From: an uncultured Actinomycetota bacterium
Lineage (GTDB): Bacteria; Actinomycetota; Actinomycetes; JACCUZ01
Length of the DNA: 64,000 nt
Direction: 5' to 3'
NCBI GenBank assembly: GCA_963839955.1
Contig: CAWIXB010000001.1
Coordinates: forward strand, 1,235,666-1,299,665
The position numbers were made by a program, and so were the translations under genes. The notes beneath the pieces are model-generated. The model saw nothing but the letters and a program-made list of their open reading frames with translations. It was not told the origin of the DNA and did not search any database. This document shows, piece after piece, positions 1 through 64,000 of the stretch. Position 1 is the first letter of the stretch, and each line of letters begins with the position of its first letter.

Positions 1-440
1 CACTCGAGGTCGTCGAGCTCACCGGCCGGCCGTTCGTCGCCTCGCTGCCCGAGTACCGCTACGCGGTGCCTGCGGTGCAGTTCGGGCTCGCCGCCCCGCG
101 CCCCGACCTGGACGCGCGCGTTGCCGACCGGGTCGACGCGATGTGGGCGGCTGGGCTGGTGGCCGAGGTCGCCGACCTGGACCGCGGCGGCCTGCGCTCC
201 GGACGGACGGCGTCGCGGGGGCTCGGCTACGCGCAGGTGCTGCGCCACCTCGCCGGCGAGTGGACCGAGGAGCAGGCGCGCGCCGAGACGGTGCGGGCGA
301 CCCGGCGCTTCGCCCGCCGCCAGGAGTCGTGGTTCCGCCGCGACCCCCGGGTCCGCTGGCTGAGCGCGACCGTGGTCGACGGTGGCACGCCGGCGCTGCT
401 CACCGAGGTGCTCGCCGCGTTGGGCAGTCCTCCGACTTGA
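1..440 (+). CDS. miaA: tRNA dimethylallyltransferase, C-terminal part (5'-partial at window edge)
   Basis: The frame is open from the window start. The translation (…ELTGRPFVASLPEYRYAVPAVQFGL…YAQVLRHLAGEWTEEQARAETVRATRRFARRQESWFRRDPRVRWL) matches the conserved MiaA C-terminus. Its position upstream of dapF fits the actinobacterial backbone. Confidence 0.8.
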   Translation, partial: LEVVELTGRPFVASLPEYRYAVPAVQFGLAAPRPDLDARVADRVDAMWAAGLVAEVADLDRGGLRSGRTASRGLGYAQVLRHLAGEWTEEQARAETVRATRRFARRQESWFRRDPRVRWLSATVVDGGTPALLTEVLAALGSPPT

Positions 441-512
441 GGAGGCCGGCGTGAGGTAGGAATGTCCGGGTAGGTCAATCGTCTGACGCTGGGCCAACCC
501 GGAGGTTTCACG

Positions 513-2345
513 ATGATGCGGCGACGTCCCACCCTCCTTCGCACCGCTCTCGGCGCCCTGGCGGCGCTGGCGTTGATCGCTCCGGTGGCGACGCCGGCCG
601 ACGCCAAGCCGAAACCACCAAAGCCGCCCGCCGGGGCCAAGACCCCCACCGCGGTGGGCAGCGGCGGTGCCGTCTCGTCGGTCGACGCGGACGCCACCCG
701 GGTGGGCCTCGACGTGCTGCGCAAGGGCGGCAACGCGGTCGACGCGGCGGTGGCCACGGCTGCCACGCTGGGCGTGACCGAGCCCTACTCCGCGGGCATC
801 GGTGGCGGCGGCTACTTCGTCTTCTACCAGGCCGACAGCGGCCAGGTGCGCACCATCGACGGTCGCGAGACCGCGCCGCAGCGGATGGGCCCGACCGCGT
901 TCGTGGACCCGGCGACCGGCCAGCCGATGCCCTTCAGCGACGCGGTCACCAGCGGCCTCTCCGTCGGCGTGCCCGGCACGCCGGCGACCTGGGACGAGGC
1001 CCTCGACCGGTGGGGCACGCTGTCCCTGCGTGCCGCGCTGCGCGGCGCCACCGACGTCGCGCACAAGGGATTCGTCGTCGACAAGACGTTCTTCGACCAG
1101 ACCGACGCCAACAAGGCGCGCTTCGCCGACTTCACCTCGACGAGCAAGCTCTTCCTGCCCGGCGGAGCGCCCCCGGCGGTGGGGTCCACCTTCAAGAACC
1201 GCGACCTGGCCGGCACCTACAAGCGGCTCGGCAAGGACGGCGTCGACTGGCTCTACCAAGGCCGCCTGGGTGACGAGGTCGTCGACACGGTCAAGAGCCC
1301 GCCACAGACACCGGGTTCGACGCGCAACGTGCGTCCCGGGCTGATGGAGACGGGCGACCTGGCGGCCTACGAGGAGCTGCGCCGGCCGCCCACCCGGGTC
1401 GGCTATCGCGGGCTCGACGTCTACGGCATGGCCCCGTCGTCGAGCGGCGGGTCGACGGTGGGGGAGGCGCTCAACATCCTGGAGAACGCCGACCTCGGGT
1501 CGATGTCGCGCACCCAGGCCATGCACCACTACCTCGAGGCGAGTGCGTTGGCGTTCGCCGACCGTGGCAGGTACGTCGGCGACCCGGCGTACGTCGACGT
1601 GCCGCTCCAGCAGCTGCTCTCGGACGGCTTCGCGGGCGAGCGGTTCTGCCAGATCGACCCTGCCCACGCGTTGGTCAAGCCGGTCCCGCCGGGTTCCCCC
1701 GACGGCAGCTACAGCGGCTGCGGCGCCGGCCCGGCCGCCGCCACCGGGAGTGACCGGGAAGGGCTGTCGACCACCCACCTGACGACCGCCGACAAATGGG
1801 GCAACGTCGTCTCCTACACGCTGACCATCGAGCAGACCGGAGGCAGCGGCATCGTGGTGCCCGGTCGTGGCTTCCTGCTCAACAACGAGCTGACCGACTT
1901 CAACTTCGTGCCCACCATCGCTAACGACCCCAACCTGCCCGCACCCGGGAAGCGGCCCCGCTCGTCGATGTCGCCGACGATCGTGCTCGACGGCGGCGAG
2001 CCGGTGCTCGCCGTGGGATCTCCGGGCGGTTCGACCATCATCACCACGGTCTTGCAGATCCTCGTCGACCGTCTCGACCGCGGCATGACCCTGCCCGAGG
2101 CCGTCGCCGACCCTCGCGCGAGCCAGCGCAACACTGCTGCCGTGCAAGCGGAGCCGGCCTTCGAGCGCGCCGGCTTGGCCGCGCTGGGGCACTCGTTCGT
2201 CGATCCGCCCGCGCCGGGTGAGATCGGCGCGGCCGCGGCCATCGAGCTGCTCGACGACGGCAGGTTCCTCGCCGCGGCGGAGCCGACCCGCCGTGGCGGC
2301 GGGAGCGCAGGCGTGGTGCGACCGGCACGTACGATCAACGAGTGA
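513..2345 (+). CDS. ggt: gamma-glutamyltransferase (secreted; Sec signal peptide MMRRRPTLLRTALGALAALALIAPVATPADA)
   Basis: The 610-aa ORF carries GGT hallmarks: GGGGYFVFYQ, and a T-rich autoprocessing region TTHLTTADKWGNVVSYTLTIEQTGGSGIVVPGRGFLLNNELTDF. Its stop overlaps the dapF start (GTGA). Confidence 0.9.
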   Translation: MMRRRPTLLRTALGALAALALIAPVATPADAKPKPPKPPAGAKTPTAVGSGGAVSSVDADATRVGLDVLRKGGNAVDAAVATAATLGVTEPYSAGIGGGGYFVFYQADSGQVRTIDGRETAPQRMGPTAFVDPATGQPMPFSDAVTSGLSVGVPGTPATWDEALDRWGTLSLRAALRGATDVAHKGFVVDKTFFDQTDANKARFADFTSTSKLFLPGGAPPAVGSTFKNRDLAGTYKRLGKDGVDWLYQGRLGDEVVDTVKSPPQTPGSTRNVRPGLMETGDLAAYEELRRPPTRVGYRGLDVYGMAPSSSGGSTVGEALNILENADLGSMSRTQAMHHYLEASALAFADRGRYVGDPAYVDVPLQQLLSDGFAGERFCQIDPAHALVKPVPPGSPDGSYSGCGAGPAAATGSDREGLSTTHLTTADKWGNVVSYTLTIEQTGGSGIVVPGRGFLLNNELTDFNFVPTIANDPNLPAPGKRPRSSMSPTIVLDGGEPVLAVGSPGGSTIITTVLQILVDRLDRGMTLPEAVADPRASQRNTAAVQAEPAFERAGLAALGHSFVDPPAPGEIGAAAAIELLDDGRFLAAAEPTRRGGGSAGVVRPARTINE

Positions 2346-3187
2346 GCGGTATCCGCTTCATCAAGGGTCACGGCACGGAGAACGACTTCGTCGTGCTGCC
2401 CGACCCCGAGCGCTCGCTCGACCTCACGCCCGCGCTGATCAGTGCGCTGTGCGACCGCAGGGCGGGCGTCGGCGGCGACGGCGTGCTCCGGGTCGTGCTC
2501 GCGAGCGCTGACCCCGAGGGCGCGCCGATGTCCCCCGAGTCCCGCTGGTTCATGGACTACCGCAACGCCGACGGGTCGGTCGCGGAGATGTGCGGCAACG
2601 GGATACGTGTCGTGGCGCGCTACCTCGTCGATGCGGGCCTCGAGCCGCCGGGGACGCTGCGCCTCGCGACGCGGGGCGGGGTCAAGACCGTTCGCCTCGA
2701 CGAGACCGGTGACGTGACCGTCGACATGGGCCCGCCGGGCTTCCCGAGCCCGGCCGAGGTGAAGGTGCGCGTCGACGACCGCGGGTGGTCGGGCGCCGTC
2801 GTCGACATGGGCAACCCGCATGTCGTCGCCTTTGTGGACGATCTTGCCGACGTCGGCCGGCTTCTCGACGCTCCGCAGCTCGACCCGCAGCTTCCTCACG
2901 GTGCCAATGTCGAGTTCGTCGTGGGCCGCGGGGAGCGCCACATCGCGATGCGGGTGCACGAGCGCGGTGTCGGCGAGACCCGGTCCTGCGGCACGGGAGC
3001 CTGCGCCGCGATGGTGGCGGCCGCGCGCCGCGACCAGGTCGCGGCGCCCTCGTCGTACGTCGTCGACGTCCCCGGCGGTCGGCTCACTGTCGCGCAGCGC
3101 GACGACGGCCACGTCGAGCTGACCGGGCCGGCTGTCCTCGTCGCCGAAGGCGAGCTCACCCTCGACTGGATCACCGCGCACCGCTGA
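2342..3187 (+). CDS. dapF: diaminopimelate epimerase
   Basis: The 281-aa ORF begins MSGIRFIKGHGTENDFVVLPD. It has the two catalytic Cys regions (…MCGNGIRVVARYL… and …SCGTGACAAMVAA…) typical of DapF. Confidence 0.9.
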   Translation: MSGIRFIKGHGTENDFVVLPDPERSLDLTPALISALCDRRAGVGGDGVLRVVLASADPEGAPMSPESRWFMDYRNADGSVAEMCGNGIRVVARYLVDAGLEPPGTLRLATRGGVKTVRLDETGDVTVDMGPPGFPSPAEVKVRVDDRGWSGAVVDMGNPHVVAFVDDLADVGRLLDAPQLDPQLPHGANVEFVVGRGERHIAMRVHERGVGETRSCGTGACAAMVAAARRDQVAAPSSYVVDVPGGRLTVAQRDDGHVELTGPAVLVAEGELTLDWITAHR

Positions 3188-3260
3188 GGGCTGTATCAGC
3201 GACGCGGTTCATGTATGAGCCACGCGGGTCATGTATGAGCTACGCGGGTCATGTATCAGC
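3185..3260. repeat. four tandem 20-bp direct repeats (consensus ACGCGGGTCATGTATGAGC) downstream of dapF and about 50 bp upstream of the 3310 gene
   Basis: Read directly: tgagggctgtatcagc | gacgcggttcatgtatgagc | cacgcgggtcatgtatgagc | tacgcgggtcatgtatcagc. The 20-bp period equals two helical turns, which is typical of response-regulator or iteron-like binding arrays. Confidence 0.7.
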
Positions 3261-3309
3261 GTCCGTGCGACGTGCTCTTCCTGGCACCACGAGTCCTAGG
3301 GAGACAGCC

Positions 3310-3849
3310 ATGCGCGTCCGACCTGTCCTGCTCGCCACCCTCATCGCCTTGGCCCCCATGGCGGTCCCCGTCCCGGCATCGGCCGCCTGCAGCACACCGT
3401 GGGGCTCGACCGCCGAGCGCGCGCCGGACCGGTCGGAGGCCAGCGTGACCGGCGTACGCGCCGGCAAACACACCTGCTTCGACCGTTTCGTGGTCGACCT
3501 CAACTGGCACCGGGACGGCTACCTCGTCCGCTACGTGCCCTCGGTCCACCAGGAGGGCTCGGGAGCGCTCGTGCCGCTGCGCGGTGGCGCCAAGCTCGAG
3601 GTCATCGTGCGCTCACCGGCGTACGACCACTTCGGCAACCCGACGTACGTGCCCAGGAACCCGCGGGAGGTCGTGCCGATCAGGTACAGGGGATACCGCA
3701 CGCTGCGCCAGGCCGCCTACGCCGGCTCGTTCGAGGGCCAGACGACCTTCGGTGTCGGCGTCCGCGCCCGGCTGCCGTTCCGCGTGTTCACCCTCGCAGG
3801 TGCACATGGCACGTCGATGGTCGTCGTCGACGTGGCGCACACCTGGTAG
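3310..3849 (+). CDS. secreted hypothetical protein (signal peptide; possible GerMN/AMIN-like fold)
   Basis: ATG at 3310 is preceded by a GGGAG ribosome-binding site (RBS). The N-terminus is MRVRPVLLATLIALAPMAVPVPASAA, followed by cleavage. No catalytic motif was recognised. Confidence 0.55.
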   Translation: MRVRPVLLATLIALAPMAVPVPASAACSTPWGSTAERAPDRSEASVTGVRAGKHTCFDRFVVDLNWHRDGYLVRYVPSVHQEGSGALVPLRGGAKLEVIVRSPAYDHFGNPTYVPRNPREVVPIRYRGYRTLRQAAYAGSFEGQTTFGVGVRARLPFRVFTLAGAHGTSMVVVDVAHTW

Positions 3850-3850
3850 C

Positions 3851-4546
3851 TCAGAGCCCGTTGGCCGAGAAGTGCATGTAGTCCTTGAGTGAGGACCACC
3901 CACCGCCCCATTTCCAGCTGATGTCGGTGAAGGCGCGGCGTACGCCCGTGGTCACCATCCCCTTGCGAAGAGGGGAGCGGTCGACGTACGCCGCGCCCGA
4001 GGCCGGTTCGACGACCCGGCCGCTGACATAGGGGTTCTGTACGGGGTTGATGTCGAGGGCGCGGCCGTAGGAGTGCTGGGACCAGGCTCGCCCGCTCGTC
4101 GTCTTACGGCAGTTGAACGCCGACGTGTTGTTGGCCCGCATCGACGCGCCGTCGCTGCCGCGGTAGTCGTCGACGAGGCGCATCCCCTGGATCGGGAACT
4201 CCTGCCGGTAGAGCGTGCGGAACACCGAGACGATGTTGGTGCCCTGTCCGTAGCGGACCACGAGCTCACCGGTGCGGAACCGGCCGGCGAACCCGACATA
4301 GCTGACGGTCACGTAGCGAAGCTGCGAGAGCGGCACGGGGCAGCCGGCGCGCCACGAGAAGCGCATCCGCTCGGCGAGCGCTGCGTCGATGGGACGGATC
4401 GACCAGCGAAATGCCGGGGCAGTCACCGCCGCGAGGTCGGCGGAGCGGGTCGGTGCCGCCGCCGGGGTCGCCGCGAGCATGACCGGCGCGCAGACCAGGG
4501 CAGCAACAGCGACCGCCAGACCGGGCAGAGCAGCGGAGAGGCGCAT
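3851..4546 (-). CDS. LAS/M15-family zinc metallopeptidase (D-Ala-D-Ala carboxypeptidase-like), secreted
   Basis: An internal ATG at 4546 gives MRLSAALPGLAVAVAALVCAPVMLAA (signal peptide). The SxHxxGxAxD motif (SQHSYGRALDINP) and a downstream D-x-M-H-F motif are diagnostic of M15/LAS peptidases. Confidence 0.7.
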   Translation of the reverse strand: MRLSAALPGLAVAVAALVCAPVMLAATPAAAPTRSADLAAVTAPAFRWSIRPIDAALAERMRFSWRAGCPVPLSQLRYVTVSYVGFAGRFRTGELVVRYGQGTNIVSVFRTLYRQEFPIQGMRLVDDYRGSDGASMRANNTSAFNCRKTTSGRAWSQHSYGRALDINPVQNPYVSGRVVEPASGAAYVDRSPLRKGMVTTGVRRAFTDISWKWGGGWSSLKDYMHFSANGL

Positions 4547-4643
4547 ACCTTCAGGACTCCCGTCTCGTGTCTGCAGTTGTCCTCGGCACAGATCGAGGTC
4601 GACACAAGACGGTTTCAGTGGGTTGTTCTTCGCAGGTGGGCCG

Positions 4644-7169
4644 TCAGGCGAGGGCAAGCGGTGCGGACCGAACCGCCGCGAGCGGGCGCGACTGCCAGGC
4701 CGCCAGCCAGCCGAGCAGGTCCTCAGCAGGCATCGGCCGGGACATCCAGAAGCCCTGCGCGGTGTCGCAGCCGAGCGTCTGGAGCAACCGCCAGGACGCC
4801 TCGTCCTCGACACCCTCGGCGACGACCTCCCGGCCGAGGCGGTGGCCCAGGTCGATGATCGCTCCAATGATCGCCACCGACTCGTCATGCGCGTCGAGGT
4901 CGGCGCGGCGAAGGAACGACCGGTCGACCTTGATCTCGTGCACCGGCAGGCGCTGCAAGTAGGCGAGCGAGGAGTAGCCCGTGCCCAGGTCGTCGATGGA
5001 CAGCCGGACGCCGAGTGCGCGGAGCCGCCCGAGCGCCTCGATCGCGCGCTCCGGGTCCGCCATCAGGCTCGACTCGGTGATCTCCAGGGTGAGCGCCGAG
5101 GCGGGTACCTCGACGGCGGCCAGCGCCCGAGCGACCTGGTCGACGAAGTCGGGATCGAGCAGGCTACGGGGGGAGATGTTCACCGCAATGCCGAGGGACT
5201 GGCCGGCCTTGCGCCACGCCTCGCACGCGAGCAGCGACTGCCTCAGCACGGACATGGTCAGCGGCGTGATGAGCCCGCTGTGCTCGGCCACCGGGATGAA
5301 CTCGTCGGGAGGGATGAGTCCGCGCTCGGGGTGCAGCCATCGCGCCAGCGCCTCGACTCCGACGACCGCGCCGTCGCGCAGCGACACCTTCGGCTGAACG
5401 TGCACGACAAGCGAACCGTCGGTGATGGCCTGCTTGAGATCGGTGAGGACGGTCAGCCGCTCGCGGCTGCTCGCGTCGAGTTCGGGTCGGTAGGCCTCGA
5501 CCGCCGTGTGGCGGCTCTTGGCGGCTGACATCGCGATGTCAGCTCGCCGCAGCACGTCGATGACATCCGATCCGCGGTCAGCGAAGGCAGTGCCGAAGGC
5601 GGCGCTCACCGTCACGTGGAGCTCGTCGAGCTCGAATGGACCCGACAACGACTGGCGCAGCAGCGTGACGACCGAGTCCGCCACCGCCGGCGCTGCCTGC
5701 GGGAGCAGAACGGCGAACTCGTCGCCGCCGACGCGGGCGAGCACGCCTCGCTGCGGCACCGTACTGGCCATCCGTTTCGCGACCTTCTGCAGCAGAGAGT
5801 CGCCAGCCGGATGCCCGAGCGTTTCGTTGATCTCCTTGAACCGGTCGAGGTTCAGCAGCACGACGCCGACGTCTTCACCGGCCGCCAGCCGGCGGGCCAG
5901 CAGCTCCTCGAGGTGGCGCCGGTTCGGCAGGCCCGTCAGCGAGTCGTGCATCGACTGCCTGAGCTGTTCGGCGACCTGCTCGGTGATGAGGTCGGCGCGG
6001 CGGGCGTTGCGCAGGGCGACGCTGAGATGGTTGCCGAGAGCGGTCAGCTCGCGCAGGTTGGCGGGGCCGAAGGTCTCAACGTCCCCGAGTCGGTCGCCGA
6101 CGACGAGCGTGCCGACGACCCCGTCGTCGCCGCGTAGTGGCATGGCGACGGCGTCGCGCAGCCCCGCCACGCGCAAGGCTCGGCCGAGGATGGCGTCGCG
6201 ACTCCCGCGGCGGGCGAGGACCGGACCGGCCGCGGTCCATGCGGCCAGGGCGCCCGCCTTGCTCGACCCGCTGAGTTCGCGCACTGAGCCGTCGATCCCG
6301 CCCTCCCAGTGCCGAGCCCGGCCGGCGAACGCTGCGTTGAGGGTGAGCTCGACAGTCTCTGCTCCCAGCGCCTGAGCAATCCAGACCACAGCCGTCGATG
6401 CGGCGGACTCGACGTCCGTACGCCCGCCGATCTCGCCGGTGAAGCGGCTGAGCTGTTCCAGGCTCTCGGTGCGCTGCCGCAACGAATGGTGGGCGCGCTG
6501 CGCGGAGAACAGCACAGCCAGGACGACACCAACCGTCCAGATGGCCCGCCAGTCGACGCTGAGCACGTAGACGAGAACGAGGCCGAGGCTCGCGTTCACC
6601 ATCGGCAGCAGCGGACCGAGCACGAGCAGGTTGATGGCGAACCTGGGTCGGGTGCCAGTGGTCACCGCGATCGCGAGCGAGATCAGCACCGTGCCGAGCA
6701 GGTCGGTGCTGACGATGGCAACGCCGATCGCGACCCAGCCCCACGGGCTGAGCTGCCCGGCATCGCCGAGCACGAGCCGCCACACGAGGACGACGGCGGC
6801 CGCTTCCAGCGCATAGTGCGCGACGTTGAACGCGAGCTTGTGCAGGCTGCGCCGGTTCCGCCAGGCGAGCGGCAGAACGGCACCGAGCAGGCGGGCAAGC
6901 ACGTAGTGGCTGGGCGGTAGCAGGAAGAGCCCGACGACGAGGGGGATCTCGTTGAGCGTGACGGAGTAGGCGTTGCGCCCGATCGGGAGGTAGACGACGG
7001 CGAGCTCCGCGGCGGCGAAGCCCGCCACGACGAGCGCCAGCATGAGCAGCGGATGTCCGGGCACGCCCTTCGGCGAGGGCAGGTCAGGCACGGCCAGGCT
7101 GATCAGCGCCACGGCCGAGAGGGTGATCGCGCCGACGAGCAGAAACAGCTGAAGGTCGGCCCGTCCCAC
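4644..7169 (-). CDS. membrane sensor diguanylate cyclase/phosphodiesterase (multi-TM N-terminal domain, GAF, GGDEF, EAL)
   Basis: It contains GGDEF (RVGGDEFAVLL) and EAL (GVEALARW…, ELTESSLM, DDFGTGYSSL-like) domains and about 8 predicted TM helices at the N-terminus. The start was moved to GTG at about 7169 because the track ORF overlaps the stop of the upstream S8 gene. Confidence 0.75.
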   Translation of the reverse strand: MGRADLQLFLLVGAITLSAVALISLAVPDLPSPKGVPGHPLLMLALVVAGFAAAELAVVYLPIGRNAYSVTLNEIPLVVGLFLLPPSHYVLARLLGAVLPLAWRNRRSLHKLAFNVAHYALEAAAVVLVWRLVLGDAGQLSPWGWVAIGVAIVSTDLLGTVLISLAIAVTTGTRPRFAINLLVLGPLLPMVNASLGLVLVYVLSVDWRAIWTVGVVLAVLFSAQRAHHSLRQRTESLEQLSRFTGEIGGRTDVESAASTAVVWIAQALGAETVELTLNAAFAGRARHWEGGIDGSVRELSGSSKAGALAAWTAAGPVLARRGSRDAILGRALRVAGLRDAVAMPLRGDDGVVGTLVVGDRLGDVETFGPANLRELTALGNHLSVALRNARRADLITEQVAEQLRQSMHDSLTGLPNRRHLEELLARRLAAGEDVGVVLLNLDRFKEINETLGHPAGDSLLQKVAKRMASTVPQRGVLARVGGDEFAVLLPQAAPAVADSVVTLLRQSLSGPFELDELHVTVSAAFGTAFADRGSDVIDVLRRADIAMSAAKSRHTAVEAYRPELDASSRERLTVLTDLKQAITDGSLVVHVQPKVSLRDGAVVGVEALARWLHPERGLIPPDEFIPVAEHSGLITPLTMSVLRQSLLACEAWRKAGQSLGIAVNISPRSLLDPDFVDQVARALAAVEVPASALTLEITESSLMADPERAIEALGRLRALGVRLSIDDLGTGYSSLAYLQRLPVHEIKVDRSFLRRADLDAHDESVAIIGAIIDLGHRLGREVVAEGVEDEASWRLLQTLGCDTAQGFWMSRPMPAEDLLGWLAAWQSRPLAAVRSAPLALA

Positions 7170-7207
7170 GACGGGGACAGACCGACCTCGCTGTGCTGCC
7201 GGACCGG

Positions 7208-8818
7208 TCACGGAGGTCCGCCCCACCCAGCCGACGCCCAGGACTTGCCCGCCCACGACTTGCCGAGCCAGGTCGCCCCGGCCCCTGCGTAGCCGCCCCA
7301 CGACGAGCCAGCCCATGACTTACCCGCCCAGGACTTGCCCGCCCAGCCGTTGCCGGCCCACGACTTGCCGGCCCACGACTTGCCGGCCCACGACTTGCCG
7401 GCCCACGACTTGCCGGCCCATGAGTCGCCGCACCAGCACGTACCGGTCCAGTCGACGTCGCCACCGAGCCAGCGGCCACCTTGCCAGCCGGCGAACGAGG
7501 CGCTGGCCGGAGCCCAGCGGGCTGCGTTGAAGGTGCCTAGCACATGACGCTCACCGGTGAGCTCGACGCCGTCGTCGCCCACGTGCTGCGTGCCTCGGGC
7601 CTGCTCGAGCGAGCCGAGGCCGGTCGATCGGGGCCAGCTCTGAGTGGCGTTCGGGGTCGCGGCCAAGAAGGCGCGGTACACGTCGAGCTCGCCTGTTCCC
7701 CTGCCCGCCGCGTCAGCGGTCGGCATCGGCTCGGCCGAGGACTTGAGCAGGGCCTTGACCTGGTCAGGCCTGAGGTTCGGCCTGGCCTGGAGGAGCAGCG
7801 CCACCGCACCCGAGACGACTGCCGCGGCCTGCGACGACCCGCTGCCCTTGAAATAGCGATCACCGACGCGGGCTCCCGGGTAGGCCTCGTCGAGGTAGGA
7901 ATCCGGGTCGCGAAGGGAGAGGAGCGACGTGCCCGGCGCGACCAGGTCGACGCGGCGGGCCGCGTCACCGCGGCTGCTGAAAGCGGGCACGACGTCGTCG
8001 TGCGCACTCACGGTGCCGCTGGTTGACGACGCGCCCACGGCAAGCACGTAGGGGTCGTACGCCGGGTTGTTGAGGCGCGAGGCGCCGCTGTTGCCGCCAG
8101 AGACGACGACGACGATGCCCGCCCGCCACGCGTTCTCCACGGCATGCGCGAGCGGGTCGGTGCGGTAGTCCTGCACACCGTCGGTCCCGTAGGCGAGGTT
8201 GAGGACCCGGATGGGGCGTTGCGGGTCGTCGCGGCGGTGGGCGACCACCCAGTCGACTGCGGCGATGACCTGTGAGACGTCGACGGCGCCCTCAGCGGTG
8301 CCGACCTTGACACTGGTCAGCCGGGCGCCGGGAGCCATGCCCTGGAAGCGGTCGGAGTCGAGCAGGCGGACGGGGTCGTTCCCGGCGATGATGCCGGCCA
8401 TGTGCGTGCCGTGGCCGAACGTGTCCAGGTGGCGCACGGCCGGGGTCTGGCTCTCGAACGACAGGTCCGGACCGTTGACCACGTTGCCGGTCAGCCCCTT
8501 GACGGGGACGACACCGGTGTCGATGAGCGCCACGCCGACTCCGCTGCCGGTGACCCCACGGGAGTACATCCGGTCGGCGCCGATGACGGCGGCGACATGG
8601 TCGAGGCTGGTGCTCTTGTCGTCATACATCCACCCGGTGGGGCCGAGCAGGCTGCCGACCGTGCCGGCGACGAGCGAGGTGGTGGTCGTCACCACGCCCC
8701 CGACAACCCCCGTGACCACACCCGTCAGATCGCCGATGAGCCCGGCCCGGGCCGGTGTCGTCGCGGGCCCGAGCCCGAGCAGGACGACTGCCGTCGTGGC
8801 CACCGCCACCCGTCGCAT
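7208..8818 (-). CDS. S8 (subtilisin-like) serine peptidase, secreted, with a C-terminal Trp-rich pentapeptide (SWAGK) repeat tail
   Basis: The catalytic triad regions are present: VALIDTGV (Asp), HGTHMAGII (His) and GTSLLS/GSGSSQAAAVVSG (Ser). The signal peptide is MRRVAVATTAVVLLGL (start at ATG 8818; an alternative ATG lies at 8842). The C-terminus reads CGDSWAGKSWAGKSWAGKSWAGKSWAGNGWAGKSWAGKSWAG…. Confidence 0.8.
   Translation of the reverse strand: MRRVAVATTAVVLLGLGPATTPARAGLIGDLTGVVTGVVGGVVTTTTSLVAGTVGSLLGPTGWMYDDKSTSLDHVAAVIGADRMYSRGVTGSGVGVALIDTGVVPVKGLTGNVVNGPDLSFESQTPAVRHLDTFGHGTHMAGIIAGNDPVRLLDSDRFQGMAPGARLTSVKVGTAEGAVDVSQVIAAVDWVVAHRRDDPQRPIRVLNLAYGTDGVQDYRTDPLAHAVENAWRAGIVVVVSGGNSGASRLNNPAYDPYVLAVGASSTSGTVSAHDDVVPAFSSRGDAARRVDLVAPGTSLLSLRDPDSYLDEAYPGARVGDRYFKGSGSSQAAAVVSGAVALLLQARPNLRPDQVKALLKSSAEPMPTADAAGRGTGELDVYRAFLAATPNATQSWPRSTGLGSLEQARGTQHVGDDGVELTGERHVLGTFNAARWAPASASFAGWQGGRWLGGDVDWTGTCWCGDSWAGKSWAGKSWAGKSWAGKSWAGNGWAGKSWAGKSWAGSSWGGYAGAGATWLGKSWAGKSWASAGWGGPP
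7216..7440. repeat. 15-bp tandem repeat array (GACTTGCCGGCCCAC-like) encoding the SWAGK pentapeptide repeats
   Basis: Read directly: gacttgccggcccac is repeated at least 5 times between about 7362 and 7436, with degenerate copies flanking it. Confidence 0.7.
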
Positions 8819-8993
8819 CCCGCGTCCCCCGCGTGACTGCATCGCAGACCCCACCCTGTCGCGACGCGAGAAGAAGGTACTCCCCGCCGTCTTACGGAGA
8901 GTGTCGGGCCGATGACAACCGGTAGGTAATGGGCAGGGCAAGAATTAGGCCGTTGGGGGAGCCGATGCCACTCGGGCGGCGTAGTCCTTTTGG

Positions 8994-10394
8994 TCAGGCA
9001 CCCTTCAGCCGAGAGCCGCGGACGAGGGCTTCGCGCCCGAGCCCGCGCAACGAGGCATCGAGCACCTCGATCGTGTGGGCGAGAGCCATCTGGCCGCCGA
9101 GGCGGTCGAACGAGGAGCTGACCTGCATGAGGCAGCCCGGGTTTGCTGTCACGAGCAGCTCGGCGCCGGTCTCGAGGACGGCGCGGGCCTTCCGGTCACC
9201 CAGCTCACGCGCGGGCTCCGGGTTGAGCACGTTGTAGATCCCGGCCGAGCCGCAGCAGATCTCGGGGTCGGCGATCTCGCGCAGCTCGACCCCCGGGATG
9301 CCATACAGCAGTGCGCGCGGCTGGCTGCGCACTCCCTGTGCATGCGCGAGGTGGCACGCGTCGTGATAGGCCACCGTCACGTCCAGGGGATGGCGCGTCG
9401 CGACGGGACCGAGGTCAGTCAGGATCTCGCTGATGTCGCGCACCCGACCGGCGAAGGCAGCCGCGCGGTCGGCGTACGCCGGCTCGTCGGCGAGCAGCTC
9501 GGCGTACTCCTTCATCGCCGAGCCGCAGCCGGCCGCGTTGACCACGACGTGCTCCACGCCGGCCCGCTCGAAGGCGTCGATGGTGCGCCGCGCGAAGCGG
9601 CGGGCCTCGCTCTCGCGGCCGTTGTGCACGCTGAGCGCGCCGCAGCAGCCCTGGTTGCGGGGGATGACGACGTCGCAGCCCTCCATGGCGAGCACCCGCG
9701 CCGTTGCCGCGTTGACACCGGGGAAGAACGTGCCCTGCACGCAGCCGGTGAGCATGCCGACGACCGCGCGTCTCGCCCCTCTTGCAGCGACCCGCTCGGG
9801 CAGTGGTCGCGACGACCGCAGCCGCGGCGCCAGGGACTCCATCGCCGCCAATGGCGGTGCGAAGCGGGTCAGCAGCCGGCTGCGCCGCACCAGCCGCTGC
9901 AGGCCGATGCGTTGGTAGGCGCGCAGCGGTCCGCGCACCAGACGCAGCCGGCGAGGGTAGGGGAACAGCGCGAAGATGGCGCCGCGCAGCATCCGTTCGC
10001 GCGGTGTGCGCGCGTGCCGCCGCTCGACCTGCGCGCGGGTGCTCTCGATGAGCTTGTCGTACTGCACGCCGGACGGGCACGCCGTCACGCACGCCATGCA
10101 GCCGAGGCAGGCGTCGAAGTGACCGACCATCGAGTCGGTCATGGGGTCGCCGTCGAGGCCGGACTTCATCAGGTAGATACGACCGCGGGGCGAGTCCATC
10201 TCCTCGCCCCACAGCACATAGGTCGGGCAGGTCGGCAGGCAGAAGCCGCAGTGCACGCAGTCGCCGACCAGCGCGGCATCCGGCGGCCGGTGGTCGTCGA
10301 ACGCCGGTTCGCCCGACGAGGTGGCCACGGCTTGCGGCCCCTCGCTGCCCTGCGTGCCCTTGGTGGCCTCCACCGGGGCGCTGTCGCTCGACAT
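8994..10394 (-). CDS. glcF: glycolate oxidase iron-sulfur subunit (CCG-domain Fe-S oxidoreductase)
   Basis: Two CxxCxxCxxxCP ferredoxin motifs are present (CVHCGFCLPTCPTY and CLGCMACVTACPSG), with Cys-rich CCG repeats downstream. The start was set at ATG 10394 (MSSDSAPVEATK…), which has a GGAGGGA RBS. The track ORF extends further upstream without support. Confidence 0.8.
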   Translation of the reverse strand: MSSDSAPVEATKGTQGSEGPQAVATSSGEPAFDDHRPPDAALVGDCVHCGFCLPTCPTYVLWGEEMDSPRGRIYLMKSGLDGDPMTDSMVGHFDACLGCMACVTACPSGVQYDKLIESTRAQVERRHARTPRERMLRGAIFALFPYPRRLRLVRGPLRAYQRIGLQRLVRRSRLLTRFAPPLAAMESLAPRLRSSRPLPERVAARGARRAVVGMLTGCVQGTFFPGVNAATARVLAMEGCDVVIPRNQGCCGALSVHNGRESEARRFARRTIDAFERAGVEHVVVNAAGCGSAMKEYAELLADEPAYADRAAAFAGRVRDISEILTDLGPVATRHPLDVTVAYHDACHLAHAQGVRSQPRALLYGIPGVELREIADPEICCGSAGIYNVLNPEPARELGDRKARAVLETGAELLVTANPGCLMQVSSSFDRLGGQMALAHTIEVLDASLRGLGREALVRGSRLKGA

Positions 10395-10407
10395 CCGGAT
10401 CCCTCCG

Positions 10408-11550
10408 CTAGATCCCGCCGACGAACCGGCCCGGTGCGAGCCGGTGGTGCGGGTCCATCTCGTCCTTGACCCTGCGCATGAGTGCGAGGCCCGGCACCGG
10501 GCCCCACATGTCGACTGCCTCTCTGACAGGTGGGGGAGCGGCGAGCACGACGACGTTCCCGTCGTACGCCGAGGCGCCCGTCCGCAGGTCGGTGACCAGC
10601 GCCTGTACCGCCTCGGGGTCCGACGAGCCCGGGACGCCGGCGTGCACCACACCAGCCGCGCTGCCGCGCAACGAGATCTCGGTGCCGTGGCGCGCCGCTG
10701 AGGCCCGGGCGATCTCGAGGACCCGGGACAAGCCGGTGATGCGCGTGGTGACCTTGAGCGCCACGTCGTCGCTGCCCCAGGGGTGGGTGTTCCACCAGGG
10801 CGGCGCCGCCGGGTCGCCGTCGGCGGTGCCGAGCAGGTCAGCGGTCGCGCGCACTCGCTGTGCCACGCCCTCGGCGGTGCCTTCGAGCAGCACGCCGACG
10901 CGAGGGCGGCCGTCGGCGGGCCAGTCGACCTCGACGGCGCTGGGCACGACCTGCGAGCCGAGCACCGCCGCCGTCGCGCGGCCCAACGAGGTGGCGTCGT
11001 CGACGTCGACCCCGACCACGTGGCGCACCGAGGGCAGCGGGTGGAGCCGGAAGATCGCCTCGCAGACCAGCCCGAGGGTGCCGTAGGAGCCCGCCAGCAG
11101 CTTGGCGAAGTCGTAGCCGGCGACGTTCTTCACGACCTTGCCGCCCGCCTTCGCGATCACCCCGTCGGCGCGCACGAAGGTGATGCCGATCAGAAGGTCG
11201 CGCACTGTTCCGCGCAACAGCCGTCGCGGCCCGCTCGGGCTGACCGCGATGGTGCCGCCTACCGTGGCGCCGCGCTCGCCGTCGTCGAGGGCGAGCTCCT
11301 GTGCTGCGCCGGCGAGCACCTGCTGGAGCTCGGCCACCGGTGTCCCGGCGCGGACGACGACGACGAGGTCGCCCGCCGCATGGTCGACGACGCCGGTCAG
11401 TCCGGTCGTGTCGACCACGAGGTCGACGGCGGTCGGCGGCGCGCCCCAGTCGATGCGGGTGCCGTTTCCGCGTGCGACCACGCTCAGGTCGTGGTGCGTC
11501 GCGGCGTGGAGCAGGTCGGCCACCTCGGCGGTGGAGTGCGGCGCGGCCAC
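10408..11550 (-). CDS. glcE: glycolate oxidase FAD-binding subunit
   Basis: It is an FAD-binding PCMH-type N-terminal region (…VVARGNGTRIDWGAPP…) placed between glcD and glcF, in the same order as the E. coli glcDEF genes. Confidence 0.7.
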   Translation of the reverse strand: MAAPHSTAEVADLLHAATHHDLSVVARGNGTRIDWGAPPTAVDLVVDTTGLTGVVDHAAGDLVVVVRAGTPVAELQQVLAGAAQELALDDGERGATVGGTIAVSPSGPRRLLRGTVRDLLIGITFVRADGVIAKAGGKVVKNVAGYDFAKLLAGSYGTLGLVCEAIFRLHPLPSVRHVVGVDVDDATSLGRATAAVLGSQVVPSAVEVDWPADGRPRVGVLLEGTAEGVAQRVRATADLLGTADGDPAAPPWWNTHPWGSDDVALKVTTRITGLSRVLEIARASAARHGTEISLRGSAAGVVHAGVPGSSDPEAVQALVTDLRTGASAYDGNVVVLAAPPPVREAVDMWGPVPGLALMRRVKDEMDPHHRLAPGRFVGGI

Positions 11551-11666
11551 GAAGCGCGCCTCGACGCCACCGACAGCGTCCGCGCTCTCGGCCGGGCGGA
11601 CCCGGTCGTCGCAGGTCTTGGCCAGCTCGGCGCGGACCTCGTCGTCGCTGCGTGCGGAGGGCAGGG

Positions 11667-13154
11667 TCAGAACACCTCCGCCAAGCCGGTCTCCTGCAGC
11701 GGGTGGACGCCCTTCTTGCGACCGGGCACCTCGCCGCAGAGGCGGGGGGTCGGGAAGACCTTGCCGGGGTTGGACAGGTGCTGGGGGTCGAAGGCGCAGC
11801 GCAGCATCTGCATGGTGTCCAGGTCGTCGTCGGTGAACATCCGCGGCATGTACTTCGCCTTGTCCATGCCGACACCGTGCTCGCCGGTGATCGAGCCGGC
11901 GTACTCGATGCAGAGATCGAGGATGGCGCCCGAGATCTCCTCGGCCTTCTCGCTCTGGCCCGGCACCGTGTCGTCGAACAGGACGAGCGGGTGCAGGTTG
12001 CCGTCGCCGGCGTGAAAGACGTTCGCGACCCGTACCCCGCCCGGCTCGTCGTCGGACATCGCGGCGATGCGACGCAGTACGTCAGGCAGCGCGGTGCGCG
12101 GGATAACGCCGTCCTGGACGATGTAGTCGGGACTGATGCGGCCCACAGCGGCGAACGCCGACTTGCGGCCCTTCCAGAACAGCGCGCGCTGGGCGTCGTC
12201 CTTCGCGATGCGGATCTCGAAGGCGTGGTTGTCCTGGCAGAGCTTCTCGACCTGGCCGAACTGCGCCGCCACCTCCGGCTCGGGCCCGTCGAGCTCGATG
12301 ACCAGCACGGCACCGGCGCCCTCGGGGTAGCCGCACTGCACCGCCTCCTCCGCGGCCTCGATGGCCAGCGCGTCCATCATCTCGATCGCGGCGGGGATGA
12401 CACCGGCACCGATGATGGCCGACGTCGCTGCGCCCGCCTCGTCGGTCGAGGGGAATGCCGCGAGCATCGTGCGGACCGCCTCGGGCGCCCGCAGCAGCCG
12501 GACGGTGACCTCGGTTGCGATGCCGAGCGTGCCCTCGGAGCCGACGAACGCACCGAGCAGGTCGTAGCCGGGCGGGTCGGGTGCACGACCGCCGAGGCGT
12601 ACGACGTCGCCGTCGGGCGTCACCAGCTCGACACCGACGACGTGGTTGGTCGTGAAGCCGTACTTGAGGCAGTGAGCGCCGCCGGAGTTCTCGGCCACGT
12701 TGCCGCCGATCGAGCAGATCTGCTGGCTCGACGGGTCGGGCGCGTAGTAGTAGCCGTGCGGTGCGGCGGCCCGCGTGACGTCCAGGTTGATGACACCGGG
12801 CTGCACGACCGCTCGTTCGTCCGCAGCATCGACCTGGAGGATCTCGCGGATCTGCGAGGTCACGATCAACACACCTTCGGCGTGCGGCAGTGCCCCACCG
12901 GAGAGCCCGGTGCCGGAGCCACGGGCGACGTAGGGGACTCCGGCGTCGACGCAGGCCCGGACCACCGCGGCCACCTGTCCGGTGTCGCGGGGGAGCACGA
13001 CGACCGCGGGTGTGACCTTGTAGTGCGCGAGCCCGTCGCACTCGTAGGTGCGCAGCTGGGCGTGGTCGGTGAGGACGGCGTCCGTGCCGAGCTCGGCGTG
13101 CAGCCGCGCGACCAGACTCTGCAGCGTCGGGGACGCCATGATCGAGGTGGCCAT
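11667..13154 (-). CDS. glcD: FAD-linked glycolate oxidase subunit GlcD
   Basis: The 495-aa ORF has the FAD-binding-4 pattern (VVLPRDTGQVAAVVRACVDAGVPYVARGSGTGLSGGALP) and a C-terminal FAD-oxidase domain. Confidence 0.85.
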   Translation of the reverse strand: MATSIMASPTLQSLVARLHAELGTDAVLTDHAQLRTYECDGLAHYKVTPAVVVLPRDTGQVAAVVRACVDAGVPYVARGSGTGLSGGALPHAEGVLIVTSQIREILQVDAADERAVVQPGVINLDVTRAAAPHGYYYAPDPSSQQICSIGGNVAENSGGAHCLKYGFTTNHVVGVELVTPDGDVVRLGGRAPDPPGYDLLGAFVGSEGTLGIATEVTVRLLRAPEAVRTMLAAFPSTDEAGAATSAIIGAGVIPAAIEMMDALAIEAAEEAVQCGYPEGAGAVLVIELDGPEPEVAAQFGQVEKLCQDNHAFEIRIAKDDAQRALFWKGRKSAFAAVGRISPDYIVQDGVIPRTALPDVLRRIAAMSDDEPGGVRVANVFHAGDGNLHPLVLFDDTVPGQSEKAEEISGAILDLCIEYAGSITGEHGVGMDKAKYMPRMFTDDDLDTMQMLRCAFDPQHLSNPGKVFPTPRLCGEVPGRKKGVHPLQETGLAEVF

Positions 13155-13178
13155 GTCAGTCCCTGTTCCCCAAGCCGC

Positions 13179-14786
<1,608 letters not shown>

Positions 14787-14975
14787 GGGCGTGGTCCTCC
14801 CAGATGAAGCTGGTTGCGGCCGCAAACTCTGACGCGGACGCTAGACCGCCGCTGACATGACGGTCAACGCGACCCTGTCCACGCCGTCGTCCGTGGCTCC
14901 GTGCCGTGCCCCTTACCCCGTGGCGGCGTGAAAACGCGGCTGCCGCATCCAACCGGGCGTGACACTCTGGACGGG

Positions 14976-16445
14976 ATGACCGAGCCAGCTAGAGGCGTTG
15001 AGACAGCACAGATGACTTCCGTTCCCTACCGGGCAGAGGCGCAGCCGCACGACGGCGAGCAGCGCGATCTGGCCGACCGCCAGGCGCTGCGACGCGTCGC
15101 CGGGCTCTCGACCGAGCTCCAGGACGTCACCGAGGTCGAGTACCGCCAGCTGCGCCTGGAGCGCGTCGTGCTCATCGGCGTCTGGACCGGGGGCTCCATC
15201 GAGGCGGCCCAGAACTCGCTGGCCGAGCTCGCGGCGCTCGCCGAGACCGCTGGTGCCGTGGTGCTCGACGGGCTCATCCAGCGCCGCGACCGGCCGGACA
15301 CGGCGACGTACGTCGGCTCCGGGAAGGCGCGCGAGCTGCGCGACATCATCGTCGCCGAGGGCGCCGACACGCTCGTGTGCGACGGCGAGCTGACCCCCGG
15401 CCAGCTGCGCCAGCTCGAGGAGGTCGTCAAGGTCAAGGTCATCGACCGGACCGCGCTGATCCTCGACATCTTCGCCCAGCACGCCAAGAGCCGTGAGGGC
15501 AAGGCGCAGGTGGAGCTGGCCCAGATGGAGTACATGCTCCCGAGGCTGCGCGGTTGGGGTGAGTCGATGTCCCGCCAGGCCGGCGGTGCCGGAGGCTCCG
15601 GCTCCGGGGGCGTGGGCACCCGCGGCCCGGGCGAGACCAAGATCGAGACCGACCGGCGTCGGATCCGGACCCGGATGGCCAAGCTGCGCCGTGAGATCGG
15701 CGGCATGAGGACGGCGCGCGACACCAAGCGTCAGGAGCGCCGCCGTCACGAGGTGCCCTCGGTCGCGATCGCGGGCTACACCAACGCCGGCAAGTCCTCG
15801 CTGCTCAACCGGCTCACCGACGCGGGCGTGCTGGTCGAGAACGCGCTCTTCGCCACCCTCGATCCGACGGTGCGCCGCGCGCAGACCCCGGACGGCCGCG
15901 ACTACACGCTCTCCGACACCGTCGGGTTCGTCCGCCACCTGCCCCACCAGCTCGTCGAGGCCTTCCGCTCCACGCTCGAGGAGGTCGGCGGCGCCGACCT
16001 GCTGCTGCACGTCGTCGATGCGTCCGACCCCGACCCCGAGGCGCAGCTCGCCGCGGTGCGCGAGGTGCTGGCCGACGTCGACGCCCACGACGTCCGCGAG
16101 GTCGTCGTCGTGAACAAGGCCGACGTCGCCGCACCCGAGGTCGTCGATCGGCTGCTGCTGCGCGAGCCGCACGCCGTCGTCGTGTCGGCGCGCACCGGCC
16201 AGGGTCTGGAAGGGCTGCGGGCGCTCATCGCCGACGAGCTGCCCAAGCCGTCCGTGCCGGTCGACGTCCTGGTGCCCTACGACAGGGGCGACCTCGTGTC
16301 ACGTGTGCACGACGAGGGCGACGGCATCGAGGCCGAGCACGTCGCCGAGGGGACGCGGCTGCGGGCGAGGGTCACCCACGCCTTGGCCGGCGAGCTCGCC
16401 GCCTTCAACGGCAACGGCAACGGCAACGGCAAGCCCAAGCCCTGA
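14976..16445 (+). CDS. hflX: GTPase HflX
   Basis: The HflX N-domain and G-domain are present (GYTNAGKSSLLNRLT, DTVGF). The C-terminus ends in an NGNGNGNGKPKP tail. The start is uncertain: ATG 14976 or ATG 15012. The track start at 14901 is probably too far upstream. Confidence 0.85.
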   Translation: MTEPARGVETAQMTSVPYRAEAQPHDGEQRDLADRQALRRVAGLSTELQDVTEVEYRQLRLERVVLIGVWTGGSIEAAQNSLAELAALAETAGAVVLDGLIQRRDRPDTATYVGSGKARELRDIIVAEGADTLVCDGELTPGQLRQLEEVVKVKVIDRTALILDIFAQHAKSREGKAQVELAQMEYMLPRLRGWGESMSRQAGGAGGSGSGGVGTRGPGETKIETDRRRIRTRMAKLRREIGGMRTARDTKRQERRRHEVPSVAIAGYTNAGKSSLLNRLTDAGVLVENALFATLDPTVRRAQTPDGRDYTLSDTVGFVRHLPHQLVEAFRSTLEEVGGADLLLHVVDASDPDPEAQLAAVREVLADVDAHDVREVVVVNKADVAAPEVVDRLLLREPHAVVVSARTGQGLEGLRALIADELPKPSVPVDVLVPYDRGDLVSRVHDEGDGIEAEHVAEGTRLRARVTHALAGELAAFNGNGNGNGKPKP

Positions 16446-16505
16446 CCCCCACCCCCACCCCCACCCCCACCCCCACCCCCACCCCCACCCCCACCCCCAC
16501 CCCCC
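16446..16505. repeat. (CCCCCA)~10 hexanucleotide microsatellite immediately 3' of the hflX stop
   Basis: Read directly: cccccacccccaccccc… runs for about 60 nt. The complementary strand is (TGGGGG)n, which is capable of forming a G-quadruplex. Confidence 0.9.
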
Positions 16506-16518
16506 GGCTCCCAACCCC

Positions 16519-16941
16519 GTGGTGATCATGCAGTTGTGCAGCTGCGCCTCTCTCACCTGCGCAAACTCCAGTGGTGATCATGCAGTTGTGCAGCACGCCC
16601 TGGACTGACCGCCGCACGCGTCGCTGGCGGACCGGGTCCCGAAGATCGCAACCAGGCCCCACAAAGGTGTCGGCATCGGGCCCGAGGCACGCTCACCGTG
16701 AACGACCGAGCGAGGTAAAGGCTCGCGTTGTGGGGGCTGTTGCGATCACCCAAGGAGCGGGCGGAGACAGACGGGACAGAACCGGCGAGATGACGCGGCC
16801 GGGCGAGCAGCGACCGATCAGGCGCCCCCGGCCCGTCGAGTACGCCGGAGCGTTGCCGACCAAGGGCTGCACAACTGCATGATCACCGCACGGGTTTGCG
16901 CAGGTCAGAGCGTTGGTCCGGCACAACTGCATGATCACCGG
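16519..16941. mobile_element. MITE-like inverted-repeat element of about 420 bp: four copies of the 21-mer GGTGATCATGCAGTTGTGCAG (two direct on the left, two inverted on the right) plus a shared CCTGCGCAAAC sub-motif
   Basis: Copies lie at 16521-16541 and 16573-16593 (forward), and at 16867-16887 and 16921-16939 (reverse complement). CCTGCGCAAAC at 16556-16566 matches GTTTGCGCAGG at 16894-16904. The interior (16594-16866) has no credible gene. Confidence 0.6.
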
Positions 16942-17126
16942 TGAAGGGTGGGGTGGCGGGTGGGTGAGAAGGCGGCAAGTAACAGAGAGTAACTGTGCGA
17001 TTACGGTGCCGGATTTGTCTGTAGGCCCGTTCTCGGGCTTCGCCAATCCGTCGATCCTCCCGTGGCCGAACGAGTGTCGCCACCGCTGTGACGCCGTCAC
17101 AGCCACTCACCCCTCGGGAGGGGACC

Positions 17127-18665
17127 ATGTCTCGATCGAGACAGCCCGCACGGGCACGCGCAGTCGCGCTGCTCGGCGTGGGCACACTGCTCGTCGGCGG
17201 CGGCCTCGCCGGCCTCGCGCCCGGCGGCGCCACCGCATCAAGTCACCGGGAGGCCCCGGCCATCTCGGGGATGCCGGAGTACGACAACACCGACACCTAC
17301 GCGTTCGTCAGCCCGGACAAGCCCGACACGGTCACCCTCGTGGGGTCCTGGATCCCGTTCGAGGAGCCGGCGGGCGGGCCGAACTTCTACCCGTGGGCAA
17401 CCGACGCCCGCTACAACATCAACATCGACAACGATGGCGATGCCAAGCCGGACATCACCTACCGGTGGAAGTTCAAGAACAAGCGCACACCCGGCCCGGC
17501 GGACAGCTTCACCGGCAACGGCACGTTCCTGCACAACAACGGGCCGGTGACGTCGCTCAACGACGCGAACCTGCTCTTCCGGCAGACCTACGACCTGCGC
17601 AAGGTCAGCTACAACAACGCCGGGTACGTCACCAGCCGCCGCACCTTGCTCGACGACGCGCCCGTGGTGCCGTCGCGTGTGGGGAATGCGTCGATGCCGA
17701 ACTACGACGCGCTGTTCAACGCGGGGATCAAGAGCGTCACCGGCGGGATCAAGTCCTTCGCCGGCCAGTCAGACGACCCGTTCTTCCTCGACCTGCGCGT
17801 CTTCGACCTCCTCTACGGCGGCAACCTGTCCGAGGTCGGTAACGACACCCTCGCGGGGTTCAACGTGAACACCCTCGCCCTGCAGGTCCCGAAGGCCAAG
17901 CTGACCGCCGGCGACCCGGTGATCGGCGTGTGGAGCACGACGGACCGCCGCAACGCGCACGGCGCCTACAGCCAGGTGTCGCGACTGGGCAACCCGTTGG
18001 TCAACGAGGTGGTCGTGCCCTACCGGGTCAAGGACGCGTTCAACGCCTCCAAGCCGACCGATGACGGTGCGGCTGCCCCGCTGGTCACCAACCCGGAGCT
18101 CGCGAAGATCATCCAGGCGGTCTACGGCATCCCGGCCCCCAAGACACCGCGCAACGACCTCGTGTCGGTGTTCCTCACCGGTGTCGCCGGGCTGAACAAG
18201 CCGGCCAGTGTCACGCCGAGCGAGCAGCTCCGGCTGAACACGTCGATCAAGCCGTCGACGTCAAAGAAGCGGCTCGGCGTCATTGACGGCGACAACGCCG
18301 GGTTCCCCAACGGCCGTCGCCTTTCCGACGACGTGGTCGACATCGCCCTGCAGGTGGTCGAGGGCGAGCTTGTCGGCTCGAAGAACGACCTGGGTGACGC
18401 GGTGAACCAGAACGACAAGGAGTTCCGGAGGAGCTTCCCGTACGTCGCCACGCCGCACTCCGGGTCGACCGTGAATCCGCACAAGGTCAACAAGGGCTTC
18501 ACGGCCCTGACCGGCGGCAAGGCGCCGGACACCCCGGCAGGGGGCGGGCTCACCGACAGCCCGGTCGCCCCTGTCGCGCTGATCGGAGTCGGCGCGCTGT
18601 TGCTGGCCGCTGGTGCATTCGCCACGACCAGGTGGACGCGACGCCCGCACGTCGCGACTGCCTGA
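17127..18665 (+). CDS. DUF4331-family secreted protein with a C-terminal membrane anchor
   Basis: The signal peptide is followed by the signature ATASSHREAPAISG motif of DUF4331. The C-terminus contains a hydrophobic helix, PVAPVALIGVGALLLAAGAFATTRW. ATG 17127 has a GGGAGGGG RBS. The track start at GTG 17088 is an alternative. Confidence 0.75.
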   Translation: MSRSRQPARARAVALLGVGTLLVGGGLAGLAPGGATASSHREAPAISGMPEYDNTDTYAFVSPDKPDTVTLVGSWIPFEEPAGGPNFYPWATDARYNINIDNDGDAKPDITYRWKFKNKRTPGPADSFTGNGTFLHNNGPVTSLNDANLLFRQTYDLRKVSYNNAGYVTSRRTLLDDAPVVPSRVGNASMPNYDALFNAGIKSVTGGIKSFAGQSDDPFFLDLRVFDLLYGGNLSEVGNDTLAGFNVNTLALQVPKAKLTAGDPVIGVWSTTDRRNAHGAYSQVSRLGNPLVNEVVVPYRVKDAFNASKPTDDGAAAPLVTNPELAKIIQAVYGIPAPKTPRNDLVSVFLTGVAGLNKPASVTPSEQLRLNTSIKPSTSKKRLGVIDGDNAGFPNGRRLSDDVVDIALQVVEGELVGSKNDLGDAVNQNDKEFRRSFPYVATPHSGSTVNPHKVNKGFTALTGGKAPDTPAGGGLTDSPVAPVALIGVGALLLAAGAFATTRWTRRPHVATA

Positions 18666-18675
18666 CCAGATGAGT

Positions 18676-18712
18676 CGCCCGCCCGGCTGCGGCACTCCGC
18701 AGCCGGGCGGGA
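18676..18712 (+). terminator. strong GC hairpin (about 15-bp stem, 5-nt loop) between the DUF4331 gene and the TPR gene: an intra-operon attenuator or partial terminator
   Basis: Read directly: cgcccgcccggctgcgg-cactc-cgcagccgggcggga. There is no U-tract. The downstream gene starts 24 nt later with its own RBS (GAAGGAAA). Confidence 0.4.
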
Positions 18713-18735
18713 GACCGGGAAGCGAAGGAAACCGC

Positions 18736-20064
18736 ATGACGCCTCTGCTGAGGACGATCCGCGTGGCACTCGTCGTCGTCACGCTCAGCGCGATCATCAC
18801 GCTCGCCGCCACCATCTCTCTGGGTGGCGCGGCCGACGACCGTCGCGGTGCCGTGCCACAGGAGCCGGTCGCGTTGCAGCGGCTGGGCTCCTCCGACCTC
18901 TCCGCCGTCGTTGCCGGGCTGCAGCAAGGGCTGCGCGCGCAGCCCGAGGACGAGCGCGCGTGGTCCACGCTCGCCCTCGCCTACGTCGAGCAGGCCCGGG
19001 TCACCGCGGACCCCAGCTACTACCCGAAGGCCGAGCGCGCTCTTGACCGGGCCGCCCGGCTGTCGTCCGGCGACGACCTGATGCTCACCGGTCGCGCCAC
19101 CCTCGCCGGGGCTCGCCATGACTTCACCGCCGCACGCGCGTTCGCTGACCGCGCGCTGCGAACCAACCCCTACAACGCGCAGGCGCACGCCGTACGGTCG
19201 GACGCGCTCACCGAGCTCGGCCGCTACGCTGCCGCGTCCGCGGCCGCAACACGCGCCGACCAGCTGCGGCCCGGCGACGGCACATTCGCACGGCTGTCCT
19301 ATCAGGCGGAGCTGCGCGGCGACCTGGCCGGCGCGATGCGGCTGATGCGTGCCGCACAGACAGCGGCGGCCAGGCCGGAGTCCTTCGCGTTCGCGGCCGC
19401 CCACCTCGGCGAGCTGGCCCGCGCGTCCGGAAGCACGCGCGCCGCCGCGCGGCACTTCGCCGCTGCCCTCGACGCCGACCCCGACAGTGGTGCGGCGCGA
19501 GTCGGCCGGGCCCGGCTCGCCGTCGCCCGCGGCAACATCGCTCGCGCCGAGCGCGACTACCTCGCCGTCGTACGCCGGCTGCCTCTGCCCGAGTACGTCG
19601 TGGAGCTGGGCGAGCTCTACCAGGCGAGCGGTCGGCCCGAGCAGGCCCGGCGGCAGTACGCCGTGGCCGCCGCCTCGGCCGCGTTGGCCCGGTCCAACGG
19701 CGTCGGCACCGACCTCGAGACGGCACTCTTCGAGGCCGACCACGGCATCGCGAGCGAGGCGCTTCGCGCGGCGCGCGACGAGTGGGGTCGCCGGCACAGC
19801 GTGCACACCGCCGACGCACTGGCCTGGGCCCTGCACACGTCCGGCCAGTCCGCGCAGGCCCTTCCGTATGCCCGCCGGGCAACCTCGCAGGGCAGCCAGG
19901 ACGCGCGGGTCCTGTTCCACCGCGGTGTGATCGAGGCCGCCGCCGGTGACGCGGCGCTCGCGCGCCGGTTGCTGACCCGTGCAGTCGAGGTCGACGGCGG
20001 CAGCCACCCGCTACGCGCCCAGCAGGCCCGCACGCTGCTCGCCGGCCTGGGAGAGAACCGATGA
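18736..20064 (+). CDS. tetratricopeptide-repeat protein with an N-terminal TM anchor
   Basis: ATG 18736 gives MTPLLRTIRVALVVVTLSAIITLAATISLG (TM). The remainder is Ala/Leu/Arg-rich TPR-like helical repeats. The stop overlaps the next start (ATGA). Confidence 0.7.
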   Translation: MTPLLRTIRVALVVVTLSAIITLAATISLGGAADDRRGAVPQEPVALQRLGSSDLSAVVAGLQQGLRAQPEDERAWSTLALAYVEQARVTADPSYYPKAERALDRAARLSSGDDLMLTGRATLAGARHDFTAARAFADRALRTNPYNAQAHAVRSDALTELGRYAAASAAATRADQLRPGDGTFARLSYQAELRGDLAGAMRLMRAAQTAAARPESFAFAAAHLGELARASGSTRAAARHFAAALDADPDSGAARVGRARLAVARGNIARAERDYLAVVRRLPLPEYVVELGELYQASGRPEQARRQYAVAAASAALARSNGVGTDLETALFEADHGIASEALRAARDEWGRRHSVHTADALAWALHTSGQSAQALPYARRATSQGSQDARVLFHRGVIEAAAGDAALARRLLTRAVEVDGGSHPLRAQQARTLLAGLGENR

Positions 20065-21659
20065 CGCGTCGCATGCTTCTGCGGGCTGCCGTGTTCGGCG
20101 CTGTCGCCAGCGTCGTCGTGCTGCTCGTTCCGGGCACGGCGTCCGCCCATCCGCTGGGCAACTTCACCGTGAACCGCTTCAGTGAGCTCGTCGTCGGCGT
20201 CGAGTCCGTGCGCGTCGACCACGTGCTCGACCTGGCGGAGATTCCTACCGCGCAGCGGACGCCGGCGATCGACAGCGACGGCGACAGGGCGCTGTCCCGG
20301 GCCGAGCTCGCGACCTACGCACGTGACGCGTGCGCGGACTCGGCCGACACGCTGTCGTTGACCGTGGCGGGCAGGCCGGTCGCGCTCGACGTGCGCCGGT
20401 CGACAGCCCGCACCGTGGCCGGACAGGCCGGACTGCCGACGATGCGGGTGCACTGTGCTCTGTCGGCATCGACGCCGACCCTGGCCGGCCCGCGCGGCGT
20501 TTCCCTCGTGGACACCGCCGCCGACGCGGAGATCGGCTGGCGCGAGATCATCGCCGTCGGCGACCGGACGACGGTTGTCGAGTCGGACGTGTCGGCCCGC
20601 AGCACGAGCCGGCGGCTGACCCGCTACCCGGCAGACCTCTTGTCCAGTCCGCTCGATGTGCGCGCGGCGAACGTGCGCGTGACGCCGGGCGGTCCGGCCC
20701 TCGGTGACAACGCAGACGTGGGGGGCACTGGACTGCCCACCAAGCGCCTGACGGGGGCGTTCGAAGGTCTGGTGACCACCTACGACGGAAATCCGTTGGT
20801 CGTCCTCGGCGGCCTGCTGGCGGCGCTCGCCCTGGGCGCGGCGCACGCCCTCGCGCCGGGGCACGGCAAGACCGTGATGGCCTTCTACCTGAGTGGTCCG
20901 CGCCAGGGCGGCGTCCGCGCCGCCGGCACGGTGGCGGCAACCGTGACCGTGACGCACACGGCCGGTGTGCTGCTGCTCGGCGTGCTGGTGAGCGCCGGCA
21001 CCGGCTTCGTGCCCGCCCGGCTCTATCCGTGGCTCACGGTCGCGAGCGGGCTGCTCGTCGCCGCGGTCGGCGTCACCCTCCTTCGCGCTGCGCGCCACCC
21101 GCACACCCACGAGCATCCGCACCCGCACGCGCACGCACAGGCGCACCGCGATGTCGTGCCCGATCACGCGCGCCTGCCGGTGCTGGTCGGTGCAGCGACG
21201 CAGGAGCACGCCGAGACCGCGCACGGGCACCGCGACGACGGGCATCGTCACGACCACGGCCGTCACCACGACGCCCGCCACCACAGCGGCCATGACCACG
21301 ACGGCGGTCATCACCAGCACCGGCCCGCCTCGCGCCGCTCGCTGATCGCGATCGGGATGGCCGGCGGTCTGGTCCCGAGCCCGTCCGCGCTGGTCGTCTT
21401 CCTGGCCGCACTAGCCGTCGGGCACGCCTGGTTCGGCGTACTCCTCGTCGTCGCGTTCGGCCTCGGCATGGCGGTGACGCTCTCCGCCGTCGGGCTGCTC
21501 GTGATGCGGCTCCGGACCAGGTTCGATGGCCGGCTCGCCAGCCGGGCCGGGTCGCGCGGCGCCCGCGTGTTGCGAGCCCTGCCGCTCGTCACCGCATGCT
21601 CGGTGCTGGTTCTCGGCCTCGGGATCGCGGCACGAGGAGTCGGCGTCATCGGCGGCTGA
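20061..21659 (+). CDS. RcnA/NicO-family nickel/cobalt-type permease fused to an N-terminal periplasmic domain with an EF-hand-like loop
   Basis: The N-terminus has a signal peptide plus DSDGDRALSRAEL (a canonical DxDxDG EF-hand loop). The C-terminal half has 6 TM helices with the NicO motifs HALAPGHGKT and GLVPSPSA. A His-rich loop (HPHTHEHPHPHAHAQAH…HGHRDDGHRHDHGRHHDARHHSGHDHDGGHHQH) lies between TM3 and TM4. Confidence 0.7.
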   Translation: MTRRMLLRAAVFGAVASVVVLLVPGTASAHPLGNFTVNRFSELVVGVESVRVDHVLDLAEIPTAQRTPAIDSDGDRALSRAELATYARDACADSADTLSLTVAGRPVALDVRRSTARTVAGQAGLPTMRVHCALSASTPTLAGPRGVSLVDTAADAEIGWREIIAVGDRTTVVESDVSARSTSRRLTRYPADLLSSPLDVRAANVRVTPGGPALGDNADVGGTGLPTKRLTGAFEGLVTTYDGNPLVVLGGLLAALALGAAHALAPGHGKTVMAFYLSGPRQGGVRAAGTVAATVTVTHTAGVLLLGVLVSAGTGFVPARLYPWLTVASGLLVAAVGVTLLRAARHPHTHEHPHPHAHAQAHRDVVPDHARLPVLVGAATQEHAETAHGHRDDGHRHDHGRHHDARHHSGHDHDGGHHQHRPASRRSLIAIGMAGGLVPSPSALVVFLAALAVGHAWFGVLLVVAFGLGMAVTLSAVGLLVMRLRTRFDGRLASRAGSRGARVLRALPLVTACSVLVLGLGIAARGVGVIGG

Positions 21660-21670
21660 GCGTGCCAGCA

Positions 21671-23539
21671 CTACCCGTCAGTGCTCTCCTCAGCGCGGCT
21701 CTCCTGCGCCCGGCCACCGAGGTGCTGGGCGAGGAAGCTCTCCGCGGCGGCGTAGAACGTCTCGCGGTTCTCCGGCTTCGCCAGTCCGTGCCCCTCGTCG
21801 GGGAAGAGCAGGTAGTCGTGCGGCAGGCCCTTCTCGACGAGCGCTGCGACGATCTGCTCCGCCTCGGCCTGCTTGACCCGCGGGTCGTTGGCGCCCTGCG
21901 CGATCAGGACGGGGATGCGGATCGCGTCGACGTGCGCGAGCGGCGAGCGGTCCCAGAGCATCTCGCGTTCGTCGTCGGGGTGACCGATCCGTTGGTAGAG
22001 CATGGCTCGCATCGGCGCCCAGTAGTCGGGGATCGACGACAGCAGCGTCAGCAGGTTGGACGGACCGACCAGGTCGATCGCGCAGCGGAACACGTCAGGT
22101 GTGAAGGCGGCGCCGGCGAGGGCGGCGTACCCGCCGTACGACCCACCCATGACGGCGACCCGGTCACGGTCGACCCAGCCCTGCGCGACGACGTGGTCCA
22201 CCGCGTCGACGAGGTCGTCCTGCATCGCGCGCCCCCACTGCTTGTCGCCCGCGCCGAGGAAGGCCTTGCCGTAGCCCGTCGAGCCTCGGTAGTTGACCTG
22301 TACCGACACGTAGCCGCGGTTCGCGAGCCACTGGGCGTCGGGCGAGTAGCCCCACCGGTCGCGCACCCACGGCCCACCGTGAACATCGAGCACCGCGGGC
22401 AGCGCGGACCTGTCCACGCCGCGGGGGAAGGACAGGTAGCCGTGCACCGTGAGCCCGTCGCGTGCCCTGAAGGAGAACGGCTCCATCGGCGCGAGCTCGT
22501 GCTCCTCGAGTTCTTCGCGGTGCGCGAAGAGGTACGTCGTCGCGCCCGACGCGCGGTCGTAGACGTAGAACCTGGTCGGCCCGTCGGAGACCGACAGCGA
22601 GACCAGCCACCGCGTGTCGGAACGCTCCTGCCGGTCCACCCCGAGCTCACCGTCGCCGAGTGCGTCCAGACGGGCGAGGTCGGCGTCGAGAGACGCGTCG
22701 AGCGGGACGACGCGGGCGCGTTCCTCGTCGTAGACCACGGCCTGGGGCAGCCGGGTCTTCGGGTCGCGCCACACCTCCGCCACGTCGTAGACCGGGTCCC
22801 CGGCGACGACGGTGCGACTCCCGTCGCGGAGGTCGACGCGCACGAGCCGCGTCGCGTTCGCGTCCATCGAGGTGAGGACGTACAGCTCCTTGTTGTCGCG
22901 GTCGAAGCCGATGACGTCCGTCGTGGTCGCGTCGTCGGCGGGCACCTCGAGGAACGGCTGGTAGTCGTCGTCGCCGGACCCGGTGCGCCGCAGGAACGTC
23001 ACGCCGCCGTCCGGCTGCATGGTCATCCCGCCGCGCATCCACAGGTCGGTGTCGACCAGCCACGACACGAACCCCGGGTTGGTGGCCTCCTTGATGAGCG
23101 TGCCGCTCGTGAGGTCGAGCCGGTAGAGGTCGTGCAGCTGCGGGTTGTCCTGGTTGAGCCCGATCAGCATCGTCGTGGGGTGCCACCTGTTGTGGGCGAG
23201 GATCTGCGCGGTGACCTTGCGTTCCGGGGTGAGCAGACGTACGTCGCCGGTGGTGAGGTCGAGCGCATAGAGCCGCCAGTCCTCGTCGCCGTCGGTGTCC
23301 TGCAGGTAGACGAGGTGCCGGTCGTCGTGGCAGAAGAGAAACGTGCGGATGCCGCGGTCGCGGTCGTGGGTGACGGGTTGCGGCGGCCGGCTGCCGTCGG
23401 CAGGGCCCACCCAGACGTTGAGCACGCCGTTCTCCGGGGCTATGAAGCCGAGCAGGCTGCCGTCGGGGGACAGGCAGGGCGACATCCGGTCGGGGTTGCC
23501 GAACAGCACCGAGCGCGGGATCAACGGGGGAAGCGGCAT
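21671..23539 (-). CDS. S9 family peptidase (prolyl oligopeptidase/acylaminoacyl-peptidase-like)
   Basis: It has an N-terminal beta-propeller region and a C-terminal alpha/beta-hydrolase domain with the nucleophile motif GGSYGGY and a downstream Asp/His. Confidence 0.85.
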   Translation of the reverse strand: MPLPPLIPRSVLFGNPDRMSPCLSPDGSLLGFIAPENGVLNVWVGPADGSRPPQPVTHDRDRGIRTFLFCHDDRHLVYLQDTDGDEDWRLYALDLTTGDVRLLTPERKVTAQILAHNRWHPTTMLIGLNQDNPQLHDLYRLDLTSGTLIKEATNPGFVSWLVDTDLWMRGGMTMQPDGGVTFLRRTGSGDDDYQPFLEVPADDATTTDVIGFDRDNKELYVLTSMDANATRLVRVDLRDGSRTVVAGDPVYDVAEVWRDPKTRLPQAVVYDEERARVVPLDASLDADLARLDALGDGELGVDRQERSDTRWLVSLSVSDGPTRFYVYDRASGATTYLFAHREELEEHELAPMEPFSFRARDGLTVHGYLSFPRGVDRSALPAVLDVHGGPWVRDRWGYSPDAQWLANRGYVSVQVNYRGSTGYGKAFLGAGDKQWGRAMQDDLVDAVDHVVAQGWVDRDRVAVMGGSYGGYAALAGAAFTPDVFRCAIDLVGPSNLLTLLSSIPDYWAPMRAMLYQRIGHPDDEREMLWDRSPLAHVDAIRIPVLIAQGANDPRVKQAEAEQIVAALVEKGLPHDYLLFPDEGHGLAKPENRETFYAAAESFLAQHLGGRAQESRAEESTDG

Positions 23540-23632
23540 GGTCGAAACGATATGTCCGAGCTTCGACGCGCAAGTGGCGCGGCCCGCCCCGGAAGGGCCG
23601 GCCGCGCCACGAGCACGGTTGGGCTGCTCCGG

Positions 23633-24178
23633 CTATCCGAGGATCGCCAGGATCTGATTGAGCAGCGAGGCAAGCTGACCGAGCAGACCGTTCAGCCCGG
23701 TGCCGTCCAACAGGCCGGCCACGGCGCAGAGCAGGTTGCCGAGCAGGTTGCCCGGGCCCGGTTCCGCGGTGATGTTCAGGTGCACGGTGTCCAGGTGCAC
23801 GACGAGGCCGAGCAGGTCGAGGTCCAGCGGGCCGAGCACCAGGTCGAGGATCTGGCACGAGCCGGTGCTGGCTGCCGTGTTCACCGGCAGGGTCACTGTC
23901 TCGTCGACGGCCCGGGTGCCGCCCGCCGCGCTGGTCAACGTGCCGGTCAGCTCACCGACGGCCACCAGGTCGCCGTCCTGCACCGCAAACCGGCTCGGGT
24001 CGAACGTGCCCTTGAACGTCCCGCCGTCACTGGTGCTCCCCGTCACCGGGGCGGTCGCGGGGGCGGCCGTCGCCGCACTCGTGGCCGCGTTCGAGCTGGT
24101 CGCGGCCGCTGCGCCGACGAAGAGCAGGGTCGACAGGCTCACCACGACGGCGAGCAGCCGGATCAGTCGTCCGGTCAT
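23633..24178 (-). CDS. secreted hypothetical protein (Ala/Thr-rich N-terminal linker, Leu-rich C-terminus)
   Basis: The 181-aa ORF has the signal peptide MTGRLIRLLAVVVSLSTLLFVGAAAA. No recognisable domain was found. Confidence 0.45.
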   Translation of the reverse strand: MTGRLIRLLAVVVSLSTLLFVGAAAATSSNAATSAATAAPATAPVTGSTSDGGTFKGTFDPSRFAVQDGDLVAVGELTGTLTSAAGGTRAVDETVTLPVNTAASTGSCQILDLVLGPLDLDLLGLVVHLDTVHLNITAEPGPGNLLGNLLCAVAGLLDGTGLNGLLGQLASLLNQILAILG

Positions 24179-24318
24179 GTGGATTCCTTTCTTCGGGGCG
24201 GGGACACCTTGGCCAACGAGGCGCTTCGGCAGCCGCTACGGCCTACTGGCGAGTAATTACGCAACATCCGTGTGACGTATTTCACGACCGCCCCGGCACG
24301 CTCAGTAGCCGGAGGCTT

Positions 24319-26277
24319 GTGCCTCGCGGGGCAGTAGCCTCCGACCTCGTGCCCCCAACGACTGCGGACCTGCTCGCCTCCGTGGTGGCGGCGATCGCCG
24401 GCAGCGAGCGTCCTGGTCAGCTGCAGATGGCCGAGGCCGTCGCGGCCGCGATGGCCGAGGGCACGCATCTGCTGGTGCAGGCCGGAACCGGCACCGGAAA
24501 GTCGCTCGGCTACCTGGTACCGGCGCTGCTGCACGACGGGCCGGTGGTCGTGGCGACCGCCACCCTCGCGCTGCAGAGCCAGATCGTCGACCGCGACCTG
24601 CCCGCGCTCGTCGACGCCGCGGAGCCGCTGCTCGGCCGCCGGCCGTCCTTCGCCATCCTCAAGGGCCGCTCGCACTACGTGTGCCGCAACAAGGTGCACG
24701 GCGGCATGCCCGACGAGGGCGAGGACGTGCTTTTCGACGCATCGCCGACCACCGCGCTGGGCCGCGACATCGTGCGGGTGCGCGGTTGGACCGACGACAC
24801 GACCACGGGTGACCGCGACGAGCTCGAGCCGGGAGTCTCCGACCGGGCCTGGCGCCAGGTCAGTGTCACTGCCACCGAGTGTCTCGGCGCGGCCCGCTGC
24901 CCGTTCGGCAGCGACTGCTTCGCCGAGCTCGCACGGGACCGGGCGGCGCAGGCCGACGTCGTCGTCACCAACCACGCGTTGCTCGCCATCGATGCCCTGG
25001 AGAGCTTCGACGTGCTGCCGGAGCACGACGTGGTCGTCGTCGACGAGGCGCACGACCTGGTGGACCGCGTGACAGGGGTGGCGACCGACGAGCTCACGCC
25101 CGCGCTGGTCGAACGTGCGGCGAGCCGGGCCCGTCGACTCGTGGACGACCCCGACGACGCTGAGCGCCTCGCCGAGAGCGCCGAAGGGCTGGCGCTGGCG
25201 CTGGCCGCGACCGACGAGGGCCGGGTGGTGGACTTGCCCGAGCAGCTCACCGAGGCCGTCGCCGTCGTCCGTGACTCGGCGCGGGCGGTGCAGTCGGGAC
25301 TTGGCGCCGTGCGCGGTGGCGAGGACGGTGCCAAGAAGATCGCGCAGGCGGCGGTGTGGGACGTGCACGCCACTGCCGAGAGGGTGGCGGGCCACTCGCC
25401 GTACGACGTCACGTGGGTGGCCCGCGACGGGCGGCGCGGCTCGGTTCTGCGCGTCGCCCCGCTCTCGGTGAACGGTCTCCTGCGCGAGGCGCTCTTCGGG
25501 ACGCGGACGGTCGTGCTGACGAGTGCGACGCTCGAGCTCGGCGGCAGCTTCGACCCGATCGCCCGGCAGGTGGGGCTGACCGGCGAGGACGCGCCCGCGT
25601 GGGAGGGCCTCGACGTCGGATCGCCCTTCGACTACCAGCGCCAGGCCATCCTCTACGTCGCTCGCCGGCTGCCGCCGCCCGGCCGGGGCGCGGCGTCTGA
25701 TGCCTCGCTGGACGAGCTGGCCGCTCTCGTCGAGGCGGCCGGAGGTCGCACGCTCGGGTTGTTCTCGTCGATGCGCGCGGCCCAGGCTGCTGCCGAGGCG
25801 ATGCGTGACCGGCTCGACGTGCCGGTGCTCTGCCAGGGCGAGGACCGCACGGCGGCCCTGGTGCGGGCGTTCGCCGACGACCCGGCGACCTGCCTGTTCG
25901 GCACGCTGTCGCTGTGGCAGGGCGTCGACGTGCCCGGGGACTCGTGCCGGCTGGTGGTGATCGACCGTGTCCCGTTTCCCCGCCCGGACGACCCGTTGAT
26001 GTCCGCACGCGCGCAGGCGGTGAGCGACGCAGGAGGCAACGGCTTCATGTCGGTGTCGGCGACGCACGCGGCCCTGAAGCTGGCGCAGGGGTCCGGGAGG
26101 CTCATCCGTTCCGGGACCGACCGCGGGGTGGTGGCCGTGCTCGACTCCCGGGTCGTGACGGCTCGGTACGGCGAGTTCCTCCGCTCGTCGTTGCCGCCGT
26201 TCTGGCTGACCACCGAGCGCGAGGTCGCGGTGGGGGCGTTGCGCCGGCTGACTGCGGACGCCGGAGCTCGGGTCTGA
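24319..26277 (+). CDS. dinG: ATP-dependent DNA helicase, DinG/Rad3-like (SF2, Fe-S cluster type)
   Basis: The Walker A motif is LVQAGTGTGKSLGYLVPAL and the DEAH box is VVVDEAHDL. There is a 4-Cys cluster, CRNK…C…C…C (CLGAARCPFGSDC), and a C-terminal helicase domain (LSLWQGVDVPG). Confidence 0.85.
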   Translation: MPRGAVASDLVPPTTADLLASVVAAIAGSERPGQLQMAEAVAAAMAEGTHLLVQAGTGTGKSLGYLVPALLHDGPVVVATATLALQSQIVDRDLPALVDAAEPLLGRRPSFAILKGRSHYVCRNKVHGGMPDEGEDVLFDASPTTALGRDIVRVRGWTDDTTTGDRDELEPGVSDRAWRQVSVTATECLGAARCPFGSDCFAELARDRAAQADVVVTNHALLAIDALESFDVLPEHDVVVVDEAHDLVDRVTGVATDELTPALVERAASRARRLVDDPDDAERLAESAEGLALALAATDEGRVVDLPEQLTEAVAVVRDSARAVQSGLGAVRGGEDGAKKIAQAAVWDVHATAERVAGHSPYDVTWVARDGRRGSVLRVAPLSVNGLLREALFGTRTVVLTSATLELGGSFDPIARQVGLTGEDAPAWEGLDVGSPFDYQRQAILYVARRLPPPGRGAASDASLDELAALVEAAGGRTLGLFSSMRAAQAAAEAMRDRLDVPVLCQGEDRTAALVRAFADDPATCLFGTLSLWQGVDVPGDSCRLVVIDRVPFPRPDDPLMSARAQAVSDAGGNGFMSVSATHAALKLAQGSGRLIRSGTDRGVVAVLDSRVVTARYGEFLRSSLPPFWLTTEREVAVGALRRLTADAGARV

Positions 26278-26382
26278 GCCACGTTCTTGCTGGTCAACAG
26301 TATTTACGCGCTTTTGTCCCGCCTCGCAGCTTCGTCGGCCTAGGGTGCCCCTGACCCCGTCTTCTTTCGAAGGGCCACACCC

Positions 26383-29030
26383 GTGCCTCGATCTCCCTCA
26401 CGCGCCTCAGCGGCCGTCTGCGTCACCCTCGCAGTCGTCGCCGGCGCGCTCGTCACCACGCCTGCTCAGGCGGCCGAGCCGACCGTCCCGTTCATCTCCG
26501 AGCTCCACTACGACAGCAGCGTCGCCAACGACGCCGGCGAGTTCGTCGAGGTGCAGGTGCCGCCAGGTGCCACCGTCGAAGGCTGGACGGTCGTGCTCTA
26601 CAACGGCAATGGTGGTGGGCTCTACGGCGGTCCCCGCACCCTCCCTGCGGTGAGCGCACCTGCCGGCGGGCCGGCTGCCGTCGCGGTGATCGACTACCCC
26701 ACCGTGACCAACGGGGCGGTGCAGAACGGCGCGCCCGACGGGCTCGCCCTGGTCGACGCCGCAGGCAGCGTGGTGGAGTTCCTCTCCTACGAGGGCGGGT
26801 TCACCGCGGTCGGCGGGCCGGCCGATGGTCGGCCAAGCGTCGACATCGGCGTCGCGGAGTCCAACGGCACGCCGGGCGGGTCGTCGCTGTCGAAGCGATT
26901 GGTCGAGGCCACCGGCAACTACGCGTGGCAGCCTGAGGGCGCGAACAGCAAGGGTCAGGTCAACCCGGTCGTCGAGGACGCCTGAGGTCCAGCCGTGCGA
27001 GGTCGCCGTCACGCATGACATCGGCGACGTCCAGGGCAGCGGCGCCAGCAGCCCGCTTGCCGGCGAGCAGGTGAGCGTCCGCGGCGTTGTCGTCGCCGAC
27101 GTCCCCGGCCTCGACGGCTTCTACCTGCAGGACGCGGGCGACGGCGATCCCGACGACCTCGGACGGCATCTTCATCGACAGCCCGGTAGCCGTGGGGCTC
27201 GGCGACACGGTGGCGGTCCAGGGCGGGGCCCAGGAGGACTTCGGCCAGACCGAGATCGTCTCCAACGTGGACACCCAGGTCTGCACACCAGGGTCCGCCG
27301 CGGCGCTGCCGACGCCCGCACCCCTGGACCTGCCGGCCGACAACGCGACGCGGGAGCCGCTCGAGGGCATGCTGGTTGCCCCGGCCGACACGCTGACCGT
27401 CAGCGAGGTCTTCGCGCTCACCCGTTTCGGTGAGCTGACGCTGTCCGAGGGCGGCCTGCTCGTGCAGCCGACCGAGCTGGAGCGGCCCGGCCCGGCCGCG
27501 CAGGCGATCGCTGCGCAGAACGAGCGCCGTCGCGTCCTGCTCGACGACGGGAGCAACGCGTCGCTCAGCGCCACGAACCGGCCCTACCTGAGCCCGACCA
27601 CCCCGGTGCGCGTGGGTGACGAGCTCGAGTTCACGTCACCGGTGGCGCTCGGCTTCGGCTTCGGCTCGTGGCGCCTCCAGCCCTCCGACGGAACGCCCGA
27701 GGGGACGTTCGCGCCGCAGAACACCCGGACCGGCGTGGCCGCTCCCGACGCCGTCGGCGGCGACGTGCAGGTGGGCGCGTTCAACGTGCTGAACTACTTC
27801 CTCACCTTCGGTGGCGTCGGCCGCGGCGCCGCGAACGCGGCTCAGTTCGAGAAGCAGGCCGCCAAGATCGTCACCGCGATCGAGGTGCTGGACACCGACG
27901 TCGTCACGCTGATGGAGATCGAGGACACCGCCTCGACCAACTACGGCGCAGGCACGCCCCAGGAAGGCAACCCCGACCAGGCGCTCGCCGACCTGGTGCG
28001 GCGCCTGAACCTTGCTGCCGGGTTCGACAAGTGGGACTACTCGCCGCTGCCCGACGAGCTTCTCGCGGTCGATCGCGACGTGATCCGCAACGGGATCATC
28101 TACCAGAAGGGCGTCGTGCAGCCGGTCGGCGAGCCGGTCGGTCTCGTGGACGAAACCATCTGGGGCAACGCCCGCGAGCCTCTCGCGCAGACCTTCGCGA
28201 AGGACGGCGACCGGTTCACCGTTATCGCGAACCATTTCAAGTCCAAGAGTCCGTCCGACCCTCCGCAGGAGGGCAACGACAACGAGGACATCGGCGACGG
28301 CCAGGGTGAGTTCAACGGCGACCGCGTCCGCCAGGCCGGTTCGCTGGCAGCGTTCGCTGAAGAGCAGCGGGCGCGGACCAGCGACGCCGACGTGCTGCTG
28401 ATGGGTGACCTCAACGCCTACTCCGAGGAGGACCCGATCGAGCGGCTGCGCCAGGAAGGCTTCAACGACCTAGGCGCGCAGTTCGACGAGGGTCGCTACA
28501 GCTACGTCTTCGACGAGCTCTCCGGCTCGCTCGACCACGCGATGGCTACCGACGCGCTGACCGCAAAGGTCACCGACGTCGCCCACTGGAACATCAACGC
28601 GGGCGAGTCCTTCGCCTACCAGTACGTCGGCGACCCCGCGCTCTACGCCACCCACCAGTTCCGGTCGAGCGACCACGACCCGCTGGTCCTCGGCATCGAT
28701 CTGGAGGAGCGCTGCGACGGCCTGCTTCCGACGATCCGGGGCACGGCCGGAAACGACGTGATCAACGGCACGAACAAGCGTGACGTGATCATGGGCCTCG
28801 GCGGCAACGACGTCCTGAACGGTGCCAACGCCGAGGACGTCGTCTGTGGTGGCGCCGGTGACGACGTCATCAACGGCGGGAACAGCGACGACGTCCTGCT
28901 CGGCGGCTTCGGCAACGACCGCGTCTCGGGCGCCAACGGCAACGACCGTCTCGTCGGTGGACCCGGCGTCGACGTTCTCGACGGCGGCGGCGGGTCGAAC
29001 ACCGTGATCCAGGACGGTCCCGAGTCCTGA
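26383..29030 (+). pseudogene. ExeM/NucH-family extracellular endonuclease (LTD, OB-like linker, EEP nuclease and RTX Ca-binding repeats) split by two +1 frameshifts
   Basis: The gene is read in three frames. Frame 1 (26383-26985) is a signal peptide plus a lamin-tail domain (FISELHYD…GEFVEV…). Frame 2 (about 26985-27160) reads …CEVAVTHDIGDVQGSGASSPLAGEQVSVRGVVVADVPGLDGFYLQDAGDGDPDD. Frame 0 (27087-29030) reads TSDGIFIDSPVAVGLGDTVAV…, followed by an EEP domain and the GGAGNDVINGTNKRDVIMGLGGNDVLNGANAEDVVCGGAGDDVINGGNSDDVLLGGFGNDRV repeats. The breakpoints lie near 26980 and near 27150. Confidence 0.6.
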
Positions 29031-29047
29031 CCGGAGGAACGGACGTG

Positions 29048-29081
29048 GACGGGGACGGGTGCGTTCGCACCCGTCCCCGTC
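29048..29081 (+). terminator. GC-rich hairpin terminator after the nuclease gene
   Basis: Read directly: gacggggacgggtgc-gttc-gcacccgtccccgtc. It forms a perfect 15-bp stem 18 nt after the stop. Confidence 0.5.
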
Positions 29082-29102
29082 GCGCCGCCGAGCGGGAACG
29101 CC

Positions 29103-30074
29103 GTGCCCGCTGAGCACATCAAGCCCATGCTCGCGACCACCGGTGCGCTGCCGACGACCGACGAGGCTCGGTGGGCGTTCGAGATGAAGTGGGACGGGGT
29201 GCGCGCTGTCATCTACGTCACGGAGGGTGACACGGATGCGGTACGTCTCCTCACCCGCAACGACCGTGAGGTCTCGGCGAGCTATCCGGAGCTGCACGGG
29301 ATCGCTGCCGCGATGGGCGGGCGCGATGTCGTGCTCGACGGGGAGATCGTCGCGCTCGACGCGGCCGGGCGGCCGAGCTTCGGGAAGCTGCAGGCCCGGA
29401 TGCACGTGCGGCGCCCGGGCGGCGACCTGATCGCGAAGGTGCCTGTCTCCTTCCTGGCCTTCGACCTGCTAGCGCTGGACGGCGCCCCGCTGGTGCGGCT
29501 GCCCTACGACGAGCGGCGGGCCCGGCTCGAGTCGCTGGACCTGGACGGACCTCGCTGGGCCACCCCGCCGGCGTTCGAGGGCGACGGCGCCGCGGCGCTG
29601 GCCGCCTCACTCTCCCAGGGCCTGGAGGGAGTCGTCGCCAAGCGCCGCGACTCGACGTACGAGCCGGGACGCCGCTCTCGCGTGTGGGTGAAGGTCAAGC
29701 ACTTCCGCACCCAGGAGGTGGTGATCTGCGGCTGGCGGGCGGGGCAGGGGCGACGGGCGGGTGGCATCGGCTCGCTGCTGGTGGCCGTGCACAACGACGA
29801 CGGTGACCTGGTCTACGCCGGTCACGTGGGCACCGGCTTCACCGCCGCGGCGCTCGACGACCTGGCCAGGAGGCTGCGGCCCCTGGAGCGACGGACGCCG
29901 CCGGTGGCGAACGAGGTGCCGCGGCCGCACGCCCGCGACGCCCGGTGGGTCACTGCCCGGTTGGTCGGCGAGGTGTCGTTCGGCGAGTGGACCTCGGACG
30001 GCCTGCTGCGTCACCCGGTCTGGCGAGGGCTTCGGCCGGACAAGTCCGCCGACGAGGTCGTGCCGGAGAGCTGA
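29103..30074 (+). CDS. ligC: ATP-dependent DNA ligase (LigC-like stand-alone ligase domain)
   Basis: The 323-aa ORF has a GTG start. The adenylation motif I is KxDG (EMKWDGVRAV). Ligase motifs III, IV and V and an OB-fold follow downstream. Confidence 0.8.
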   Translation: MPAEHIKPMLATTGALPTTDEARWAFEMKWDGVRAVIYVTEGDTDAVRLLTRNDREVSASYPELHGIAAAMGGRDVVLDGEIVALDAAGRPSFGKLQARMHVRRPGGDLIAKVPVSFLAFDLLALDGAPLVRLPYDERRARLESLDLDGPRWATPPAFEGDGAAALAASLSQGLEGVVAKRRDSTYEPGRRSRVWVKVKHFRTQEVVICGWRAGQGRRAGGIGSLLVAVHNDDGDLVYAGHVGTGFTAAALDDLARRLRPLERRTPPVANEVPRPHARDARWVTARLVGEVSFGEWTSDGLLRHPVWRGLRPDKSADEVVPES

Positions 30075-30083
30075 GGGCCGGGC

Positions 30084-30875
30084 TCAGACCCGGCGCAGCA
30101 CCGCGGTGACCCGCCCGAGGATGGTCGCGTCGTCGCCCGGGATCGGCTCGTACGCCGGGTTGTGCGGCACCAGCGACACGTGGCCCCCGCGGCGCTGGAA
30201 CGTCTTGACCGTCGCCTCGCCGTCGATCATGGCCGCCACGATCTCGCCGCTCTCGGCGACGGGCTGCTGGCGCACGACGACCCAGTCGCCGTCGCAGATC
30301 GCGGCGTCGACCATCGAGTCACCACGCACCTGGAGCAGGAACAGGGTGCCGTCGCCGACCACCTGCTTGGGCAGCGGGAAGACGTCCTCGACGGCCTCCT
30401 CGGCGAGGATCGGGCCGCCGGCCGCGATGCGGCCGACGAGCGGGACGTAGGCCGCCGCGGGCCGTGCGTCACCGCTGCCGGTCTCGTCGTAGGCCTCAGG
30501 CTCCGGCGCGGGAGGGGCGGGCGCGTCGGCCGCGTCGAGCGGCATGACCTCGATGGCGCGGGGCCGGTTGGCGTCGCGGCGCAGGAAGCCCTTGCGCTCG
30601 AGCGTGGCGAGCTGGTGGGAGACGCTCGACGAGCTGGTCAGGCCGACGGCCTCGCCGATCTCACGCATGCTCGGGGGATAGCCGCGGCGCTCGACGGAGC
30701 TGCGGATGACCTCCAGCACCTTGCGCTGCCGGGGCGTCAGCCCGTTGCTGTCGGGCGGGCCGTCCGCGATCTCGGTGACCGTGGCGCCGTCGCTGGCCTG
30801 GCGCCCTCCGGTGGCCCGCGTGCCACGCCGACGGGTGGTGCTGCCGCCTGTTCCGCTGTCCTCACGCCTGACCAC
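30084..30875 (-). CDS. lexA: LexA repressor (SOS regulator) with an actinobacterial N-terminal extension
   Basis: The HTH region is [34 protein letters not shown]. The Ala-Gly cleavage site and the S24 peptidase Ser and Lys motifs are present ([13 protein letters not shown]…, …VKTFQRR). Confidence 0.9.
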
Positions 30876-30953
30876 GTGGTGCCTCCCTTGCCTGCCGGCC
30901 CACGCTCGGCCGGTTCTCCGTCGGGGCTGACGCTAGCGATCCGCGGGCTCGGA

Positions 30954-30971
30954 TTCAAACATTTGTTCGAA
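30954..30971. promoter_or_regulatory. SOS box (LexA operator), 1 mismatch to TCGAAC-N4-GTTCGA, upstream of lexA
   Basis: Read directly: ttCAAACatttGTTCGAa. It lies about 80 bp upstream of the lexA start. Confidence 0.65.
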
Positions 30972-31023
30972 CGAGTCTGGATTTTGTCGGTGGCGTCGGG
31001 TAGAACTTCGTACAGACGTTCGA

Positions 31024-31039
31024 TCGAACACCCGTTCGA
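31024..31039. promoter_or_regulatory. perfect SOS box TCGAACacccGTTCGA, 40 bp upstream of the divergent LysM gene
   Basis: Read directly. It exactly matches the actinobacterial LexA consensus. Overlapping GTTCGATCGAAC and GTTCGATGAAC palindromes flank it. Confidence 0.8.
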
Positions 31040-31078
31040 TGAACAGGTGTCGCTGAACCTATCGCAAGGGAGGACGCG

Positions 31079-31465
31079 ATGAGCTCGCTGACCGCCATCC
31101 GGGTGGGCCACGTGGCGGCGCGGCCCAGGCTGGCGCTGGTCCCGCCGTGCCCGCCCGCTCCGCCGCGGCCCGCGCCGGCGCTGCGCCTGACCCGGCGCGG
31201 CCGGCTGGTGGTCGCCCTGGCGCTGGTCGCGCTCGCGGTGCTCACCGGGATGCTGGCGGGCGCGCCGGCCGCTGCCGGGGGGTCCGGGCGCGCTGCGGTG
31301 GCCGAGCGGGTCACTGTGGCACCGGGCGAGACGCTGTGGCAGATCGCCGAGCGGGTCAGCCCGTCGGCCGACCCGCGTGACACGGTCGCGCGCATCCAGG
31401 AGCTCAACGGTCTCGACTCCAGCACCGTCGCGGCGGGCAGAGCGCTGCTCGTTCCGACGGGCTGA
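31079..31465 (+). CDS. chiZ: LysM-domain membrane protein, ChiZ-like (counterpart of the SOS-induced cell-wall hydrolase Rv2719c), divergent from lexA
   Basis: The 128-aa ORF has a GGGAGGA RBS, a TM segment (LVVALALVALAVLTGMLAG) and a C-terminal LysM motif (VAPGETLWQIAERV…ARIQELNGLDSSTVAAGRALLVP). Confidence 0.7.
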   Translation: MSSLTAIRVGHVAARPRLALVPPCPPAPPRPAPALRLTRRGRLVVALALVALAVLTGMLAGAPAAAGGSGRAAVAERVTVAPGETLWQIAERVSPSADPRDTVARIQELNGLDSSTVAAGRALLVPTG

Positions 31466-31526
31466 CCGGCCGACACGCCGGGAGCCCCGGCGAGCGGTCA
31501 GTACGAGAGGTCGGGCGGCACGGCCG

Positions 31527-32252
31527 TCAGTGACAGCCGTCGGGTGCCGCGGGGCACGAGCTGCCGAGAGCGAGGTCGGCCAGCGCGGCCCAGGTGTTCT
31601 CCTCGGCGGCCGACCCGCTGCCGACCTGGGTGATGCTGACGCCCTCCAGGGCGAGCACGATCGCGGTCTCGCGACCCGAGGGACCGCTGCGGGTCAGGCT
31701 TGCGCCCACCTCGCCGAGCATCAGGTCCTCGGCGCTCGCCCAGCCGCACGCCTTCAGTCGGCTGGCCAGTCGCGGCACGGCCCGCTGGGCGGCCGCGGCA
31801 TCGTGGTGCGTGGCAACCGTCTGCACCAGCCGTCCGCCTGCGCTGTCGAGCACCGACGAGCGAACGGCGAGCGCGCCGCGCGGCGCGGGGGCTGCGCAGC
31901 GGTCGGGCTCGCCGCCCGCTGTCCAGGCGCCACCGGCGACGCTGGCCACGGTCTCCGCGTCCAGCAGGGCGCGTCGCGGCACCACGGTCTTGGGGGCGAG
32001 CCGTTCCTCGGCGACGGGGGGCGCCGACGGGTCGTCGGGCTCCTCGGTCGGCAGGCCCAGGTCGGCCGCAGCGGAGGGGTCGGCGGGCGCGTCTGCGCCC
32101 ATCGAGGCGTCGTCGGCCTCGGTGGACGGTGCGGCCGTCGACTCCGCCGCAGCCGCTGCGACCGGCTTGACCGGCTCGGTGCCCGCCGCGCAACCCGTCA
32201 GCAGCAGGGCCACGGCGCAACCGCCGGCCGCGAGCGCTCTCGTCCCACGCAT
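31527..32252 (-). CDS. lipoprotein of unknown function (lipobox LLTGC; Ala/Pro/Asp/Glu-rich linker, then a roughly 150-aa globular domain)
   Basis: ATG 32252 gives MRGTRALAAGGCAVALLLTGCAAG. The gene lies 8 bp downstream of the M15-repeat gene on the same strand and is probably co-transcribed with it. Confidence 0.6.
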   Translation of the reverse strand: MRGTRALAAGGCAVALLLTGCAAGTEPVKPVAAAAAESTAAPSTEADDASMGADAPADPSAAADLGLPTEEPDDPSAPPVAEERLAPKTVVPRRALLDAETVASVAGGAWTAGGEPDRCAAPAPRGALAVRSSVLDSAGGRLVQTVATHHDAAAAQRAVPRLASRLKACGWASAEDLMLGEVGASLTRSGPSGRETAIVLALEGVSITQVGSGSAAEENTWAALADLALGSSCPAAPDGCH

Positions 32253-32260
32253 GCCCGAGC

Positions 32261-34213
32261 TCAGCTCCCGTTCACCGGCGTGACCGTCAGGGCCACCGTG
32301 CCAGCGTTGTCCCAGAAGCGCGTGTCGGCCAGGGTCAGGCGGACGGGACCGGTCTGTGACTGCGTGAGCTCCAGTGCGTACCGGTGCCCGGCCGCGTCGC
32401 AGCTGCCGCTCCCGCTGACCGGGCGCCAGTCGAGCACCCGGTTGTTGACCTTGACGTCGCCCAGCGCGTTGCCCCGGTCGTCGACGAGACTGTCCCGGAA
32501 GTTGCGCCACGTGGGGTCGGTCGAGGTGACCGAGCATTCGGCGTCCGCGGTGACGCCTGACCGGAACGTGTACGTCCCGGTCGCTGTCACGCGAAGCCGC
32601 TGACCGGCCTGGTAGACGCGCGCCGAGCTGACGCCGTCCTCCTCGGTGGCATCGAGTGTGACCGACTCGGTGCCGGTCGGCGCCTTGACGCGGACCAGCG
32701 AGACGGCGAGGGCGCCCTTGTTGTCGGTGGGGCTCGGGTCGTCGACGCGCAGGTTCACCGGCCGGGTCTGCTGCGGGCGCAGCGTCATCCGGTAGCTGTG
32801 CCCGGTCGTGTCGCACTGGGTGCTGCCATCCGGCACGACGGGGTCGAGGCCGACGTCGTTGCGGTCGAGCAGCAGATCGAGGTCGTCCCGGTCCGTTGCT
32901 CCAGGAGTGACCGAGCGGTTCCGGCGCCACGTCGTGTCCGAGGCAGTCGCCGAGCACTCGGCATCGGCGTTGACGCCGTTGCCCGCGTTGACGGCGCCGG
33001 TCACGGTGGCGACATACGTCGCACCGGCGACCAGGGAGCCGGGGCTGAGCACGCCGGCACCGGCGTTGGCCGGCACCGAGAAGTGCAGCTCGTCCTTGGG
33101 CGTCGGGCGCAGCACGCGGATCACAAGCGACCCGGAGTTGTCCGAGTAGTAGCCGGGCTCCCACACCTTGAACGTCACCCGGCCGGTGCGGCTCGGGGTG
33201 AAGGTCTGACGGTACGTGTGAGTGGCGGTGTCGCAGCCGTCGCCTGCGTCGCGGTCGGCACTCGAGCCGAGGTCGACGCCGTCGACGTACAGGTCGAGGT
33301 GGTCAGCGTTCGGCGACTTCTTGTGCACCGAGCGGTTGCGCTGCCATGTGCTCGCAGCCGTGGAGCGCGAGCACTCCGCGTCGGCGTTCGCATAGGTGCC
33401 GGTGCCGTACTTGTACTTTCCCGCGACCTCGAGCACGTAGTTCTCGCCCTTGGTCAGGGAGCCGGTGGTCGTGACGCCGGTGGACTTGTTGGCGAGCAGG
33501 CGAACGGTCTCGTCCTGCAGGACCGGGCCGGCGGGCAACGAGGTCGCCGGGCGTGGCTCGGCCTTCGGCGTCGCCGGTCCCGTCGGCGGGACAGTCGGCT
33601 TGGGGGCGGGCTTGGCCGGGGGCGGGGTCACGACGCCGCCCTTGCCGGTCCAGAACGATGTGTTCTTGCGCGCGCCCTTCCAGCCGAAGGAGATGTGCAC
33701 GTGGTCGGTGTGCGGGTTCGAACCGGTGTACGTGCGCCAGACCGTCGGGCGCGAGGCGCTCCAGATGCGCTTGTTCCAGATCACGTACATGATCCCGGTG
33801 CGGCGGGCCATGGCGTACTTGTTCCCGTACTTGTCCGTCTTGAGGAGCCAGGTCTTGAAGCTCTCGACCTTGGCGCGCCCGGACGCGGTCTTGGCGTTGA
33901 CGCCCCAGTCGAAGGCGCGGCCTTCCTTGTGCTCCGACTTGCCGCCGATCCGGCAGGCCCGGACGATTCCCAGGCTGCGGGTGCCCGGGTAGGCGCGCAG
34001 CAGCCGCTTCGAGAAGTCCGCGACACCCGGCTTGGCCGCCGGCGAGCAGGTGGACTGCGAGGCGTAGCCGGTCAGCCCCTCGATCGCGCGCGGGTAGCTC
34101 GAGCGCGCCGCCGTGATCCCGGCGTCGGCAGGGCCCACGACGCTGAAGGCGGTCAGGGTGGCGAGGAGGACAGCGAGAACGCGGCTGCCGGTCCGGCGGT
34201 GACTCTCGGGCAC
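32261..34213 (-). CDS. secreted multidomain protein: an N-terminal LAS/M15-like zinc peptidase domain, a Pro-rich linker and three copies of an uncharacterised Cys-containing repeat domain of about 110 aa
   Basis: A GTG start at 34213 has a GGAG RBS and a signal peptide. The SxHxxGxAxD motif is SEHKEGRAFDW and the HxH motif is HTDHVHISF. The linker is PPPAKPAPKPTVPPTGPATPKAEPRPATS. The repeats carry …NADAECS…TW(Q/R)RNRSV…G(D/S)x(Q/G)CDTxxHxYR… three times. Confidence 0.65.
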   Translation of the reverse strand: MPESHRRTGSRVLAVLLATLTAFSVVGPADAGITAARSSYPRAIEGLTGYASQSTCSPAAKPGVADFSKRLLRAYPGTRSLGIVRACRIGGKSEHKEGRAFDWGVNAKTASGRAKVESFKTWLLKTDKYGNKYAMARRTGIMYVIWNKRIWSASRPTVWRTYTGSNPHTDHVHISFGWKGARKNTSFWTGKGGVVTPPPAKPAPKPTVPPTGPATPKAEPRPATSLPAGPVLQDETVRLLANKSTGVTTTGSLTKGENYVLEVAGKYKYGTGTYANADAECSRSTAASTWQRNRSVHKKSPNADHLDLYVDGVDLGSSADRDAGDGCDTATHTYRQTFTPSRTGRVTFKVWEPGYYSDNSGSLVIRVLRPTPKDELHFSVPANAGAGVLSPGSLVAGATYVATVTGAVNAGNGVNADAECSATASDTTWRRNRSVTPGATDRDDLDLLLDRNDVGLDPVVPDGSTQCDTTGHSYRMTLRPQQTRPVNLRVDDPSPTDNKGALAVSLVRVKAPTGTESVTLDATEEDGVSSARVYQAGQRLRVTATGTYTFRSGVTADAECSVTSTDPTWRNFRDSLVDDRGNALGDVKVNNRVLDWRPVSGSGSCDAAGHRYALELTQSQTGPVRLTLADTRFWDNAGTVALTVTPVNGS

Positions 34214-34588
34214 GGCGATTACTCCGGGTTCTTCGAGTGGAGAGAAGGCCCACGGTTCGCGGTCGCCCTCTTGCTGTCTCCAGAGCCTTCGGGGCCTCCC
34301 CGCGGGTACATGCACCACGAACGGGCAAAGGCGGCCGCTCTCCGCGTGGGCGTCGTCCGGGGACCACCTGATCGGCGGTCAACCTTTCGGTCAGCCAAGG
34401 CGTCGTCGCGCCGTGGGCACCTCGGATCCAGGCGGGATGTGCGCGACACGCCGGGCCCCCAGGACCCCCGATGATCGTCCGCAGGGCGCTGACCTGCAGC
34501 GATGCGGTGCCGCCCGTGCCGGGGGCGGAGATCCCGCAGATGGAGGGCCCGAACCACTTGCACATCTGGTGGTGAGAGGCCTACCGTT

Positions 34589-34634
34589 CCACTACATCTT
34601 GTGAATGACAGCGATGTAGTTATCCACATGTGGT
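34589..34634. promoter_or_regulatory. candidate NrdR boxes upstream of nrdR-nrdJ
   Basis: cCACTACATCTTGTGa (34589-34604) gives a 12/14 match to the consensus acaCwAtATaTwGtgt. A second site, ATGTAGTtatCCACATGTGG, has a palindromic core. They lie 95-140 bp upstream of the nrdR ATG. Confidence 0.45.
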
Positions 34635-34729
34635 CCCCAGGCATTCGGGGGTTGTGCACCGCTCGTGCACACCGTCCCGCACAGGCGGGTCCACAGGTGG
34701 ACCGCACGGAGACCTGAGGGGAGGCCGCG

Positions 34730-35263
34730 ATGCACTGCCCGTTCTGCCGCCACACCGACAGTCGCGTCGTCGACTCCCGGGCCACCGACGACGGCACCGC
34801 GATCCGCCGCCGCCGCCAGTGCCCCGAGTGCGCCCGGCGGTTCACCACGGTCGAGACCGCGAGCCTGTCGGTGACCAAGCGCTCCGGTGCGAGCGAGCCG
34901 TTCAGCCGCGACAAGGTGCTGGCCGGCGTCCGCAAGGCGTGCCAGGGCCGCCCGGTCACCGAGGACGACCTGGCGCTGCTCGCCCAGCGGGTCGAGGAGG
35001 CCGTGCGGGCCAGCGGGGTCGCCGAGATCGAGGCCCACGAGGTCGGCATGGCGGTCCTGGCGCCGCTGCGTGAGCTCGACGAGGTCGCCTACCTCCGGTT
35101 CGCCTCGGTCTACCGCGCCTTCGACGACCTGGAGGCGTTCGAGTCGGAGATCGCGCTTCTCCGTGCGGAGCACGAATTGGGGGACAGTGCGGAGAACGAC
35201 CTGGGGGCGGAGCACGAGCTGGGGGCAGAGACGGCGGGCCCGCCGCCGTACGAGAAAACCTGA
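34730..35263 (+). CDS. nrdR: transcriptional repressor NrdR (zinc ribbon plus ATP-cone)
   Basis: [17 protein letters not shown]…[10 protein letters not shown] is the zinc ribbon. An ATP-cone follows it. Confidence 0.95.
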
Positions 35264-35347
35264 GAAGTACGCCGGACAGGGCCGCTCGGGCGGCATGACT
35301 GTCGGTGCCGGACTGTTGAATCTAGAGCAGGTTGTGGGAGGAGCGAG

Positions 35348-38300
35348 ATGACGGAGACGTCGCACGACAAGCCGCAGGTCGTCCAGGGGGGCGCCGGCGG
35401 GCGCAAGGCTGCCAAGAAGCTCACGGTCGAACGCATCTACACGACCGAGGGCGTGCACCCCTATGACGAGGTGACCTGGGAGCGCCGCGACGTCGTCCAG
35501 CAGAACTGGAAGACCGGCGAGACGATCTTCGAGCAGCGCGGGGTCGAGTTCCCCGACTTCTGGTCGCTCAACGCGTCCACGATCGTCACGACCAAGTACT
35601 TCCGCGGCGCGGTCAACACCGAGGCCCGCGAGACCAGCCTGCGCCAGCTCATCGACCGCGTCGTGAAGACCTACCGCGCGGCCGGCGAGGAGCACCACTA
35701 CTTCGCGACTCCTGACGACGCCGAGGTGTTCGAGCACGAGCTCACCTGGGCGCTGCTCCACCAGGTCTTCTCGTTCAACTCACCGGTGTGGTTCAACGTC
35801 GGGACCTCGAGCCCGCAGCAGGTCTCGGCGTGTCAGCCCTACGACGCCCTCGTCTCGACGCCGGCCGGGCTCGTGCCCATCGGCAAACTTGTCGAGGACG
35901 ATGCCGTGGGCGCGAAGGTCTACGACGCCCATGGCCTCACACGCATCGTTGCCACCAAAGACAACGGTGTGAAGGATGTGCTGCGCCTGCACACGAAGGC
36001 CGGTTACGCACTCGATGTCACGGCCGACCACCTGGTCTGGAAGTCGAGCGGCGACGGCACAGGTGCCTTCGTGCCGGCAGGCACGCTGGCAGCCGGCGAC
36101 AAGCTTGAATGGCACCGCCGCGACGCCTATGGCGAGTCCGAGATCGACCTGCGCGAGATTTACGAGGCGGCCCTCGCGGGCTGGATGCAGTCGGACGGGT
36201 TCGTCGGGCAGTACTCCGGCACGAACCGTTCTCTCACACTCGAGGCGATGACGGTTACGGCCGCTGAACTGGCCTGGGTGACCGAAGCAATCGACGGCGT
36301 GTTCCCCGGCGCACATCGACACGAGCGACCGGTCGTCACGCAGAGCGAGACATTGGACTGCCGGCGGACTCGGCTTTATGGCAACCACCTCAAGCCATTC
36401 GTCAGGCGATGGGGGCTGCTCGACCGTGGCGTGGACATGGTGGTGCCGCCGCAGCTCTTTCAAGCGCCGCTGCCAGTCGTTGCTGCTTACCTGCGCAGCG
36501 TCTTCCAAGCGGAAGGGTTCGTGTCTCCCCGATCGGCGTCGACCGTCGTCGAGGTCGACATGATCTCGGAGCAGCTCATCCGAGGCATGCAGTCGCTGCT
36601 CCTTCGATTCGGCATCTTCGCGTGCGTGGGTTTCAAGAAGGATCCGCGTGAGGACCGCAAGGGCTGCTGGTCACTGCGGATCCAAAACGAGGGCGATCGC
36701 AAGGCGTTCCAGACCGAGATCGGTTTCATCGACCCGGAGAAGGCCGACAAGCTGACTCGTAGCTTTGACATGCCGGGTCGGGCCTCGCAGCCCACGAAGC
36801 GGCTGGAGGTCGCCCAAATCGAGTCGCTCGGGGCGATGAATGTCTACGACATCCAAACCGAGTCCGGTGAGTACCTCTCCGGCAACCTTCGGGTGCACAA
36901 CTGTTTCATCCTGGCCGTCGATGACACGATGGACTCGATCCTGAACTGGTACCGCGAGGAGGGCCTGATCTTCAAGGGCGGCTCCGGCGCCGGCCTCAAC
37001 CTCTCGCGCATCCGCTCGTCCAAGGAGCTTCTGTCCTCCGGCGGCACCGCCTCCGGCCCGGTCTCGTTCATGCGCGGTGCCGACGCGAGCGCGGGCACGA
37101 TCAAGTCGGGCGGCGCGACCCGGCGTGCGGCGAAGATGGTCGTCCTTGACGTCGACCACCCCGACATCGAGGAGTTCGTCGAGACGAAGGCGCGCGAGGA
37201 GAACAAGATCCGGGCGCTGCGTGACGCCGGGTTCGACATGGACCTCGGTGGCAAGGACATCCACTCCGTGCAGTACCAGAACGCCAACAACTCGGTGCGG
37301 GTCACCGACGAGTTCATGCGGGCGGTCGAGCAGGGCGAGGATTTCGGCCTGCGCGCGCGTGGCTCCGGCGACGTCGTCGAGACCGTCGACGCGCGCGAGC
37401 TGTGGAAGAAGATCGCCATGGCGGCGTGGGAGTGCGCCGACCCCGGCATCCAGTACGACGACACGATCAACGACTGGCACACCAACCCCGAGACCGGTCG
37501 CATCACCGCGAGCAACCCGTGCTTCCCGGCCGACCAGCGCGTCGTCACGGACAAGGGTCTCGTCCCGATCGGGGAGCTCGTCCAGCGGGCGGCGACCGGT
37601 GAGGCCTTCGAGGTCTACACGAACGACGTCACATCCCAGGACGACGCTGTTTCTCGGGTTGTCGCGAGTCGCCCGGTCCGCTACATGGTCACGGGCACGA
37701 ACGAGATCCTCGAGTTGCGCTTCTCCGACGGTTCTCGCCTGCGCTGCACGCCCGGTCACCGGCTGTGGACGCGTAACCGGGGATGGGTGCACGCCGAGGA
37801 CCTCGACGCCGCGGACGAGCTCGTCCGCTCCTTCGAATACGCAGGGCGTTCCATGGCCTCCCTCGCCCTTCCCCTCGCAGCGCGGGACGTGGCGCGTCGG
37901 GCGGCGAGGCTGTCCCTTCCGGTGAAGTGGGATGAGGACATCGCTCACTACCTCGGCTGGATCACCGGGGACGGATGCCTCACGGCGACGACGGCCACCA
38001 CCGTCTACGGGAATAAGCAAGAGCAGCGTGACGTACTGCCGCGTCATTCGAAGTTGCTCGCTGGGTGGACCGGGTTCGACGCCAAGCCGAGCCTGCAGGC
38101 CAATTCTACCCAGCAGTTGAGGTCGGCCAAGAAGGATGTCGTGTCCTTCTTGCAGGGCCTCGGCATCACGTCCGGCAGAGCTGGGGACAAGAGGGTGCCG
38201 ACCTCGATCTACGAGGCGCCTGAGGATGCACTCGTGGCCTTCCTGCAGGGACTGTTCGACGCCGACGGCTGCGTCGTCGACCAGGCGGCCAACGGTACCC

Positions 38301-40450
38301 GCTACGTCGGCCTCGGCAGTCGCTCCGAGGAGTTGCTCCTCGGCGTACAGGAGCTGTTGGCCTCGCTGGGGATTGCAGGCCGGATCTACCAGGGGGGCAC
38401 CAAGTCCGCCTCATTCAGGCATACCCGCAAGGACGGCAGCGAAGCGGTTTACGGCTCCGACGGGCCGTCGTTCGATCTCCGCATCACGGGACGCTCACTG
38501 CGCGAGTTCGCCGCCCAGGTGGGCTTCACACTCGCTGCGAAGCAGAACAAGCTCACGACGGTGATCGATGACTACAAGTTCTATGGCACCGATGAGACGG
38601 TTCGTCTGATCTCGCGGGAGTCGCAAGGCTTCGAGACGACCTACAACCTCACTGAGCCGCGCAACCACTCCTACATTGTCAGTGGAATGGTTGTTGCGAA
38701 CTGCAGTGAGTACATGTCGCTCGACAACTCGTCGTGCAACCTCGCCTCGCTGAACCTGATGAAGTTCCTGCGCGACGACGACACGTTCGACGCGCCGAAG
38801 TTCGCGAAGGTCGTCGAGCTGGTCATCACCGCGATGGACATCTCGATCTGCTTCGCCGACTTCCCGACCGAGGCGATCGGCGAGACCACCCGCGCCTACC
38901 GCCAGCTCGGCATCGGCTACGCCAACCTCGGCGCGCTGCTGATGGCGACCGGCCACGGCTACGACAGCGAGGGCGGCCGGGCACTGGCGGCTTCGATCAC
39001 CTCCCTGATGACCGGCACGTCCTACAAGCGGTCGGCCGAGCTGGCCGCCGTGGTCGGCCCCTACGAGGGCTACGCGCGCAACGCCGACGCGCACCGCCGG
39101 GTGATGCGCAAGCATGCGGCGGCCAACGACGCCGTCCGCGCGCTCGACGCGATGGGCCGCGAGGTGCAGCACGAGGCCACCAAGGCGTGGGAGGCATGCC
39201 TGAAGTACGGCGAGAAGGCCGGCTGGCGCAACGCGCAGGCCAGTGTCCTCGCGCCCACCGGGACGATCAGCTTCATGATGGACACCGACACGACCGGCAT
39301 CGAGCCCGACTTCTCGCTGGTCAAGTTCAAGAAGCTGGTCGGCGGCGGGTCGATGCAGATCGTCAACCAGACCGTCCCGCGGGCGCTGCGCAAGATGGGC
39401 TACGCCGAGGAGACGATCGAGGCGATCATCGAGTACATCGCCGAGCACGGTCATGTCATCGACGCGCCCGGTCTGCGCACCGAGCACTACGAGGTGTTCG
39501 ACTGCGCGATGGGCGAGCGGGCGCTGGCACCGATGGGTCATGTGCGGATGATGGCGGCCGTGCAGCCGTTCCTGTCCGGCGCGATCTCGAAGACGGTCAA
39601 CCTGCCCGAGACGGCGACGGTCGAAGAGATCGAGGACGTCCACTTCCAGGGCTGGAAGCTCGGCCTCAAGGCGCTGGCTGTCTACCGCGACAACTGCAAG
39701 GTCGGCCAGCCGCTGTCCGACGGCAGGGGCAAGTCGGCTGAGAAGGCGGTCGAGAAGGTCGTCGAGTACCGCCCGACCCGCAAGCGGCTGCCGAAGAAGC
39801 GCCCGGCGCAGATGACGTCGTTCGCGGTCGGCGGTGCCGAGGGCTACATGACTGCGTCGTCCTACCCCGACGACGGGCTCGGCGAGATCTTCCTGAAGAT
39901 GTCGAAGCAGGGCTCGACGCTGGCCGGCGTGATGGACGCGTTCTCGATCGCGATCTCGATCGGCCTGCAGTACGGCGTGCCGCTGGAGACGTTCGTGTCG
40001 AAGTTCGTCAACATGCGCTTCGACCCGGCCGGTCTCACCGACGACCCGGACGTGCGGATGGCGCAGTCGATGATGGACTACATCTTCCGCCGGCTGGCGC
40101 TCGACTACCTCGACTTCGAGACCCGGTCGGCCTACGGCATCTACACCGCCGACGAGCGGGCCCGCCAGCTCGAGACCGGCTCCTACCAGTCGACCGAGTC
40201 CGGCGAGGACATCGAGGAGGAGCTCGAGTCGTTGGCGCAGTCGGCGCCCGTCACCGAGCACCCGGCCCCGAGCGAGTCGCCGGCGGTCAAGGAGGCGCCG
40301 CCCCAGGTGCAGTCCTCGGCCGAGCTGCTCGAGGCCATCACCGGTCAGGCATCCGACGCGCCGCTGTGCATGTCATGTGGGACGAAGATGCGCCCGGCCG
40401 GATCCTGCTACGTCTGCGAAGGGTGCGGCAGCACGAGCGGCTGCAGCTGA
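35348..40450 (+). CDS. nrdJ: adenosylcobalamin-dependent class II ribonucleotide reductase NrdJ precursor containing two inteins (mature extein about 949 aa)
   Basis: NrdJ extein blocks are present: FNSPVWFNVG…PQQVSA | CFILAVDDTMDSILNWYREEGLIFKGGSGAGLNLSRIRSSKELL…ITASNP | CSEYMSLDNSSCNLASLNL… They are followed by the C-terminal half and a Cys-rich C-terminal tail (CMSCGTKMRPAGSCYVCEGCGSTSGC). Confidence 0.9.
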   Translation: MTETSHDKPQVVQGGAGGRKAAKKLTVERIYTTEGVHPYDEVTWERRDVVQQNWKTGETIFEQRGVEFPDFWSLNASTIVTTKYFRGAVNTEARETSLRQLIDRVVKTYRAAGEEHHYFATPDDAEVFEHELTWALLHQVFSFNSPVWFNVGTSSPQQVSACQPYDALVSTPAGLVPIGKLVEDDAVGAKVYDAHGLTRIVATKDNGVKDVLRLHTKAGYALDVTADHLVWKSSGDGTGAFVPAGTLAAGDKLEWHRRDAYGESEIDLREIYEAALAGWMQSDGFVGQYSGTNRSLTLEAMTVTAAELAWVTEAIDGVFPGAHRHERPVVTQSETLDCRRTRLYGNHLKPFVRRWGLLDRGVDMVVPPQLFQAPLPVVAAYLRSVFQAEGFVSPRSASTVVEVDMISEQLIRGMQSLLLRFGIFACVGFKKDPREDRKGCWSLRIQNEGDRKAFQTEIGFIDPEKADKLTRSFDMPGRASQPTKRLEVAQIESLGAMNVYDIQTESGEYLSGNLRVHNCFILAVDDTMDSILNWYREEGLIFKGGSGAGLNLSRIRSSKELLSSGGTASGPVSFMRGADASAGTIKSGGATRRAAKMVVLDVDHPDIEEFVETKAREENKIRALRDAGFDMDLGGKDIHSVQYQNANNSVRVTDEFMRAVEQGEDFGLRARGSGDVVETVDARELWKKIAMAAWECADPGIQYDDTINDWHTNPETGRITASNPCFPADQRVVTDKGLVPIGELVQRAATGEAFEVYTNDVTSQDDAVSRVVASRPVRYMVTGTNEILELRFSDGSRLRCTPGHRLWTRNRGWVHAEDLDAADELVRSFEYAGRSMASLALPLAARDVARRAARLSLPVKWDEDIAHYLGWITGDGCLTATTATTVYGNKQEQRDVLPRHSKLLAGWTGFDAKPSLQANSTQQLRSAKKDVVSFLQGLGITSGRAGDKRVPTSIYEAPEDALVAFLQGLFDADGCVVDQAANGTRYVGLGSRSEELLLGVQELLASLGIAGRIYQGGTKSASFRHTRKDGSEAVYGSDGPSFDLRITGRSLREFAAQVGFTLAAKQNKLTTVIDDYKFYGTDETVRLISRESQGFETTYNLTEPRNHSYIVSGMVVANCSEYMSLDNSSCNLASLNLMKFLRDDDTFDAPKFAKVVELVITAMDISICFADFPTEAIGETTRAYRQLGIGYANLGALLMATGHGYDSEGGRALAASITSLMTGTSYKRSAELAAVVGPYEGYARNADAHRRVMRKHAAANDAVRALDAMGREVQHEATKAWEACLKYGEKAGWRNAQASVLAPTGTISFMMDTDTTGIEPDFSLVKFKKLVGGGSMQIVNQTVPRALRKMGYAEETIEAIIEYIAEHGHVIDAPGLRTEHYEVFDCAMGERALAPMGHVRMMAAVQPFLSGAISKTVNLPETATVEEIEDVHFQGWKLGLKALAVYRDNCKVGQPLSDGRGKSAEKAVEKVVEYRPTRKRLPKKRPAQMTSFAVGGAEGYMTASSYPDDGLGEIFLKMSKQGSTLAGVMDAFSIAISIGLQYGVPLETFVSKFVNMRFDPAGLTDDPDVRMAQSMMDYIFRRLALDYLDFETRSAYGIYTADERARQLETGSYQSTESGEDIEEELESLAQSAPVTEHPAPSESPAVKEAPPQVQSSAELLEAITGQASDAPLCMSCGTKMRPAGSCYVCEGCGSTSGCS
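35831..36901 (+). mobile_element. intein 1 in NrdJ (357 aa) with a LAGLIDADG homing-endonuclease domain
   Basis: It starts Cys (CQPYDALVSTPAGLVPIGKL) and ends …GNLRVHN, followed by +1 Cys. The dodecapeptide motifs are LAGWMQSDGFVG and AAYLRSVFQAEGFV. It sits within the conserved VSAC|FIL active-site region. Confidence 0.85.
37520..38701 (+). mobile_element. intein 2 in NrdJ (394 aa) with a LAGLIDADG homing-endonuclease domain
   Basis: It starts Cys (CFPADQRVVTDKGLVPIGEL) and ends …YIVSGMVVAN, followed by +1 Cys. The motifs are HYLGWITGDGCL and LVAFLQGLFDADGCV. It interrupts the conserved TASNPC|SEY region. The penultimate residue is Ala rather than His. Confidence 0.8.
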
Positions 40451-40461
40451 CATCGTCGCGC

Positions 40462-40493
40462 CGCCCCGGTCGCGTGCACTGGCGACCGGGGCG
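40462..40493 (+). terminator. GC hairpin terminator after nrdJ
   Basis: Read directly: cgccccggtcgc-gtgcactg-gcgaccggggcg. It forms a perfect 12-bp stem 12 nt after the stop. Confidence 0.5.
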
Positions 40494-40528
40494 GCGTGCC
40501 GTCCGCAGGTCACTGGTGCTTGCGGCAT

Positions 40529-40636
40529 CTAGCGCTTGCGCTTGAGGGCCACCATGACCATCGCTACGACTAGCACGATGCCGATGGCGAGTCCACCGCC
40601 GAGAGCCGGAGGCCGGTCGATGGCAGCTCGTCGCAT
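40529..40636 (-). CDS. possible 35-aa small membrane protein (MRRAAIDRPPALGGGLAIGIVLVVAMVMVALKRKR)
   Basis: It has an ATG start, a single hydrophobic helix and a KRKR tail. It is short, and in GC-rich DNA this is weak evidence. Confidence 0.25.
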   Translation of the reverse strand: MRRAAIDRPPALGGGLAIGIVLVVAMVMVALKRKR

Positions 40637-40767
40637 CACTCCGATGACGGCGGCGCTGCGCCGCATTCTCGTCGCGCACGGGGTGGCCCAGCGCACCGGG
40701 ATCCCGGTAACGGAGGTTCTCGCCCGGGGGTACGGCGTCCGCGACGGCCCACCCGTCCCGGCGCGAC

Positions 40768-41067
40768 GTGCTCAAGGCCGCCGGAGCCGTTGTCGCCGGC
40801 GCCACCCTCGGCGGCATACTGCCGGCCCGCCGCGCGAACGCGGCGACCAACCCGAGCGCCATTGTGGTCGGCGCGGGGCTGGCCGGGCTGCGCGCCGCGC
40901 ACTACCTGTGGCGGGTGAAGGGCATCTCCGCCGCCGTCTACGCGGGCAATACCCGGGCCGGTGGGCGCTGCTGTTCCCTGCGGGACTACTTCCCCGGGCT
41001 GGTCGCTCACGTGTCCGAGACGGGCGCACGCCGCTGCGGGCCGCGATCACTCCGGGCTGGTCAGTGA
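40768..41067 (+). pseudogene. N-terminal fragment (about 100 aa) of a Tat-secreted flavin amine-oxidase-family gene
   Basis: The twin-arginine-like leader is RRDVLKAAGAVVAGATLGG. The FAD-binding GxGxxG region is IVVGAGLAGLRAAHYL, with …GGRC… after it. The ORF then terminates, whereas normal length is 450 aa or more. Confidence 0.45.
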
Positions 41068-41099
41068 CGACGAGGCGAGCGCCCAGTTCCTCGACAGCT

Positions 41100-41867
41100 T
41101 CACCAGGCGTCATCGGCCCGAGGACGTCTTCAGCGCGGCGCGCACGAGGCAGTGGCGGACGGTGTGGACCTACCAGGAGGGGCTGCACGAGCTGCGCCAC
41201 CTGATCGAGGAGGTGAGCGACGAGGACCTGCTCGCACGTGTCCCGGCTTGCCCGGACTGGAACGTAGCGGAGCTCGCGGCCCACCTGGCTGGTGTCGCCG
41301 CCGACTCGGCCCGAGGTGCGTACTTCGGCGGCGCTGCAGGCCTGGCAGGACCCGGTGATCGCCGGCGCACGTGACGAGTGGACGGCGGGGCCACCTCGAG
41401 AGCCACTCCGGCCGGACGCGCGCTCTGCTGCTGCGCGACCTCGAGGTCCATGGCAGCAACCTTGTGGCGGCCATGCGTCGGGGCGACCAGGTGTCCGCGG
41501 ACGGGTCGCCCGCGATGGCTCTCGCGCCACTCGGAGATCTCGCGGTCCACCTGGCCGACCTGCGCGAGGCACTGGGCCTCCCGGCCGACAAGACGGTCCG
41601 GTCGCCGGGTCGGGGTTCGCGCTCTACCGCGACTGGCTGGCCGAGCGGCTCCGGCACTGCGGGCTGCCGGCGCTGCGGCTCGACACGGGCCAGAAGGAGT
41701 GGGTCGTCGGCGAGGGTGAGCCCGCCGCGACCGTCACCGCGTCCGGCTACGAGCTGTTCCGCATGATCAGTGGGCGACGGAGCGCGCGGGACATCGTCTT
41801 CCGCACGTGGACGGGCGACCCCACGCCGTACCTGCCGGTCATCGCGCCGTACCCACTGCCCGCCTGA
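41100..41867 (+). pseudogene. TIGR03083-like (mycothiol-dependent maleylpyruvate-isomerase N-terminal domain / DinB-fold) gene disrupted by two frameshifts
   Basis: Three consecutive frames carry plausible protein. They read …LLARVPACPDWNVAELAAHLAG…, then …RALLLRDLEVHGSNLVAAMRRGDQVS…LAVHLADLREALGLPADKTV…, then …LYRDWLAERLRHCGLPALRLDTG…ELFRMISGRRSARDIVFRTWTGDPTPYLPVIAPY. Confidence 0.5.
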
Positions 41868-41876
41868 GCGGCTCTG

Positions 41877-44093
41877 TCAGAGCTTGGACTCGGATGGCAC
41901 GTCCGACGGCGTCCGCTGGCGGCCGATGGCGTCGCGGAGGTCGAACTCGTCGTCAGTGATCTCGTGACCTTCGACGTGGACGTTCGGGAGCAGCCGGTCG
42001 AGCCAGCCCGGGAGCCACCAGTTGCGGTCGCCGAGGAGCTCCATGGTGGCCGGCACCAGCACCATGCGGACAAGAGTGGCGTCGACGAGGACGGCGGTGG
42101 CCAACCCGATGCCGAACATCTTGCCGAGCACGGCGTCGCCGAGCGCGAACGAGATGAAGACGGTGACCATGACGGCGGCGCCGGCAGTGATGACCCTGGC
42201 GGACTTGGCCAGGCCGTCGGCGACCGCGAGCGCGTTGTCGCCGGTCCGGTCGTACTCCTCCTTGATGCGTGACAGCAGGAAGACCTCGTAGTCCATCGAC
42301 AGCCCGAACAGGACCGCGAAGATGCCGATCGGCAGCTGAATGGGTATCGGTGTCTCCTCCGGGATGCCCACCAATTCGCCGAGCGGGCCGCCGCTGACAG
42401 CGAGGGCCAGCACGCCGAAGGCCACCGAGGTCGCCAACAGGTTCATGACCACGGCCTTGATCGGTACGACGACCGAGCGGAACACGATCAGCAGCAGCAC
42501 GAACGACATCAACAGCACGCCGCCGAAGAAGTAGAGCAGCCGGTCGATCGTGCCGCGGGTCGTGTCGAGGTTGGCAGCCACCGACCCGCCGACGTCCACG
42601 GTGAGGCCGGTGCCCGCGACAGCGGCCGGGATGCTCTGGTCACGCAGCCGATCGACCAGGTCATTGGTGGCCTCGTCCTGCGGCGACGTGGTGGGCACGA
42701 CGCGCAGCAGCGCGACGTCACCCGCCGGGTTGAGGACGGCGGGCTCGACCAGGGCCACGCCGTCGACCGCGCGCAACTGGTCGCCGACTGTGTCGGTGGC
42801 AGTCTGCAGCACGTCGTCCGACTGTCCCTGGACGGTGAGGAGCAACGGCGCCGAGTAGCCCGGGCCGAACCCGTCGGCGAGCAGGTCGTACGCCTGGCGG
42901 GTGGTGAAGCTGGGTGGGTCGCTCTTGGCGTCGGGGAAGCCGAAGCGGATGCCCAGGAAGGGCGCAGCCAGCGCCAGCATGACAACGAGTGCACCGATCG
43001 CGGCAACCCAGGGCCGGCGCTGGATGAACCGGCTCCAGCGGTACCAGCGCGTTGTGTCGTAGGCCTGCGGTTCCTTGCTCACGAACGGCACGTGGAGGCG
43101 CTCGATGTTGCGACCGGCGAACCCGAGCATGGCCGGCAGCAGGGTCACCGAGACGGCCATGACGATGAGCACGGCCGGGATCACGGCGAAGGCGAACCCG
43201 GTCATCGACGGCTGGCCCATGAGCAGGATGCCGAGCATCGAGATGACGACGGTGAGCCCGGCGAACAGGGCGGCACGGCCTGCCGTCGCGATCGCCGTCA
43301 GGGTGGCGCGATGTGGGTCCTGCCCTTGGGCGAGGCTGCTGCGGAACCTGGTGACGATGAGCAGCGCGTAGTCGATGCCGATCCCGATGCCGATCATCGC
43401 GGCCGTGGGGGGAGCCCAGTCCGGAACGTCGACAACGCGCATCACGAGCGCACCGAGGGCAGTGGCGATGCCGAGGCCGAACAGCGCGGTGAGCAGCGGC
43501 AGCCCCATCGCGACCGCGGAGCCGAAGGTGAACAGCAAGATGATCGCCGCGGCGAGGAACCCGATGCCTTCGGAGCCGACCGGTGCGACTTGGGACAGGG
43601 CAGCGACCGGGCCGCCTGCCTCGACCTGCAGGGTGCCGTTGCCGGCGGCAAGGACCGGCTCGACCAGGGCCTTGGCCTCGTCGACCGTGAACTCGTTGTC
43701 CTTCTTGTCGAGTGCGATGTCGGCGTACGCGGTCGTTCCGTCCTCGGAGATCTGGCCGGAGCCGGCGTCCGTGAACGGGCTGGTGACGCCGACGACGTGC
43801 GGCTCGTCAGCCACGTCGGCGAAGACCTTCTCCGCCTGCGCCTGTACGTCGGGTGTGGTGACGCCGGCTGCCGAGTGGACCACGATCTGCATGGTGTCGC
43901 CGGCTCGCTGCGGGAAGCTCTCGGTGAGGGTGTCCGAAGCGACCTTCGACTCAGACCCGGGCTGGAGGTAGTTCTGCCGGAGCTCCCCACCGAACGCGCC
44001 CGCCAGCGCGAACGACCCCACCAGGGCGACGATCCACGCGAAGACGACCAGGCGACGCCGTCGGTAGCAGAGGTCAGCAAGGCGTACCAACAT
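41877..44093 (-). CDS. MMPL-family (RND superfamily) membrane transporter
   Basis: There are about 12 TM helices and two periplasmic loops, in a pattern typical of MmpL. ATG 44093 has a GAGGAG RBS. Confidence 0.85.
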   Translation of the reverse strand: MLVRLADLCYRRRRLVVFAWIVALVGSFALAGAFGGELRQNYLQPGSESKVASDTLTESFPQRAGDTMQIVVHSAAGVTTPDVQAQAEKVFADVADEPHVVGVTSPFTDAGSGQISEDGTTAYADIALDKKDNEFTVDEAKALVEPVLAAGNGTLQVEAGGPVAALSQVAPVGSEGIGFLAAAIILLFTFGSAVAMGLPLLTALFGLGIATALGALVMRVVDVPDWAPPTAAMIGIGIGIDYALLIVTRFRSSLAQGQDPHRATLTAIATAGRAALFAGLTVVISMLGILLMGQPSMTGFAFAVIPAVLIVMAVSVTLLPAMLGFAGRNIERLHVPFVSKEPQAYDTTRWYRWSRFIQRRPWVAAIGALVVMLALAAPFLGIRFGFPDAKSDPPSFTTRQAYDLLADGFGPGYSAPLLLTVQGQSDDVLQTATDTVGDQLRAVDGVALVEPAVLNPAGDVALLRVVPTTSPQDEATNDLVDRLRDQSIPAAVAGTGLTVDVGGSVAANLDTTRGTIDRLLYFFGGVLLMSFVLLLIVFRSVVVPIKAVVMNLLATSVAFGVLALAVSGGPLGELVGIPEETPIPIQLPIGIFAVLFGLSMDYEVFLLSRIKEEYDRTGDNALAVADGLAKSARVITAGAAVMVTVFISFALGDAVLGKMFGIGLATAVLVDATLVRMVLVPATMELLGDRNWWLPGWLDRLLPNVHVEGHEITDDEFDLRDAIGRQRTPSDVPSESKL

Positions 44094-44378
44094 CCGGTGC
44101 TCCTCAAGTCGGTGAGGACGTCTAGTGACGCCGGCGCGTAGCACGCGATCGAGAGTCGCAAGGGCGCGGTGCGCTTGGCCTACCCGTGATCACCAACGTA
44201 CGCGGATTGACCGAGGGTGTCGGGTATTCGCCGCTGATCACTTCTGCAGGCTTTGTGTACGTCGTCTGAACGGTCTTGACAGCGATCTGCGCGCTGCAGG
44301 AGTGTGACAGACGTGACAATCCGGACATACGGGGTAACTCGCCGCATCCGGGCACACCGAGTCGAGGGGATCGCGCTC

Positions 44379-46469
44379 ATGCCCGTCAACCGCCCGCATC
44401 GTCCCGCGCCCGTCATCGGGCGTACCGGCAGCATCGGCAGCCTGTTTGCCGCCGTGGCTCTGGCCCTGGCGACCGTCGTCGTCCCGCCGGGCGGCGCCGT
44501 TCCGGCGCGCGCGCTCGACGACGGCCTGGCCCGGACCCCGCCGATGGGCTTCAACGACTGGAACGCGTTCGGCTGCGACGTCACCGAGCAGCTCATCAAG
44601 GACACCGCGGACCTGTTCGTCTCGACGGGTCTGAAGGACGCGGGCTACGAGTACGTCAACATCGACGACTGCTGGATGACTCACGAGCGAGACCCAGAGA
44701 CCGGCCGCCTGGTGCCCGACCCGGTCAAGTTCCCCTCCGGCATCGACGGCACCGCCGACTACGTCCACGCCAAGGGACTCAAGCTAGGCATCTACGAGGA
44801 CGCCGGCACCGAGACGTGTGCGGGCTACCCGGGCAGCCTCGGCCACGAGGAGATCGACGCGCAGACCTTCGCCGACTGGGGCGTCGACTACCTCAAGTAC
44901 GACAACTGCAACAACGCCGGTAGCAGCACGCAGGAGGAGTACATCGAGCGCTACACCGCGATGCGCGACGCCCTCAAGGCGACCGGTCGCGACATCGTCT
45001 ACAGCATCTGCGAGTGGGGGACGAGCCGGCCGTGGGAGTGGGCCGACAAGGTCGGTCACCTGTGGCGGACCACCGGCGACATCAGCGACAACTGGTCGAG
45101 CATGCTCTCGCTCTTCAAGCAGAACGCACCGCTCGCGCAGTACGCCAAGCCCGGCGCCTGGAACGACCCCGACATGCTCGAGGTCGGCAACGGCGGCATG
45201 ACCGACACCGAGTACCGCAGCCACTTCTCGCTGTGGGCGATCATGGCCGCGCCGCTGCTCATCGGCACCGACCTGCGCGAGGCGACGCCGGAGACGATGG
45301 AAATCTACCTGAACAAGGACGTCATCGCGGTCGACCAGGACCCGCTGGGCAAGCAGGGTGTCGAGATCGTCAACTCCGGCGGGCGGCACGTCCTGGCCAA
45401 GCCGCTCGCCAATGGCGACGTCGCGGTGGCGCTGTTCAACGAGACCAGCTCGCCGACGACGATCACCACGACGGCCGCTGCCGCTGGGGCACGCAAGGCG
45501 CCGGCGTACGTGCTGCAGGACCTCTGGAGCAAGAAGAAGACCGAGACGGCGGGCACCATCACCGCCAACGTCCCAGCGCACGGCACCGTGATGTACCGCG
45601 TCTCGCAGCCGCGGGACTGGGACCAGAACGCCCCGTCCACGTCCCTGTCGGTGGACAAGGCAGCCGCCTACGACGGCGGCCCGGTCGTCGTGCACCCGGG
45701 CCGTGACGAGCAGGTCGGCACGACGCTGACCAATTCCGGTCGCGCGCCGGTCAGCGACGCGGCCGTCACCCTCACCGCCCCGGACGGGTGGGCGGTGCGT
45801 GCGACGTCACCGAGGACTCGCAAGGAAATACCGACCGACAAGGCGCTGTCGACGCAGTGGTCGGTAGCGGTGCCGGCCGACGCCGAGCCGGGGTCGTACA
45901 CGCTGTCGGCCACCGCGGCGTACAGCTGGAAGAAGCCGAGCAAGCCACCGAAGCCAGGTGCGCCGGGCATCAGCGAGACCGTGCACGGCGCGCTGCAGGT
46001 GCTGGTGCCCGAGGCCCCGCCGTCCGGCTCGCCATGGCTGTCCGACCTCACGTGGACCTCGGTCAGCAATGGCTGGGGCCCGGCCGAGCTCGACACGAGC
46101 AACGGCGAGCAGCCGGCGGGTGACGGGAATCCGATCACCATCGGCGGGGTGACCTACGAGAAGGGCCTGGGCGTGCACGCTGCGAGCGAGGTCGTCTACT
46201 ACCTCGGTGGGAACTGCTCGTCGTTCACCAGCGATGTCGGACTCGACGACGAGAAGGACAGCAACCGGGCCGGCCTGGTGTCCTTCCAGGTGTACGCCGA
46301 CGGTGACCTGGTGGCCGACAGCGGGGAGATGACGTGGGAGGACGCCGCGAAGACCCTCACCGCGTCGACGCTGGGAGCAGACTTCCTACGGCTCGTGGTC
46401 GACACGGAGGGCAGCACCAACTCCGACCATGCCGACTGGGCGGGCGCGAAGCTCGCCTGCGACGTGTAG
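44379..46469 (+). CDS. secreted alpha-galactosidase (GH27) with a C-terminal NPCBM carbohydrate-binding module
   Basis: The signal peptide is followed by a GH27 catalytic core (DDCW, KYDNC, CEWG). The C-terminus carries …SNGWGPAELDTSNGE…ITIGGVTYEKGLGVHAASEVVYYLGGNCSSFTSDVGLDDE (NPCBM). Confidence 0.85.
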   Translation: MPVNRPHRPAPVIGRTGSIGSLFAAVALALATVVVPPGGAVPARALDDGLARTPPMGFNDWNAFGCDVTEQLIKDTADLFVSTGLKDAGYEYVNIDDCWMTHERDPETGRLVPDPVKFPSGIDGTADYVHAKGLKLGIYEDAGTETCAGYPGSLGHEEIDAQTFADWGVDYLKYDNCNNAGSSTQEEYIERYTAMRDALKATGRDIVYSICEWGTSRPWEWADKVGHLWRTTGDISDNWSSMLSLFKQNAPLAQYAKPGAWNDPDMLEVGNGGMTDTEYRSHFSLWAIMAAPLLIGTDLREATPETMEIYLNKDVIAVDQDPLGKQGVEIVNSGGRHVLAKPLANGDVAVALFNETSSPTTITTTAAAAGARKAPAYVLQDLWSKKKTETAGTITANVPAHGTVMYRVSQPRDWDQNAPSTSLSVDKAAAYDGGPVVVHPGRDEQVGTTLTNSGRAPVSDAAVTLTAPDGWAVRATSPRTRKEIPTDKALSTQWSVAVPADAEPGSYTLSATAAYSWKKPSKPPKPGAPGISETVHGALQVLVPEAPPSGSPWLSDLTWTSVSNGWGPAELDTSNGEQPAGDGNPITIGGVTYEKGLGVHAASEVVYYLGGNCSSFTSDVGLDDEKDSNRAGLVSFQVYADGDLVADSGEMTWEDAAKTLTASTLGADFLRLVVDTEGSTNSDHADWAGAKLACDV

Positions 46470-46481
46470 TCGGCCGCGGGC

Positions 46482-47708
46482 CTACTGGTCCTCGAGGGCA
46501 ACGTCGGTGTCGGCTAGCCGCGTCACGTCTACCGTGCGGCCGGACGTGATGAGGTCCTCGATGGGCTTGGTGACGTCCCAGACGTTGACGTTCATGCCGG
46601 CGAGCACTCGACCGTCGGCCAACCAGAACGACACGAACTCGCGCTTGGCGACGTCGCCGCGGAACACCACCTGGTCGAAGCCGTCAGGGTCGACGTAGCC
46701 GGTGTACTCCATCCCGAGGTCGTACTGGTCGGTGAAGAAGTAGGGGAGACGCTCGTAGGCCGCGTCCTTGCCGAGCATCGACTTGGCCGCGGCCGCGCCC
46801 TGTCGTCGAGCATTGGCCCAGTGCTCGACGCGCACGTGCCGGTCGAGCAGCGGATGGTAGGCGTTGGCGACGTCGCCCGCCGCGAAGATGGCGGCGTCTG
46901 CCGTACGCAGGTGCTGGTCGACCGTGATGCCGTTGTCGACGTCGAGGCCGGCGTCCGCAGCGAGGCCGACGTTGGGGGTGATGCCGATTCCGACGAGCAC
47001 GAGGTCCGCGTCCACCTGCGTCTCGTCGCCGAGGCGTACGCCGGTCACCCGGCCGTCCGTCCCCGTCACCGCATCGACCTGGACGCCGAAACGCAGGTCG
47101 ACGTCGTGGTCGCGGTGCAGGTCCGCGAAAACCTGGGCGACCTCCGCGCCAAGGACGCGTAGCAGCGGCAGCTCGGCCATCTCGAGCACGGTGACGTCGA
47201 GCCCGGACGCGCGTGCTGCCGATGCCGTCTCCAGCCCGATCCAGCCCGCCCCGATGATGACGACGCGCGGTGAACGCGCGTAGGTCGCCTTGATCTGCTC
47301 GGAGTCCTCGAGCCGGCGCAGGTACTGCACACCGTCGAGGTCCGCGCCGGGGACGGACAGCATGCGGGGGGAGGACCCGGTGGTGAGCAACAACCGGTCG
47401 TAGCCGACCGAGGCACCGTCCGAGAGCGTCACCTGGCGCGCGTCTCTGTCGATCCGGGTGACCGTGGTGTTCAGCCGCAGGTCGACGTCGTGCTCGGCGT
47501 ACCAGCCCTCGGGATGGACGAACACCTTCTCCCGCTCGGACTTGCCCAGCAGGAACTCCTTGGACAATGGCGGGCGCTCGTAGGGCCGCTGCGACTCATC
47601 GCCGACGAGTGTGATCGGACCCGTGAAGCCCTCGTCCCGCAACGTCTGCGCGGCAGTGGCGCCGGCGAGGCTGGCGCCGACGATGACGAAACCGGGGCTC
47701 TGGTTCAT
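46482..47708 (-). CDS. FAD-dependent ferredoxin--NAD(P)+ reductase (putidaredoxin-reductase-like)
   Basis: The N-terminus is VIVGASLAGATAAQTLR. A second dinucleotide-binding motif and the C-terminal reductase domain are present. The RBS is GAAGGAG. Confidence 0.85.
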   Translation of the reverse strand: MNQSPGFVIVGASLAGATAAQTLRDEGFTGPITLVGDESQRPYERPPLSKEFLLGKSEREKVFVHPEGWYAEHDVDLRLNTTVTRIDRDARQVTLSDGASVGYDRLLLTTGSSPRMLSVPGADLDGVQYLRRLEDSEQIKATYARSPRVVIIGAGWIGLETASAARASGLDVTVLEMAELPLLRVLGAEVAQVFADLHRDHDVDLRFGVQVDAVTGTDGRVTGVRLGDETQVDADLVLVGIGITPNVGLAADAGLDVDNGITVDQHLRTADAAIFAAGDVANAYHPLLDRHVRVEHWANARRQGAAAAKSMLGKDAAYERLPYFFTDQYDLGMEYTGYVDPDGFDQVVFRGDVAKREFVSFWLADGRVLAGMNVNVWDVTKPIEDLITSGRTVDVTRLADTDVALEDQ

Positions 47709-47765
47709 CTGGTCTGGGCTCCTTCGGAACGGGACTCTCGGTCATGCGGTCGGTCAGCTGCTCGG

Positions 47766-47975
47766 TCACGGTGGCCACGCCGCCTCGAACTTCTCGACGC
47801 CCTCGTCCTCAAGCACCGCGACCACGTCGTCGTAGTCGACACCGACAGCGGCCAGGTCGGCAAGCACCTGCTGCGCGTCCGCGTAGCGCGGCCGGATGGT
47901 GTCATTGAGGATTACGCCGTGGTCGGCGACGGCGTTCAACGTCGCCTCGGGCATCTCGGTCAGCGGGTCAGCCAT
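47766..47975 (-). CDS. small hypothetical protein (about 69 aa) lying between folE and the ferredoxin reductase
   Basis: The translation is [69 protein letters not shown]. The C-terminal part resembles the LE.EGV.KF..SW tail of actinobacterial transaldolases. Its function is unknown. Confidence 0.35.
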
Positions 47976-48645
47976 GGTGCACGCTCCCGGTGCCATGACC
48001 CTGGCTTCGGGTGAGGGCGAAGAACTCGGCGCGGGAGCGCGCGTCGTCGCGCAGCTGTCCGTGCACCGCCGACGTCACGGTGCTGACACCGTCGGCACGG
48101 ACTCCGCGCAGCGTCATGCAGAAGTGCTCGGCCTCCAGGACGACACCGACGCCGCGCGGCGCCAGGTTGGTCTGCAGCCAGTCGGCGATCTGCTTGGTGA
48201 GGCGCTCCTGCACCTGCGGACGGCGCGCGAACATCTCGACCACGCGCGCGAACTTCGACAGGCCGAGGATGCGCTCGCCGGGGAGGTAGCCGATGTGCGC
48301 GACGCCCACGAACGGCAGCATGTGGTGCTCGCAGATCGACTGCACCGGGATGTCCCGAGCGAGGACCAGCTCGTCGTACGCCTCGTCGTTGGGGAACGTG
48401 GTCAGCTCGAACGGCCGTGGGGCGAACAGCTCGGCGTAGGCGCGGGCCATCCTCCCTGGGGTCGCCCGCAGGCCCTCGGTGTCCAGGGGCTGGCCGAGCG
48501 CTGCCAGGAACGCGGCGGCCGCTCGCTCGGCGGCGGCCAGATCGACGGGCGAGGGGTCATGGAGGACGTGCAGCGCAACGGGCCTCGAGGTCGGCGTCGA
48601 CCGGGGTACGCCGGCCCGCTCAGCGGCTTGCGCTGCGGTCATCAT
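47968..48645 (-). CDS. folE: GTP cyclohydrolase I (FolE1 type)
   Basis: The Zn-binding and active-site regions, …[22 protein letters not shown]… and …HFCMTLRGV…, are present. Confidence 0.9.
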
Positions 48646-48652
48646 TGCCTCC

Positions 48653-48686
48653 AGGTCTAAGGGACATTATGCTGGACGTTAGACCT
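48653..48686. promoter_or_regulatory. 8-bp perfect inverted repeat AGGTCTAA-N18-TTAGACCT in the folE/regulator divergent intergenic region (candidate operator)
   Basis: Read directly. It lies between the divergent starts at 48645 and 48734. Confidence 0.35.
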
Positions 48687-48733
48687 CAGGAGAGGTTTCC
48701 GTCAACCGGTCTGTCTCTTAGAAGGGCCCAGCC

Positions 48734-49426
48734 ATGGCGTCTGACGACTTCGCGGCCCGCGTCGCCGTGGTCGCGACCCTGGCCGAGCCCGTGCGCCGCG
48801 ACCTCTACCTCTTCGTCGCGGGCCAGGCCGAGCCGGTCGGGCGCGACCTGGCCGCCGCCGGGGTCGGGGTGGCGCGCCACGTCGCCAAGTTCCACCTCGA
48901 CCGGCTGGTCGAGGAAGGGCTGCTGGAGACCGAGTTCAAGCGGCTCTCGGGCCGGACCGGACCGGGCGCCGGACGTCCGGCGAAGCTCTACCGGCGCGCG
49001 GCCGGAGAGGTGTCCGTCTCGCTGCCCGACCGCAGGTACGACCTCGCCGGGCGGCTCATGGCGCGGGCCATCAAGGACTCCGTGCGCGACGGGAGCTCGG
49101 TGGTCGACGCCCTCAGCAGCGCCGCGTCAGAGTTCGGCGCGACGATCGGCGAGGAGGCGCGCGAGACCGCAGGCGGCCGGTCGACGCCGCAGGCTGCCCG
49201 GACCGCTGCATGCGCGGCGCTGGCCGAACACGGCTACGAACCTGACGTGGACGGCGACACGATCACGATGCACAACTGTCCGTTCCACGCGCTGGCCCAG
49301 GAGTACCCCGCCCTGGTGTGCGACATGAACCTGGCGCTCATCAGCGCGTTCACCGGCCGCCTCGGGGGGAGCCTCACCCCGAGGCTCGATCCCGGCGACG
49401 ACCGCTGCTGCGTCGTCGTAACCTGA
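48734..49426 (+). CDS. winged-helix transcriptional regulator (ArsR/SmtB-like N-terminus with a C-terminal extension)
   Basis: The N-terminal HTH region is …LAEPVRRDLYLFVA…VGVARHVAKFHLDRLVEEGLLE…. It is divergent from folE. Confidence 0.65.
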   Translation: MASDDFAARVAVVATLAEPVRRDLYLFVAGQAEPVGRDLAAAGVGVARHVAKFHLDRLVEEGLLETEFKRLSGRTGPGAGRPAKLYRRAAGEVSVSLPDRRYDLAGRLMARAIKDSVRDGSSVVDALSSAASEFGATIGEEARETAGGRSTPQAARTAACAALAEHGYEPDVDGDTITMHNCPFHALAQEYPALVCDMNLALISAFTGRLGGSLTPRLDPGDDRCCVVVT

Positions 49427-49491
49427 CGCCTGCGTGGTCCGCCGACCACTCACCACCGCGCCGAGCGGGTCGGCGCTGAAGGGAGCAGGCG

Positions 49492-49863
49492 ATGGGTCAG
49501 CCGGTTGTCCACTTCGAGGTCATCGGAGTCGACGGTAAGAAGCTGCAGTCCTACTACGCCGACCTGTTCGGCTGGGACATCGACGCCAACAACCCGATGG
49601 GCTACGGCACCGTCCTGCGAGAGGGCAACCTCAACCCGGACGGCATCGGGATCGGTGGCGGAGTCGGCGTGGGCCCGGAGGGCTACACCGGGCACGTCAC
49701 GTTCTACGTCGAGGTGCCCGACGTCGAGGCCGCCCTGCAGAACGCCGAGAAGCTCGGCGGTACCCGGATCATGGGCCCGCACGAGGTCGCGGAGGGCGTC
49801 TCGATCGGCCAGTTCGCCGACCCTGAGGGCCACGTGATCGGGCTGACCCAGGCCTCCGCCTAG
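49492..49863 (+). CDS. VOC-family (glyoxalase/bleomycin-resistance fold) protein
   Basis: The 123-aa ORF has the MGQPVVHFEVIGVDGKKLQSYYADLFGW… pattern. Confidence 0.85.
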   Translation: MGQPVVHFEVIGVDGKKLQSYYADLFGWDIDANNPMGYGTVLREGNLNPDGIGIGGGVGVGPEGYTGHVTFYVEVPDVEAALQNAEKLGGTRIMGPHEVAEGVSIGQFADPEGHVIGLTQASA

Positions 49864-49876
49864 GCGTCCGTCTAGG

Positions 49877-50386
49877 GTGCGGCGTGTGCCCGACGATGAC
49901 GCCTTCGCAGATGTGCTCGCCGCCAACGAGGCCTACGCCGCTCGCTTCCGCCTCGCCGAGCTCGAGGCGCGCGCGGCCCGAGGGCTCGGCGTGCTCACCT
50001 GCATGGACTCGCGCATCGACCCGCTGGCGATGCTGGGGCTGGCACCAGGCGACGCGAAGATCCTGCGCAACGCGGGCGCACGTGTCACCGACGACGTGCT
50101 GCGCACGCTCGTCCTCGCGGACCACCTCCTCGGCGTCGACCGCGTCATGGTCGTCGCCCACACCAAGTGCCGGATGGCCGGCGGCCACGAGGAGGACGTC
50201 CACGAGGAGATCCGCGCCGCGGGCGGCCCCGACACGCGCAGCATCGCGTTCCTGACCACCGACGATCAGGAGCGCGCACTGCGCGACGACCTGCAGCGGC
50301 TGCGGTCGTGGCCCTATCTCGACAACGTCGTCGTCGGCGGGTTCCTCTACGACCTGGACACCGGCCGGCTGAGGAGAGTCTGCTGA
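49877..50386 (+). CDS. beta-class carbonic anhydrase
   Basis: The zinc ligands lie in CMDSR…HTKCRMAGG, a small-type beta-CA pattern. Confidence 0.85.
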   Translation: MRRVPDDDAFADVLAANEAYAARFRLAELEARAARGLGVLTCMDSRIDPLAMLGLAPGDAKILRNAGARVTDDVLRTLVLADHLLGVDRVMVVAHTKCRMAGGHEEDVHEEIRAAGGPDTRSIAFLTTDDQERALRDDLQRLRSWPYLDNVVVGGFLYDLDTGRLRRVC

Positions 50387-50396
50387 CGGCCATCGA

Positions 50397-50447
50397 CTGA
50401 AACGTTCGGCACCGTCAGCAACGTGATCGGGGTGCCGAACGTTTCAG
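50397..50447 (+). terminator. intrinsic terminator: 17-bp perfect stem with a 17-nt loop, then TCGGTCTTCGG
   Basis: Read directly: ctgaaacgttcggcacc…ggtgccgaacgtttcag. It begins 11 nt after the carbonic anhydrase stop. Confidence 0.6.
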
Positions 50448-50554
50448 TCGGTCTTCGGACGGCCGGAGGAAAACCTGGCCGGATGTCACATCTCGGCCGC
50501 GGCCGGTGACTCATGGGGTGACCGATGGTCAACCGACGCAACCAGGAGGACGAG

Positions 50555-51157
50555 ATGTCCGAGACCAGGATTCCCAAGACCGAGATCACCGGCGTCTACG
50601 GCGTAGTGGCCAAGAGGTTCAGCACGAAAATGCTGGGCGAGGTACCCGAGCAGCTGGATGTGATGTGGCACAACAAGTCGGTCCTGATGGGCATGATGGG
50701 CCTGTCGAAAAGGGCGAAGAAGTGGAATGAGTGCGACGAGAACCTCAAGGCCTTCGCACACATGGCGACCATGGCGATGATCGGCTGCCGGTTCTGCCTC
50801 GACCTCGGCTATTTCATGGCCCACCACGACGGTCTCGATGTAGAGAAGGCCCGCGACGTGCCACGCTGGCGCGAGTCCGACATCTTCACACCTCTCGAGC
50901 GTGACGTGATGGATTACGCCGAGGCGATGAGCCAGACGCCGCCTACGGTGACAGACGAACTCTCGGCCAGGTTGTTGAAGAGTCTCGGTGCGCCGGCTCT
51001 GCTGGAGCTGACCGCCTACGTCACGCTGGCGAACATGGCTGCTCGGATGAACATCGCGATCGGCCCCTTCGAGTCTCAGGGGTTCGCGACAGCGTGCGGC
51101 CTCCGCCCGCTGGCCGAGCCATCCACGTCGGTGGGCGTCGTAGCCTCGCGGTCGTGA
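50555..51157 (+). CDS. carboxymuconolactone decarboxylase (CMD/AhpD-like) family protein
   Basis: ATG 50555 has a perfect AGGAGG RBS. The AhpD-like core has Cys residues (…MAMIGCRFCLDLGYFMAHHDG…). The stop overlaps the sigma-factor start (GTGA). Confidence 0.8.
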   Translation: MSETRIPKTEITGVYGVVAKRFSTKMLGEVPEQLDVMWHNKSVLMGMMGLSKRAKKWNECDENLKAFAHMATMAMIGCRFCLDLGYFMAHHDGLDVEKARDVPRWRESDIFTPLERDVMDYAEAMSQTPPTVTDELSARLLKSLGAPALLELTAYVTLANMAARMNIAIGPFESQGFATACGLRPLAEPSTSVGVVASRS

Positions 51158-52032
51158 GCACGCCGAGTGGCACCGATGAGTTCGAGGCCCATCGCAGCCT
51201 GCTCTTCACCGTCGCCTACGAGATGCTCTCCTCGGCGGCCGACGCCGAGGACGTCGTCCAGGAGAGCTGGCTGCAGTGGGCCGACGTCGACCATGGGCAG
51301 GTGCGCGACCCCCGGGCGTTCCTGATCCGGATCGTCACCCGGCAGGCGCTCAACCGGATGCGGACGCTCTCGCGCCGTCGCGAGAAGTATTTCGGCGAGT
51401 GGCTGCCCGAGCCGCTGCTGACCACCCCTGACGTCGCCGATGATGTCGCGTTCGCGGAGAGCATCTCGATAGCCATGCTCACCGTGTTGGAGACGCTCGG
51501 CCCGACCGAGCGGGCGGTGTTCGTGCTGCGCGAGGTCTTCGCTGTGCCGTACGACGAGATCGGGGAGGCGCTCGACAAGACGCCGGCGGCCGTCCGACAG
51601 ATCGCCCACCGGGCGCGCCACCACGTGGCGGCCCGACGCCCCCGGACCCGGGTCACCCGCGCGGAGCAGGAGGAAGTGGTCGAGCGGTTCCTGGTCGCAA
51701 TCCGGACGGGGGACGTCGACGGGCTCCTGAGGGTGCTGTCCCCGGACGTGGTGGCAGTGGGCGACGGCGGCGGGCTGGCGCCTGCGGCTCGATGGCCGAT
51801 CCAGGGGGCGAAGCGGGTGGCGAACGCCCTGGCCGTAGTGGGCAGGACCGACGGCCTCGTCGTTCATGCCACGTGGGTCAACGGCGCGCCAGCGGTAAGG
51901 ATCGACCTCGACGGCGAACCCGTCGGTGTGGCCAGCGTGCAGGTCGAGGACGGCCGCATCATCGGGATCTACGGGATCGCCAACCCGGAGAAGCTGACCC
52001 GTCTCGATCGGGAAACGCTGCTGGCCACGTGA
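51154..52032 (+). CDS. sigJ: ECF41-group (SigJ-like) RNA polymerase sigma factor with a SnoaL-like C-terminal extension
   Basis: The sigma-2 and sigma-4 regions are present. The ECF41 signatures are YFGEWLPEP (the YVGPWLPEP motif) and a C-terminal …IANPEKL… (the NPDKV motif). It shares the typical COE genomic context with the CMD gene. Confidence 0.85.
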   Translation: MSTPSGTDEFEAHRSLLFTVAYEMLSSAADAEDVVQESWLQWADVDHGQVRDPRAFLIRIVTRQALNRMRTLSRRREKYFGEWLPEPLLTTPDVADDVAFAESISIAMLTVLETLGPTERAVFVLREVFAVPYDEIGEALDKTPAAVRQIAHRARHHVAARRPRTRVTRAEQEEVVERFLVAIRTGDVDGLLRVLSPDVVAVGDGGGLAPAARWPIQGAKRVANALAVVGRTDGLVVHATWVNGAPAVRIDLDGEPVGVASVQVEDGRIIGIYGIANPEKLTRLDRETLLAT

Positions 52033-52092
52033 CTGGGCGCTTCGGGCATGGCGCGGTCGACCGGATGACTGCGCTCCTGACAGGGTGGATGC

Positions 52093-53463
52093 ATGCTTCG
52101 CGTGGTGGTGGTGGGTTCCGGCCCTGCCGGTGCGTACGCCGTCGAGGCGCTCACCCGTGTCGGTGACGTTGCCGTCGACGTGCTCGACCGGCTGCCGACT
52201 CCCTTCGGTCTGGTGCGGTACGGCGTCGCGCCGGACCACCCGGTGACGCAGTCGATCAGCAAGGCCCTCACCAAGGTGCTCGAGCACCCGGACGTGCGTT
52301 TCCTCGGGAACGTCGAGGTCGGGAAGGACCTGACCCTCGCTGAGATGCACGAGCACTACGACGCCGTCGTCTTCGCCACCGGTGCGGCCGTCGACCGTCG
52401 GATGGACATCCCGGGGGAGGACCTGCCGGGCAGCTTCTCGGCCACCGAGTTCGTCGCGTGGTACACCGGCCACCCGAGCTCGTCCGTCGGCCGCTTCCTG
52501 CTGGACGCGCGCTGCGCCGCGGTGGTGGGCATGGGCAACGTCGCGGGTGACGTCGCCCGGATGCTCGCGAGCAGCTACGACGAGCTGCGGGTGACCGACG
52601 TGCCCGACCACGTGCTGGAGACGTTCCGGGGCAGCAGCATCGAGGACGTGCACATCCTCGGCCGTCGCGGCCCGGCCCAGTCGAAGTTCACCACCAAGGA
52701 GCTGCGCGAGCTCGGACAGATGGCCGACGCCGACGTGCTCGTCGACCCGGCCGACCTCGCGCTCAGCGACGCCGACCGCGCGGCCATCGCCACCGACGCC
52801 CGCGCCCGGCGCAACGTCGAGGTGCTGCGGCTGTGGGCCGAGCGCCCGCCGGCCGGCCGCTCGCGTCGCATCCACGTCCGGTTCTTCATCCGGCCTGTCG
52901 CGGTGCTTGGGGATTCGCAGGTGACCGGGCTCCAGCTGGAGCGCACCCGGCTCGACGACGCCGGCGTGCTGACGGCGACCGGGGAGACCAGCACGCTCGA
53001 CACGCAGATGGTGCTGCGGTCGGTGGGCTACCGCGGCCTGCCCGTGCCCGGGCTGCCGTTCGACGAGCGGGGTGGTGTGATCCCCAACGAGGGTGGCCGC
53101 GTGGTGCGCGACGGCGTTGCCGTGCCGGGGGACTACGTCGCGGGCTGGATGAAGCGAGGTCCGACCGGGGTGATCGGCACCAACAAGCACGACGCGCGCG
53201 AGAGCATCCGGTGTCTCCTCGAGGATGCGCCGTCGCTGCCGCCTGCTCCGCAGCGTGACCCCGATGCTCTGCTCCGACTGCTGACCGACCGGGGTGTCGA
53301 CGTGGTTACGTGGCAGGGCTGGGGCCACATCGAGCGGGCCGAGATGGAGCGCGGCAAGGCTCAGGGTCGCGACCGGGCGAAGATCAACGAGCTCGCCACG
53401 TTGCTGGGGGTCGCCCGCGCTGAACCCGCTCGCGACCCAGGCGAGCAGGAACCCTCGCGGTGA
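52093..53463 (+). CDS. fprA: NADPH-ferredoxin reductase FprA (adrenodoxin-reductase-like)
   Basis: The N-terminus is MLRVVVVGSGPAGAYA. A second NADP-binding GxGxxA motif (AAVVGMGNVAGDVARML) is present. Confidence 0.85.
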   Translation: MLRVVVVGSGPAGAYAVEALTRVGDVAVDVLDRLPTPFGLVRYGVAPDHPVTQSISKALTKVLEHPDVRFLGNVEVGKDLTLAEMHEHYDAVVFATGAAVDRRMDIPGEDLPGSFSATEFVAWYTGHPSSSVGRFLLDARCAAVVGMGNVAGDVARMLASSYDELRVTDVPDHVLETFRGSSIEDVHILGRRGPAQSKFTTKELRELGQMADADVLVDPADLALSDADRAAIATDARARRNVEVLRLWAERPPAGRSRRIHVRFFIRPVAVLGDSQVTGLQLERTRLDDAGVLTATGETSTLDTQMVLRSVGYRGLPVPGLPFDERGGVIPNEGGRVVRDGVAVPGDYVAGWMKRGPTGVIGTNKHDARESIRCLLEDAPSLPPAPQRDPDALLRLLTDRGVDVVTWQGWGHIERAEMERGKAQGRDRAKINELATLLGVARAEPARDPGEQEPSR

Positions 53464-53506
53464 TGGAGTCGTGGCGGGTCTGGCGCACGTCCTGGTGAGC
53501 GCCGAG

Positions 53507-54301
53507 ATGGAGCTGGTGGCAGACACCGACCGGCCGGGGTCCTGGATCCTGATGGTCGACGGGGTCGCGCAGTCCTACGTCGACCTCGAGGACCCGACGT
53601 ACCTCGCCTTCGACTACGTGCGGCGCATCGGTGACGTGCTCGACGGCCTCGGCGAGCCGGGTGCACCGTTGCGGTTCGTGCATGTGGGTGGCGCCGGTAT
53701 GACGTTGCCGCGCTACGTCGTGGCGACCCGGCCGCGCTCCCGCCAGCTCGTAGTCGAGCCGGACGAGGCCATCGTGGCGACAGTGCGCAAGCGGCTGCCG
53801 TGGCCGCGCCGGGCCGGCATCCGGGTACGTACGGCGGAGGGTCGCGCGGCGCTCACGACGATGACCGACGGCTGCGCCGATGTGGTCGTCACGGACGCCT
53901 TCACCGGCGGGACGGCTCCGGAGCACCTCACGACGACCGAGGCGTTCGCCGACGTGGCGCGGGTGCTCGGCGACGCGGGCACCTACCTGCTCAACGTCGC
54001 CGACGGGCCGCCGCTGAGTTACGGCCGAAGGGTGGTTGCGGCCGCGCTAGCCACCTGGCCCCACGTGCTCCTGCTGGCCGACGCGTCGGTCATCCGCGGC
54101 CGCCGGTTCGGCAACCTCGTGCTGGCCGCATCGGCTGCCCCGTTGCCGGAGGCCGACGTGACGCGGCAGGCAGCGGGCTCGGCGTTCCCCGCACGTGTGC
54201 TCGGTCGCGAGGGACTCGTGCGGCTCGCCGCCGGTGCGGCGCCGTCGACCGACGCCGACCCGGCCTTCTCGCCGCAGGTCCCGCGCGACCTGTGGCCCTG
54301 A
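53507..54301 (+). CDS. spermidine-synthase-like (polyamine aminopropyltransferase fold) protein
   Basis: …MVDGVAQSYVDLEDPTYLAFDYVR…VHVGGAGMTLPRYV…VVEPDEAIV… is a SAM-dependent methyltransferase-like core. The start is uncertain: ATG 53507 or an upstream GTG. Confidence 0.6.
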   Translation: MELVADTDRPGSWILMVDGVAQSYVDLEDPTYLAFDYVRRIGDVLDGLGEPGAPLRFVHVGGAGMTLPRYVVATRPRSRQLVVEPDEAIVATVRKRLPWPRRAGIRVRTAEGRAALTTMTDGCADVVVTDAFTGGTAPEHLTTTEAFADVARVLGDAGTYLLNVADGPPLSYGRRVVAAALATWPHVLLLADASVIRGRRFGNLVLAASAAPLPEADVTRQAAGSAFPARVLGREGLVRLAAGAAPSTDADPAFSPQVPRDLWP

Positions 54302-54379
54302 GTAGGTCTCAAGACCGACCTCTCGCCTGCCGATGCTGTGACGCCGGGGTTGTGCGACACGCGAACACGGAGGGCGGCC

Positions 54380-55621
54380 ATGGCCAGGCAGCGTTCGGAG
54401 GCCGACCGTCAGATCGGCGAACTCCTTCGCACCGCCAAGGACGCCCTCCATCTCAGCGTCGCGTTCCTCACCCGGATGGATGGCATCACGCAGTACCTCG
54501 AGGTGGTCGAGTCGTCGGTGCCGTTCCTGTTCAGGGAGGGCGTGACGCAGCGACAGGACACCACGTTCTGTCAGGCGATCCTGGACAAGAAGCTGCCGCC
54601 GGTCATCCCCGACGTCCGCACGTTCCCTGAGGCCATGAAGCTGCCGGCAGCCCGGATCCCCCGCATTCGCAGCTACGTCTCCGTCCCCGTCGTGCTGAGC
54701 GACGGCGCGATGTACGGCACGTTCTGCGCCGCCGGACTCACCTCCGACAAGGAGCTGACGAAACGGGACCAGGCGCTCATGCAGGTGCTCGCGCACGCGG
54801 CGTCGGTCGTCATCGAGCCTGGAGTGCGCGAACGTGCTCGCGACCGGGAGATCAGGAGTCGGCTGGACCCGGTCGTTGCCAGCGGAGGCCCGGTCGTGGT
54901 GCTGCAGGCCATCGTCGACATGCGCACCGGTCACCGCCTCGGCGCTGAGGCCCTCAGCCGCTTCCCGAGCGCGTGGCACAAGCCGCCCGACGTCTGCTTT
55001 GGGGAGGCGCACAGTGTCGGCCTCGGCGACCAGCTGGAACTGCTCGCCCTGGAGCGCGCCGCGCAGCACCTCAGCCGCATCTCCGGCTACCTGTCGATGA
55101 ACGTCTCGCCGGGCACGTTGCTCAAGCCCGAGTGTGCACGGCTGCTCGGGCGGCTCCCGCTCGAGCGCATCGTGCTCGAGCTCTCCGAGCATGATGCCGT
55201 CGACGACTACGACGCCCTTTCCGCGGTGCTCGGACCCCTGCGGGCCCGCGGCATGCAGCTGGCGATCGACGACGTCGGCGCCGGCTTCTCGTCGCTGCGT
55301 CACATCGTGCTCACGTCGCCGGACGTACTCAAGGTCGACCGAAGCATCATCAGCGGGGTGAGCACGGATCCCGTGCTGACGACCCTGGTGCGCTCGCTCG
55401 TCACCTTCGCTCACGACTGCGATGCTCGCGTCGTTGCCGAGGGGATCGAGACAGCAGCCGACGCCGCCACGCTGCGCGCCCTCGATGTCGATTTCGGCCA
55501 GGGCTGGCACTACGGCCGGGCCGGCCGGCCCGAGGACCTCGCGGACGTGCCTCCTCCTCCGGTGGCGATGCCGCCGATTCCGGCTGCCCGCACGAGGAGG
55601 GGTGTCACTCCTGTCGGCTAG
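54380..55621 (+). CDS. GAF-EAL domain protein (putative c-di-GMP phosphodiesterase)
   Basis: ATG 54380 has a GGAGGG RBS. The N-terminal region is GAF-like. The C-terminal EAL domain reads (ELSEHDAV…LAIDDVGAGFSSLRHI…DVLKVDRSI…). Confidence 0.8.
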   Translation: MARQRSEADRQIGELLRTAKDALHLSVAFLTRMDGITQYLEVVESSVPFLFREGVTQRQDTTFCQAILDKKLPPVIPDVRTFPEAMKLPAARIPRIRSYVSVPVVLSDGAMYGTFCAAGLTSDKELTKRDQALMQVLAHAASVVIEPGVRERARDREIRSRLDPVVASGGPVVVLQAIVDMRTGHRLGAEALSRFPSAWHKPPDVCFGEAHSVGLGDQLELLALERAAQHLSRISGYLSMNVSPGTLLKPECARLLGRLPLERIVLELSEHDAVDDYDALSAVLGPLRARGMQLAIDDVGAGFSSLRHIVLTSPDVLKVDRSIISGVSTDPVLTTLVRSLVTFAHDCDARVVAEGIETAADAATLRALDVDFGQGWHYGRAGRPEDLADVPPPPVAMPPIPAARTRRGVTPVG

Positions 55622-55633
55622 GCCGCGGCAGGA

Positions 55634-56884
55634 CTAGGACAGCCACCGGTCGAGCAGGTCGTTGCCGAACACGCCGTCGGGGTCGTAGCGGCGGACGAGT
55701 GCACGGAAGTCGGGCAGGCGCTCGTAGAGCCGCGCGAGCGTCGTGGCGTCGGTGCCGAACACCTTGCCCCAATGCGGCCGCGCGTCGTACGGCGCGAGGG
55801 CGTCCTCGATGGCGGCCACCGCGTCGCGCACCCGTGGCGGGTCCTTGACCCAGGTGCAGTGCACGGCCAGCGAGTCACGCAGGTAGCTCGGGCTCAGCCA
55901 CAGGTTGTCGGCGGCCACGGTGCGCAGCTCTGAGACCATCAGGACCGCGGTGAACTGGTCGCGCACCCGGTCGAGCGCGGCCAGCGCCTCGACCGCGTCA
56001 GCTCGGGACACGAGGTACTCCGACTGCAGCTCGTCACCCGCGCTGGGGGTGAATGCCAGCCGGAAGTGCGGCAGCCGCTCGTGCCACGGCCCCGGCGCGC
56101 CTTGCTGCGGGGTGCAGTTCTCGGTCGCCATCCCGGCGATGGGATGACGCGGCCCCTCGGCGGGAGTCGCGCCCCAGCGCGAGAGGTGCGGCTCGCCGTC
56201 CTCGAGACGGTGCTTGCGCCACACCTGCGCGATGTGCGACTGCCAGTGCGTGAACAGGCTGACGCTGTAGGCGCTGGCGAAGATGTCGCCGAGGTGCTCG
56301 TCGAGTGCCTCCCGCGGAAGGTCGTCGTCGACGAGCTGCACCACGTCGTACGACGGCACCATGTCCAGGGTCAGCCGGGTGACGACACCCAGCGCCCCCA
56401 GCGCGACGATCGCGCCGTCGAACTTGTCGCCGTCATCGTCCCGGCTCAGCGTCACGACGTCGCCGGTGGCCGTCACCATCTCCAGCTCGGCCACCGCGCT
56501 CGACAGGCTGCCGTTGCGGTCGCCGGAGCCGTGGGTGCCGGTCGCGCAGGCCCCCGCGACCGAGAGGTGCGGGAGCGAACCGAGGTTGGCCAGCGCATGA
56601 CCCTCGCGCTGCAGGAGCACGGCGAGCTCGCCGTAGCGCATGCCGGCGCTCGCCGTGACGGTGCCGCGATCGAGGTCGATGTCGGTCGTGGCCGGCAGGC
56701 CGGCGACGCTGACCTGGTCACCTGCCGAGTCCGCGAGGGTGCTGAACGAGTGAGCGGTGCCGAGCGCGCGGATGCGACTGCTGCCGGCGACGAGGCGGCG
56801 CAGCTCGTCGAGCGTCGACGGTCGGTGCAGCCGGGCGGCTCCGAACCTCACATTGCCGGCCCAGTTCGTGCGAGCAGCCGTCAT
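55634..56884 (-). CDS. FAD-linked oxidoreductase of the L-gulono-1,4-lactone / D-arabinono-1,4-lactone oxidase family
   Basis: The FAD-binding-4 N-terminus is …TNWAGNVRFGAARLHRPSTLDELRRLVAGSSRIRALGTAHSF…. An ALO-type C-terminal domain follows. Confidence 0.8.
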   Translation of the reverse strand: MTAARTNWAGNVRFGAARLHRPSTLDELRRLVAGSSRIRALGTAHSFSTLADSAGDQVSVAGLPATTDIDLDRGTVTASAGMRYGELAVLLQREGHALANLGSLPHLSVAGACATGTHGSGDRNGSLSSAVAELEMVTATGDVVTLSRDDDGDKFDGAIVALGALGVVTRLTLDMVPSYDVVQLVDDDLPREALDEHLGDIFASAYSVSLFTHWQSHIAQVWRKHRLEDGEPHLSRWGATPAEGPRHPIAGMATENCTPQQGAPGPWHERLPHFRLAFTPSAGDELQSEYLVSRADAVEALAALDRVRDQFTAVLMVSELRTVAADNLWLSPSYLRDSLAVHCTWVKDPPRVRDAVAAIEDALAPYDARPHWGKVFGTDATTLARLYERLPDFRALVRRYDPDGVFGNDLLDRWLS

Positions 56885-56964
56885 GCCTCCCTTTCCTACC
56901 CCCGGTGTCGAGGTGCAGCATCTCAGCACGGTTTGCCGGGAGCTCCGGCGCGGCAAGGGATCTG

Positions 56965-58383
56965 ATGATGAACACTGCGGCGACCCATACGTTCGAGCCG
57001 TGGCAGCTGCGCGCTGCGTTCGCCGCGCGCCTGTCCGAGCTGTACGGCCGGGAGGTGCCGGCGTACACCACGCTCGTCGAGGTCGCGCACGAGGTGAACC
57101 AGGACGTCGTCCGCGCGATGGGGCCGGCGGCGCAGCGGCTGGGCAACATCGGCCGGGTGACGGCGGAGCGGCACGGTGCCATACGCGTGGGCACGCCGGC
57201 CGAGCTCGCCCAGGTGGCCCGCATCTTCGCCGCGATGGGCATGCAGCCGGTGGGGTTCTACGACCTGCGCGACGCGTCCGCCAGCTCGGTGCCCGTCGTC
57301 TCCACAGCCTTCCGGCCCGTGGCCGCGGATGAGCTGGCGCGCAACCCGTTCCGGGTGTTCACCTCGCTGCTGGCGTCGTCGGACCGCCGCTTCTTCTCCG
57401 CCGACCTGACGGCACGCCTCGAGGCATTTCTCGAGAGACGTGAGCTCTTCCCGCCCCGGCTGCTGCACCTGGCCGACCGGGCACTGGTCGACCACGGCCT
57501 GGTCGAGCAGGACGCCGACGAGTTCCTCGAGCGGGCGACGCAGGCGTTCGCGCTGTCGCCGGAGCCCGTCGACCGGGCGTGGTACGCCGAGCTGGAGGCA
57601 GTCTCGGCGGTCGCCGCCGACATCGGCGGCGTGACGTCGACGCACATCAACCACCTGACCCCGCGCGTGCTCGACATCGACGCGCTGTACGCACGGATGG
57701 GCGAGCGCGGCATCGAGATGATCGACGAGATCCAGGGACCGCCGCGGTGGGACGGCCCGGACGTGCTACTGCGTCAGACGTCTTTCCGCGCACTATCCGA
57801 GCCGCGTCGCTTCGTCGAGGCAGACGGCACGACGAGCACGGGGTCGTTGCGGGTGCGCTTCGGCGAGGTCGAGGCGCGCGGCATCGCCCTGACCAGGCAC
57901 GGGCGCGAGGTCTACGACCGGCTCGTCGCCGACGTCGACCGCCGGCTGGCCGACGACCCGTCGGCGGTGCGCGCCGAGGTCGCGGCGCAGGTCTGGGCCG
58001 GGGGGCTGCCGGCCACGGAGCAGGGACTCGCGGCGGACGGCCTCGGCGTCTTCACCGTCGTTCCCGTCACCGACCGCCCACCCGACGGCCGCCGGCCCAC
58101 CGGTGACCTCGCGGAGCTGCTCGCTGACGGCTGGGTCGAGGCGACGCCGGTCGTCTACGAGGACTTCCTGCCGCGCTCGGCTGCCGGCATCTTCGCGTCG
58201 AACCTGTCGGACGAGGGGTCAAAGGACGCGCACCAGTCCGGCGCCGAGCTCGACGCCGACTGGCTCGCCGGCGTGCTCGGGCGCCCGCTGCTCGACCCCA
58301 CAGACCGCTACGAGCAGCAGCGTGACGATTCCGTCCGCGCGGCGCTCGAGCACCTCGGCGTTCGTCCTCTCGCGTCACGCTGA
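56965..58383 (+). CDS. DUF1338 / HglS-family Fe(II)-dependent 2-oxoadipate dioxygenase-decarboxylase-like protein
   Basis: A VOC-like fold with the conserved …STHINHLTPRVLDID… His cluster is present. The length (about 470 aa) fits HglS/YdcJ. Confidence 0.7.
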   Translation: MMNTAATHTFEPWQLRAAFAARLSELYGREVPAYTTLVEVAHEVNQDVVRAMGPAAQRLGNIGRVTAERHGAIRVGTPAELAQVARIFAAMGMQPVGFYDLRDASASSVPVVSTAFRPVAADELARNPFRVFTSLLASSDRRFFSADLTARLEAFLERRELFPPRLLHLADRALVDHGLVEQDADEFLERATQAFALSPEPVDRAWYAELEAVSAVAADIGGVTSTHINHLTPRVLDIDALYARMGERGIEMIDEIQGPPRWDGPDVLLRQTSFRALSEPRRFVEADGTTSTGSLRVRFGEVEARGIALTRHGREVYDRLVADVDRRLADDPSAVRAEVAAQVWAGGLPATEQGLAADGLGVFTVVPVTDRPPDGRRPTGDLAELLADGWVEATPVVYEDFLPRSAAGIFASNLSDEGSKDAHQSGAELDADWLAGVLGRPLLDPTDRYEQQRDDSVRAALEHLGVRPLASR

Positions 58384-58398
58384 CCGACGCAGCAGGTC

Positions 58399-59526
58399 TC
58401 AGGTCGGTGCGACGACCCGCACATCCTCGTACGTGGCCTCGGGCGCCAGGAAACCCGCCAGCGCGGCCGCCTCTGCCGTCACCTCGGTGGTGACCTTCTT
58501 CGACCACCGGCCGAAGGGACGCAGGGTGACGGTCGCCGTGTCGCCTTCGACCGCCGACGTCCACGTGCCGCCGGTCATGCCGTCGACCAGCACGAGTCGC
58601 GGCATGGGGCCGTTGATGTCGAAACTCGCCTGGCGGTAGGCGTCGGTGACGACGCGGCTGCGGTCGTCGTGGGAGAGCAACAGGTTGTCGTAGTCGTAGA
58701 GCAGCCGCACGGGCGCAGGGGTGTCCGCGTCGGGACGCGGCGCGTCCGGCAGGTCGAACAGCTCGCGCCCCGCCTCGTCGCGGAACGTCATCAGGTCGGG
58801 CCGCAGCCGGTCGAACACCTCGGCCAGTCGCGTGAGCCCGGACCAGACCTGTGCGTCCTTGACACTGGCGGGGCCGAAGGCCGCAAGGTAGCGACGCACC
58901 AGGTCGTCGACGGTGAGGTCGTGCGACTGCGGCCTTCCCAGCCAGGACTCGGCGGTGGTGTGCGCCGCCTTGCCGCTGCGGCCCCAGACGCCGCGCGGCG
59001 TGACCTGCACCAGCGCCTCCGACGCGCGGATGGCCTGCGCGAGCGACGCCGGGTCGCGGTCGGGCCATTGCTCGGCGAGCGCCCGGCCGAGCTCGCTGAA
59101 CATGCGCGGCTCCTGCTCGAGCAGCTCGCGACCCGCGGCGGCCAGCTCGGCGCGGTCGAGCCCGACGAGGTGTTTGCCGAAGTTGCCCGACATGCTCCGC
59201 TCGAGCACGGGTCCGACGAGGGGCCGGACTGCGAGGCAGTCGCGCGCGGTGACGAGGTGGATGGTCGAGCGCATCAAGGCGATCCGCACGACCGAACGGT
59301 CCTCGAGGAGACGCGCGGCCTCCTCGGGCCGGAACGACGCGAGCCGGCACCACAGCCCGACGTACCACGTGTGCGGCGTCTGGGCCTGCAGGCCCACCAG
59401 ATGCTCGAGCACGTCGGTGACACCCATCTCGACGCGTTCGAGCAGCAGCTGGCGGGCCAGTGTCGCCCGGCCGATCGCGCGCTGTCCGAGCAGCGGAGCG
59501 GCGGCATCGCCGCGTCGAACCGTCAA
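58399..59526 (-). CDS. winged-helix AlkZ/YcaQ-family DNA glycosylase (interstrand-crosslink repair)
   Basis: The family motif is …HLVGLQAQTPHTWYVGLW…, carrying the catalytic QxQ. Its overall length fits the family. Confidence 0.75.
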   Translation of the reverse strand: MTVRRGDAAAPLLGQRAIGRATLARQLLLERVEMGVTDVLEHLVGLQAQTPHTWYVGLWCRLASFRPEEAARLLEDRSVVRIALMRSTIHLVTARDCLAVRPLVGPVLERSMSGNFGKHLVGLDRAELAAAGRELLEQEPRMFSELGRALAEQWPDRDPASLAQAIRASEALVQVTPRGVWGRSGKAAHTTAESWLGRPQSHDLTVDDLVRRYLAAFGPASVKDAQVWSGLTRLAEVFDRLRPDLMTFRDEAGRELFDLPDAPRPDADTPAPVRLLYDYDNLLLSHDDRSRVVTDAYRQASFDINGPMPRLVLVDGMTGGTWTSAVEGDTATVTLRPFGRWSKKVTTEVTAEAAALAGFLAPEATYEDVRVVAPT

Positions 59527-60308
59527 GGCAGCCGAGCCAGCCAGGCGCGCACGAGGTCGTGCAGCACGTCAGGCGTTTCGAAGGGCAGGTAGTGGCCGGC
59601 GTCGCCGACCACCGCGAAGCTCGCGCGCGGGTAGTGCACGAGCGCGCGGTACTGGTCGGCGAAGCCCGCCACGCGGTCGGCACGGCCGGTGACGACTGCC
59701 GTCGGCCCCGCGAACGACGCGGTCGAGTCCTGGTCGGCAAGCCGGAAGCCGTCGCCGTGCAGCCGGTCGAGGTAGGGGTCGTCGCGCGGGCCGCCGGACT
59801 CCACGACGTCGGCAACCAGGCGCGCGACCGCGCGAGTGCGGCGCCCGATCGCCTGCGTGAGATGGGCCTTCAGGTCCTCGGGCGCGTCGTCGAGCCAGTT
59901 GTCGTCGGGGGCAGGCTCGCCGTCGTCATCCGGGACGTCGCGCTCGTCGACGCCGACGCGAACGCCCGGGCAGACCAGGAGGAGACCGGTCACCTGTTCG
60001 GGGAAGCGGCGTGCCAGGGCTGCGGCGAGGTAGCCGCCGTAGGACCACCCGGCCAGCGCGTACGGCGATGCGCCGACGTGCTGCTCGATCGTCTCGCGCA
60101 CCGACGCGAGCACTGCCTCGGAGTCCTCACCCTCCGATGGCGAACGACCGACGCCGGGCAGGTCGACGTAGAGCCGCTGCCGGCCGCACGCGTCGCCGTC
60201 CAGCGCCGGTTCGAGAGCTCTCGCCATCGCAGCGCCGCTGAGCGCGAACGCGGGCAGGCACACGATCGGCGGGCCGTCACCACGGACGTCGACGGACAGG
60301 CTGGTCAT
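59523..60308 (-). CDS. alpha/beta-hydrolase fold protein
   Basis: The nucleophile elbow is GWSYGG. The stop overlaps the downstream AlkZ start (ATGA). Confidence 0.8.
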   Translation of the reverse strand: MTSLSVDVRGDGPPIVCLPAFALSGAAMARALEPALDGDACGRQRLYVDLPGVGRSPSEGEDSEAVLASVRETIEQHVGASPYALAGWSYGGYLAAALARRFPEQVTGLLLVCPGVRVGVDERDVPDDDGEPAPDDNWLDDAPEDLKAHLTQAIGRRTRAVARLVADVVESGGPRDDPYLDRLHGDGFRLADQDSTASFAGPTAVVTGRADRVAGFADQYRALVHYPRASFAVVGDAGHYLPFETPDVLHDLVRAWLARLP

Positions 60309-61036
60309 CTGCCGAGGTTAGGTGGGGACACCGGCGCCAGCAGACACCGAGACGCCATCCCGACCGTGCGCGCCAGCGCGGCGCGGTGACGCTCGGCCAG
60401 TCTGTTGAACCGGCGCAGGGCCCACATCGCCTCGACGCTGACCCAGGCGATGTCGCGGGCCTTGTCGATGCTCCACGAGCTGACCAGGTGTGTCACCGGA
60501 CCGACGTGCTCGTCAGCAGCCTGCCCGACGTCGGTGAGGAAGGACCGGCGTATCCGCGCCTCCTCCTCGGCGAGCAGGGCGTTGACCGCCTCGAAGTCGG
60601 CATGGACGCCGTCGTCCTCGGGCTCCCTGTCCCGGGACCGGCACGTCGCCACCACCGCGACCGCCAGGTCGTACTCGATGTGCGCGTTCATCCCGGCGAG
60701 CGCGAACTGGATGGGCAGCACGCGGTTGCGGTCCCGGCTCTCGAACAGCGGCGCCCACGCCTTCGGCAGCTTGTGTCCCGCCTCGGCCGCGTCATAGGCA
60801 TCGAGCCAGAGTCCGGCGAAGCGCACGTCGAGCTCGGCCATGAACGCGTCGTCGCGGAACGAGCCTTCCTCCAGCCCGGCAGCCACCCGCTCGGTCACGG
60901 TGAGATAGACCCGGTTGAAGACCACCGCCCCGTCAACGCCCTGGCCGGCCGGGGCCAGCCCGGCGTGGCCTGCGGCGTCGATGGCGCGGAGGCGGTCGAT
61001 GACGTCCTGCACGGTCGTCGGGGAGTCGGTTGCCAT
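60305..61036 (-). CDS. hypothetical protein (243 aa), co-transcribed with the alpha/beta-hydrolase and AlkZ-like genes
   Basis: An ATG start at 61036 was chosen. The upstream part of the track ORF has junk composition. The stop overlaps the next start (ATGA). Confidence 0.5.
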   Translation of the reverse strand: MATDSPTTVQDVIDRLRAIDAAGHAGLAPAGQGVDGAVVFNRVYLTVTERVAAGLEEGSFRDDAFMAELDVRFAGLWLDAYDAAEAGHKLPKAWAPLFESRDRNRVLPIQFALAGMNAHIEYDLAVAVVATCRSRDREPEDDGVHADFEAVNALLAEEEARIRRSFLTDVGQAADEHVGPVTHLVSSWSIDKARDIAWVSVEAMWALRRFNRLAERHRAALARTVGMASRCLLAPVSPPNLGR

Positions 61037-61065
61037 GCGGTGACCGTAGTGGTTCGCGCCCTGTG

Positions 61066-62301
61066 TCAGTCGCCCTTCACGTTGACGACCTGCCGCAGGG
61101 TGTGGCGGACCTCGACGAGATCGGCCGCGTCGGCCATCACCTGGTCGATGTCCTTGTAGGCGGCCGGGATCTCGTCCAGGAACGCGTCGGTGTCGCGATA
61201 CTCGATCCCCTTCATCGACGCGCGAAGGTCGTCGGCGGTGAAGGCGCGGCGCGCAGCCGAGCGGGAGTATGCCCGACCGGCGCCGTGCGGCGACGAGTTC
61301 AGCGACAGCCGGTCGCCCTTGCCGACCACGACATAGCTCGCCGTGCCCATCGACCCCGGGATGAGGCCGGGCTGGCCCGCCTTCGCCTCGATGGCGCCCT
61401 TGCGCGAGACCCACACCTGCCTGCCGAAGTGCTTCTCCTGCTGGGTGAAGTTGTGGTGGCAGTTTATGCGCCCGTCCGCCGTCACGTCCTCGCCCAGCCA
61501 CTGCGCGAAGCAGCCCAGGACACGGTCCATCATCTCCTCGCGGTTGAGCAGCGCGAACCGCTGCGCCCAGCGCAGGTCGCGGAGATAGGCCCAGAACTCG
61601 TCGGTGCCCTCGACGAGGTAGGCGAGGTCGCGATCGGGCAGCGCGATCCACCAGCGCTCGCACAGCCTCTGTGCGACGCCGATGTGATGCTGGGCGATCT
61701 TGTTGCCCACACCACGCGAGCCCGAGTGCAGGAACAGCCAGACCCGGTCGGTCTCGTCGACCGTGACCTCGATGAAGTGGTTGCCGGACCCGAGCGTGCC
61801 GAGCTGGAGCCGCCAGTTGCCGGCGTACCGCTCGTAGTCGACCTCCGCCTTGTCCTCGAGCTCGGCGATGCGCAGGACCGCCGTGTCGACCACCGCGTGG
61901 TTGTAGCGCCCGGCTGACAGCGGCACGGCGTCCTCGATCGCGACGCGGAGCTCTCGCAGGTCTCGGCCTTCGAGGTCGGCGCGGGTGAACTGCGAGCGAA
62001 CGGCGATCATGCCGCAGCCGATGTCCACACCGACCGCTGCCGGGATGATGGCGCGCAGCGTGGGGATCACCGAGCCGACCGTCGCGCCCTTGCCGAGGTG
62101 CGCATCAGGCATCAGCGCGAGGTGCGGGAACACGAACGGCATCGACGCGGTCTGCTCGGCCTGCTTGCGGGTGTTCGGCTCCAGCACGGACGCCCAGCTG
62201 ATGAGCTGCTCGCCCAGGTGCTCGCGCATGACTGTCCAGACTCCTGTCGGGTTTTGGGTGGCCGGCTCTGGAATATCGCGGGCGGCACCGGTTGTCGTCA
62301 A
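61066..62301 (-). CDS. rtcB: RNA-splicing ligase RtcB
   Basis: …MPFVFPHLALMPDAHLGKGATVGSVIPT…, together with downstream GNHF and HSGSRG motifs, is an RtcB signature. Confidence 0.9.
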   Translation of the reverse strand: MTTTGAARDIPEPATQNPTGVWTVMREHLGEQLISWASVLEPNTRKQAEQTASMPFVFPHLALMPDAHLGKGATVGSVIPTLRAIIPAAVGVDIGCGMIAVRSQFTRADLEGRDLRELRVAIEDAVPLSAGRYNHAVVDTAVLRIAELEDKAEVDYERYAGNWRLQLGTLGSGNHFIEVTVDETDRVWLFLHSGSRGVGNKIAQHHIGVAQRLCERWWIALPDRDLAYLVEGTDEFWAYLRDLRWAQRFALLNREEMMDRVLGCFAQWLGEDVTADGRINCHHNFTQQEKHFGRQVWVSRKGAIEAKAGQPGLIPGSMGTASYVVVGKGDRLSLNSSPHGAGRAYSRSAARRAFTADDLRASMKGIEYRDTDAFLDEIPAAYKDIDQVMADAADLVEVRHTLRQVVNVKGD

Positions 62302-62333
62302 CGGGATACGATCCCGACCGAGGAGTGACGCCC

Positions 62334-62759
62334 ATGCCCAAGCCGCCGTTGCCCGAACCGGTTCGCCGGCTGCTAGCCGAGCCGAACCCCGCCGTGATCG
62401 CGACGGTCCGCCCCGACGGGCAGCCGGTGTCGGTCGCCACGTGGTACCTGTTGGACGGCGACCGGGTCCTGGTCAACATGGACCAGGGCCGCAAGCGCCT
62501 CGACTACCTGCGCGAGAACCCGGAGGTCAGCCTGACGGTGCTCAAGGCCGACGACTGGTACGCCCACGTCAGCCTCCAGGGACGCGTCGTCGAGATGGCC
62601 GACGACGAGGGCCTCGGGGGCATCGACCGCCTCTCGAACCACTATCGGGGCCGGCGCTACACCAACCGTGAGCGAGGCCGGGTCAACGCGTGGATCGAGA
62701 TCGACTGGTGGCACGGCTGGGGTGCGGCCTTCGCCGACAGGGGAGCAGCCGCGAGCTGA
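62334..62759 (+). CDS. PPOX-class (pyridoxamine-5'-phosphate-oxidase-like) probable F420-dependent enzyme
   Basis: ATG 62334 has a GAGGAG RBS. The split-barrel pattern is …NPAVIATVRPDGQPVSVATWYLLDGDRVLVNMDQGRKRLDYLRENPEVSLTVL…. Confidence 0.7.
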   Translation: MPKPPLPEPVRRLLAEPNPAVIATVRPDGQPVSVATWYLLDGDRVLVNMDQGRKRLDYLRENPEVSLTVLKADDWYAHVSLQGRVVEMADDEGLGGIDRLSNHYRGRRYTNRERGRVNAWIEIDWWHGWGAAFADRGAAAS

Positions 62760-62827
62760 CAGGTCTTCCCTCCGGGCGCGGTCTTTGGTCAGATATGGTC
62801 GCCGATCCCGAGCCGAGGAGACCGATG

Positions 62828-64000
62828 TGAGCACCATTCGTCGTTGCGCAGTGGCCCTGGCGGCCGGAGTGACTCTCTCGTCGGTGGTGATGGCGTCGCC
62901 GGCGGAGGGCAAGCCGGGGCCCGGCAAGCACGACGAGGTCCGCTTCGCCACGTTCAACGCGTCACTCAACCGTGCCGTCGACGGCGAGCTCGTCGCCGAC
63001 CTGTCCACCCGCGACGACGAGCAGGCCGCCACGGTGGCCGAGATCATCCAGCGCAACCGGCCGGACGTGCTGTTGATCAACGAGTTCGACTTCGACGCCA
63101 AGAAGCGCGCCCTTCGGCTCTTCCAGGACAACTACCTGTCCGTGGGTCAGGGTGGCGCAGCGCCGATCCGCTACCCCCACCGCTACACCGCCCCGTCGAA
63201 CACGGGCATCGCCTCAGGGTTCGACCTGAACAACAACGGCGCGATCGTGACCCAGCCCGGCGCATTCGGCTACGGCGACGACGCCCTCGGCTTCGGTGCG
63301 TTCCCGGGCCAGTTCGGCATGGCCGTCTACTCGCGCTACCCGATCGACAAGCGCGACGTCCGGACCTTCCAGAACTTCCTCTGGAAGGACATGCCCGGCG
63401 CTCTGCTGCCCGACGACAGCACGACGCCTGCACCGAACGACTGGTACTCGCCGGCGGAGCAAGCCGTGTTCCCGCTCTCGTCCAAGAGCCACTGGGACCT
63501 GCCGGTGAGGATCGGCAAGGACACCGTGCACTTCCTGGTCAGCCACCCGACGCCGCCGGTCTTCGATGGAGCCGAGGACCGCAACGGACGCCGCAACTTC
63601 GACGAGATCCGGTTCTGGGCCGACTACCTCACGCCGGGGGCGAGCAGCTACATCTACGACGACAAGGGCCGCCGCGGCGGGCTGGCCGAGAATGCCCACT
63701 TCGTCATCGCGGGCGACCAGAACTCCGACCCTCTCGACGGAGACAGCATCCCGGGCGCCGTCCAGCAGCTGATCGAGCACCCGCGGGTGAACACCAGCCT
63801 CACACCGACGAGCGCCGGGGCCGTCGAGGCCAGCGCCCTGCAGGGTGGCGCCAACGCCAGCCACGAGTCGCCGCCACAGTTCGACACGGCGGACTTCTCC
63901 GACTCTGCTCCCGGCAACCTGCGCGCCGACTACGTGCTGCCCGACACCGGGTTGCGGATGATCGACGCGCGGGTGTTCTGGCCGGTGCGCTCCGACCCCC
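62828..64000 (+). CDS. secreted endonuclease/exonuclease/phosphatase (EEP) family protein, 3'-partial at the window edge
   Basis: A GTG start has GAGGAG 6 nt upstream, followed by a signal peptide. The open frame runs to the end of the window. EEP motifs are present (VRFATFNASLNR…, LINEFDF…, FVIAGDQNSDP). The ORF track missed it because there is no in-window stop. Confidence 0.7.

Follow-up and report, generated by a model that had tools for sequence, protein, structure and literature searches.

Two predicted class-1 inteins with LAGLIDADG endonuclease domains interrupt the active-site motifs of an actinobacterial class II ribonucleotide reductase gene

The nrdJ gene of an uncultured actinobacterium, located in a stretch of 64 kb referred to here as the window, carries two in-frame insertions. 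Judged by their sequences and structure models, both are inteins of class 1, each with a homing-endonuclease domain that has two LAGLIDADG motifs (Table 1). It is very probable that the 186-kDa precursor contains two independent, self-splicing inteins whose removal yields mature NrdJ. According to this scheme, nrdJ would be translated as a 186-kDa precursor in which each of the two independent class-1 inteins consists of a HINT splicing domain interrupted by a double-motif LAGLIDADG homing endonuclease. Self-excision of each intein would most likely follow the standard four-step pathway, comprising an N-S acyl shift at Cys1, trans-thioesterification with the +1 Cys as nucleophile, cyclisation of the C-terminal Asn, and an S-N shift. 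The expected products are a contiguous 949-aa, 104-kDa NrdJ and free intein proteins of 39 and 43 kDa; the latter are probably site-specific endonucleases, which would cut intein-less nrdJ at the same two sites and thereby initiate homing. We infer the actual splicing and endonuclease activity from the residues and conservation patterns described below. The finding is real but ordinary, since this pair of inteins occupies identical sites in more than 100 related bacteria.

Table 1. Features of the nrdR-nrdJ region, with positions given as nucleotides of the 64-kb window
Feature	Position	Strand	Description
Candidate NrdR box	34590-34603	.	CACTACATCTTGTG; 127 nt 5' of the nrdR start codon
nrdR	34730-35263	+	RNR-gene transcriptional repressor; directly 5' of nrdJ and co-oriented; TIGR00244 159.7 bits (cut-off 124.65)
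nrdJ precursor ORF	35348-40450	+	1700 aa, 186.2 kDa; contains both inteins; from the ORF list
N-extein	35348-35830	+	aa 1-161, ending ...PQQVSA; GC3 0.963
Intein 1	35831-36901	+	precursor aa 162-518; 357 aa, 39.3 kDa; predicted class-1 with LAGLIDADG endonuclease domain
Intein 1 LAGLIDADG motif 1	36173-36199	+	LAGWMQSDG; acidic Asp then Gly
Intein 1 LAGLIDADG motif 2	36488-36517	+	YLRSVFQAEG; acidic Glu then Gly
Middle extein	36902-37519	+	206 aa; opens with codon 36902-36904 for the +1 Cys of intein 1; GC3 0.947
Intein 2	37520-38701	+	precursor aa 725-1118; 394 aa, 43.0 kDa; predicted class-1 with LAGLIDADG endonuclease domain
Intein 2 LAGLIDADG motif 1	37952-37978	+	LGWITGDGC
Intein 2 LAGLIDADG motif 2	38243-38272	+	LQGLFDADGC
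C-extein	38702-40450	+	582 aa and stop codon; opens with codon 38702-38704 for the +1 Cys of intein 2; GC3 0.959

The nrdJ reading frame begins with an ATG codon just downstream of a GGAGG Shine-Dalgarno sequence and contains no internal stop codons. The precursor is matched by the NrdJ equivalog model NF005122 (1555.6 bits, cut-off 859) and by TIGR02504 NrdJ_Z (581.9 bits, cut-off 399.95), and in Pfam by Ribonuc_red_lgC (4.3e-144) together with Ribonuc_red_2_N and TSCPD, the last of which occupies aa 1498-1585 within the C-extein, whose terminus is a Cys-rich tail. The identical protein is already deposited in NCBI/ENA (P0001), and the nearest relatives with a name are MAGs of Pseudonocardiaceae, Sporichthyaceae, and Propionibacteriaceae. 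The initial annotation of this region, made from the sequence alone, had described the frame as about 750 aa too long owing to two in-frame insertions and had expected a mature protein of about 105 kDa; the insertions lie where it had placed them and together amount to 751 aa, and splicing in silico leaves an extein of 949 aa and 103.8 kDa. Its further claim that removal of the inserts restores canonical NrdJ blocks is borne out at the protein level by a gap-free alignment across both junctions to the intein-free enzyme 7b9q (3.3e-159) and to 1xje, the first junction reading QQVSA/CFILAVDD (the slash marks the splice site) and the second TASNP/CSEYMSLD, equivalent to SNPCSEYMFLD in 7b9q and TNPCGE in 1xje. 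It also holds at the DNA level, where the in-silico spliced sequence is identical at 54-63 of 72 nt to the empty site-a alleles of six relatives (L001-L003 and L006-L008), the closest being L001 (63/72), whose empty site reads AACGTCGGCACGACCTCGCCGCAGCAGGTCTCGGCG/TGTTTCATCCTCGCCGTCGACGACACGATGGACTCG.

In the alignment to Thermotoga maritima NrdJ (1xje), the +1 Cys of intein 1 corresponds to C134 and that of intein 2 to C322, the latter lying in the N-P-C-x-E motif, and all five class II active-site residues (Cys134, Asn320, Cys322, Glu324, and Cys333 in 1xje numbering) align after splicing. C134 belongs to the redox pair, and C322 is the thiyl-radical cysteine. On this evidence the spliced product is predicted to be a class II, adenosylcobalamin-dependent ribonucleotide reductase (RNR), NrdJ. 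As both +1 cysteines are active-site residues of the enzyme, the unspliced precursor should be inactive, and both splicing events would be required before the enzyme works. The extein dN is low (0.05-0.14), indicating strong purifying selection on the host gene.

The termini of both insertions are those that the initial annotation had assigned to them, with a start at Cys after VSA and TASNP, an end in HN and AN, respectively, and Cys at the +1 position. The junctions read PQQVSA/CQPYDAL...LRVHN/CFILAVDD for intein 1 (site a) and TASNP/CFPADQ...MVVAN/CSEYMSLDNSSCNLASL for intein 2 (site b). The putative splicing residues of intein 1 are Cys1, T64-A-D-H67 in block B, Asp340 in block F, and the C-terminal His356-Asn357 followed by Cys+1; Cys1, T64-A-D-H67, His-Asn, and Cys+1 are invariant in an alignment of 19 sequences, and the HN end followed by C is found in all 113 site-a homologs. 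Their counterparts in intein 2 are Cys1, T77-P-G-H80 in block B, Asn376 and His383 in block F, and Ala393-Asn394 at the C-terminus followed by Cys+1, with C1, T77, P78, H80, and N394 invariant among 21 sequences. Conservation across the homologs is 80-95% or better for Cys1, TxxH, both acidic residues of the LAGLIDADG motifs, block F, and the Asn at the C-terminus. A class 2 or class 3 mechanism was considered for either intein and ruled out by the presence of Cys1 in both and by position F:4, which is Asp or Asn and not Cys.

Profile searches of the two segments, proposed in the initial annotation, identified both intein and LAGLIDADG models in each. LAGLIDADG_3 (PF14528, cut-off 22.5 bits) matches intein 1 with 56.3 bits (3.9e-15) and intein 2 with 66.4 bits (2.8e-18), and the intein_Nterm model TIGR01445 (cut-off 24.5 bits) matches them with 33.3 and 37.5 bits, respectively. 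The Pfam model Intein_splicing (PF14890, cut-off 35.8 bits) matches intein 2 with 39.2 bits (7.8e-10) and gives no match to intein 1 by itself. Compared by hhalign as profiles of their families, the two inteins proved homologous to each other over their full length, with a probability of 99.7% (E 4.2e-27) over 339 columns and with blocks A, B, F, and G and both LAGLIDADG motifs in register. AF2 models were obtained with a pLDDT of 90.6 and a pTM of 0.86 for intein 1, and of 90.1 and 0.90 for intein 2. In Foldseek searches, the best PDB matches of both models are endonuclease-bearing inteins (7qsu, 7qss, 1dq3, and PI-SceI) at E-values of 1e-12 to 2e-23. For intein 1, the best 15 PDB matches are all inteins, ranging from 7qsu (TliVMA, 1.1e-20) to 1lwt (6.2e-12), with PI-PfuI (8.8e-18) and PI-SceI among the best; for intein 2, 7qsu is matched at 2.3e-23, and the splicing domain is additionally matched by the mini-inteins 1zd7, 2imz, and 1mi8. 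At the sequence level, intein 2 matches 7qsu (7.8e-12) and the NrdJ-1 intein 8ubs (2.8e-5) in the PDB. Both insertions are thus modelled with the HINT fold, and the combination of the TIGR01445 match, the profile-profile match, and the fold supports intein 1 as an intein despite the lack of a PF14890 match. The profile and fold matches of the two insertions greatly exceed what chance would produce.

The central domains of both models, which are of the single-chain, two-motif LAGLIDADG type, are matched by the free-standing endonucleases I-DmoI and I-Tsp061I, with target-normalised TM scores of 0.66-0.74. The four LAGLIDADG motifs have the sequences quoted in the initial annotation and start at nt 36173, 36488, 37952, and 38243; in the models each of them closes a helix, and a strand comes directly after it (helices 107-121 and 214-228 in intein 1, and 139-151 and 235-249 in intein 2). 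Among 86 full-length homologs of intein 1, S-D-G of motif 1 is kept at 80-95% or more, and QAEG of motif 2 at a level of at least 95%. Within the alignment of 21 sequences for intein 2, G146, W147, G150, and G152 of motif 1 and L242, G244, L245, D247, A248, and G250 of motif 2 are invariant, and the aspartates D151 and D249 are each conserved in at least 90%.

The C-terminus of intein 2 requires separate consideration. The initial annotation had noted the lack of a penultimate His as unusual and as a possible influence on the splicing mechanism; the residue is indeed Ala393, but it is no special sign, as Ala occupies this position (G:6) in 99 of the 114 site-b homologs, with Arg in 13, Ser in one, and His in one, followed in each case by C. 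It is also a documented minority variant, with about 5% of functional inteins lacking His at G:6 and with His at F:13 helping Asn cyclisation (PMC4031507), so that Ala393 does not exclude intein 2 as a class-1 intein. In intein 2, F:4 is Asn376 in place of Asp, and the block-F residue His383 (F:13) could assist Asn cyclisation. The possibility that the Ala-Asn end marks a decaying, non-splicing intein was rejected. This end is regarded as the norm of the family and not as decay, since 99 of the 114 homologs share it, purifying selection acts on the entire intein, and His383 is kept. Pro at the -1 extein position is unfavourable in engineered intein systems, a point on which a literature search gave no direct support. 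Intein 2 unites three traits that are disadvantageous in certain model inteins (Pro at -1, Asn at F:4, Ala at G:6), and its splicing rate or conditions cannot be predicted.

The distribution of the inteins among relatives was assessed in a homolog set that had been retrieved with an intein-containing query, in which intein-bearing alleles are over-represented and which is uninformative on prevalence. The two-intein arrangement at the same sites is found in more than 100 actinobacterial homologs from a very wide range of families. The same two alleles, sites, and termini as here occur among the precursors P0002-P0120, examples of which come from Spirillospora albida, Actinomadura monticuli, Nocardiopsis dassonvillei, Micromonospora, and Pseudonocardia. 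Homologs are 62-80% identical to intein 1 of the window and 43-79% identical to its intein 2. Some related NrdJ proteins carry one, three, or four inteins instead of two, with additional sites at LAPTG/T and GAISK/T, and some have mini-inteins in place of full-length ones; 19 mini-inteins are located at site a among the homologs, and L004 has a mini-intein of 139 aa. Site a is empty in four homologs (P0071, P0073, P0075, and P0105), and site b in three (P0093, P0099, and P0100), which have the uninterrupted sequence GRITASNPCSEYMSLDN.

These polymorphisms, together with the base composition and the substitution pattern, support the view that the inteins are probably mobile. GC3 is 0.807 in intein 1 and 0.835 in intein 2 (0.81-0.84) versus 0.95-0.96 in the exteins, and dN/dS is 0.16 for intein 1 (compared with L005) and 0.16-0.35 for intein 2, with 0.17-0.40 in the endonuclease parts. 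Intein identity and extein identity among the homologs are almost uncorrelated (r = 0.00 and 0.36). The higher dS and lower GC3 of the inteins could partly reflect weaker constraint on codon usage and not horizontal transfer.

A less favoured reading, unlikely but deserving of weight, is that the inteins splice while their endonucleases are inactive or no longer homing, leaving them as vertically inherited passengers whose sole reason for persisting is that an inexact deletion would ruin a motif of the active site. The spread of the two inteins over so many actinobacterial families would fit old, mostly vertical inheritance, and the site-a mini-inteins, which have no endonuclease domain, imply that the domain is dispensable for the host. 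Against this stand the four catalytic acidic residues, which are present and highly conserved (86-113 homologs), and the dN/dS of the endonuclease segments, which is not about 1. The empty sites in close relatives are would-be targets, and the divergence of the inteins is decoupled from that of the exteins, with a clearly lower GC3 in the inteins.

It is improbable that domestication has turned the inteins into conditional switches, in which redox state, for example through a Cys1-Cys+1 disulfide, would gate dNTP synthesis post-translationally and splicing would be held back particularly for intein 2. In favour of such a role, both inteins use Cys1 and an active-site Cys at +1, and intein 2 has conserved non-canonical residues (Pro at -1, Asn at F:4, and Ala/Arg at G:6); the redox-trapped DnaE intein precursor structure 3nzm is among the fold matches of intein 2, and conditional protein splicing is treated as a real phenomenon in a review (PMC4031507). 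No sequence feature specifically points to regulation, however; Cys1/Cys+1 is the commonest nucleophile pair of inteins, insertion at catalytic residues is a general rule that is explained by homing-site conservation, and the conserved endonuclease favours a selfish over a domesticated element. The narrower proposal that the site-b family, whose insertion point immediately precedes the thiyl-radical cysteine, is a mechanistically distinct, slow or conditional class-1 variant, retained by actinobacteria as a gate on RNR maturation that could respond to redox state via Cys1 and Cys+1, is very improbable; if it were true, the two inteins would jointly act after translation as a checkpoint for the supply of dNTPs, alongside control by NrdR. 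That the insertions are non-splicing remnants and nrdJ a pseudogene, with dNTPs supplied by another RNR elsewhere in the genome, is scarcely credible, because although many actinobacteria also carry a class I RNR, the 5.1-kb frame is intact with all splicing nucleophiles and helper residues present, the exteins retain a GC3 of 0.95-0.96 and a dN of 0.05-0.14, and the arrangement is kept in more than 100 homologs. The initial annotation had called nrdJ essential, which would apply if it were the only RNR of the genome; no second RNR was found within the 64-kb window.

The initial annotation had also described nrdJ as regulated by NrdR. The nrdR gene (159.7 bits) is located 85 nt upstream of nrdJ, and the 64-kb window contains a single exact match to the consensus CACWANATNTWGTG, which is the candidate box of Table 1; regulation of an nrdR-nrdJ operon by NrdR is plausible from this arrangement. 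NrdR boxes usually consist of two tandem 16-bp palindromes. No second tandem box with up to three mismatches was detected, either in the vicinity of the candidate box or in the nrdR-nrdJ interval, the best candidate being 34561-34574 with four mismatches. A scan of the plus strand for promoters and terminators gave nothing above background, including no terminator-like site between nrdR and nrdJ, and an Rfam scan of the whole window returned zero matches and hence no cobalamin riboswitch.

In practical terms, nrdJ should be annotated as an intein-containing gene whose product is a 104-kDa enzyme, and not as a 186-kDa protein or as a "LAGLIDADG family homing endonuclease", the label that several homologs bear in databases. 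The locus illustrates the homing cycle clearly, since in close relatives one and the same codon is found with a full intein, with a mini-intein, or empty. The site-b family with its AN or RN ends and Pro at -1 could serve as a handy natural model for Asn cyclisation in the absence of a penultimate His, and its endonucleases may be of minor interest for protein engineering. Beyond correct annotation the importance is small, and the locus would not surprise specialists in inteins or RNRs.

Several known systems resemble the present one in part. The NrdJ-1 split intein (8ubs and 9omb) likewise belongs to a class II RNR, and its sequence matches intein 2 weakly but significantly (2.8e-5) in the N-terminal splicing region; it is split and without an endonuclease, whereas intein 2 has one. 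Its native junction, NPC/.../SEI, lies one residue downstream of the intein 2 site and agrees with three mini-inteins located at TASNPC/C...VVHN/SEY (P0078, P0090, and P0119), not with intein 2 of the window. The Ssp DnaE intein (1zd7, 1zde, and 3nzm), which intein 2 matches in both sequence and fold, belongs to class 1 and is functional although it similarly lacks the penultimate His, but unlike intein 2 it is naturally split, has no endonuclease, and resides in DNA polymerase III alpha; its F:4 residue is Asp, not Asn. The archaeal and yeast inteins of solved structure, TliVMA (7qsu and 7qss), PI-PfuI from a Pyrococcus RNR (1dq3), and PI-SceI (1vde and 1lws), share the combination of HINT and double LAGLIDADG domains with the inteins described here, although the identity is only 12-19% and the host proteins or insertion sites differ; PI-SceI and PI-PfuI are also longer (454 aa each) and contain extra DNA-recognition regions. 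Among bacterial proteins, RNR ranks second in its richness in inteins (PMC4760082), and the textbook multi-intein gene is the ribonucleotide reductase of Trichodesmium erythraeum, for which four inteins are given in the account that PMC2874743 provides of the original report (Liu, Yang and Meng 2003, J Biol Chem 278:46828). Like nrdJ here, that gene accommodates several inteins in one bacterial RNR frame; it is cyanobacterial and carries three group II introns besides its four inteins, whereas the present gene is actinobacterial and has two inteins and no introns. Multi-intein RNR genes have been on record since 2003.

The two insertions in NrdJ, a class II (B12-dependent) ribonucleotide reductase (RNR), are class-1, LAGLIDADG-bearing inteins located at active-site cysteines of the enzyme, as is borne out by profile matches, structural models and the continuous alignment of the extein (the host protein parts) to intein-free NrdJ. 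All strings quoted in the initial annotation were located at their places in the window, and the Pfam check proposed there (Hint/LAGLIDADG_3) returned LAGLIDADG_3 in each insertion (3.9e-15 and 2.8e-18). The insertions together comprise 751 aa, leaving an extein of 949 aa (103.8 kDa).

Features of the nrdR-nrdJ region and insertion sites in NrdJ
Feature	Position	Strand	Description
NrdR-box consensus, exact	34590-34603		CACTACATCTTGTG; 127 nt upstream of nrdR; sole exact match in the window
nrdJ precursor ORF	35348..40450	+	1700 aa, single, uninterrupted, 186.2 kDa
Intein 1	nt 35831-36901; precursor residues 162-518	+	357 aa, 39.3 kDa; junctions PQQVSA/CQPYDAL...LRVHN/CFILAVDD
Intein 2	nt 37520-38701; precursor residues 725-1118	+	394 aa, 43.0 kDa; junctions TASNP/CFPADQ...MVVAN/CSEYMSLDNSSCNLASL
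LAGLIDADG-type motifs, four	starts nt 36173, 36488, 37952, 38243		first two in intein 1, last two in intein 2
Site a, VSA/C	after extein residue 161		occupied (intein 1)
Site b, SNP/C	after extein residue 367		occupied (intein 2)
Site c, LAPTG/T	after extein G555		empty; motif LAPTGTISFMMD uninterrupted
Site d, GAISK/T	after extein K664		empty; motif GAISKTVNLP uninterrupted
Block F position 4 (F:4)	Asp340 (intein 1); Asn376 (intein 2)
F:13-equivalent	His383 (intein 2)		no His in intein 1, invariant S-G-E there; His383 90% or more conserved
G:6 (penultimate)	His356 (intein 1); Ala393 (intein 2)

Among the NCBIfam models, TIGR01445 (intein_Nterm) matched both insertions above its cut-off, and partial matches were obtained to the intein portions of intein-containing GyrA, DnaB, RecA, RFC and Pyrococcus RNR, and the Pfam model Intein_splicing scored 39.2 bits on intein 2 (cut-off 35.8). 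The flanking extein contains the RNR barrel (Pfam, 4.3e-144), the class II N-terminal domain and TSCPD, and the NrdJ equivalog NF005122 (NCBIfam) scored 1555.6 bits against a cut-off of 859. Downstream of TSCPD, the extein ends in a Cys-rich tail, CMSCGTKMRPAGSCYVCEGCGSTSGCS (40366-40447), similar to the C-terminal Cys-rich or zinc-binding tail reported for many class II RNRs.

Family alignments were made from homologs, with 86 inteins for site a and 113 for site b, and hhalign matched the two over their full length (probability 99.7%, E 4.2e-27, 339 columns); blocks A, B (TADH / TPGH), F and G and the pair of LAGLIDADG motifs are in register. AlphaFold models built from these family alignments reached a pLDDT of 90.6 and a pTM of 0.86 for intein 1, and 90.1 and 0.90 for intein 2. 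The top PDB matches of both models were exclusively endonuclease-bearing inteins, including TliVMA (7qsu; 1.1e-20 for intein 1 and 2.3e-23 for intein 2), PI-PfuI (1dq3) and PI-SceI. Matches to single domains came next: the central domain matched I-DmoI and other free-standing LAGLIDADG enzymes, and the splicing domain matched mini-inteins. Every LAGLIDADG motif, in either model, closes a helix at its C-terminal end and leads directly to a strand, as the LAGLIDADG fold predicts.

The spliced extein aligns without a break across both junctions, as the initial annotation had expected for conserved NrdJ blocks, to the intein-free NrdJ 7b9q (3.3e-159) and to Thermotoga maritima NrdJ (1xje). In 1xje numbering, the +1 Cys of intein 1 corresponds to C134 and that of intein 2 to C322, and N320, E324 and C333 are likewise present. 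In the T. maritima enzyme, C322 is the thiyl-radical cysteine and C134/C333 form the reducing pair; the +1 nucleophiles of both inteins are therefore RNR active-site cysteines, and no reductase activity is possible for the precursor before both splicings. At the DNA level, the joined flanks of intein 1 reproduce the uninterrupted allele of six related genomes (54-63 of 72 nt identical).

The penultimate His is absent from intein 2, as initially annotated, but its absence is not unusual within the site-b family, whose 114 inteins end in AN (99), RN (13), SN (1) or HN (1). By this count, Ala at the position is fixed in the allele family and is not a lesion. Site-a inteins end in HN in 113 of 113 cases, and the helper residue sets of the two inteins differ; the F:4 and F:13 equivalents were assigned by comparing spacing with that of the Mtu RecA intein. 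Intein 2 also carries Pro at -1, a residue dictated by the N-P-C motif of NrdJ, and Pro at this position may be unfavourable in engineered intein systems. Asn cyclisation is aided by both His F:13 and His G:6, neither of which is universally required, and G:6 is another residue in about 5% of functional inteins (PMC4031507). The conserved combination of Pro(-1), Asn(F:4) and Ala(G:6) in intein 2 is the only mildly unusual point and lies inside known intein variation; a role in conditional splicing is conceivable, with nothing found to support it specifically.

Site a is empty in four database precursors (P0071, P0073, P0075 and P0105) and in six nrdJ loci of related genomes (L001-L003 and L006-L008), site b is empty in three precursors (P0093, P0099 and P0100), and 19 homologs contain site-a mini-inteins of about 125-145 aa. 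GC3 is 0.807 and 0.835 in the inteins versus 0.947-0.963 in the three extein segments and 0.949 in nrdR, and the regional GC minimum (0.57-0.60, at 38400-38850) takes in the 3' end of intein 2 as well as the first part of the C-extein. Identity to homologs is essentially uncorrelated between inteins and adjacent extein (r = 0.00 and 0.36). For the same genome pairs, dS is 0.9-1.9 in intein 2 versus 0.33-0.76 in the neighbouring extein (roughly 1.3 to 3 times), to which weaker codon-usage constraint could contribute. The dN/dS values are low in intein 1 (0.16; endonuclease part 0.23) and in intein 2 (0.16-0.35; endonuclease part 0.17-0.40), indicating purifying selection on both domains, and the four catalytic acidic residues are all in place and conserved in homologs. 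These observations are evidence that the inteins are mobile or were so formerly. In one Streptosporangiaceae MAG (L004:4966-5382), site a holds a 139-aa mini-intein in which both terminal splicing regions of intein 1 are kept (CQPYDALVST...VYDIQTESGEYLAGNVRVHN), with the entire endonuclease domain cleanly missing.

A gap of 85 nt separates the end of nrdR (TIGR00244, 159.7 bits) from nrdJ, which follows it in the same orientation; the gap contains no terminator-like site. This adjacency and one exact NrdR box make NrdR control of a putative nrdR-nrdJ operon likely, in keeping with the regulation initially proposed, although no recognisable tandem partner of the box was found near it or between the two genes. 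An 8-nt sequence at 34613-34620, GATGTAGT, lying 14 nt downstream, repeats part of the box, ACTACATC, in inverted orientation. No other RNR, no other intein and no Rfam family, cobalamin riboswitch included, was detected in the 64-kb window. Adjoining nrdR, a 685-aa ORF (32261-34318, minus strand) has no NCBIfam match; its start resembles a signal peptide, it contains a proline-rich linker, and a motif of the type ADAECS...W(R/Q)RNRSV is repeated three times internally. A gene for a maleylpyruvate-isomerase-family mycothiol-dependent enzyme (TIGR03083; 40961-41867, plus strand) is apparently split over reading frames, with profile positions 3-50 in ORF 40961..41374, positions 128-202 in ORF 41292..41867 in another frame, and the middle probably in the third; the split reflects either a frameshifted pseudogene or an error in the sequence.

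The exact window protein is already deposited in NCBI and ENA (P0001). The best 120 homologs are all actinobacterial (Pseudonocardia, Micromonospora, Actinomadura, Nocardiopsis, Amycolatopsis, Spirillospora, Glycomyces and many MAGs). Inteins occupy the same positions in nearly all of them, a set that gives no estimate of intein prevalence because the query itself contained inteins. In three of them (P0078, P0090 and P0119), a mini-intein of about 146 aa is inserted one residue further downstream than intein 2 (TASNPC/C...VVHN/SEY), after rather than before the catalytic Cys; it ends in HN and its +1 residue is Ser. Neighbouring peptide bonds of N-P-C-S-E are therefore the targets of two different intein lineages, and the junction of these mini-inteins is the native one of the split NrdJ-1 intein. 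Four insertion sites (a-d) recur in the family, and precursors are about 1300 aa long with one intein and up to about 2600 aa with four. Sites c and d, illustrated by P0025 (2596 aa), P0050 (2574 aa) and P0004 among others, imply three or four inteins per nrdJ gene in some actinobacteria. In published surveys, RNR ranks second among bacterial proteins in intein number, with 211 inteins, Actinobacteria included (PMC4760082), and a four-intein RNR gene has been known since 2003, according to the citation of Liu et al. in PMC2874743. The locus is a standard, already catalogued kind of element, common to more than 100 database homologs.
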